From NCBI RefSeq assembly GCF_004365815.1, contig NZ_SODD01000024.1:1-32000 (forward strand): a stretch of 32,000 bases of DNA. The letters are read 5' to 3'. Position 1 is the first letter of the stretch, and every line of letters starts with the position of its first letter. Shown here piece by piece: positions 1 to 32,000 of this stretch. Source of the stretch: Breznakia blatticola (lineage in GTDB: Bacteria > Bacillota_I > Bacilli_A > Erysipelotrichales > Erysipelotrichaceae). The position numbers and the translations under genes are program-made. Below the pieces are notes generated by a model. That model was given only the letters and a program-made list of their open reading frames with translations. It made no database searches and was not told where the DNA came from.

Positions 1-62
1 TTACCTTCCTTATTTTTATATGGTAATCTTACATTTCAATGTATCATCATACATGTAACAAT

Positions 63-680
63 CTAAGTTAGGTGCGCATCGGTTGAATTAAGCCATATAT
101 TAAATTCCTTACATGTATTTGCTAATCCGTTCACCTCTTTTTCCCAATCGATTGTCTTATCCTCATCATGATTATCAAAGTCAAAGACAATAAAATAACA
201 AGTACTATCGAGTGTAATTGGATAAATTCCGATTGCTGTTGCTTTTTCACCACCCATTATATGGTTTTTATACAATGTTTTAGTAAGTTTTTCATATTCT
301 CTATTTTTACATTTCTTACAATCAGCTCTTTTATCTCTATTTTTTAAGCACTTTTCCTTATTCCAAATATTTATACATTTTGGCGAAAAGCCAAAACGTC
401 CGTTTTTTTGCTTATAACGTGTTGCATAAGCATCCTTTCTTCCCCTAAATAAATGGATGTATTCATTTAAATCTTCTTCTTTTATAAAACGTAAAAAATC
501 GGTCGGTTTTTTACAATCCAACTTACTTAAATCGATTACTTTTTTAGTGGTCATTTGTTCATTAGAAACTTTATCTTTCCGTGATTCTATAAACCCCATA
601 TAATCAAGAAAACTTATTTCGCTATCTCTTAGAAGGTTTTGTAGATATTCTACATATAAATTATTATTAATGTCTTTCAT
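63..680 (-). pseudogene. Truncated N-terminal fragment of a TOTE-type archaeo-eukaryotic primase (AEP) domain protein, a domain normally fused to a DEAD/DEAH helicase
   Basis: Cys-rich AEP/TOTE-like signature: FRGRKDAYATRY..GFSPKCINIW..C..CKKCKNREY..IGIYPI..CYFIVFDFD. The ORF stops after ..CKEFNIWLNSTDAHLT, where full-length relatives continue into the catalytic core and a helicase. The 62 nt to the window edge carry stops in all three frames. No SD precedes the ATG. Confidence 0.5.
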
Positions 681-839
681 AATTCAATTCTACAATTATA
701 TTGTATTGTATGCAAACTGAACTAGTGGTGCCATTTAAATAATAGCCTTCCAGTTATTCAGTAACAATTAGTATATATATCTTTCAATATTAATCTTTTT
801 ATTAGTAAATATTTGTTATAATTTACATATGGTGATTAT

Positions 840-2771
840 ATGAAAAGAAGAGAAAAAGAAATTTTATATTTTTTGGCAAAAAATACTCGTTATATTACAG
901 GAGTGGAACTTGCAGATCAATTTAGTGTTACAAGTAGAACTATACGTGATGATATTAATTCCATTAAAAAAGAATTAAATGATGATATCGCAATAATAAA
1001 CTCTCAAGCAGGTAAAGGGTATTTACTAGATATCAAAAACTTCAAATTCTTTGAAGAGTTTTTAAGTGACTTAAAACTCAAAGATGTCTCACAGTATTAT
1101 GATGTACCTGATAACCCATATGATAGAGTATCTTATATTATAAAAAAGCTGTTAATGCTTGATTTCAGCATAAGAATTGATGATTTAGCTGAGGAACTAT
1201 ATATTTCACGTTCAACTCTAACTTCAGAATTAAAACAAGTTAGAGCAAGACTAAACAAATATGATTTACATTTATCCCATCAATCAGGAAAAGGATTAAT
1301 TATCGAAGGCGAAGAATTAAAAAAACGATTATGTATTTCTGAGTACTACTTTCATAATCCTGCAATTGATGGATATTTTGTTGAAGATTCTGCATTGTTT
1401 GCAAGTTCAGTAAATCAGGAAGAAATTGCTTTCATAAAAAATCTACTGTTGAACACATTAAATCAAAGCAAAATATTCATGTCTGACACATCTTTTCAAA
1501 ACTTAGTGATTCACTTAATCATATCCATCCGTAGAATGCGTTATTCTTATTATGTAGAGTATAAACAAGAAAATATTAATCAATTCAAAAAGATGAACGA
1601 ATATAGAATTGCTGAATCCATTGCTGTTGCTCTTGGTAAAGAATTCAATGAAATATGGAATGAAAGTGAAATATGTTATTTGACATCTCACATTCTTGCT
1701 AAAAAAATGATACTTTCTGATGAGGGTGAAAAAAAAGTATCAAAGCAAGTAGAGTTCTTGATTGAAAAAATAATTTTTGATATTTACATGGAAGCAGGAA
1801 TTGATCTTGGTTCAGACGATTATTTCAAGAACGTCTTAAAACTGCATCTAAATCCACTTATTTTGAGATTACAAAGTGGTTTAATTTCTAGAAACATGAT
1901 GTTAGATGACATAAAAACAAACTATCCGTTTGCATATGAATTGGCTTTAATCGCTAAGAAAGTAATACAAGATGAAATGAATGTTTCTGTGATTGAAGAC
2001 GAGTGTGGATACATAGCGCTGTATATTGGACTAGCTATTGAAAAAATGGTTGGTGAAGTCCAAAAGAAGAATATCCTTATTGTTTCATCTTTGGGAAGAA
2101 GTGCTATCGAAATACAAAAATTTAAAATCATAAATCAGTTTTCGGAGTACATCAATCGTTTAGATGTAGTTGAGTTGTATGAACTCCCAAACATTCAACA
2201 TGACATCTATGATGTGGTATTAAGTTCTGTACCAATAACTTACAAAATACATGTACCTATCCAATACATCCATTCTATTTTGACTTCTACAGATTTAGAG
2301 CAAATAAAAAATAAACTTACACAAAAATTCCAAGATACGTATTCAACTAAAAACTTATTTCAAAACATTTGGGTCTCATACAAACCTGTTACAAGTTGGA
2401 GCGAAATACCAGAATCAATATCGAAATCAAACATCGATAATGAATCTTCACGAGAAGTTATCAATTTATTAAAATTCAATAATTTCAAAATAACTGTAAA
2501 AAATGATATAGCTTTAGTTTTTACAATATCACCTCAAAAAACTGATTCTATATATTATATAACAGCTCAATCTAAGTTTACTTATGAAAAAAATGTTTTT
2601 AAATCAGTGATAATTATTACACATTCATTATCTGAGTTATCAACTTATCAACAAGTTTTGCAATCAATTTTATCCATGATTACAAACAAGGAATCAGCTA
2701 AGCTACTTTGTGAAATGGATCAAGCAAAAGTAAAGGACTTTATCACAACATATTTAGGACACACTCAATAA
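840..2771 (+). CDS. PRD-domain transcriptional regulator (BglG/LicR/MtlR-like: HTH, Mga-like, two PRDs, EIIB-like and EIIA-like modules)
   Basis: N-terminal wHTH (ITGVELADQFSVTSRTIRDDINSIKKEL), a second HTH (IDDLAEELYISRSTLTSELKQVR), PRD-type helices with His (NLVIHLI, LTSHILAK, LKLHLNP) and an EIIB-like segment NILIVSSLGRS. GGTGA lies 4 nt upstream of the ATG, with TGtTATAAT at 814-822. Confidence 0.85.
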   Translation: MKRREKEILYFLAKNTRYITGVELADQFSVTSRTIRDDINSIKKELNDDIAIINSQAGKGYLLDIKNFKFFEEFLSDLKLKDVSQYYDVPDNPYDRVSYIIKKLLMLDFSIRIDDLAEELYISRSTLTSELKQVRARLNKYDLHLSHQSGKGLIIEGEELKKRLCISEYYFHNPAIDGYFVEDSALFASSVNQEEIAFIKNLLLNTLNQSKIFMSDTSFQNLVIHLIISIRRMRYSYYVEYKQENINQFKKMNEYRIAESIAVALGKEFNEIWNESEICYLTSHILAKKMILSDEGEKKVSKQVEFLIEKIIFDIYMEAGIDLGSDDYFKNVLKLHLNPLILRLQSGLISRNMMLDDIKTNYPFAYELALIAKKVIQDEMNVSVIEDECGYIALYIGLAIEKMVGEVQKKNILIVSSLGRSAIEIQKFKIINQFSEYINRLDVVELYELPNIQHDIYDVVLSSVPITYKIHVPIQYIHSILTSTDLEQIKNKLTQKFQDTYSTKNLFQNIWVSYKPVTSWSEIPESISKSNIDNESSREVINLLKFNNFKITVKNDIALVFTISPQKTDSIYYITAQSKFTYEKNVFKSVIIITHSLSELSTYQQVLQSILSMITNKESAKLLCEMDQAKVKDFITTYLGHTQ

Positions 2772-2840
2772 AAAAGCAGACAATCACTTAAAGTAACTCT
2801 GTCTAAATATCAGAATTACAAAGTGATTGTACTGCTTTTT
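2772..2840. terminator. Bidirectional factor-independent terminator between convergent genes
   Basis: Arms aaaagcagacaatcactt (2772-2789) and aagtgattgtactgctttt (2821-2839) pair with one bulged base. A- and T-runs flank both sides. The hairpin sits between the stop codons at 2771 (+) and 2842 (-). Confidence 0.6.
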
Positions 2841-2841
2841 C

Positions 2842-3906
2842 TTATGCCTTTGCTTTTATCTTTCTTTCGAAATCATAATTAGATAAGTTGTAACTTAATA
2901 AATCTAATTCACTGCAAATACACTCGGAAAACACTTGAAACGGTATAATATCATTTATAATATTCATATCATAATTATCTCCGCCAGTAATATTAAGTGT
3001 ATTTTTATCTTGAAGACTACAATCGTTAGTAATCAAATAAACGTGGTCTGTTAGACCTTTTGTCGCATTAAATAATTGAATCATTCTATCATGTGACTCA
3101 CTGTTATTATCAATAAAAATGATCACATGGTCCTTTCTGATTTCGTACGATGGACCATGTACAAACTCTTCCATCTCATAAGCATTAGTAGCTGAACCAA
3201 TCATTTCATTAAGTTTTAATGCACCTTCTAGAGCTACACCGAATGTACTTCCAATACCAACCAGCATCATTCTTCGACTATTAAGAATAGATGTCTTGTG
3301 ACTTTCGAAAAATTTTATGGATTTATCTTTGCTATCAGCCATACAAGAGATTTGCTTCTCAATTTTGCCAATTTCCTGTTTCTTTTTTTGTTCTTTCCAT
3401 TGTTGTAACTTGCTAGCACATTCAACTGTAAATTTCATAAGGAAGACACTTGAACATGGATATCCTTTTGCAACATAATAATCATCACTTCCACTTCCAT
3501 ATTCAAATACATTGGAACAATATTTTTGAATTGGAGCATCTTTATTCGTTGTCAAAACACATACTTCATGCCCAAGAGACATAGCTTTTTTCACTGCAGC
3601 AATCGTATTTGTACTTCTTCCTGATTGTGACATACAAATAACAAATGCTTGATCATCATATGCATAATCATACATAACATACGTAACTGACCATACAACT
3701 TTTACTTCTACATTGAGCGTATTTTGCATATACCACTTTACAGACATTGCAATATTATAAGACGACCCCGAGGCAACAACAACTATCTTCTTGCGTTCTT
3801 TTTTTGTATATAAATTTGCAAGTTTCTCTATTCGTTTATCTCTATCTTTTAAAATATCTAGACATAATCCTGGAGCTTTCTCCATATAATCAAACATATC
3901 TCTCAT
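2842..3906 (-). CDS. Double-SIS-domain sugar-phosphate isomerase/deaminase/deglycase (GlmS C-terminal / AgaS-like)
   Basis: SIS motifs VVASGSSYNIAMSVKWY and CMSQSGRSTNTIAAVKKAMSLGHEVCVLT, plus a second SIS with LVGIGSTFGVALEGALKLNE and EEFVHGP. Start moved to ATG 3906 (MRDMFDY), which is preceded by AAGGAAG 7 nt upstream. The ORF-track start at 3933 overlaps the upstream gene. Confidence 0.85.
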   Translation of the reverse strand: MRDMFDYMEKAPGLCLDILKDRDKRIEKLANLYTKKERKKIVVVASGSSYNIAMSVKWYMQNTLNVEVKVVWSVTYVMYDYAYDDQAFVICMSQSGRSTNTIAAVKKAMSLGHEVCVLTTNKDAPIQKYCSNVFEYGSGSDDYYVAKGYPCSSVFLMKFTVECASKLQQWKEQKKKQEIGKIEKQISCMADSKDKSIKFFESHKTSILNSRRMMLVGIGSTFGVALEGALKLNEMIGSATNAYEMEEFVHGPSYEIRKDHVIIFIDNNSESHDRMIQLFNATKGLTDHVYLITNDCSLQDKNTLNITGGDNYDMNIINDIIPFQVFSECICSELDLLSYNLSNYDFERKIKAKA

Positions 3907-3925
3907 ATCTAAACTTCCTTTCAAA

Positions 3926-5536
3926 CTATGCAATAATTCCGATTAAATTGAATACAATTCCAAATGCCAATAACGCAAAAATTAATGGAAGAACTTTTAC
4001 TTCTTTACGCAGTAATTTCGATATTACAAAAATTGAAATTAATGGAAGTAAGTTCGGTAATATTTCATCTAAAATTGCTTGAACTTCAACAGTAACGCCA
4101 TTAGCCATATGGAATACCAATGGTGTAGATATGCTAATCATGTCGCAAGTCATCGCTCCGATTACACACATTCCCAAAATACCAGCACACAGTGACATTT
4201 TTTCAATAATATTACTTTTTGACATCATCTCGAGAACCTTATGTCCCAATTCGTAACCTTTGAATGTTAAAATATATCGCATAATCCAGTGTGGTACATT
4301 AAACACTAACAAGAATAGAATCGGTCCTAATATGCTTCCTTGCATCGCAAATTGACATCCAATACCAGCAGCAACAGTTTTTACGATTCCCCACCAAAAG
4401 CTATCACCAATACCAGCTAATGGTCCCATTAATCCAGCTTTAACACTGTTAATACTAGCAGCATCGAAATTTTTATCTTGAGCATTTTGCTCTTCCATAG
4501 AAGCAGAAATACCCATAATAAATGTTGAAAATTCTGGATTACTATTAAAAAACTCTAAATGACGATTAATCGCATCAGACTGATCTTGTGGATCAGAATA
4601 TATTTTTTCAATTGCAGGTAACATCGCACGACAATAACCAATTGATTGTAATCTAGAATAAATAAACGGTCCCTCTAGTCCAAACGACTTAAAGAAAATG
4701 CTTTTTAAATCAGATTTAGATAACATTTTCTTAATTTCTGTTACCTCTTGTGGTTCATCATCTAAATCATCAAAATCGATAATACCACTTTCTTCTGCTC
4801 CTGTGTCTTTATCTTTTGTGAAAAAGAATGCAACTGCAGCAAAAGCAGCACCTAAAATTGCAACTGCCATTGTTGGCATTTGTAAATATGCAGCACATAC
4901 GAACCCAATAAAAAAGAATGCTAATGTTTTAGGTGTCATAGTTAAATTAAATAGCATCGCAAATCCAAGTGCGGTAAGTAAGTTTGTACCAGTTCCAATT
5001 GCATTCATAACATCTTCTGGAATAGAGTTAGCAATATTTGCAACTGCTTCTGCTCCAACCAATAAACTAATAAATACAGTTAAGAACATAAACACACAAC
5101 TTAATCCAAAAATAATCCAAAATGATCGATACACTTGCTTAGGTGTATTCTTTTCGGGATTATCAAATAACAACCTAGCTGCAACTAAATCATAACCAGT
5201 TGTAGCTAAGTGCTCTAATAATCTAAATACAATCCCAACAGGTATTGCTAAAGCAACTGCAGCTTCAGTACTTAATCCCCCTGAAATCGCAAACCCTGCT
5301 CCTAACACTCCCGCTATTGTTATGTTTATTGGAATTGATATACCAATTCCCATCATCCCCATAGTGGCTAGTTCCAATGTACCACCAATAATAATACCTT
5401 TGCTTAAATCACCCAATACAAGACCAACCAGTGTACACATCACAAGTGGTCGTGTTGACTTATTAATTCCATCAACATATTCACACCATCCAAAGACAGC
5501 GATTAAACCTAAAAGTATTTGTTGAACAATATTCAT
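3926..5536 (-). CDS. PTS mannose/fructose/sorbose-family fused EIIC-EIID permease
   Basis: The N-terminal half is EIIC-like (MNIVQQILLGLIAVFGW.., multi-TM). An acidic linker follows (DFDDLDDEPQEV). The C-terminal half is EIID-like (SRLQSIGYCRAMLPAIEKIY, RHLEFFNSNPEFSTFIMGISASMEEQ). GAGGGGG RBS. Confidence 0.9.
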   Translation of the reverse strand: MNIVQQILLGLIAVFGWCEYVDGINKSTRPLVMCTLVGLVLGDLSKGIIIGGTLELATMGMMGIGISIPINITIAGVLGAGFAISGGLSTEAAVALAIPVGIVFRLLEHLATTGYDLVAARLLFDNPEKNTPKQVYRSFWIIFGLSCVFMFLTVFISLLVGAEAVANIANSIPEDVMNAIGTGTNLLTALGFAMLFNLTMTPKTLAFFFIGFVCAAYLQMPTMAVAILGAAFAAVAFFFTKDKDTGAEESGIIDFDDLDDEPQEVTEIKKMLSKSDLKSIFFKSFGLEGPFIYSRLQSIGYCRAMLPAIEKIYSDPQDQSDAINRHLEFFNSNPEFSTFIMGISASMEEQNAQDKNFDAASINSVKAGLMGPLAGIGDSFWWGIVKTVAAGIGCQFAMQGSILGPILFLLVFNVPHWIMRYILTFKGYELGHKVLEMMSKSNIIEKMSLCAGILGMCVIGAMTCDMISISTPLVFHMANGVTVEVQAILDEILPNLLPLISIFVISKLLRKEVKVLPLIFALLAFGIVFNLIGIIA

Positions 5537-5550
5537 ATATACCCCCTCGT

Positions 5551-6024
5551 CTACTTAATTAAGTCTTTAATATCTTGTTTATTATCTGAAGGCATTTGAC
5601 GCGCTTCGATTTCGTATCCTTTATCTAAAATCTCACGACAAATATCCACATCTTTTTCAGTTAACGTTATCGCATTTGTGTATCTAGTGCTTCCTTCTCG
5701 CTCACGTAAACCACCTAGATTTAAACTATGTAATTCATCAACATTCATTATTAACTCTTTGGCATCTTCCAAATTATTTACAATTATCAACGATGAATAC
5801 TTTTTCGCTTTATCCGTTTTTAGTATTTCAACAGCCTTTTTCACCTCAACTATTGTAAGATTAACATTTTGTGGTTTTGCCAAACCTAATGTCATTTTTG
5901 TAAATTCATCATGTGCTATCTTATCATTTGCTACAATTATTAAATTCACTTTCAAACTCTTTGTCCAAGCGAAAGCTACTTGACCATGAAGTAATCGATC
6001 ATCAACTCGTAATAGCTTAATCAT
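5551..6024 (-). CDS. PTS mannose-family EIIB component
   Basis: N-terminal MIKLLRVDDRLLHGQVAFAWT, the sorbose-subfamily EIIB phospho-His signature. About 157 aa. Overlaps the EIIA stop by 8 nt. Confidence 0.9.
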   Translation of the reverse strand: MIKLLRVDDRLLHGQVAFAWTKSLKVNLIIVANDKIAHDEFTKMTLGLAKPQNVNLTIVEVKKAVEILKTDKAKKYSSLIIVNNLEDAKELIMNVDELHSLNLGGLREREGSTRYTNAITLTEKDVDICREILDKGYEIEARQMPSDNKQDIKDLIK

Positions 6025-6412
6025 TATACTCTCCTCTCGCTAACATATTTACATAAACCATTTGTTCTCTAGCTTGTACTATTTTTTCATTGAGAAAAGT
6101 TGTATCCATTTCTTCGTCATAAAATAGCATTTCTAATACAAATGGCAAATTGAATCCAGAAATTATGTGAACATTTTCATTCATATATCTCATAATTTCA
6201 CGATTAACACTTCCTGCCAATAGATCCGTAAAGACAATAATTTCATTATCAACTTGACTAGAAAAATACTTCTTCACTTCATCAATTATTGAATCAGAAT
6301 TGACATATGCATCAATTATGTCGATATCATTTCTATCTCCTGCTAATAAGCGGATTGTTGATAACATACCTGATGCCATTTCTCCATGAGTTGCAATTAA
6401 ATATCTTCTCAT
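6017..6412 (-). CDS. PTS mannose-family EIIA component
   Basis: MRRYLIATHGEMASGMLSTIRLLAG, the EIIA-Man fold signature with the His in ATHG. AAAGGAGAG RBS. First gene of the operon. Confidence 0.85.
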   Translation of the reverse strand: MRRYLIATHGEMASGMLSTIRLLAGDRNDIDIIDAYVNSDSIIDEVKKYFSSQVDNEIIVFTDLLAGSVNREIMRYMNENVHIISGFNLPFVLEMLFYDEEMDTTFLNEKIVQAREQMVYVNMLARGEYND

Positions 6413-6432
6413 ATACTCTCCTTTCTAATTAC

Positions 6433-6461
6433 ATTATATTTTTCCGCATCCTTTCTAACAA
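6433..6461 (-). promoter_or_regulatory. Candidate sigma-A promoter of the EIIA-EIIB-EIICD-SIS operon
   Basis: On the minus strand: TTGTTA (6461-6456), a 17-nt spacer, then TATAAT (6438-6433). The SD AAGGAG begins 9 nt after the -10, implying a very short leader. Confidence 0.45.
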
Positions 6462-6544
6462 GACGACCTTTTTCCGATTATCTGCGGAAATTTTCCTCTA
6501 ACTACACACTCATTACAATACTTTTCCTCATGTATGCGGAAATT
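6439..6544. promoter_or_regulatory. Three copies of a TTTCCGCA box (candidate regulator binding sites)
   Basis: tgcggaaatt occurs at 6483-6492 and 6535-6544, a direct repeat 52 bp apart. The opposite orientation tttttccgca lies at 6439-6448, abutting the -10. A degenerate copy tttttccga lies at 6469-6477. Confidence 0.45.
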
Positions 6545-6652
6545 AATAAAGATTAGTATCAATTTTCTTTCTAATAAATACTTCTGACATTGAATATGTA
6601 TTGTATGCTACAAATTCGTATTATTAACATGATAAATAAAATACATGATTTT

Positions 6653-6697
6653 AAAAAAAACGACACTATCTTGAATTTTCCAAGTACTGAGTCGTTT
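6653..6697 (-). terminator. Rho-independent terminator after the GntR pair
   Basis: On the minus strand: aaacgac, a 26-nt loop with inner cttg/caag pairing, gtcgttt, then a T8 run. It begins about 24 nt after the stop at 6721. Confidence 0.5.
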
Positions 6698-6720
6698 ATC
6701 TTTAATATATACAATTGTAT

Positions 6721-7443
6721 TTAACGTATTGCTTCGTATGTAAACACAGCTTTGTCACATCGCAAATAACTTTCTGTGTATTCTACTATGTGTCCTTCAC
6801 TATCTTGACCAATGTATTCAAAATAGTAAAGTGGATCATTTATTTTAATTCCCATTTGTTTAGCTAGTTTTTCATCTGCTTCAATGATAATAAGACGTTG
6901 TTTAAACTTTTGTGGGAATCTTCCTTTTCTTGCCATATAGTCATAAATAGATACATCTTCAAAGTTGTAATCATCTACATCTTCGAAGTATTTAAATGGC
7001 ATATAACAATATTCCATGGCAAATGGTGCATCATTGGCACAACGAAGACGGTGAATTAAATATACATCTTCATATTTTGCTAGTTCCATTTTAGAACCTA
7101 AATAATTAAAAGCTTTTAACATTCCTTTTTCAAGAACGATATCTCTTGTTTGTGCTCCTTGTTCGCGAAGTAATGCACTAATACCATATGCATCTTCTCC
7201 ACCAAGAATTAGACGTTGTGAGTTCTTTCTTTGCACAAATGTACCTTTTCCATGAATTCGAAATAAGTATCCTTCTTCTACCAAAGATTCAATGGCCTTT
7301 TTTACCGTCATTCGATTTACTTGATACATTTCAGCAAGCTTTCTTTCACTAGGAATCGCTTCTCCAGGTAAGTATTCTTGATTATTAATTTTCTTAATAA
7401 TCGCATCCTTGATTTGGATATAAATCGGCATCCGATAATCCAT
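6721..7443 (-). CDS. GntR-family transcriptional regulator, HutC subfamily (wHTH + UTRA effector domain)
   Basis: PIYIQIKDAIIKKINNQEYLPGEAIPSERKLAEMYQVNRMTVKKAIESLVEEGYLFRIHGKGTFV. Start set to ATG 7443 (MDYRMPIY) with an AAAGGAAG RBS, 1 nt after the upstream TAG. Confidence 0.9.
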   Translation of the reverse strand: MDYRMPIYIQIKDAIIKKINNQEYLPGEAIPSERKLAEMYQVNRMTVKKAIESLVEEGYLFRIHGKGTFVQRKNSQRLILGGEDAYGISALLREQGAQTRDIVLEKGMLKAFNYLGSKMELAKYEDVYLIHRLRCANDAPFAMEYCYMPFKYFEDVDDYNFEDVSIYDYMARKGRFPQKFKQRLIIIEADEKLAKQMGIKINDPLYYFEYIGQDSEGHIVEYTESYLRCDKAVFTYEAIR

Positions 7444-7444
7444 A

Positions 7445-8176
7445 CTAATTTCTTCCTTTCTTTGGTAACAAATCATTATTTACAAACACAAAACGATCCA
7501 TAAGCATATACGCTTCAATGTACTCGATTGGTTCTTTTTCTTTTGACATAACGAGTCCTTGTTGTTTTACAAGTTTTTGTCCTACTGGTATAGATAGAGC
7601 TTTTGCAGTATATTCATCACTTTCTACGACAATAATTTCTTGTTCTGAAAATGCGATATTGTTTAAATAATCATCTTCCAATACATCATATAAAGAATTA
7701 TTCTCTAAATCTTTTTTATCTAGATCTGGTGCTACATCATATGGAACAGCAGAAGCTTCCAATGAGATTTTTTCATCATCAACATAGCGAATTCTCTCAA
7801 TTGCATAGTATTTTGTTCCAATTGGTAGTTTAAGTTTAATTGATAGTTCTTTACCTACTTCTTTGCGTGAGATGGAAAGCAACTTCAATCGTTGTTTCTT
7901 ACCCATTTCTGCAACTGTTTGCGATGTTGAAGAAATGCGGTATACATTCTTTTCAATACGTCTAGGCGCAACAAAATACCCACTTCTTTCTTTAGCGCAA
8001 ATCCAACCTTCTTGAAGTAGCAGTTTTAATCCCGTTCGAACGGTTCCTCGTTGAACTTCAAACTTCTCTGCTAACTCTCTTTCACTTGGAAGTTTCTCAC
8101 CCTCTAGAAGTGGAGTGTTTTCAATCATATATTTGATTTCATTGCAGACAATAATGTCTAATGTTAATAATTTCAT
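7445..8176 (-). CDS. GntR-family transcriptional regulator, HutC subfamily (second, divergent paralogue)
   Basis: LPSERELAEKFEVQRGTVRTGLKLLLQEGWICAKERSGYFV followed by a UTRA-like C-terminal domain. AAGAGG lies 7 nt upstream of the ATG. Confidence 0.9.
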   Translation of the reverse strand: MKLLTLDIIVCNEIKYMIENTPLLEGEKLPSERELAEKFEVQRGTVRTGLKLLLQEGWICAKERSGYFVAPRRIEKNVYRISSTSQTVAEMGKKQRLKLLSISRKEVGKELSIKLKLPIGTKYYAIERIRYVDDEKISLEASAVPYDVAPDLDKKDLENNSLYDVLEDDYLNNIAFSEQEIIVVESDEYTAKALSIPVGQKLVKQQGLVMSKEKEPIEYIEAYMLMDRFVFVNNDLLPKKGRN

Positions 8177-8179
8177 GGT

Positions 8180-8225
8180 ACAACCTCTTTACGGTTTCAT
8201 TATACCACATGAATTCAAAAAGCAA
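8180..8225 (-). promoter_or_regulatory. Candidate extended -10 promoter of the GntR pair, with the shared downstream AAGAGGTTGT element
   Basis: On the minus strand: TTGCTT (8225-8220), 15 nt, TGgTATAAT (8207-8199), 9 nt, AAGAGGTTGT (8189-8180). The last element also serves as the SD for ATG 8176. Confidence 0.4.
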
Positions 8226-8310
8226 ATGATAACAAATTAATTTTATCTAAATTACGATATGTAATAATATAAGAAAAAGCAAAGAAAGAATTTCCCTCTT
8301 CGCTATGTAT

Positions 8311-8751
8311 CTAATACTTTTCCATTACGATATATTCAGTTCGTTTATATCCCAACTTTTCATAGAAGGCTAATGCTTTTTCATTGCGTGGGTTTACTTC
8401 TAAAGTGAATGTATAATCATCAATATCATAGTTTGCTTCTAACCATTGAAAGAACTTTCTTCCACAGTTTTGACCACGCATTTGTGGGCAAATATAGAGT
8501 TCATCTATTAAGATGGTAATACTTTCATTTCCATTACTCCAAAAGAACCCTAAAAGTGCATAACCGACAATTTGTTGATCCATTTCTAGAATAAGTCCTC
8601 TTACGTACGGAGAGTTTTTCATCACCATTTTAAAGGTTGCTTCATACTGTTCAATTGAACCTTCTTCCAATGTTGCAAACCCACTATAAAAGTCTTTTGA
8701 CATCTCGTAATATATTTCTTTATCTTGTTGTGTAAAATCACGTATATTCAT
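8311..8751 (-). CDS. GNAT-family N-acetyltransferase
   Basis: 146 aa with the acetyl-CoA binding core LYICPQMRGQNCGRKFFQWLE (Q/RxxGxG/A-like) and C-terminal ALAFYEKLGY. AAAGGAGA RBS. Confidence 0.85.
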   Translation of the reverse strand: MNIRDFTQQDKEIYYEMSKDFYSGFATLEEGSIEQYEATFKMVMKNSPYVRGLILEMDQQIVGYALLGFFWSNGNESITILIDELYICPQMRGQNCGRKFFQWLEANYDIDDYTFTLEVNPRNEKALAFYEKLGYKRTEYIVMEKY

Positions 8752-8836
8752 CGTTTATCTCCTTTCTTCATGATGTATATAGAAGAAACGCTAACGATGA
8801 AACTCGTCATTGGCATGTAGAATCAGTCGACTATGC

Positions 8837-10219
8837 TCATCCACAGTTTCCCTCCTCTTTTAAGGTGATGTTTTTTACCCAATTTTCTTTATGATAAAAA
8901 TGAGTTGCAATAAATACCTTGAGTATATTGACACCTTCGACACATGCGAATACCCAGATTAAATCCAAGTGCAACACACGTGTTGTTAGTATACTAAGAA
9001 ATGTTGGACCAAAGACAATAAACAAGCCATCTATCGCAAGAACTGAGTTTGTATCTCCTCCTGCACGTAAGATATAATAGCAAGTTTCTGCATACCCTTG
9101 TGTCCACATGACCATTGCTTTAATGATAAGTAGAATAATTGCCATCTTCGTATTCTGTGTTCCTAAAGAGAACGCTTTTGGAATAACTGGAGTTAGTGCA
9201 AGTACAAGTACACTACCAACAACGTAAATAGCTAGCCCAATCTTAATTAAACGCATGGAATCTTTTCTTGCTTGTTCCATCTCATTGGCACCTAAATCAT
9301 TGCCGACAATTGCTCCAGTTGCTGCTGCACATCCAGCAAAAGCTACATAAACCAGACTCGATACATTGTCCACTACTGTAAGTGCTGGTATAAAAGCTTC
9401 GTTTACATAGCAGTAATTCATAAATACAACACTTAAACCAACGGACCAGATAATTTCATTGAAAATTAAGGGAATGGTATTTTTAATAATATTGTATTTT
9501 GATTCACTTTGCATTTTGCCAACCGATTTACCTAAGTGTAAAGTTGCGTTTCTTTGGAATAATAAGATTACTAAAAATCCTAACTCTAAGAATCGTGAGA
9601 TCATCGTTGCTAGTGCTGCACCTTGTACACTTAATGGCGCAAAACCAAAATGTCCAAAGATTAATACATAGTTAAGTACAACATTACTTACAAAGGCAAT
9701 TGCTCCACTTACCATTGGAATTTTCGGTAAACCAATTACACGATATGCAACTGCAATCATCATAGTCAATGCAAAAGGTATATACGAATATCTAACAACT
9801 TCCAAATACTCCAATGCAAGTTGGATTGTACTTTGCTTACTTACAAAGAACGTAATTACACTTTCAGGAAAGATACATAAATAGATCGTTGATATACACC
9901 CTACCCAAAAACATGCACGCAAACCAAAACGGAATGTTTGATGATATGCATTATGATTTTTTGCCCCAAAATATTGTGCAATATAAATACCAACACCATT
10001 AGCTAGACCAAAGACAGCTAGATTAAAAATAAAGAAAAACTTATTGGCGACCGTTACTGCACTTATCGCCTCTTCACTAATTCCACCAATCATGAGTGTA
10101 TCTGCAATACTTAGTAAATTGACTAACAGTTGTTGAATAACCACAGGTAAAGCTAAATATAAGACCCGTTTTAGAAACGGTTTACTGATTTTTGTGTGTC
10201 TCATTTTATATGTAGACAT
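8837..10219 (-). CDS. MATE-family efflux transporter
   Basis: 460 aa, about 12 TM segments. N-terminal LALPVVIQQLLVNLLSIADTLMIGGISEEAISAV is typical of MatE repeats. AAAGGAGGAA RBS. Confidence 0.85.
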   Translation of the reverse strand: MSTYKMRHTKISKPFLKRVLYLALPVVIQQLLVNLLSIADTLMIGGISEEAISAVTVANKFFFIFNLAVFGLANGVGIYIAQYFGAKNHNAYHQTFRFGLRACFWVGCISTIYLCIFPESVITFFVSKQSTIQLALEYLEVVRYSYIPFALTMMIAVAYRVIGLPKIPMVSGAIAFVSNVVLNYVLIFGHFGFAPLSVQGAALATMISRFLELGFLVILLFQRNATLHLGKSVGKMQSESKYNIIKNTIPLIFNEIIWSVGLSVVFMNYCYVNEAFIPALTVVDNVSSLVYVAFAGCAAATGAIVGNDLGANEMEQARKDSMRLIKIGLAIYVVGSVLVLALTPVIPKAFSLGTQNTKMAIILLIIKAMVMWTQGYAETCYYILRAGGDTNSVLAIDGLFIVFGPTFLSILTTRVLHLDLIWVFACVEGVNILKVFIATHFYHKENWVKNITLKEEGNCG

Positions 10220-10233
10220 GCATTCCTCCTTTC

Positions 10234-10265
10234 AAAAAACCGGCATGCTCATGCATGCCAGTTTT
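10234..10265 (-). terminator. Rho-independent terminator after the DeoC-like gene
   Basis: On the minus strand: ctggcatgc-atga-gcatgccgg stem (one mismatch) followed by TTTTTT, starting 3 nt after the stop at 10268. Confidence 0.65.
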
Positions 10266-10267
10266 GA

Positions 10268-10906
10268 TTATTTTTCGCCCTCAATGATAGCGATGGCAGC
10301 ACTTGCGCCTAAGGCATTTGCTCCAACTTCTACAAAAGATTTTGCATCTTGGTATGTTCTAATACCACCGGCTGCTTTAATCTGTATTTGATTGTCTAAG
10401 GTCTTTCTCATCAACTTCACATCTTCAAGTGTTGCACCACCAAAACTGCGCCCTGTCGATGTCTTTAAAAAGACAGGTTTTGCAATATTGGCTAATTGGC
10501 AAACTTTTTCTTTGGAAGTTTCATCCAACTTACACATTTCAACAATTGCTTTATCCACAATGTTGTGTTGTTTACAGAAATAAGCAACTTGAACCAATTC
10601 ATCAAGAATGGCATCAAAATTACGATTCTCAATGTTTTCTTGGTTTAATACATAATCAATTTCTTTATATCCTAAAGTAGCGTACCGTTTGAATTCGTTT
10701 AACTTTTCATCCAAGGTCATCTTTCCTTCAGGAAAATCAATTGCTCCAGCAATGATAATATCGCTATCTTGTAAAAACGTTCTTGTTTGTTCTAATTGAT
10801 CTTCTTCGGCAAAGATACAACGAACATTGTACGTTTTTGCTTTTTCTAAATACGTTTGATACGTATCGTTTGGATCTTGTATATAATCGATATACTTGTT
10901 AATCAT
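10268..10906 (-). CDS. deoC: Deoxyribose-phosphate aldolase family (DeoC-like class I aldolase)
   Basis: 212 aa. Schiff-base lysine context FLKTSTGRSFGGATLEDVKLMR and IQIKAAGGIRTYQDA, as in DeoC. It is the last gene of the PTS operon, so its substrate may not be deoxyribose-5-P. Confidence 0.7.
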   Translation of the reverse strand: MINKYIDYIQDPNDTYQTYLEKAKTYNVRCIFAEEDQLEQTRTFLQDSDIIIAGAIDFPEGKMTLDEKLNEFKRYATLGYKEIDYVLNQENIENRNFDAILDELVQVAYFCKQHNIVDKAIVEMCKLDETSKEKVCQLANIAKPVFLKTSTGRSFGGATLEDVKLMRKTLDNQIQIKAAGGIRTYQDAKSFVEVGANALGASAAIAIIEGEK

Positions 10907-10910
10907 GATT

Positions 10911-11759
10911 TTAAGCAGCCATGATGCCGAAGTATGCCATTACAATTCCAAATACAACAGTTAATAAGATAAGTTTTACTGGTCCTACTTTTTTACCTAG
11001 TGCCCAGTAATATGTCCATGTGACCCCTAGACCAACAAGTCCAGGCATGATTCCATCTAAAATTTCTTGTAAGGTTTGTGCAGTTTCTCCACTTCCAATT
11101 TTCAAAGATACTTCTGCCCAGAACATATCACAAGTCATCGAACCAATAACCATGATTCCAAGAATACCTGCAGCATGCATAAGTTTATCCATAGTACCGT
11201 TTGCTTGTGCTTTTTGTAGGTATGTAAATCCTAAGTCATATCCTAAATGTGCACCAAATACACGAACTAAGAATGCAGGAATGTTATAAATTAAGAAATA
11301 TAGAATTGGTCCAAGAATATTTCCTTGTTGTGCTAATGAAAGTCCAACTCCAAGAGCAATAACACGAATACATCCTAAGAAAATAGAATCTCCAATTCCT
11401 GAAAGTGGTCCCATTAGTGCAGCTTTAACTCCACTAATTGCGCTACCATCGATCAAGCCTTTATTACGTTCTTCTTCCATTGATAATACAATCCCACCAA
11501 CAAATGGTGCGAGTTGAGGCGTAATGTTGAAGAATTCCATGTGACGTGTTAATGCTTCTGCATATCCCTCAGGATTGTCTTTGTAAATTTTCTTTAGTTG
11601 TTTATCAATCATCAATAAGAATGCCATGTGCATTTGACGTGGATAGTTCCAAGAGTACTCCATTCCAAGTGCTCCAGTGTTGAAACACATTCTTGTCAGT
11701 TCTTTTTTTGTGATTAATGGTTGGTTTTCCACTGTATTTTGATTAGAAGTCGTCATCAT
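10911..11759 (-). CDS. PTS mannose-family EIID component
   Basis: YSWNYPRQMHMAFLLMIDKQLKKIY, RHMEFFNITPQLAPFVGGIVLSMEEE, GPILYFLIYN. Start set to ATG 11759 (MMTTSNQ), 6 nt after AGGAGG. The ORF-track start 11810 lies inside EIIC. Confidence 0.9.
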   Translation of the reverse strand: MMTTSNQNTVENQPLITKKELTRMCFNTGALGMEYSWNYPRQMHMAFLLMIDKQLKKIYKDNPEGYAEALTRHMEFFNITPQLAPFVGGIVLSMEEERNKGLIDGSAISGVKAALMGPLSGIGDSIFLGCIRVIALGVGLSLAQQGNILGPILYFLIYNIPAFLVRVFGAHLGYDLGFTYLQKAQANGTMDKLMHAAGILGIMVIGSMTCDMFWAEVSLKIGSGETAQTLQEILDGIMPGLVGLGVTWTYYWALGKKVGPVKLILLTVVFGIVMAYFGIMAA

Positions 11760-12525
11760 CCATGTCCTCCTCTTGTACGCCATCTGCTGTGGCAAATTTC
11801 TTACTGCCATCTAAGAAGCCAAATTTTTCAATTACGATAATCACACCAATAATTGCTACTCCAAGTACTGGCATTCCTAAAAATGCGGTTAATGTATATC
11901 CTAAGAAATAGAATGGTACAAGTTTTTTATTCAAGATCATACGCATTAACATCGCAAATCCTAATGTTGGTAACATACCAGCAGCAATTGCCATACCATT
12001 GATTGCAACTTCAGGAATTGAACCAATAACTGCTTGTACAGCATCTACTCCAAAATAGAATGATAAAGAAACAAGTAAGAATTTTTCAATGACTCCAAAA
12101 GCACCCATTAACCAGTGAACTTTTGTAATTTTTTTCGAATCACCTTTGGTCGCAGCATCATCTGCTATTTTTAGAAATGCAGGTGTTAAAGCTGCAATAA
12201 AGTTACTAATTGATAAAGCAATTAATGCAATTGGCATTGCAAGAGTGATTGCTGTTTCTACTCCTGCTCCAGTTGTAATTGCAAATGCAGTACCTAAGAT
12301 TCCACCAACGACTACATCTGGTGGTATGTAAGCACCAACGGAAATTGCACCCATAAAGATTAATTCAAGACTCGCTCCTACAGTGATACCCATTTCGAAG
12401 TCCCCTAAAATTAATCCTACAATTGGACCAGTCGTAATTGGTCTAAATGTATATAATGTCCCAAATTGGTAATCCAGCACTCCCCATACAGCAACTAGAC
12501 CCAATAAAATTGATTCTAATAACAT
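11743..12525 (-). CDS. PTS mannose-family EIIC component
   Basis: MLLESILLGLVAVWGVLDYQFG.., multi-TM, with an acidic tail EEDMDDDDF. AGGAGGGAA RBS. Confidence 0.9.
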   Translation of the reverse strand: MLLESILLGLVAVWGVLDYQFGTLYTFRPITTGPIVGLILGDFEMGITVGASLELIFMGAISVGAYIPPDVVVGGILGTAFAITTGAGVETAITLAMPIALIALSISNFIAALTPAFLKIADDAATKGDSKKITKVHWLMGAFGVIEKFLLVSLSFYFGVDAVQAVIGSIPEVAINGMAIAAGMLPTLGFAMLMRMILNKKLVPFYFLGYTLTAFLGMPVLGVAIIGVIIVIEKFGFLDGSKKFATADGVQEEDMDDDDF

Positions 12526-12546
12526 TGTCTTCCCTCCTGTCTATAG

Positions 12547-13017
12547 TTATAGTACGTTTTTGACAAGTATTTTTTTATCATCGACTAATGGACGGATTTC
12601 GACTTCCAATCCTTTATCGATAAATGATCGTAATATTTCTTCTTCTTTAGGTGTTACAAAGATTTGTTTACTTAACGCTCTTGTATCACCCTCTTCTTTT
12701 GTGTTTCCTAGATTGATACTTTGAATAGATGGACATCCATTGACCAATTCTTGCGCTTCCGCAATGCTTTGCACAACAATAATTAATTTATATTTATCTG
12801 TTACTCCACTATTGATTGCCTCAATAGAATTTTTCATATCCTTAATTACCAATTTACAACCTGAAGGTTTTCCAAGTTTTAAAGTGGTTTTCCATACATC
12901 GTCATTAATCACAGAGTCACTAGCAACCAAAATACAGTCGGCTCCTACTCCATTTGTCCAAGAAAATGCTACTTGTCCATGTAATAATCTGTGATCTACC
13001 CTTACTAGTTTAATCAT
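12547..13017 (-). CDS. PTS mannose-family EIIB component
   Basis: MIKLVRVDHRLLHGQVAFSWT signature. AAAGGAGGAA RBS. Confidence 0.9.
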   Translation of the reverse strand: MIKLVRVDHRLLHGQVAFSWTNGVGADCILVASDSVINDDVWKTTLKLGKPSGCKLVIKDMKNSIEAINSGVTDKYKLIIVVQSIAEAQELVNGCPSIQSINLGNTKEEGDTRALSKQIFVTPKEEEILRSFIDKGLEVEIRPLVDDKKILVKNVL

Positions 13018-13031
13018 TATATTTTCCTCCT

Positions 13032-13445
13032 TTAAAACTCGTCATCGTCATTCACATCTTCAAATAATTTGTTGCAAAACTTTGGTGCAGTATCTACACT
13101 GCTTGTAATTTGATCAAGTGTTGTTGCGATATCTACACTTGGATCTGCTAGAAATATTTGCATTAATAATGGTAAATTCATACCGGTTACTAAGTAGTAG
13201 TTTTCTTTTCCTACATACTTCATAAATTCATTATTTACACTTCCACCAAACACATCGGTTAGTGCAATAATTTCTGCATCATCAGCAATGCTATCAAAAG
13301 CATCCTTTACCTGTTTTTCAATGTTTGTGTCTTCTACATATCCATTAATAATGGTTACGTTTTCTTGCTCACCAATTATGATTTTGATACTCTCATAAAT
13401 TCCTTTGGCAAATGTTCCATGTGATGCTATTATGTAATGTCTCAT
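13032..13445 (-). CDS. PTS mannose-family EIIA component
   Basis: MRHYIIASHGTFAKGIYESIKIIIG, parallel to the EIIA at 6017-6412. AAGGAG RBS. Confidence 0.85.
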   Translation of the reverse strand: MRHYIIASHGTFAKGIYESIKIIIGEQENVTIINGYVEDTNIEKQVKDAFDSIADDAEIIALTDVFGGSVNNEFMKYVGKENYYLVTGMNLPLLMQIFLADPSVDIATTLDQITSSVDTAPKFCNKLFEDVNDDDEF

Positions 13446-13449
13446 GTTC

Positions 13450-14274
13450 TTACTCCTTACTACATACTTGATATTGATTCATTGTTTTTTGATCTGCTTC
13501 AAATGGCTTTTCAAAGTAGATATTGTTTACACTTTCTAATGAAAGTAACCCCTCATATCCATATTTTTGTAGGATTTCTAAATCCGCTTTCATATCCCTT
13601 GTTCCATCTGACCATGCTAAGTGACCAACTGGTTTTCCATCAACGAAGTGCACATGTGCAATTTTCTTACCAAATGCTTTGAAATAATCATCTAGCGTTT
13701 CATTTGCACCTGCCATCGCTCCAAAATCGATACAAACATATAAATTGTCATGATCGACTGCTTGTAAATAGGATTGTAAAGATGAAATGGAATTCACAAG
13801 TCTTGATTCATCTTTTTGCAATGCTTCAATAGCTAAACGAATGTGTTTACTTTCTGCGTAGGCTACTAGTTTTTTCATCATTTGCACACTTCGCTTAAAC
13901 GCTTCATTTACATCTTCATCAAGAAATGCCCAACCACTAGTCACAAGAACTAACTTGGCATCAATTTGACTTGCTACATCAATTGCATGTTTGAAATAGG
14001 CTTCCACTCGCTTGATAGCTTGTGAATCTTTGGCTGCCATATTATTTGGTTTTGGATTGGTTTGTTCTGGACAAATCACTTCGATTTTCACTCCGTATGC
14101 TTTCTCCAACTTTTTGAGTTTATTTACATCCTCATATCCTTGATAATCCATAAAATAATGATGGGGTCCTGTCCATATTTCTGCTTTTTTAAATCCTATA
14201 GATGAAACCTTTTCAAAGAAGGTCTCCAGTTGATAGAATCGATAATGTCCATTCATTGCACACAATTCATTCAT
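13450..14274 (-). CDS. Xylose-isomerase-like TIM-barrel sugar isomerase/epimerase (FrlC-like 3-epimerase candidate)
   Basis: 274 aa with the spaced acidic/His metal-ligand pattern of the AP-endonuclease-2/TIM family (LAIEALQ, CIDFGAM, HVHFVDG). Its size and its position next to an FrlB-like gene match E. coli FrlC. Confidence 0.7.
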   Translation of the reverse strand: MNELCAMNGHYRFYQLETFFEKVSSIGFKKAEIWTGPHHYFMDYQGYEDVNKLKKLEKAYGVKIEVICPEQTNPKPNNMAAKDSQAIKRVEAYFKHAIDVASQIDAKLVLVTSGWAFLDEDVNEAFKRSVQMMKKLVAYAESKHIRLAIEALQKDESRLVNSISSLQSYLQAVDHDNLYVCIDFGAMAGANETLDDYFKAFGKKIAHVHFVDGKPVGHLAWSDGTRDMKADLEILQKYGYEGLLSLESVNNIYFEKPFEADQKTMNQYQVCSKE

Positions 14275-14320
14275 TTGCTTTACTCCTTTTTACATAAGAC
14301 TTGCAATCAGTTGATATGCT

Positions 14321-14941
14321 TCAAACAAATTTTCTACAAGATAATCTGCTTTTTTGCTGGTCGATGTGATAGCGATGGTCTTTTATCGCTATCACTTTCA
14401 TACCAGCTTGCTTTGCAGCTTCAATTCCATCCTTAGAATCTTCAATCACGATTGCATGATCTGCACTTACACCAAGTGTGTTCAATGTATAGACGTAGAT
14501 TTCAGGATTCGGCTTCGACTTAGTAAACATGCGTCCACTAACGATGGAATCAAAGTATGTTTCAATACCGTTTTCTTTACAAACATGTTCGATGATATCT
14601 GGATCATTCGAACTTGCAACGGAGAGTTTTACATTTTGTTTTTTTAATTCCTTCAATAAGAATTTTAGGTAAGGTTGTAAGAAATCAGTAACATCGAAAG
14701 GCTCTCCTTGATAGGTTTGCCGATAATACGCATCCATTTCCAGTGCATTTTTATCTAAATGCAACCATGAAGCAAGATAGTTCCATGTCACTTCATGACT
14801 CGTACCGATAATTTTTCTAAGTTCTTGCATAGGTACTTGTACTCCATGTTGTTGTGCAAAGCAATAAAACTCATATAAATTAAAGGGTTCTGAATCAATA
14901 ATGACACCATCCATGTCGAAGATTACTGCTTCTATATTCAT
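14321..14941 (-). CDS. HAD-superfamily hydrolase (beta-phosphoglucomutase/sugar-phosphatase subfamily)
   Basis: Motif I VIFDMDGVIIDSEP, motif II LSVASSN and motif IV VIEDSKDGIEAAKQAGM. The start ATG lies 1 nt after the upstream TAA. Confidence 0.85.
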   Translation of the reverse strand: MNIEAVIFDMDGVIIDSEPFNLYEFYCFAQQHGVQVPMQELRKIIGTSHEVTWNYLASWLHLDKNALEMDAYYRQTYQGEPFDVTDFLQPYLKFLLKELKKQNVKLSVASSNDPDIIEHVCKENGIETYFDSIVSGRMFTKSKPNPEIYVYTLNTLGVSADHAIVIEDSKDGIEAAKQAGMKVIAIKDHRYHIDQQKSRLSCRKFV

Positions 14942-14942
14942 C

Positions 14943-15974
14943 TTAGTATTCGAATTGACGGTAGTAACGTCTGTAGTTCAAGTTATGTTTTGTGTATGTT
15001 TCATAGTGAGCTGCTAAACGTTCTGTTAAGACTGATGTTGCAATCATAGGTGAAACAATCACTCTAAATTCATCATCAATTCCATCAAGTGCATATTCTT
15101 GTGTATCAAATACAACAAGTTTGTTTGTAAAACGTTGACAGAATCTTTCTACACGAGTGTCTAGTTGACGACATTCATCTTCACCTTTTACTAAGAATAC
15201 TGGAACTCCTGGTTCTACTAATTCAAGTGTACCATGGAAGAATTCAGGAGATGTAACAGATTTTGTACGTACCCATTGCATTTCTTCTAAGATACACATT
15301 GAGAATAAGTATGTTTCACCCCAAGTTGCTCCTGAACCTACCCAAATATTGTATGGTTCGTTGTAGTATTTCTTAGCGATTTCTTCAGCTTTAGGGTCGA
15401 ATTGTTCGCGAATTGCAACTAGGTTTTTGAAGATTCCTTTCATTTGATCAGCAAATAATTCGTATTTTGGGAAGTATCCCATTTTATTTAAAATACGCAA
15501 TGCTAATAAGTCAAATAACAAGTAACTGTATTCACACATACCTGTTGTTACATCTGCTTGGATAATTTTTGTAGAAACTTTTCCTAATGGACTTTCATGT
15601 TTCGTGAATGAAACCACTTCGATTCCTTCTGCTTTAATCCAAGTTGCTGCTTCAACGATTTCTTTTGTATCCCCTGAAGCACTTGCTGTAATAACAACAG
15701 AATCTTTCGTAAGTTTCTTTGGACGTAATACATTAATTTCAGCTGCTTCAACTAAATACACATCTAAATCTGAATATTTATCCATGAAGTATTTCACTGG
15801 AGCAAACTCAGCATACGTACCACCAATTCCTAGAAAGAAGATATTTTTGAATCCTTTTTCAACGATCTCATCTGCAACTTTTTCAACTGCACCACGTTGT
15901 GCATAAATTGCATCACCTTCTTTAAGATATTTATCTACATCAAATTTTGCTAATGTTACTTTTTCTTTTTCCAT
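14943..15974 (-). CDS. FrlB-like fructosamine-6-phosphate deglycase (double SIS domain)
   Basis: FFLGIGGTYAEFAPVKYF, ITASASGDTKEIVEA, ILEEMQWV, EFFHGTLE, and a C-terminus HNLNYRRYYRQFEY resembling the B. subtilis FrlB end (..RRYMWKVEY). Start set to ATG 15974, 5 nt after GAGGAGG. The ORF-track start is an upstream TTG. Confidence 0.75.
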   Translation of the reverse strand: MEKEKVTLAKFDVDKYLKEGDAIYAQRGAVEKVADEIVEKGFKNIFFLGIGGTYAEFAPVKYFMDKYSDLDVYLVEAAEINVLRPKKLTKDSVVITASASGDTKEIVEAATWIKAEGIEVVSFTKHESPLGKVSTKIIQADVTTGMCEYSYLLFDLLALRILNKMGYFPKYELFADQMKGIFKNLVAIREQFDPKAEEIAKKYYNEPYNIWVGSGATWGETYLFSMCILEEMQWVRTKSVTSPEFFHGTLELVEPGVPVFLVKGEDECRQLDTRVERFCQRFTNKLVVFDTQEYALDGIDDEFRVIVSPMIATSVLTERLAAHYETYTKHNLNYRRYYRQFEY

Positions 15975-16055
15975 TTTGTCCTCCTCAATCAATCAATAAT
16001 GAAACATAAAGCGTATCTTATCAGAAACCTCTGGGCCCTCTTGTGGTTTCTTTGC

Positions 16056-16103
16056 TAATCCACTTTACATTTTCAATATACCAGTACATATTTACTTTTG
16101 CAA
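16056..16103 (-). promoter_or_regulatory. Promoter P1 of the frlB-like/PTS operon, with the bipartite shared motif
   Basis: On the minus strand: TTGCAA (16103-16098), 17 nt, TATATT preceded by TGG (TGGTATATT 16083-16075), 9 nt, AAGTGGATTA (16065-16056). Confidence 0.55.
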
Positions 16104-16112
16104 GCGCTTTCT
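16099..16112. promoter_or_regulatory. cre-like site (CcpA catabolite-responsive element) overlapping the P1 -35
   Basis: TGCAAGCGCTTTCT has 2 mismatches to TGWAANCGNTNWCA and a palindromic core AAGCGCTT. Confidence 0.45.
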
Positions 16113-16130
16113 TTAGATTTTTGTTCACAC

Positions 16131-16168
16131 AAAGAAAAAAGGAAATCCAAAAATATAAGATTTCCTTT
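16131..16168 (-). terminator. Rho-independent terminator after the monocistronic SIS gene
   Basis: On the minus strand: aaaggaaatc, an 11-nt loop, gatttccttt, then TTTTTTCTTT. It starts about 35 nt after the stop at 16203. Confidence 0.75.
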
Positions 16169-16202
16169 TATTTATCGTATGTTTTACAATTTTAGTTTTT
16201 TT

Positions 16203-17267
16203 CTATTTTGTCTTACTTTTTACCACTTTATTAAAGTCTTTCATCAAAATATGGTCTTCCCACTGGTTTTTCTCGGTTGTAATCTGGTATGCCAAAACCT
16301 GAAAAAGAACTACGTGGATAAGCGGTGATAATGTTGGTAGTACATCAAGGTCATAATGATAGATAGTATCTCCCTCTATACCTCTTGATATTAAATAGCT
16401 ATGATCTGTAATACAAGTAGTTGCATGCCAAATATCTTGTACTCGTTTTGAACTTGCATCATGATTATCAATACAGATTACAGTATATGATGGATCTAAT
16501 TGTAAATTAGGTCCATGAATATACTCCTCTATTTCATAGGCAAAAGCTGGTATCTTAACTGTTTCACTAATTTTTAAAGCACCTTCACAAGCAGCACCTA
16601 TGTTCGGACCAACTGCACAAATAAAGAGCTTTGACATGGATAATAACGCTTTTTGATGACTTCTATAAAAATCGACAGCTTGTGTAATCAGTTGAGGATA
16701 TGCATCATAAATACATGATAATTGTGCATGAAAACCATCTACATCTTTTGCACTAATATACTCTAGTTGATATGACGTATGTATAGCAAATATGCATAAA
16801 TACAAAGCAAGTGTACTTACTCCCTTAGTAACATACCCTACGCTTTCTTTACCTACGCCATAGTCAATTACGACATCAGCTGATGCAACATCACTATGTA
16901 TATTGCCAGTTAGGACAATTGCTTTACGATTTAACTTTTGGATTTTCTCTATTGCATCAATGGTATTGGTGCTTGATCCACTTTGACTAATAGCAAATAC
17001 AAATGTTTTATCATCCACATATTTCGTATAGTGTGTAAATGTATATGGACTAATCACTTCTACATCACAGTATAACGTATCTTGCATAAAGTATTTTGCG
17101 CAAAGTGCAGCATTGGCACTTGACCCACTAGCAACAATCAGTATCTTTTCATACTCCCATTCTAGAAAACATTCCATTAGTGGCTGTATAAGTATTTTTG
17201 CTTGCTGTAAATTTGTTTTACATACTGCTTCTGTCTCGATTATATAATCCATCATTGTCTCTTTCAT
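16203..17267 (-). CDS. Double-SIS-domain sugar-phosphate isomerase/deaminase/deglycase (paralogue of 2842-3906)
   Basis: IVASGSSANAALCAKYFMQ, AISQSGSSTNTIDAIEKIQKLNRKAIVLT, VGPNIGAACEGALKISE, EEYIHGP. Start set to ATG 17267 (MKETMMDY), 8 nt after AAAGGGGA. Confidence 0.85.
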   Translation of the reverse strand: MKETMMDYIIETEAVCKTNLQQAKILIQPLMECFLEWEYEKILIVASGSSANAALCAKYFMQDTLYCDVEVISPYTFTHYTKYVDDKTFVFAISQSGSSTNTIDAIEKIQKLNRKAIVLTGNIHSDVASADVVIDYGVGKESVGYVTKGVSTLALYLCIFAIHTSYQLEYISAKDVDGFHAQLSCIYDAYPQLITQAVDFYRSHQKALLSMSKLFICAVGPNIGAACEGALKISETVKIPAFAYEIEEYIHGPNLQLDPSYTVICIDNHDASSKRVQDIWHATTCITDHSYLISRGIEGDTIYHYDLDVLPTLSPLIHVVLFQVLAYQITTEKNQWEDHILMKDFNKVVKSKTK

Positions 17268-17296
17268 TGTACAATCCCCTTTCGTGGTTTTTATGG

Positions 17297-17342
17297 TAAT
17301 CCACTTTGATTTATTTATATACCAGTGATATTTCAATGTCAA
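17297..17342 (-). promoter_or_regulatory. Promoter P2 of SIS gene 16203-17267, with the same bipartite motif
   Basis: On the minus strand: TTGACA (17342-17337), 15-17 nt, TGGTATATA (17324-17316), 9 nt, AAGTGGATTA (17306-17297). The blocks CTGGTATAT and AAGTGGATTA are identical to P1 at identical spacing. Confidence 0.55.
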
Positions 17343-17367
17343 TAGTTGAAAAAACATTAGATTTCAC

Positions 17368-17414
17368 TTGCACATTAGAAAACTATTGGTATAATCAAAA
17401 TTGAAAGTGGTTGT
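17368..17414 (+). promoter_or_regulatory. Promoter P3 of the hydrolase gene, with a related bipartite motif
   Basis: TTGCAC (17368-17373), 16 nt, TATAAT preceded by TGG (TGGTATAAT 17387-17395), 9 nt, AAGTGGTTGT (17405-17414). Confidence 0.5.
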
Positions 17415-17518
17415 TTATACAATACACTTCATAGGAGCGTTCCTGATAAACATCGATAAACCATATTACTTTTAAGGGGAATAAGTAATACATTTCAATG
17501 TGAAAGGAATGAAGAGAA

Positions 17519-18844
17519 ATGAAGAAATTATTACTCATTACAAGCTTACTATTCGCAAGCTTTTTCATGCACGCGCAAAACGATACACTTTATGCAAATA
17601 CAACTACTGTCAGTTTTGATGTTGTAGGTAACGTATTCGATTACGGTGCACAAATCAATCAAGTGAAAATTCACTATGATGTGCCAGTTCAAACAGATGC
17701 AATCACAAACGATACATATCAAGTAACTACAGATTACGCACTTGAAGGTGTTGAAGTTGAAAACGGTGAAAGAATCATCGAACAAATCGAATTTGAAAAT
17801 GAAAACAAGACAGTTATCTTACACCTATCTTATGGTGTAGACGTTGGTCTTGCCTATGTATTGTATTGGGATGATGATGCATTTTTAAATCATCCATTAA
17901 CGGTTCAATATCAACTAACATCAAAAGCAATTCCATTAGCAGATGGAAGTGAACTACAACCGACTTACAATCAAGGTAACGTTAGTTTTGGCTCAGTTGA
18001 TGCTTTTACTAGTGGTGAAAGTAGTAGTGGTATCCACTATCGTGATTATAAGCCTAAAGATGACGGCAACAAGCATCCACTAATTATCTGGTTCCATGGC
18101 GCTGGTGAAGGTGGAGAAAACAACATTACACAAATATTAGGTAATAAAGGTGCATCTGCATTCGTTAGCGATGAAGCACAAACTGTATTTGATGTCCCAT
18201 ATGTTCTTGCACCTCAAAGTTCGACCTTTTGGATGCCGGAATTAACCTTATGGGATGAATTAACTCTAACTGGTGAAGATCAAACCGAAGCAGTTGTCGA
18301 CATGATAAAAGAATACATCGAACAAAACCCTAACATCGATACAGACCGTGTGTATATCGGTGGAGGCTCAATGGGAGGTTACCAAGTATGGAAAACGCTA
18401 TTTGCTGCTCCAGAATTGTTTGCAGCTGCTTTCCCTATTTGCCAAGCCTATGAAGTGCCGCAGGATAAACTAGAAACCGTTAAAGACATCCCTATTTGGA
18501 TGGCTCACACAAAAACGGATGATACCATTCCAGTAAGTTATTCTCAAGACGCATATACGAACGCGAAAGCTCTTGGTCTAAATATTACATACACGGAATT
18601 TGAGAGTGTTGAAGTTGACGGAGTTGAACTTGAAACACATGCAGCATGGGTATATCTACTAAACAACAATGCAACTAACAAAGAAGGTGAACAATTCTTT
18701 GACTGGCTTGCAGCACAAAAGAAAGTTGATGCAATTATCGAAGATGATTCTTCAAACAGCGACACTCTATTTGTCAGTGCAATTGTTGGTGTAACTGTAG
18801 TAGCACTAGCATTTAGTTACTTACGTTCAAAGAAGCAAAATTAA
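17519..18844 (+). CDS. Secreted alpha/beta-hydrolase (esterase/peptidase S9-like) with a C-terminal membrane anchor
   Basis: Signal peptide MKKLLLITSLLFASFFMHAQ. Oxyanion region HPLIIWFHGAGEGG and nucleophile elbow GGSMGG (GxSxG). C-terminal TM plus basic tail LFVSAIVGVTVVALAFSYLRSKKQN with no LPXTG. Confidence 0.75.
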   Translation: MKKLLLITSLLFASFFMHAQNDTLYANTTTVSFDVVGNVFDYGAQINQVKIHYDVPVQTDAITNDTYQVTTDYALEGVEVENGERIIEQIEFENENKTVILHLSYGVDVGLAYVLYWDDDAFLNHPLTVQYQLTSKAIPLADGSELQPTYNQGNVSFGSVDAFTSGESSSGIHYRDYKPKDDGNKHPLIIWFHGAGEGGENNITQILGNKGASAFVSDEAQTVFDVPYVLAPQSSTFWMPELTLWDELTLTGEDQTEAVVDMIKEYIEQNPNIDTDRVYIGGGSMGGYQVWKTLFAAPELFAAAFPICQAYEVPQDKLETVKDIPIWMAHTKTDDTIPVSYSQDAYTNAKALGLNITYTEFESVEVDGVELETHAAWVYLLNNNATNKEGEQFFDWLAAQKKVDAIIEDDSSNSDTLFVSAIVGVTVVALAFSYLRSKKQN

Positions 18845-18847
18845 TGT

Positions 18848-18881
18848 AAAATGACAGCTGTTCCATTTCAGCTGTCATTTT
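18848..18881. terminator. Strong hairpin terminator (13-bp perfect stem), potentially bidirectional
   Basis: aaaatgacagctg (18848-18860), an 8-nt loop, cagctgtcatttt (18869-18881), 4 nt after the stop at 18844. A/T runs are built into both arms. Confidence 0.8.
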
Positions 18882-19144
18882 ATGATAGTTTGTGTAAAGT
18901 TTTATATTCTCATAAAACCATACATATTTAGTTTGTCTCACTTTTCTTCTTAGCTATATTGTTTCTTTAATAAACAAATAATCGTAAATCATGATGTTAT
19001 GTATAGTTATGAAACCCACACTTTGAGTTTTTTATAAAATAATAATACCTGTTACTTGTAAAACTTTATTATTCTATTTTTCGTCTTTTCTACATTTCTT
19101 TAAGGTTGTTAAATTCTATAAAACTATATCCTAAGCAAATTCAT

Positions 19145-20416
19145 TTATCCAAAAAATGACAATTGATCAATACTTTTAGTATTTTTCTTACTTTCATTTA
19201 TTATCTTTTGTTCATTTTTCAGCAATTGAGAGAATTTCTCAGATATTTTTCTATATTTAACTAATCTTGGCTCAATATCTTTGCAAACAGTTTTTGCTTC
19301 TGAGATTTCCTCTTTTTCTGATACTGTTAATTTCTCATTTTTATATTGCTCTAGTGTATTAATTAAATCATTTATATTCTTTAGATTTTTAACCATCATT
19401 TCCCCATTAATGACATAGAAAAACTTAACATACTTATTATTTAATAATAGTTGAATTGTATTCCTTAGAGTACCTGAGCTAACTTCTATTGCACCGTATC
19501 TATTTATAATAATTGGCTTAAATATTGACAATCCCCAATCCGCGACTTCAGCCATTTGTCTATCTTTTTGCATTTGTTGTTGCTGTCGTTTAAGCAATTC
19601 ATCAACCTCAATTGTTTCTAATTCCCACTCAGGTTCTATTTTTACTCGGGGAGTTTGCTTGATAGTATAGATTTTTACATTTGTATATTTGGGAGAGGAT
19701 CTTAAATAATCAATTATTTCATTATCAACACCTTTCTTTGAATCTCCAATAACTATTCTTATATTTTGTTTTATTATTGATTTCAGGGATTCTTGAATGA
19801 TTTCGGGAATTTCATTTTGTGTTCTCGAACCAGAAATAAAAACTGTTTTTACCCTTGATTTGTTCATTTTCATTGACTTCAATTCATTTTCTATAATGCC
19901 TGATTTTGCTTGGTATTTATCCGATATTAACAAAATTCTATCATTAGCAATTGCACTCCGCACATCAGCATAACTAAGTAAAGTGTTAATTGGTCTATCT
20001 GTTATGAAGATAACAGAAGAAGTACATTGTTTAAAATCGGAATATGAAACTGTAATATTGGGATTGCTTATCGTAAGTAACTTTTCATTTCCAATGATAA
20101 AATACAAGTTGTTTTTTCTAATGAACTTACTCGTTATTTCTTTGGACAACTTCTGCGACTTAGAAAAGAAAACTTTTATACCTCTTTGTGAAAGTTCTTC
20201 TAATCTAAGACTTAGTTTTATCCCTTGATTTAATTGGTTAGTGATTTTATTTCTTAAATCATCTGGCATAGAAATTTTGCTAATGTGATCCCTCTCAATA
20301 AATTCATTAATGTTATAGTTTACAAGTTTATCTTTTTCTATATCATTTAATGTACTGTCCAACAAATCACTTTCTAAAGCTATAAGTATTTTTTCAATTG
20401 CACTATACTGTGACAT
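19145..20416 (-). CDS. DprA/SLOG-like Rossmann protein (PsyrA/RqlI-like partner of the RecQ-PRTase)
   Basis: Ordered DprA-type motifs: VFISGSR, IVIGDSKKGVD, KDRQMAEVA, SSGTLRNTIQLLLNNKYVKFFYV. Long helical N- and C-terminal extensions. Start set to ATG 20416, after AGGAGGG and 1 nt past the upstream TAG. Confidence 0.65.
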   Translation of the reverse strand: MSQYSAIEKILIALESDLLDSTLNDIEKDKLVNYNINEFIERDHISKISMPDDLRNKITNQLNQGIKLSLRLEELSQRGIKVFFSKSQKLSKEITSKFIRKNNLYFIIGNEKLLTISNPNITVSYSDFKQCTSSVIFITDRPINTLLSYADVRSAIANDRILLISDKYQAKSGIIENELKSMKMNKSRVKTVFISGSRTQNEIPEIIQESLKSIIKQNIRIVIGDSKKGVDNEIIDYLRSSPKYTNVKIYTIKQTPRVKIEPEWELETIEVDELLKRQQQQMQKDRQMAEVADWGLSIFKPIIINRYGAIEVSSGTLRNTIQLLLNNKYVKFFYVINGEMMVKNLKNINDLINTLEQYKNEKLTVSEKEEISEAKTVCKDIEPRLVKYRKISEKFSQLLKNEQKIINESKKNTKSIDQLSFFG

Positions 20417-20417
20417 A

Positions 20418-22472
20418 CTAATTCCCTCCTGTTTTAACGAGTGCAAATGGATAAACAACAGTTGCACCAGCCTTTAACAATTCAGACGCAATTACAGTAA
20501 ATGTCCATCTAGAATCAACCATATCATCAACCAACAAAATTCTTTTCCCTTGAATATATGTTTTGTTTATAGAAATTGTATTTTGAATATTCTCTTGCTG
20601 AAATCCGGAACTCAATAGTGTTTTTTGCTCTTTACCTTCTGCGTTTTTCTTTACAGCATTAATATACTGGATATTCAAATCGTTCGCTAAAGCGACAGAA
20701 AAGTTAGTCACCAAATTAGGTCTTCTTATACTTGGTACAGATACTATTAAATTAATAGTATCAACAGCCTTCCGTCTCTTTAAAAAATTCACCGAATGAT
20801 TAACTAATTTAGTTGAAAATACACAATCATCGTATTTTTCTTTTTTCACTAGTTGCCCAATCTCTGAATAATAATCATTAGATAACACCCAGCCTTCTTG
20901 CATTACTTCATTATTTGGTATACGTGCGCCTGTTGACCATTGTTTTCTTGGGAGTATCTTTCCGTGTCTGTTCGTCATATATTTAGAAGCACTTTTATAC
21001 GCATTCAAAGAAAAATCTGTCTTCATTACCTTATGACCTACACAATTTGCGCAAATCCCACACGACTCAGCAAAATCAGGTGCATTTAATTCATCTGCTA
21101 TAAATTTCATACTACATGAAGATGTCGTTAAGTATTCTTTCAACTTTTTTAACTCACTTTTTCTAGTTATATTGAGGTTTTCTTGTTTTATTCTTTCTTT
21201 CTCCTTATCAAAATGATTTGTCAAATTTGTACGATAATAAGACTTGTCTTTATAAATATAATCATGTACAAGCAAATAGTTTAATCCAACTTTTACTTTT
21301 GATGCTTTTGCATTTATTCTAGAATACAAATCATAATATTTTATCCCATCCGTTGCATATGAAATAATTTCACTTAACAAATCAGGCTTAGAGCAGGTTT
21401 CTTCCATAAAATATGTAAGAATTTCTTCATCTTCCGCTCCATGCAATAGAATGGCATATGCTAATTGTCCGTCTCTACCTGCTCGACCGATTTGTTGATA
21501 ATAGGCAATTAAATTTGAGGGTAGTTGATAATGTATTACAAATCTAATGTCAGATTTATCATACCCCATCCCCAACTTCACTGTGGCAACTAGAATTCGT
21601 ATTTCTCCTTGATCAAACAGCTCAAGATTCCTCTGTGAAGCATTGGGTTCTAAACCCGAATGATAAGAAGCAACACTTAAATCGTTTTGGTTAAGAAATT
21701 CGGCAACATTATCACAATCTCTCTGTGTTAAACAATAAATAATTCCCTGACCCTTATTTAATTTCTCATTATCTTGTAGATTATCAAGTATCCACGCTAG
21801 TCTTTCTTCACGAGTTTGCTTTGGATTTACTTGTATACTCAAATTATCTCTAATTAAATTACCTCTAACAATTTCTAAATCTTCTCCTAATTGATTTTTA
21901 ATATCATTAATGACTCTATTATTTGCTGTTGCAGTTGTTCCTAATATGGATATATCAACTGGCAAGTTATCTAAAAGCTTTACAATTCTTTGGTAATCAG
22001 GTCTAAAATCATGTCCCCAATCCGAAATAGAATGCGCTTCATCTACAACAAAGAGCTTTATGTTACTTATATTGTAAAAATTACTCATAAATACTCCATT
22101 TGATAGTCTTTCAGGAGATATAATTAATGCATCATATCTATTAAGATCCTCATAAATTCGATCCCAATCATTTTTATTATCACTATTAATTGTTACGATA
22201 TTTAAACCAATTTTTTTTGCTGTGTCAATCTGATTCTTCATTAAAGACAATAATGGACTGATAATAATTGATGGTCCTGATCCACGTTCTCTTAAAATTT
22301 TAGTAGCAATAAAATATACTATAGATTTTCCCCATCCTGTTCTTTGAACAACTAAAGTTTTTTTCTTCTCCAAAACCGAAACAATTGCACTTAATTGGCC
22401 ATCTCTAAATTCTGCATTTTCACCATATGTAGATTTTAATATTTGAATAGCTCTGTCCTTGTTATTTAACAC
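20418..22472 (-). CDS. RecQ-family DNA helicase fused to a C-terminal ComFC-type phosphoribosyltransferase-like domain (PsyrT/RqlH-like)
   Basis: RecQ motifs TGWGKS, VVDEAHSISDWGHDFRPDY, GTTATAN, SYHSGL, ATVKLGMGYDKSDIRFVIHYQLP, YYQQIGRAGRDG. Cys cluster SCGICANCVG. C-terminus VSVPSIRRPNLV..KRILLVDDMVDSRWTF..GATVVYPFALV. GTG start 6 nt after GGAGGA. Confidence 0.85.
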   Translation of the reverse strand: MLNNKDRAIQILKSTYGENAEFRDGQLSAIVSVLEKKKTLVVQRTGWGKSIVYFIATKILRERGSGPSIIISPLLSLMKNQIDTAKKIGLNIVTINSDNKNDWDRIYEDLNRYDALIISPERLSNGVFMSNFYNISNIKLFVVDEAHSISDWGHDFRPDYQRIVKLLDNLPVDISILGTTATANNRVINDIKNQLGEDLEIVRGNLIRDNLSIQVNPKQTREERLAWILDNLQDNEKLNKGQGIIYCLTQRDCDNVAEFLNQNDLSVASYHSGLEPNASQRNLELFDQGEIRILVATVKLGMGYDKSDIRFVIHYQLPSNLIAYYQQIGRAGRDGQLAYAILLHGAEDEEILTYFMEETCSKPDLLSEIISYATDGIKYYDLYSRINAKASKVKVGLNYLLVHDYIYKDKSYYRTNLTNHFDKEKERIKQENLNITRKSELKKLKEYLTTSSCSMKFIADELNAPDFAESCGICANCVGHKVMKTDFSLNAYKSASKYMTNRHGKILPRKQWSTGARIPNNEVMQEGWVLSNDYYSEIGQLVKKEKYDDCVFSTKLVNHSVNFLKRRKAVDTINLIVSVPSIRRPNLVTNFSVALANDLNIQYINAVKKNAEGKEQKTLLSSGFQQENIQNTISINKTYIQGKRILLVDDMVDSRWTFTVIASELLKAGATVVYPFALVKTGGN

Positions 22473-22508
22473 ACTTTTTCCTCCATTTCTTACTTTAAAT
22501 ATGCAAAC

Positions 22509-22537
22509 ATTATATCACGGTAAGCAAGTGAATATTA
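22509..22537 (-). promoter_or_regulatory. Candidate extended -10 promoter of the RecQ-PRTase/DprA-like operon
   Basis: On the minus strand: TGaTATAAT (22517-22509), about 37 nt upstream of the GTG start. The -35 region is poor (TAATAT). Confidence 0.35.
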
Positions 22538-22566
22538 AGAAGTTTCATCATTTAATAAAGACGAAA

Positions 22567-22614
22567 ATAGTATCACATGATAGAAAAAAAGTTACTATCA
22601 TTAATAGTATGATA
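22567..22614. promoter_or_regulatory. Cluster of TATCA/TGATA inverted repeats upstream of the RecQ-like operon (candidate operator)
   Basis: TATCAcaTGATA at 22571-22582. A second pair is TATCA (22596-22600) and TGATA (22610-22614). The direct repeat ATAGTAT[CG]A occurs at 22567-22575 and 22604-22612. Confidence 0.3.
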
Positions 22615-23072
22615 TTTTAGATTAACTAATCAAAAACAAGAGGATGTTTTGTCCCATAGAAAAACCCAATAACATAAAAATGTGCTTATTGATGTATCTT
22701 GAATAATTATAATGACTTAGCAATACTTATAACCGTGATTATAGAGAGTGTAAAATAAACTGTATAAGTCGAGAGTGTACGGCTCTGCTACACATTTTTT
22801 TATTATCTATTGCTATATAGACTGCTTCGACTTGCATTTTTGTTACCACTACATTTCGATAAACATCCACCTATGTCTCATACAATTAGTAGTGCGCCAT
22901 ATCAACTATCTATAATTTCAGTATAATCTATGAAAATATCTCTGAGTTCTATATCTTCTTTATCAATTTGATACCAACATTTATACATTTCGCTTTTGCT
23001 ACCTTTAGCTAATAAATCAAAGTTGGCATGCAAATACTTATTTGTATCAGCTGTTTATTGTAATTTAAAAGT

Positions 23073-23371
23073 GGACCACTTTCATGGCATGTTGCCATTG
23101 AAAAAGGGACCACTTATTTTTTTATTCCGGTGTATGAAATAATATAATCCGGAGGTGAAGGAGTGATAAAACTAATGAAAAAAAACGAGAGATTATTGTA
23201 AGCGTAAAATAACTAGCGCAACCTAAAAAGAACTAAGGTAACTCGTTTGAGTGTTATCTTTAGTCTTTTATTTTGGTCTTTTTTGCACATAGCATTCTTT
23301 GGATAAATCAGAGCTCGTTGGTAAAACATCAACTAGCTTAACATTGATGCTAGTATAAAAATAGGACCACT
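23073..23371 (+). repeat. Three direct copies of AAAA-N1-2-GGACCACT (possible IS-end remnants)
   Basis: GGACCACT occurs at 23073-23080, 23107-23114 and 23364-23371, each preceded by an A-run. The third lies about 75 nt upstream of the IS3 orfA ATG, where a left inverted repeat is expected. Confidence 0.3.
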
Positions 23372-23828
23372 GAAACAGAGATTTTCCGACATTTGGTATA
23401 ATGTAAGTAGATGGACGTACAGATAACTAGAGGAGGTGTTATCAATGTCAAAAGGCAAACAATACACTAAACAATTTAAGCTAGATGCAGTTCAATATCA
23501 TCTTAATCATCCAGAAATATCCATCAAGCAATGTGCCAATAACTTGAATATTGGATATAGTACATTAGGTAAATGGATTCAAGAGTTCAAAAATAGTGGC
23601 GATATTAATGTTCGTGGTAGTGGTAATTATGCAAGTGATGAAGCGAAAGAAAATGCAAGACTACGAAAAGAGTTGAAGGACACAAAAGATGCTTTAGAAA
23701 TCTTAAAAAAAGCAATGAGCATACTGGTCGATTAACTGAGAGAAAATATGTTGCAACGAAAAAATCTAAAGAAGAAGACGCATCGATCTCTGTTAACAGT
23801 GTGCTAAGAATACTCGGTGTGTCAAACA
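23362..23828 (+). mobile_element. Truncated IS3-family insertion sequence: left end, orfA, frameshift site and the first ~35 codons of orfB; DDE domain deleted
   Basis: orfA is HTH-type. An A7G slippery run lies at 23705-23712. The -1 frame continues KKSNEHTGRLTERKYVATKKSKEEDASISVNSVLRILGVSN, typical of the start of orfB, then loses similarity and stops. No integrase core follows. Confidence 0.7.
23445..23735 (+). CDS. IS3-family transposase OrfA (HTH DNA-binding subunit)
   Basis: MSKGKQYTKQFKLDAVQYHLNHPEISIKQCANNLNIGYSTLGKWIQEF..ENARLRKELKDTKDALEILKKA (HTH plus leucine zipper). ATG 23445 lies 8 nt after AGAGGAGG. The ORF-track start is an upstream GTG. Confidence 0.85.
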   Translation: MSKGKQYTKQFKLDAVQYHLNHPEISIKQCANNLNIGYSTLGKWIQEFKNSGDINVRGSGNYASDEAKENARLRKELKDTKDALEILKKAMSILVD

Positions 23829-23901
23829 TCAGAAAAGAGATTTGTAAACATCTAGTTATTTTTTTGTATTATTAACAAATTATTGGATCATTATCATATT
23901 C

Positions 23902-24801
23902 TTATATATCATTCAATCTTTCTTTAACTGTTTCTAGTGTTGGTATTGATACATAACTCCCAATGGTTTCGGTAGATATTGAAGCTGCCATTGAACTATA
24001 GATAAGTGCTTGTCTAAGCGCAAATTCATTATGAATGCAATAAGCAAATGCACCATGAAAGATATCTCCTGCTCCTGTTGTATCTATTGTATTTGTTAGA
24101 AAAGCAGGCAAATGTATTATCTTTTCATTTTCCTGATAATAACATCCCTTATCTCCAAATGTTATTACTATACAATTTGGATTAAGTTTTGATAGTTTTT
24201 CAAATGCATCATTAATATCATCATTATTATCTGGATTTAATTCCCTATTACAGTATTGTTGGGCAAAGTCTTGCGAACACACTAAGTAATCTACTAATGT
24301 ACACATCTCATGTTTTTCTTGGTTATATGATCCTGCATCCATCACTGTAATTGCATCACTATATTTTTTCATTGTTGGTAAGGCAACACTTAAGAAATGT
24401 CCATCTACTAAAATAACCTTAGGTTCACTATCAAAAGATGGAATATCTAATACTTCTTCTTTTTCATCATAAGTTACTATTGTTCGATTACCATTTACTT
24501 TATTTGTAATTATTGTACTTATTGGTGTTGAATATTCTTTAGATATCATCATTGAACTTAATTTAATACTTGTTTTACTATCGAGTTCTTTCATGATTTT
24601 ATCACCATAAAAGTCTGTTCCTAGCCTTGATACTAAATATGTATCTTCATTCCATAATGAACATAGGGCTGCTGAATTAGCTGCAGGACCACCAATACAT
24701 TCCATTTTTTCTTTTGTTTTATACTTCTTATTTTCTGATATTTCTTCTTCAATTAAAAATGTCACATCATAGACTGTTTGTCCTATACATGCTATTGCCA
24801 T
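23902..24801 (-). CDS. PfkB-family carbohydrate kinase (ribokinase/1-phosphofructokinase/tagatose-6-P kinase-like)
   Basis: N-terminal GGPAANSAA region and C-terminal DTTGAGDIFHGAFAY (PfkB signature 2). GGAGGA RBS. Confidence 0.85.
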   Translation of the reverse strand: MAIACIGQTVYDVTFLIEEEISENKKYKTKEKMECIGGPAANSAALCSLWNEDTYLVSRLGTDFYGDKIMKELDSKTSIKLSSMMISKEYSTPISTIITNKVNGNRTIVTYDEKEEVLDIPSFDSEPKVILVDGHFLSVALPTMKKYSDAITVMDAGSYNQEKHEMCTLVDYLVCSQDFAQQYCNRELNPDNNDDINDAFEKLSKLNPNCIVITFGDKGCYYQENEKIIHLPAFLTNTIDTTGAGDIFHGAFAYCIHNEFALRQALIYSSMAASISTETIGSYVSIPTLETVKERLNDI

Positions 24802-24803
24802 GA

Positions 24804-25412
24804 TTATCCTCCAATTATCTTATCTAATACTGTAAAGAGTTGCTTATATTCTATTTTATTATAATCTGTAACATCTAATTCTACTAGTTGACCTAGTTGG
24901 AAAGTATCATATCCTCGATTTTTACATCTATCAATAAATACATCATATGTTAGTAATGCATCTGCTTGTGAACGGTCATTTAATACATCTCCTTTATGAT
25001 AAGAATTCATTACATGTCCTAGATGACGATCATTAGCTAAATCTCTTGTTTTTTGTCTATCGTATAAAACATCTAAATCACCAAGTAAGCGAATTGTTAA
25101 AATAGAAAAATTATATTTATTTGCTAGTTCTTCTAATTTATCTTTTTGTTTATTACTAAAAGGATAATCAATAATTACATATTCACTATTACTCATGGTT
25201 TTATCTAAAATAATATAAAAATCATTTAATGCTTGAATATTAACTTCTAACTTTTCATCATTTGTATTATAGCCATATTCATCCCAATACTTTTCTTTTA
25301 GTTCATCAAAAGATAACCATTTCATATTTTTATATTTATCTATAATCATTTTAGTAAGATATGATTTCCCTGTTCCTGGCAATCCTCCTACTAATACCAT
25401 TACTTTATTCAT
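24804..25412 (-). CDS. P-loop NTPase, small-molecule-kinase-like ATP-binding protein
   Basis: Walker A VLVGGLPGTGKSYL, Walker B-like VIIDYPF and an Arg-rich lid YDRQKTRDLANDR. 202 aa. GGAGG RBS. Confidence 0.6.
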   Translation of the reverse strand: MNKVMVLVGGLPGTGKSYLTKMIIDKYKNMKWLSFDELKEKYWDEYGYNTNDEKLEVNIQALNDFYIILDKTMSNSEYVIIDYPFSNKQKDKLEELANKYNFSILTIRLLGDLDVLYDRQKTRDLANDRHLGHVMNSYHKGDVLNDRSQADALLTYDVFIDRCKNRGYDTFQLGQLVELDVTDYNKIEYKQLFTVLDKIIGG

Positions 25413-25430
25413 TTATACCTCCATATATAC

Positions 25431-25455
25431 AAAAGGCTAGCATTGCTAGCCTTTT
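25431..25455 (-). terminator. Intra-operon hairpin (terminator/attenuator) between the aldolase and kinase genes
   Basis: aaaaGGCTAGC-att-GCTAGCCtttt is a perfect palindromic stem with U-tracts in both orientations. It lies between the stop at 25460 and the start at 25412. Confidence 0.55.
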
Positions 25456-25459
25456 TGCT

Positions 25460-26302
25460 TTAGATATTTTTAAATAGGCTAATTTTCTTCTCAACTACAT
25501 TAGTAATTGCTTCTAAAGCAGGCATAACATTATCTCTATTGGATACATTTTCTGCATGACTATCATATAATTCAGTTGATAACCTATTCCATGTCACAAG
25601 AAGTTCTGTTCCTACATTGAATTTTCTAATTCCTTGTTGGATTACTTTCTTTACATCTTCGTCTTTTACTCCAGTTCCACCATGGATAACTAAAGGAATT
25701 TCAACTACTTCTTTAATTTCTTGTAAGCGTTCAAAACTAATATTAGTTTTTGCTTTATATGAACCATGTGAAGTACCTACAGCGATTGCAAGTGCATCAA
25801 CACCTGTTTGCTTTACAAATTCAATTGCATCTTGTGGATTAGTATAATGAATATCTTGTTCTGCAACTTCGATTCCATCTTCAGTTCCACCTACTGTACC
25901 TAATTCACCTTCAACACTTACATTGAATTTTTTTGCGTAATCAACAACTCTTTTAGTTCCTAAAATATTCTCTTTTAATGGTAATGATGATCCATCAAAC
26001 ATAACTGAGCTATATCCTGCGTCAATTGCTTTTTTGATTTCATTGAAATCTTTAGCATGATCTAAATGTAATACAACATTTACGCCATAAGTTTCACCCA
26101 TTGCCTTACAAACTGACACTAAGTTTTCATGTCCAATAAAGTTAGCTGTTCCACAGCTAGTTTGAATAATTACAGGAGTTTTTTGATTTACTGCTGCTTG
26201 TATTATAGCTGGTAACATTTCTAAGTTATGTGTGTTAAATGCTCCTATTGCCATATTTAATTCGTTTGCTTCTTTTAATACTTCTCTTAAATTTGTATAC
26301 AT
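25460..26302 (-). CDS. Class II ketose-bisphosphate aldolase (fructose/tagatose-bisphosphate aldolase family, GatY/KbaY-like)
   Basis: AIGAFNTHNLEMLPAIIQAA, VVLHLDHAKDF, GELGTVGG, IAVGTSHGSYK, LVIHGGTG, which are the Zn ligands and phosphate-binding motifs of class II aldolases. Confidence 0.85.
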   Translation of the reverse strand: MYTNLREVLKEANELNMAIGAFNTHNLEMLPAIIQAAVNQKTPVIIQTSCGTANFIGHENLVSVCKAMGETYGVNVVLHLDHAKDFNEIKKAIDAGYSSVMFDGSSLPLKENILGTKRVVDYAKKFNVSVEGELGTVGGTEDGIEVAEQDIHYTNPQDAIEFVKQTGVDALAIAVGTSHGSYKAKTNISFERLQEIKEVVEIPLVIHGGTGVKDEDVKKVIQQGIRKFNVGTELLVTWNRLSTELYDSHAENVSNRDNVMPALEAITNVVEKKISLFKNI

Positions 26303-26679
26303 TAAATTTTTCCTCTTATTACATCTTTTGATAACTGCATTAATGAATCAATCTTATTCAAATAATATTGAATTTGATCATTGTCTTTACTTTCAGCCGC
26401 TTCGCGGCGTTTGACATTGTATAAACTCATTAAGCGGTTATAATTAGCCCCTAATGTTTTATCTATATCTAAACATTTTTCATAGTAGTTGATTGCGTCA
26501 TCATAGTTTTTAAGTAATTCATATTGTTTAGCAATATCAGCATAAGCTTGCCCATTAGAATCATCACTAAGTTCACTTTTAAGTTTCTCTATTTCTTTCG
26601 TGAGTGCTTCTACATCTATTTCAACTACTTCTTCTTGCCTAACCTCTACTTTTTTCTTTTCCTTCTTTTTAAAAAACAT
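26302..26679 (-). CDS. Small hypothetical protein with a Lys/Glu-rich N-terminus and one or two TPR-like repeats
   Basis: 125 aa. MFFKKKEKKKVEVRQEEVVEIDVEAL.. then AYADIAKQYELLKNYDDAINYYEKCLDIDK (TPR-like). Its stop overlaps the aldolase start (TAATG). No good SD at canonical distance. Confidence 0.5.
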   Translation of the reverse strand: MFFKKKEKKKVEVRQEEVVEIDVEALTKEIEKLKSELSDDSNGQAYADIAKQYELLKNYDDAINYYEKCLDIDKTLGANYNRLMSLYNVKRREAAESKDNDQIQYYLNKIDSLMQLSKDVIRGKI

Positions 26680-26688
26680 GTAATCTTA

Positions 26689-27975
26689 TTACACTCCCAT
26701 CATTTTAAATAATGGTAATAATAACCAAGCATATAATAATGCAGCTGCTACAGTATCAACATCAGTTGCTGTTGCATTAATAAATCCTAATCCATTGAAG
26801 ATACCAACAAGTAATGCAGGTAATAATGTAATGAAGAAACCATGACAAATTCCTGAGATAATTGCTCCTCTACGTCCTCCTGTTGCATTTCCAAAGATAC
26901 CAGCTGTTCCTCCGGCAAAGAAGTTTGTTAACATACCTGGTAAAATCATTGGTAAACTAAATACTGGTAAGACAAACATTGCAACGACACTACCAATTGT
27001 TGTTGAAACAAATCCAACGATTACTGCATTTGGTGCGTATGGGAATAATACTGGACAATCAAGAGCAGGAATTGCATTTGGCACAACTTTCATTGCAATA
27101 CCTCTAAATGCAGGTACGATTTCTCCAAGAAGTAAACGAACCCCAGATAACAATACATATACACCAACTACAAATTGAATTGCTTGTAAGAATGCATGCA
27201 TTAAGTAGTTTGTACTTCCTGCAAATTGAGCACAGAATTCTGGTCCAGCAAATGCTGCAGTAATAACGAACATTGGAACCATAACTACCATTACTGATAA
27301 GTATGTATCTTGTAAGAATTCAAATCCTTTTGGTAATTTTAAATCTTCTGTAGATTTACTTGGATCTCCAACAAGTTTTGATACACCTGCAGTAAACATA
27401 TATCCAATTGTACAAAAGTGACCTAAGGCAATATCATTACTGCCGGTAATCTTTCGAATAATAGGTTGGGCAATTGCTGGCATTGCTACTGCGAAAATTC
27501 CACCAATAATACCACCAACTAAAATTAATGGGAATCCTCTTAATCCTGCAAAGTAACCAAATACTGTACACATTGTAGCCATCCAAAGGATCGCTTGTCC
27601 TGTTAAGAAGATGTATTTCCATTTTGTGAATCTTGCGATTAAAATATTACAAATAAAGATAGCTAAGAATGTTAAGGCAATTTGACTTCCTAAACCTAAA
27701 TCATTCATTGCTTGTCCATTAATTGATTCTATAGAAGGGATAATACCTTCCATTCCAAATCCTTCAGTAAATATTTGACCAAAGTATGTTAACGCTTGAA
27801 CAATAATACTTGAACCAGCCGATAATACTTGGAACCCTAATAATGTTTTTAATGTACCAGAGATAACATTACCTACTGGTTTTTTCTGTAAGATTAATCC
27901 TGCCATCGCAATTAATGCAATCGTAATTGCTGCTTGTGTCAGAATATTGTTAATAATAAAATTTACTACTTCCAT
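26689..27975 (-). CDS. PTS ascorbate-family EIIC permease (UlaA/SgaT-like)
   Basis: 428 aa, multi-TM. N-terminus MEVVNFIINNILTQAAITIALIAMAGLILQKKP and overall layout are typical of UlaA/SgaT. AAGGAGAA RBS. Confidence 0.85.
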   Translation of the reverse strand: MEVVNFIINNILTQAAITIALIAMAGLILQKKPVGNVISGTLKTLLGFQVLSAGSSIIVQALTYFGQIFTEGFGMEGIIPSIESINGQAMNDLGLGSQIALTFLAIFICNILIARFTKWKYIFLTGQAILWMATMCTVFGYFAGLRGFPLILVGGIIGGIFAVAMPAIAQPIIRKITGSNDIALGHFCTIGYMFTAGVSKLVGDPSKSTEDLKLPKGFEFLQDTYLSVMVVMVPMFVITAAFAGPEFCAQFAGSTNYLMHAFLQAIQFVVGVYVLLSGVRLLLGEIVPAFRGIAMKVVPNAIPALDCPVLFPYAPNAVIVGFVSTTIGSVVAMFVLPVFSLPMILPGMLTNFFAGGTAGIFGNATGGRRGAIISGICHGFFITLLPALLVGIFNGLGFINATATDVDTVAAALLYAWLLLPLFKMMGV

Positions 27976-27987
27976 TTTCTTCTCCTT

Positions 27988-28293
27988 CTATAAAACGCCT
28001 TTTGCTTTTAAAACAGGTGTTAGCTTTTCTTCAATTTCTTTTTTGCTAACGATGTTTTTCAAATAAATCATAGTTGTTTTAGATTCATCAATCGTATAAT
28101 TTGCAAACTGTGATCTAAAGTTCTCTGCTGTCATAATAATGTCTGGATTATATGATAATGCACTTGAAATATCACTGTGATCCAAATCAACTTGTACACC
28201 TAAACTGTTGATGACATCTTCTGTGGTCATTTGACAAGCAAAACTACTACCTAATCCAGCCCCACAGACCATTAAGATTTTTAAATTCGCCAT
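27988..28293 (-). CDS. PTS EIIB component (UlaB/lactose-type, Cys phosphorylation site)
   Basis: MANLKILMVCGAGLGSSFACQMT, the active-site Cys in a VCGxGxGSS loop. 101 aa. AAAGGAGAA RBS. Confidence 0.85.
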   Translation of the reverse strand: MANLKILMVCGAGLGSSFACQMTTEDVINSLGVQVDLDHSDISSALSYNPDIIMTAENFRSQFANYTIDESKTTMIYLKNIVSKKEIEEKLTPVLKAKGVL

Positions 28294-28320
28294 AACTTCT
28301 CCTTTCTGTTTCCCTCGAAA

Positions 28321-30423
28321 CTAATTTTTCTCAAATTCAAACAAGACTTTTTTAAACTCTTCTTTGTCTTTTATTGACACTAATTCTTCTATCTTCTTTT
28401 CTTCATTTATTAGTTTTACAATTGTTGCCATCATTTTAAGATGTGCATTGTCATCAATTGCAGCTAAACAAAATACCAACTTAACGGGATCGTGATCCTC
28501 GTGATTAAATGCTATTGGTGGATCTAAGGTTACTAAACTTATACCAAGTTCATTAACTCCCTCTTCTGGTCTAGCATGTGCTAAAGCGACGCCCTCACTA
28601 ATTACAATATAGGGGCCAAACTTATTAACGCTTTCTATCATTGCATCTACATAACACGGTTCAATAACCTTGTCCTTTAGTAGAGGATTTGCAACTTGCA
28701 CAATAACATCTTGCCAATCTTTTGCTTTCACATTTAACTGAATATACTCATCTTTTAATACATCACTAATCATTGGTTGATATCCTTTCTTCTTAAAATG
28801 AATTTCATGTTTTTCTAATACATTACCGATTTTTTCTGTAAGTAATGTTTTATTTAATCTTTCGTTATCTTTAAATATGCACTCGATAATATCTTCTAGT
28901 ACATCATGTTTTTCTATCTTCTTTGGAAAACTATGGAAATGTTGCTTGTTAAGGGCAATAAATGCTTCAATCTTTTCCTTATCCACTTGGTGTAACATTG
29001 GATTAATTTGCAAAGACGGAAGTGTATCAACTTCAACATTTGTAGTTTTCAATATAAAGTCTGCATTCATTCTCCTTGTTGCTTGTGCTTCATATGATCC
29101 AACAATTCCAATAACATCAAATTGATAAATACGCTTTACTCTTTGAGCAAGTAATTCTCCTGTTGCTAATCCATGTCCGCACATAATAATTACTCGATAT
29201 TTTTCTGATTGCATTGATTTCAGTTTTTCTTCACTTGCACCAAAATGAATGCACAAATAAGCAATTTCACTTTCTGATATATTGCGATTCTTAAATACAG
29301 GTAATTCATCTAATGATGCTTGAATATCTTCATATATTGATTGATATTCTTGTTTAACCATGTTTTTTAATGGATTATATATCTCTATATTTTCATCAAT
29401 TCTTTTCAACAAAGCAGCAAAGTGCTGTACTAAATTCTCAAATAAATTTGTATCTCTTTCGTAAGCAACACTTCTTTTTATTGACATACTTTCAATTAAC
29501 TCAATCATGAACATTTGTATCTTTACCCATTCTCTAGGTAATGTTTGCTTACGTTGAATATTCAAACTATCAACCATAAAATCTAAATAATTTCTCTCAT
29601 CACCAGGAACATTATTTATATTGAATATAGACAAAAATCGATCAACAATAAGTTCAGTATGCTCAGCACGATATTTCTTAATAAACCTATCATCTTCCCT
29701 TATAGAATTTTGATTGAAATATCTTGCTTTCCAAACACAGAAATATATCGACAACTGTAGAAAATACAATTCATTGTTTAATGATTCCTCAGAAAATGTT
29801 TTTCTCAAATCATGATAGATTGTGATTAAATCAGCTTGATTCAAGAAATTTAGAATTGAGGTAAACTTATCATTACTCAGTCGCTCTAAATCCTCATTAA
29901 TTAATTCTTGAATATCAATTTGGGTATTAATAATATTATTTACTAATAATCGAATGTAACCTTCACTTCCTGTAAGTGACAATCCTTCTTTATTATTACT
30001 AACAATGTCAATTCCAAATTCTTTACACCAACCACGTATACTTTTCATACTTTGGTCTATTGCCGACTTACTTACACCAAACAATTCCTGAAAATCCTGA
30101 GCTAGTATCTTATTTGAATTATCTAGAATATTAAAGAACATAATTACTTCTCGATCACTTTTGTTTTGATAAGGATCATCTTTTAAATATATATACTCTA
30201 AGATTCTCTTTTTCTCTTCTTCATCAACATTCAATAAAACACCTTTTCCACGTATTTTCTCAATCTGAGAAGCACCAATACTTTCTAGTAATACATTTGC
30301 ATCTTCTATTGCATACCGGACCAATCTATCTGATATACCATATGAAACAGCTAATTCGTTATAGGCATAAATTTTCTTTTCATTCAGCAACAAATTAATT
30401 ACATCAATTTCTCTACTCCGCAT
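28321..30423 (-). CDS. PRD-domain transcriptional activator (LicR/MtlR-like) with EIIB-like (Cys) and C-terminal EIIA-2 (His) domains
   Basis: HTH/Mga N-terminus, PRD helices (AYLCIHFGAS), EIIB-like YRVIIMCGHGLATGELL, and a C-terminal PTS EIIA-2 domain (GPYIVISEGVALAHARPEEGV). GAGGTGA RBS. Confidence 0.85.
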   Translation of the reverse strand: MRSREIDVINLLLNEKKIYAYNELAVSYGISDRLVRYAIEDANVLLESIGASQIEKIRGKGVLLNVDEEEKKRILEYIYLKDDPYQNKSDREVIMFFNILDNSNKILAQDFQELFGVSKSAIDQSMKSIRGWCKEFGIDIVSNNKEGLSLTGSEGYIRLLVNNIINTQIDIQELINEDLERLSNDKFTSILNFLNQADLITIYHDLRKTFSEESLNNELYFLQLSIYFCVWKARYFNQNSIREDDRFIKKYRAEHTELIVDRFLSIFNINNVPGDERNYLDFMVDSLNIQRKQTLPREWVKIQMFMIELIESMSIKRSVAYERDTNLFENLVQHFAALLKRIDENIEIYNPLKNMVKQEYQSIYEDIQASLDELPVFKNRNISESEIAYLCIHFGASEEKLKSMQSEKYRVIIMCGHGLATGELLAQRVKRIYQFDVIGIVGSYEAQATRRMNADFILKTTNVEVDTLPSLQINPMLHQVDKEKIEAFIALNKQHFHSFPKKIEKHDVLEDIIECIFKDNERLNKTLLTEKIGNVLEKHEIHFKKKGYQPMISDVLKDEYIQLNVKAKDWQDVIVQVANPLLKDKVIEPCYVDAMIESVNKFGPYIVISEGVALAHARPEEGVNELGISLVTLDPPIAFNHEDHDPVKLVFCLAAIDDNAHLKMMATIVKLINEEKKIEELVSIKDKEEFKKVLFEFEKN

Positions 30424-30510
30424 TGGGTCACCTCATACTTTCATTATATTTTTTACTGTCCATTAAAAAAGTAGAACATCTTTCCAAAAACTTTTGAAAT
30501 TTTCTACATA

Positions 30511-30546
30511 ACACAAAATGGACTTGAAATTTCTTTCAAGTCCATT
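30511..30546 (-). terminator. Rho-independent terminator downstream of the deaminase-family gene
   Basis: Perfect 13-bp stem aatggacttgaaa (30517-30529) / tttcaagtccatt (30534-30546) with a 4-nt loop. On the minus strand it is followed by TTTGTGTT. Confidence 0.7.
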
Positions 30547-30705
30547 ATCGTTTATATTTGGCTTTATTGTAATAAAGTTAGCATTATTAAGGAATTTGTA
30601 TAACTTTCGTTTTCATAAAACATTTTATACTACCTCTATAATTCAAATGCTAATCCAAGATATATTAAAATCCACAAGTTTTGTATCATTTTGTTTTCAT
30701 TGTCT

Positions 30706-32000
30706 TTACGAAATAAATGTTGTTTCATTAGATAGTACTGCTAAATATTTTATATAATCAAATACATCTTCAACATCTACTCCATTTTTTATCAAAGATA
30801 ATGCTATCAATGAATACTCATTATACAAATCTGTTCCAAATATTGCACTATCATCTGTATTTATAGTAGTTTGAATATGATGCTTCGTTCCATCTTCTAT
30901 ATATTTTGAATTAAATTTAAATAATGGTAAATTAATATATTTTTTTACTGAAGATATCTTCTTATTTGATGATGGATTAGTTTCAATAACTATTCTTTTA
31001 TTATATATTTTTTCCTTAATAATACCTTGAACATTTTTCACTGCTGTCATATATTGTTCTGTTGCAGTTATGCATAACTTTTCATCACCCTTTTTTTGTT
31101 GTTTATAAGAGAGATATTTCTTATATAAATATTTAGCATTTTTATTCTTATTTGCTTGTTTCCATCTTGGATTATCATAATTTTTATCTGTTTTTGTACG
31201 ATTCACTTCTTTAGTATCTATACTATTAGGATCATCACTACGTAAACTCATGCTATCTATATAGTTAGTCAGTTGTACAGTTTCTCCAAGTAATTCATAT
31301 GAAAATCTATCAAACTCAGCTAATAGCTCTGCATAGATTGAATCCGTATTGCTTATATAGCTAAGTAGCCATGCTAAATCATCCACATGTTTTTGTAAAG
31401 TTGTAATAATATAGTTTCTCTTAATCTTAAAATATTCGATGACATCAATACCTAAAGCAATTGCGTGACCTAGCCTATCTCCAGACTTAAGATTAATAAA
31501 TTCAATGCACTCATCAATAGCACGTATTCCACTAGCTAATGATGCAAACTCTTCCCCAACGTGATATGTTATTCCTAAATTATAATATTTCCCTATCATT
31601 TTTCTATGTCTTCGAAATGTTGGTCCATATACTTCCGGCGGGCAATTTAACTCAAAATTTGCAGTGTCAATTCCAACAATATGAGGTTGCTCCCTACTTT
31701 TTCTCTTACTAGAAAAATATTGATCAATTTTTTTATCTTCCTTAAGTTTTCTTCTTACTTGAAAGTTCCGTACTTCGTCTTTCTGTATTTTGTGATCTTC
31801 CTTAATATAATGAATCACTAATTTATAATCTATCTTTTTAACATTAGGATCTCTTTTTTTATAGAAACTATAAACCTTTTCATTTGCATCATCTAGTTGG
31901 TTAATCATTTCATTAATATCACTTGTCTTTTTAGGTGCTATTCTGAATTCAACTTTATGTGTAATTTTATCACAATAATATTTGTCAAAAATGCCAATAT
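30706..32000 (-). CDS. Large divergent adenosine/AMP-deaminase-family protein, 5'-partial (RADAR RdrB-like candidate)
   Basis: The frame is open from 31908 to the window edge (..IGIFDKYYCDKITHKVEFRIAPKKTSDINE-MINQ..). Ordered ADA motifs: IVGIDTANFE, TYHVGEEF, DRLGHAIAL, IETNPSSN, INTDDSAIFGTDLYNEY. About 160 aa are inserted between the GH and NPSSN motifs. Confidence 0.7.
   Translation of the reverse strand, partial: IGIFDKYYCDKITHKVEFRIAPKKTSDINEMINQLDDANEKVYSFYKKRDPNVKKIDYKLVIHYIKEDHKIQKDEVRNFQVRRKLKEDKKIDQYFSSKRKSREQPHIVGIDTANFELNCPPEVYGPTFRRHRKMIGKYYNLGITYHVGEEFASLASGIRAIDECIEFINLKSGDRLGHAIALGIDVIEYFKIKRNYIITTLQKHVDDLAWLLSYISNTDSIYAELLAEFDRFSYELLGETVQLTNYIDSMSLRSDDPNSIDTKEVNRTKTDKNYDNPRWKQANKNKNAKYLYKKYLSYKQQKKGDEKLCITATEQYMTAVKNVQGIIKEKIYNKRIVIETNPSSNKKISSVKKYINLPLFKFNSKYIEDGTKHHIQTTINTDDSAIFGTDLYNEYSLIALSLIKNGVDVEDVFDYIKYLAVLSNETTFIS

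Follow-up and report, generated by a model that had tools for sequence, protein, structure and literature searches.

The question raised by this locus is what kind of system is formed by two closely spaced genes, one encoding a RecQ-like helicase and the other a protein that standard domain models pass over. The window, a 32,000 nucleotide stretch from Breznakia blatticola (contig NZ_SODD01000024.1), carries on its minus strand, on which all features of the cassette given below lie, two intact co-oriented open reading frames at the positions and with the 1 nt spacing first claimed for them. These are a PsyrT/RqlH-type gene for a fusion of a RecQ-like helicase and a PRTase (20418-22472; 684 aa, GTG start, TAG stop), and a partner gene for a chimeric PsyrA-like protein presumed to be an antitoxin or regulator (19145-20416; 423 aa). 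The TAG of the helicase gene occupies positions 20420-20418 and the ATG of the partner gene lies at 20416. The partner's frame is extendable upstream to a GTG at 20467 (440 aa); the 423 aa length is used because the ATG, which has a GGAGGG Shine-Dalgarno sequence within the 3' end of the helicase gene, is taken as the start. The helicase gene has a GGAGG Shine-Dalgarno sequence, read directly at 22480-22484, 7 nt upstream of its GTG. Upstream of this, a consensus scan found a promoter-like site, TTAATA-18-(TG)TATAAT (22509-22538), with 10/12 matches and an extended -10 TG, which is a consensus match only, such sites being as numerous in the region as in shuffles. A bidirectional terminator-like hairpin at 18847-18882, identified by a terminator scan and as inverted repeat I1, is common to the cassette and a convergent esterase gene. 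The two translations contain every peptide string quoted in the original prediction: FRDGQ, TGWGKS, DEAHSISDWGHDFRP, TATA and QQIGRAGRDG in the helicase core, VSVPSIRRPNLV and LLVDDMVDSRWTFTV in the PRTase module, and FISGSR, GDSKKGVD, KDRQMAEVA and SSGTLRNTIQLLLNNKYVKFFYV in the partner.

The proposed kinship with PsyrTA/RqlHI is borne out by the tight downstream coupling of the partner and by the toxin gene, the PADLOC PsyrT model (length 689 positions) matching helicase residues 3-682 at E = 3.2e-223. With NCBIfam recQ_fam the score is 283.7 bits, above the cutoff of 219.8. Over its full length the helicase shares 38-46% identity with helicases whose partner is a canonical PsyrA; its identity to an Enterococcus homologue having the same type of partner is 61%. 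The RecQ-type core (aa 1 to ~355; 21408-22472) displays motifs 0, I, Ia, II (DEAH), III, V and VI and matches Pfam DEAD (4e-26) and Helicase_C (8e-22). A four-cysteine zinc-binding motif, C-x17-C-x2-C-x2-C, can be read at aa 453-477 (21042-21116), and Pfam RecQ_Zn_bind matches residues 431-477 weakly (E = 0.029). Fold and profile matches assign the C-terminal part (aa ~536-684; 20421-20867) to a type I PRTase domain, the presumed toxic effector. Comparing the AlphaFold2 model of aa 361-684 (pLDDT 90.9) with known structures using Foldseek recovers PurF, H. pylori ComF (7p0h) and ShosT (8zvd/8zvb) at E values of 5e-5 to 1e-4, while the profile matches of the PRTase domain comprise PADLOC ShosT (1.3e-8), NCBIfam comF (1.7e-8) and Pfam Pribosyltran (8e-5), the latter two falling under their curated cutoffs. 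Hence the profiles and model indicate a bona fide full-length PsyrT that joins a RecQ-like core and zinc module to a C-terminal PRTase fold, the arrangement that had been predicted; the additional label 'ComFC-type' singles out one PRTase neighbour where several are equally close, PurF and ShosT matching as well as ComF. In E. coli RqlH, the toxic effect, a genotoxic one, has been traced to the PRTase domain (PMC4670107), and no substrate has to date been assigned for any PsyrT PRTase (bioRxiv 10.1101/2025.09.30.679545).

The PRPP-binding loop of this domain, LLVDDMVDSRWTFTV (aa 646-660; 20493-20537), had been described as non-canonical, with chemistry possibly altered or lost. It does depart from the consensus, but as a signature of the PsyrT family and not as a local oddity or a mark of decay, since it is near-invariant in alignment A2 and in the retrieved homologues, the word-based retrieval of which favours relatives sharing LLVDDMVDSRWTFTV. 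In the independently retrieved E. coli homologue the loop is VLLVDDIVNSRWTLTV. The HGPRT loop is DTGKT, an aspartate in the first position being normal among some type I PRTases; because of this, the G-to-R change is the sole departure from consensus. Near-invariance across the retrieved family argues for the site being maintained. Furthermore, the toxicity of E. coli RqlH requires the PRTase domain and residues of the putative PRPP pocket (PMC4670107), and by this analogy a loss of ribose-phosphate chemistry is therefore unlikely.

The partner was expected to match DprA/SLOG families in profile-HMM searches; no significant match to DprA/SLOG models was found with Pfam, NCBIfam or PADLOC profiles, and the PADLOC PsyrA model covers only residues 46-115 (~70 aa; E = 0.0015). 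Homology to DprA and PsyrA emerges solely by profile-profile and fold comparison. Aligning A1 with canonical PsyrA (A3) using hhalign places partner residues 1-170 against 6-228 (probability 98.3%, E = 2.6e-14), delimiting an N-module (aa 1 to ~175; 19892-20416) made up of a PsyrA-type helical region and a decayed first half of the DprA Rossmann domain, in which ITVSYS stands in place of VVGSR and the helix-strand-GxGxD segment has been lost. Conversely, the canonical PsyrA HMM matches members of the partner family at approximately residues 40-125 only. This N-terminal part, originally viewed as a long helical extension, is in the AlphaFold2 model of the partner (pLDDT 87.3) a folded helical and alpha/beta module and a homologue of the PsyrA N-terminus; in RqlI, these N-terminal ~170 aa are necessary for function. 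A SLOG-fold domain (aa ~188-346; 19379-19855) bears invariant GSR, GD..G.D, KDR.M, NR and SSGTLRN motifs. Its Foldseek matches include ShosA (8zva), the best PDB fold match, along with ThsA SLOG, MoCo carrier protein, YpsA, DprA and LOG, and extend to viral YspA/DUF2493/DprA-like proteins; a SLOG family profile built from 159 sequences aligns by hhalign to the canonical DprA domain with the motifs in register (E = 0.0011). A helical tail (aa 347-414; 19175-19378; model helices 348-360, 365-372 and 383-414) travels with this domain and is covered by the matches of short stand-alone homologues. The sequence and model comparisons imply that the partner is a chimera of a PsyrA N-terminus, a decayed half DprA and a separate SLOG domain. 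The prediction of a DprA/SLOG-like partner is upheld in its superfamily fold and coupling, although standard sequence models miss the DprA relationship, while the reading as a 'divergent, AT-rich' PsyrA gives way to one in which the motif-bearing domain comes from a different SLOG family. The antitoxin role is presumed from position and partial homology.

The partner's relatives fall into 48 further homologue clusters (33-56% identity, none with Pfam domains), from Erysipelotrichaceae, Enterococcus, Leuconostoc, Aerococcus and Basilea. By these comparisons, both the PsyrT assignment and the conservation of the partner family are far beyond chance. This bears on the idea that the cassette is a decaying remnant that no longer works, its partner being a degenerate PsyrA with a DprA domain drifted past recognition. 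Such decay could account for the lack of Pfam and PADLOC domain calls on the partner, the missing GSR and GxGxD motifs in its N-terminal half DprA domain and the existence of some short homologues not adjoining a helicase. Nevertheless, it is a highly improbable explanation of a locus at which both reading frames are intact and have start signals, an alignment of 35 partner sequences from several taxa (33-52% identity) retains 40 invariant columns, and the SLOG domain is whole and modelled with confidence. Searching with a profile of that domain detects 1188 representatives at E <= 1e-3, >500 of them at E <= 1e-10; it is part of a large unannotated family of ~200 aa proteins.

Stand-alone relatives of the SLOG domain adjoin a ComF/PsyrT-like PRTase gene in all 7 of the 7 contexts checked, the PRTase gene being upstream in six and downstream in Aerococcus. 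The small SLOG proteins of these pairs receive no assignment from Pfam, PHROG or PADLOC. A stand-alone PRTase of 190 aa (L087) aligns with helicase aa 536-684 at 30% identity and matches PsyrT model positions 537-686 (E = 3.4e-16); the PRPP loops of the stand-alone PRTases read SGAT, EGAT and SGRT. Such minimal pairs of a ComF-like PRTase and a small SLOG protein are apparently undescribed so far. Some short homologues of the partner are also found with no helicase gene adjacent.

The partner ends in the pentapeptide QLSFF (aa 418-422; 19151-19165), within a stretch of pLDDT <50 in the AlphaFold2 model. Matching to the QphixLF consensus makes this a candidate beta-sliding-clamp-binding motif, and QLSFF is itself the motif of B. 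subtilis MutS (bioRxiv 10.64898/2026.05.27.728225). The ending Q-x-x-[LMIF]-[FL] occurs in 37/49 family clusters, and Q..LPLF in 6 more; similar clamp-type motifs are present in canonical PsyrA, the E. coli RqlI homologue (QLDLSL) and the small SLOG proteins. An alternative, unlikely but deserving serious attention, is that the Q-x-x-L-F peptide inhibits the PRTase by direct binding, in the manner of the disordered tails of type II antitoxins, and that its resemblance to the clamp consensus is coincidental. The motif accompanies PRTase-associated SLOG/DprA partners with or without a helicase, making the PRTase the common component, and RqlH and RqlI physically interact. Such a role would, however, leave to chance the identity with the MutS motif, the nearness of the family's Q-x-S-L-F to QL[SD]LF, and the hexapeptide form of the E. 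coli homologue, a form of clamp motif known in E. coli proteins and approximately ten-fold weaker on the B. subtilis clamp (bioRxiv 10.64898/2026.05.27.728225). Neutralisation in ShosTA, moreover, does not need the C-terminal tail of ShosA, and that toxin and antitoxin do not interact with each other (PMC11961720); neither docking nor a role for the tail can therefore be assumed by analogy.

The distribution of these genes bears on whether defence is the selected function. Canonical PsyrA is directly downstream at 72 of 79 PsyrT loci, and the present partner variant at one. The Enterococcus homologue pair, also with a 1 nt junction, adjoins QatABCD and transposases; the E. coli homologue adjoins an ABC-three-component system and HigA; one small SLOG relative adjoins KwaAB and another a relaxase. 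A search of viral contigs found no relatives. Within the window the neighbours are sugar-metabolism genes and there is no defence island, but GC dips to 0.276 and positions 23436-23735 hold a fragment of an IS3-family (HTH_Tnp_1) transposase. A housekeeping repair or recombination pair, in which a RecQ paralogue and a DprA-like mediator act at stalled forks, would suit these metabolic neighbours, the complete RecQ-type motor, the clamp-binding-like tails typical of replication and repair proteins, the recombination factors pulled down by the related DprA-like ShosA (PMC11961720) and the influence of rqlI on low-oxygen fitness in E. coli (PMC4670107). This seems improbable given the patchy distribution (the E. 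coli version is found in 1656/5426 genomes), the defence and mobile settings of homologues, the GC dip and IS fragment, the exchange of the partner while the helicase is kept, which is typical for conflict systems, and the published evidence that family members are toxic and act against phage. The two genes thus probably form a toxin-antitoxin-type cassette belonging to the PsyrTA/RqlHI family, one most likely gained by horizontal transfer and serving defence against phage or mobile elements, with the helicase assigned as toxin by homology and the partner, by homology and fold, as a chimera of four pieces: the N-module, the SLOG domain, the helical tail and the QLSFF peptide. RqlI binds RqlH (PMC4670107), and PsyrTA protects against phage, a psyrA deletion not being transformable (bioRxiv 10.1101/2022.05.11.491447). 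In such a cassette the N-module may dock the partner onto the helicase, the SLOG domain may restrain the PRTase, whether through contact with the enzyme or by capturing or undoing the phosphoribosylated product, and the QLSFF tail may anchor the complex at replication forks by way of the beta sliding clamp. Loss, displacement or titration of the partner, for instance by phage DNA replication, would then free the helicase-PRTase to attack DNA or nucleotides using PRPP, and the resulting replication arrest and DNA damage would abort the infection.

Among known systems, PsyrTA/RqlHI (Sberro 2013; Russell & Mulvey 2015, PMC4670107; Millman 2022) shares with this locus a full-length PsyrT gene, the gene order, tight coupling, the N-terminal ~170 aa of PsyrA and a Q-x-x-L-F-type motif after the nucleotide-binding-fold domain. 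The present partner differs in having neither Pfam DNA_processg_A nor the C-terminal HTH of canonical PsyrA, its first Rossmann half being decayed; in place of the remainder stands a SLOG domain from a different family, followed by a helical tail. ShosTA (PDB 8ZVA-8ZVD; PMC11961720) likewise pairs a PRTase toxin with a DprA-like/SLOG partner, but the N-terminal domain of ShosT is a pyrophosphatase-type hydrolase where the present toxin has a helicase, its components are unbound to each other whereas RqlH and RqlI bind, and the order is apparently reversed, shosA preceding shosT in the expression construct, with the accession numbers ABJ01487 and ABJ01488 suggesting that the native order is alike. 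The minimal PRTase-SLOG pairs share the SLOG domain, helical tail and C-terminal Q..LF, but lack the helicase and PsyrA N-module and have PRPP loops nearer the standard. The competence trio ComFA-ComFC-DprA, with which the original prediction drew a parallel, does combine the same three activities, a helicase, a ComF-like PRTase fold (7p0h being a top-3 fold match) and a DprA-superfamily fold; the parallel is not new, Russell & Mulvey 2015 (PMC4670107) having drawn it in their Discussion, and here the helicase is RecQ-type rather than ComFA-type and the comF score, 34.7 bits, falls well short of the family cutoff of 233. Pol IV, MutS and Hda also end in a Q-phi-x-L-F peptide after a disordered linker; the candidate motif here is carried by the presumed antitoxin and not by the toxin. 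In the SocAB toxin-antitoxin system, it is the toxin that targets DnaN. Automated callers would probably log the locus as an orphan PsyrT. What is known here is the PsyrTA/RqlHI kind, with its typical toxin; what is new is the partner chimera, missed by standard models.

The PADLOC PsyrT model matches residues 3-682 of the 684-aa helicase on model positions 3-685 of 689 (E = 3.2e-223), which confirms the original assignment of this protein to PsyrT; both ORFs of the cassette also lie at the coordinates first quoted for them, and every peptide string listed in the original prediction is present. Pfam DEAD and Helicase_C are both matched, the NCBIfam recQ_fam score is above its cutoff (283.7 versus 219.8), and RecQ motifs 0 to VI can be found in the sequence together with a C-x17-C-x2-C-x2-C zinc motif, for which the Pfam RecQ_Zn_bind match is weak (E = 0.029). 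The protein is nevertheless not RecQ proper, as its score with the RecQ equivalog TIGR01389, 316.5, is below the cutoff of 640.2 and the alignment stops at residue 362. No HRDC domain is matched in the helicase by Pfam.

In an AlphaFold2 model of helicase residues 361-684 (pLDDT 90.9), the last ~150 residues fold like type I PRTases. The closest structures are PurF, H. pylori ComF (7p0h) and ShosT (8zvb-d), at E values of ~5e-5 to 1e-4; APRT and HGPRT come next, and the range including APRT is 5e-5 to 1e-3. The Pfam Pribosyltran score, 22.4, is under its cutoff of 26.3, and the best sequence-level PRTase matches besides the full-length PsyrT model are NCBIfam comF (E = 1.7e-8) and PADLOC ShosT (E = 1.3e-8). 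As TIGR00201 (comF) reaches 34.7 bits over 160 aligned residues, against a cutoff of 233.55, the domain is not a ComF member, and its relation to ComF/ComFC is one of resemblance. The description of this domain as 'ComFC-type' therefore survives in part: the PRTase fold is supported and ComF is among the top fold matches, but PurF and ShosT have similar E values, making this one of several equally near labels. The proposed analogy with the competence trio ComFA-ComFC-DprA had already been published (PMC4670107).

The DSRWT stretch of the PRPP loop had been taken as a mark of altered or lost chemistry. The classical pattern consists of a hydrophobic strand, DD, and then x-x-[STAVD]-[STAR]-[GAC]-x-[STAR], with D occurring at the first loop position in HGPRT-type enzymes; the helicase loop, VDDMVDSRWT, deviates from it once, with R for G/A/C. 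The 15-mer LLVDDMVDSRWTFTV is almost invariant among the retrieved helicase homologues, a sample biased towards sequences containing it because the search gathers candidates by shared words. The E. coli homologue, which was retrieved independently, has the loop VLLVDDIVNSRWTLTV, and DSGWT is retained in a few relatives. In E. coli RqlH, either deletion of the PRTase domain or mutation of the putative PRPP pocket abolishes toxicity (PMC4670107). Combined with the conservation of the loop, this argues that the DSRWT-type loop is a family signature under selection, and against its being a sign of lost function; a dead enzyme was rejected, as the loop is kept across the family.

The view of the 423-aa partner as a standard PsyrA/DprA protein could not be upheld with the PADLOC and Pfam models. 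PADLOC PsyrA matches residues 46-115 only (E = 0.0015, 15.7 bits), DNA_processg_A does not match at all, and no usable domain call is obtained from Pfam, NCBIfam, PHROG or PADLOC. The protein is 100% identical to the hypothetical protein EDD63_12421 of Breznakia blatticola, and sub-threshold DNA_processg_A matches occur in three of 35 relatives (best 0.0089). For comparison, the gene directly downstream of the helicase was taken at 80 PsyrT loci from species-representative genomes, giving 79 proteins. Canonical PsyrA makes up 72 of these (E < 1e-30, local profile), and the nine canonical partners scanned with public models match DNA_processg_A at 1e-30 to 1e-39 and PADLOC PsyrA at 1e-79 to 1e-133. 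The Breznakia-type partner is found in a single case, an Erysipelotrichaceae bacterium. Two further downstream proteins (L031:7011-8762, 583 aa, and L066:7178-8431, 417 aa) match no PADLOC model and neither the canonical PsyrA nor the Breznakia-type profile; they may represent further partner swaps or faulty ORF picking.

The window helicase has 45-46% full-length identity with helicases accompanied by either type of partner, and is 61% identical to an Enterococcus helicase carrying a Breznakia-type partner. The helicases differ less between partner types than the partners themselves do. The partner family comprises 49 clusters, from Erysipelotrichaceae (Breznakia), Enterococcus, Leuconostoc, Aerococcus, Basilea and metagenomes, and a 35-member alignment has 40 invariant columns, nearly all of them in residues 190-335. 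No relatives were returned when viral contigs were scanned with the partner alignment, hence there is no evidence of phage carriage. PDB sequence searches with the partner-family and SLOG-plus-tail profiles returned the Rop coiled-coil alone, a spurious match.

The AlphaFold2 model of the partner (pLDDT 87.3) has four parts. An N-module, composed of a helical region and a four-stranded alpha/beta region, extends from aa 1 to ~175; it is followed by a disordered linker (aa 178-187), a complete Rossmannoid domain (aa ~188-346), and helices (aa 348-414) that lead into a disordered end. Profile-profile comparison places residues 1-170 on canonical PsyrA positions 6-228 (98.3% probability, E = 2.6e-14), in an alignment spanning the helical region, the 'P..LF..G...LL' lead-in and strands 3 and 4 of the DprA fold. 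The first helix, the second strand and the GxGxD stretch are deleted, and ITVSYS stands in place of the canonical VVGSR. The N-module is therefore a PsyrA N-terminus that includes half of a DprA domain in decayed form.

The motifs on which the DprA-like assignment had been based (GSR, GDSKKGVD, KDR and SSGTLRN) belong to the second domain, the Rossmannoid one, which is separate from the N-module. Its fold matches are ShosA (8zva, E = 2.3e-4), the SLOG domain of ThsA (7uxs), YpsA, DprA and LOG; TM scores against MoCo carrier proteins are 0.55-0.59, Foldseek matches to DprA structures are weak (E values of 0.06-0.14), and a viral structure library yields YspA/cpYpsA-related, DUF2493 and DprA-like proteins. 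The modelled fold thus places this domain in the SLOG superfamily. Alignment to the canonical PsyrA DprA domain with hhalign keeps the motifs in register, at E = 0.2 with a small profile and E = 0.0011 with a 159-sequence family profile; as significance is reached only with the larger profile, homology to DprA is considered likely, though short of proof.

When 1.84 billion representatives were searched with a profile built from the SLOG domain and its tail, 1188 proteins scored E <= 1e-3, 511 of them E <= 1e-10. For the most part, the domain begins at residue 2-3 of a stand-alone protein of ~180-260 aa; the proteins that were scanned could be assigned to no relevant Pfam family and to no PADLOC family, and their PHROG matches were weak. 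An adjacent, co-oriented small PRTase-like gene is present in all seven genomic contexts examined (L083, L086, L087, L090, L091, L092 and L093; SLOG proteins of ~190-250 aa), lying upstream of the SLOG gene in six and downstream in Aerococcus. In these PRTases, a ComF-like 'VP.PS' segment is accompanied by a PRPP loop (VLLVDDLFRSGAT, VLLIDDTYGEGAT, LLIIDDTYGSGRT and similar), and one of them matches PsyrT model positions 537-686 (E = 3.4e-16) and is 30% identical to the window PRTase domain. Kiwa (KwaAB), a relaxase/MobC pair and a ParE/Phd pair are found in these neighbourhoods. It is possible that a ComF-like PRTase and a small SLOG protein form an undescribed minimal toxin-antitoxin or defence pair. 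Since the SLOG relatives adjoin PRTases, the window pair can be read, from this small sample of seven, as consisting of two matched pairs of modules: [helicase / PsyrA N-module] and [PRTase / SLOG].

Short partner homologues (~240-260 aa) without an adjacent helicase occur in Aerococcus and Enterococcus cecorum. Both were considered as possible pseudogene remnants, but the Aerococcus homologue proved to be a stand-alone SLOG gene beside a PRTase. The PRTase-like protein at that locus (L083:6733-7785) ends in ...PYFDFDLPF, an acidic tail with a terminal (I/L)PF that recalls the C-terminal tip of SSB. The E. cecorum homologue (L085, 261 aa), which may be a remnant or an independent gene, consists of the SLOG domain and tail only; type III CRISPR-Cas genes (Csm6 and Cas6) lie immediately upstream of it, and neither a helicase gene nor an obvious PRTase gene is beside it.

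One feature shared by much of the partner family is a short C-terminal peptide. The Breznakia partner ends ...SIDQLSFFG, with QLSFF at aa 418-422 (19151-19165, minus strand) in a segment of pLDDT < 50. In bacteria the clamp is bound through a Q-phi-x-L-F motif (consensus QL[S/D]LF); B. subtilis MutS has it as QLSFF, which binds the clamp of B. subtilis as well as that of E. coli (bioRxiv 10.64898/2026.05.27.728225). The partner peptide fits this consensus and is a candidate beta-clamp motif. Q-x-x-[LMIF]-[FL] is found in the last few residues of 37 of the 49 partner-family clusters, and Q..LPLF ends six more. The linker preceding the motif is conserved in neither sequence nor length and is predicted to be disordered. 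The main rival explanation has the peptide bind the PRTase in place of the clamp; no paper linking PsyrA, RqlI or DprA-like antitoxins to the clamp was found in the literature.

Similar candidate clamp-binding peptides are present outside the Breznakia-type family. In canonical PsyrA, the strict motif is found 30-110 residues past the GGTW loop in 29 of 72 partners, at a density in this region of 6.5 per 1000 residues versus 0.71 elsewhere, and at least nine further canonical partners have it at the extreme C-terminus. The E. coli RqlI-type protein (L095:5966-7357) has the hexapeptide QLDLSL at the corresponding place. In a set of 105 small stand-alone SLOG representatives, many of them possibly fragments, the last ten residues contain the strict motif in 23 and a hexapeptide-like sequence in 13, relative to an estimated chance expectation of ~0.2%.

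The helicase gene (20418-22472, minus strand) has a GTG start, a GGAGG Shine-Dalgarno sequence 7 nt upstream and a TAG stop; the ATG of the partner gene (19145-20416, minus strand) lies 1 nt past this TAG, its own GGAGGG falling within the end of the helicase gene. Upstream, the partner ORF stays open as far as a GTG at 20467 (20417-20467, minus strand), which would give a 440-aa protein and a 50-nt overlap with the helicase gene. The ATG at 20416, the GGAGGG sequence and the N-termini of homologues favour the 423-aa form. This adjacent, co-oriented order of toxin followed by partner, here with a 1-nt gap, is found at nearly all of the 79 related loci having a downstream ORF. A consensus scan finds a promoter-like site, TTAATA-18-TGnTATAAT, at 22538-22509 (minus strand), which is assigned by position alone because such sites are no more frequent in the region than in shuffles, and a terminator scan finds a hairpin at 18882-18847 (minus strand).

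The GC content falls to 0.276 beside the cassette. A lone 99-aa ORF for the N-terminal part of an IS3-family (HTH_Tnp_1) transposase, with no catalytic ORF behind it, is located at 23436-23735 (plus strand), and ~900 bp of AT-rich sequence without sizeable ORFs (22540-23435) separates it from the promoter-like site of the cassette. The fragment and the gap may be the scar of the event that imported the cassette. No tRNA genes, Rfam matches or convincing flanking repeats delimiting an inserted element were found in the window, and short inverted repeats flanking the cassette are at chance level. Further along, a 202-aa P-loop kinase-like protein (24804-25412, minus strand) passes the Pfam Zeta_toxin cutoff (23.3 bits versus 22.3); its gene is immediately upstream of, and in the same orientation as, a PfkB sugar kinase gene. 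This protein is probably metabolic, and not a toxin.

Homologues of the cassette lie in defence or mobile contexts. The Enterococcus homologue (L081:1-3718), which has the same 1-nt gene junction, lies in a defence-island setting, preceded immediately by a QatABCD-like set (KAP NTPase, QatB, an unassigned 424-aa gene and TatD) and followed by three transposase genes. In E. coli, an RqlHI-type pair (L095, NZ_AP021946.1 1433934-1443174) is located beside an ABC-three-component system and HigA; 1656 of 5426 complete E. coli genomes have a match to it. At this locus the two genes carry no annotation beyond 'RecQ family helicase' and 'DNA-processing protein DprA'.

Toxicity, neutralisation and phage protection are known only for the E. 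coli, P. syringae and Bacillus homologues (PMC4670107; bioRxiv 10.1101/2022.05.11.491447). [quoted passage not shown] As of late 2025, the ShosT PRTase was the sole one characterised (bioRxiv 10.1101/2025.09.30.679545). A general toxin-antitoxin or defence role for the window cassette is considered probable, while much less confidence attaches to the individual steps of a mechanism. The N-module might dock on the helicase, while the strictly conserved SLOG pocket (GSR / GD..G.D / KDR / SSGT) could restrain the PRTase, whether through contact with it or by acting on a phosphoribosylated product, which it would bind or remove. The tail of the partner might tether the complex to the clamp, and release of the helicase-PRTase on DNA would then lead to replication arrest.

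A broader joint reading, which we regard as possible but rather doubtful, is that PsyrTA is the helicase-bearing form of a larger PRTase-SLOG module family, with clamp-tethered partners and a SLOG domain that binds or removes the PRTase product. The larger family may consist of unannotated two-gene modules of a ComF-like PRTase and a small SLOG protein. If so, Q-x-x-L-F or QLxLxL would provide the tether in canonical PsyrA, the E. coli RqlI type and the chimera alike, placing the antitoxin-toxin complex at replication forks, where it would sense the state of host or phage replication as opposed to a phage protein. Binding or removal of the phosphoribosyl product by SLOG would follow a write/erase logic like that of DarTG.

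PsyrTA/RqlHI is a listed anti-phage system, and this locus shows that its partner is exchangeable by module while the type of toxin stays constant. Such exchange separates the helicase-associated N-module from the PRTase-associated SLOG module, and so suggests a role for each part. Pipelines requiring a PsyrA or DprA match will probably miss this variant, and they also miss the related small SLOG proteins (more than 500 clusters), which were PRTase-adjacent in all seven cases sampled. The recurrent clamp-binding-like peptide could link the PsyrTA defence family to the replisome; the locus is of moderate interest as it stands, and would be of greater interest were clamp tethering real. Compared with PsyrTA, the window cassette is a system of the same kind, but differs in having a chimeric partner that fails the defining PsyrA and DprA sequence models. 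Through this partner, PsyrTA is connected to a family of minimal PRTase-SLOG pairs that is apparently undescribed, as well as to a clamp-binding-like motif that recurs among the partners.
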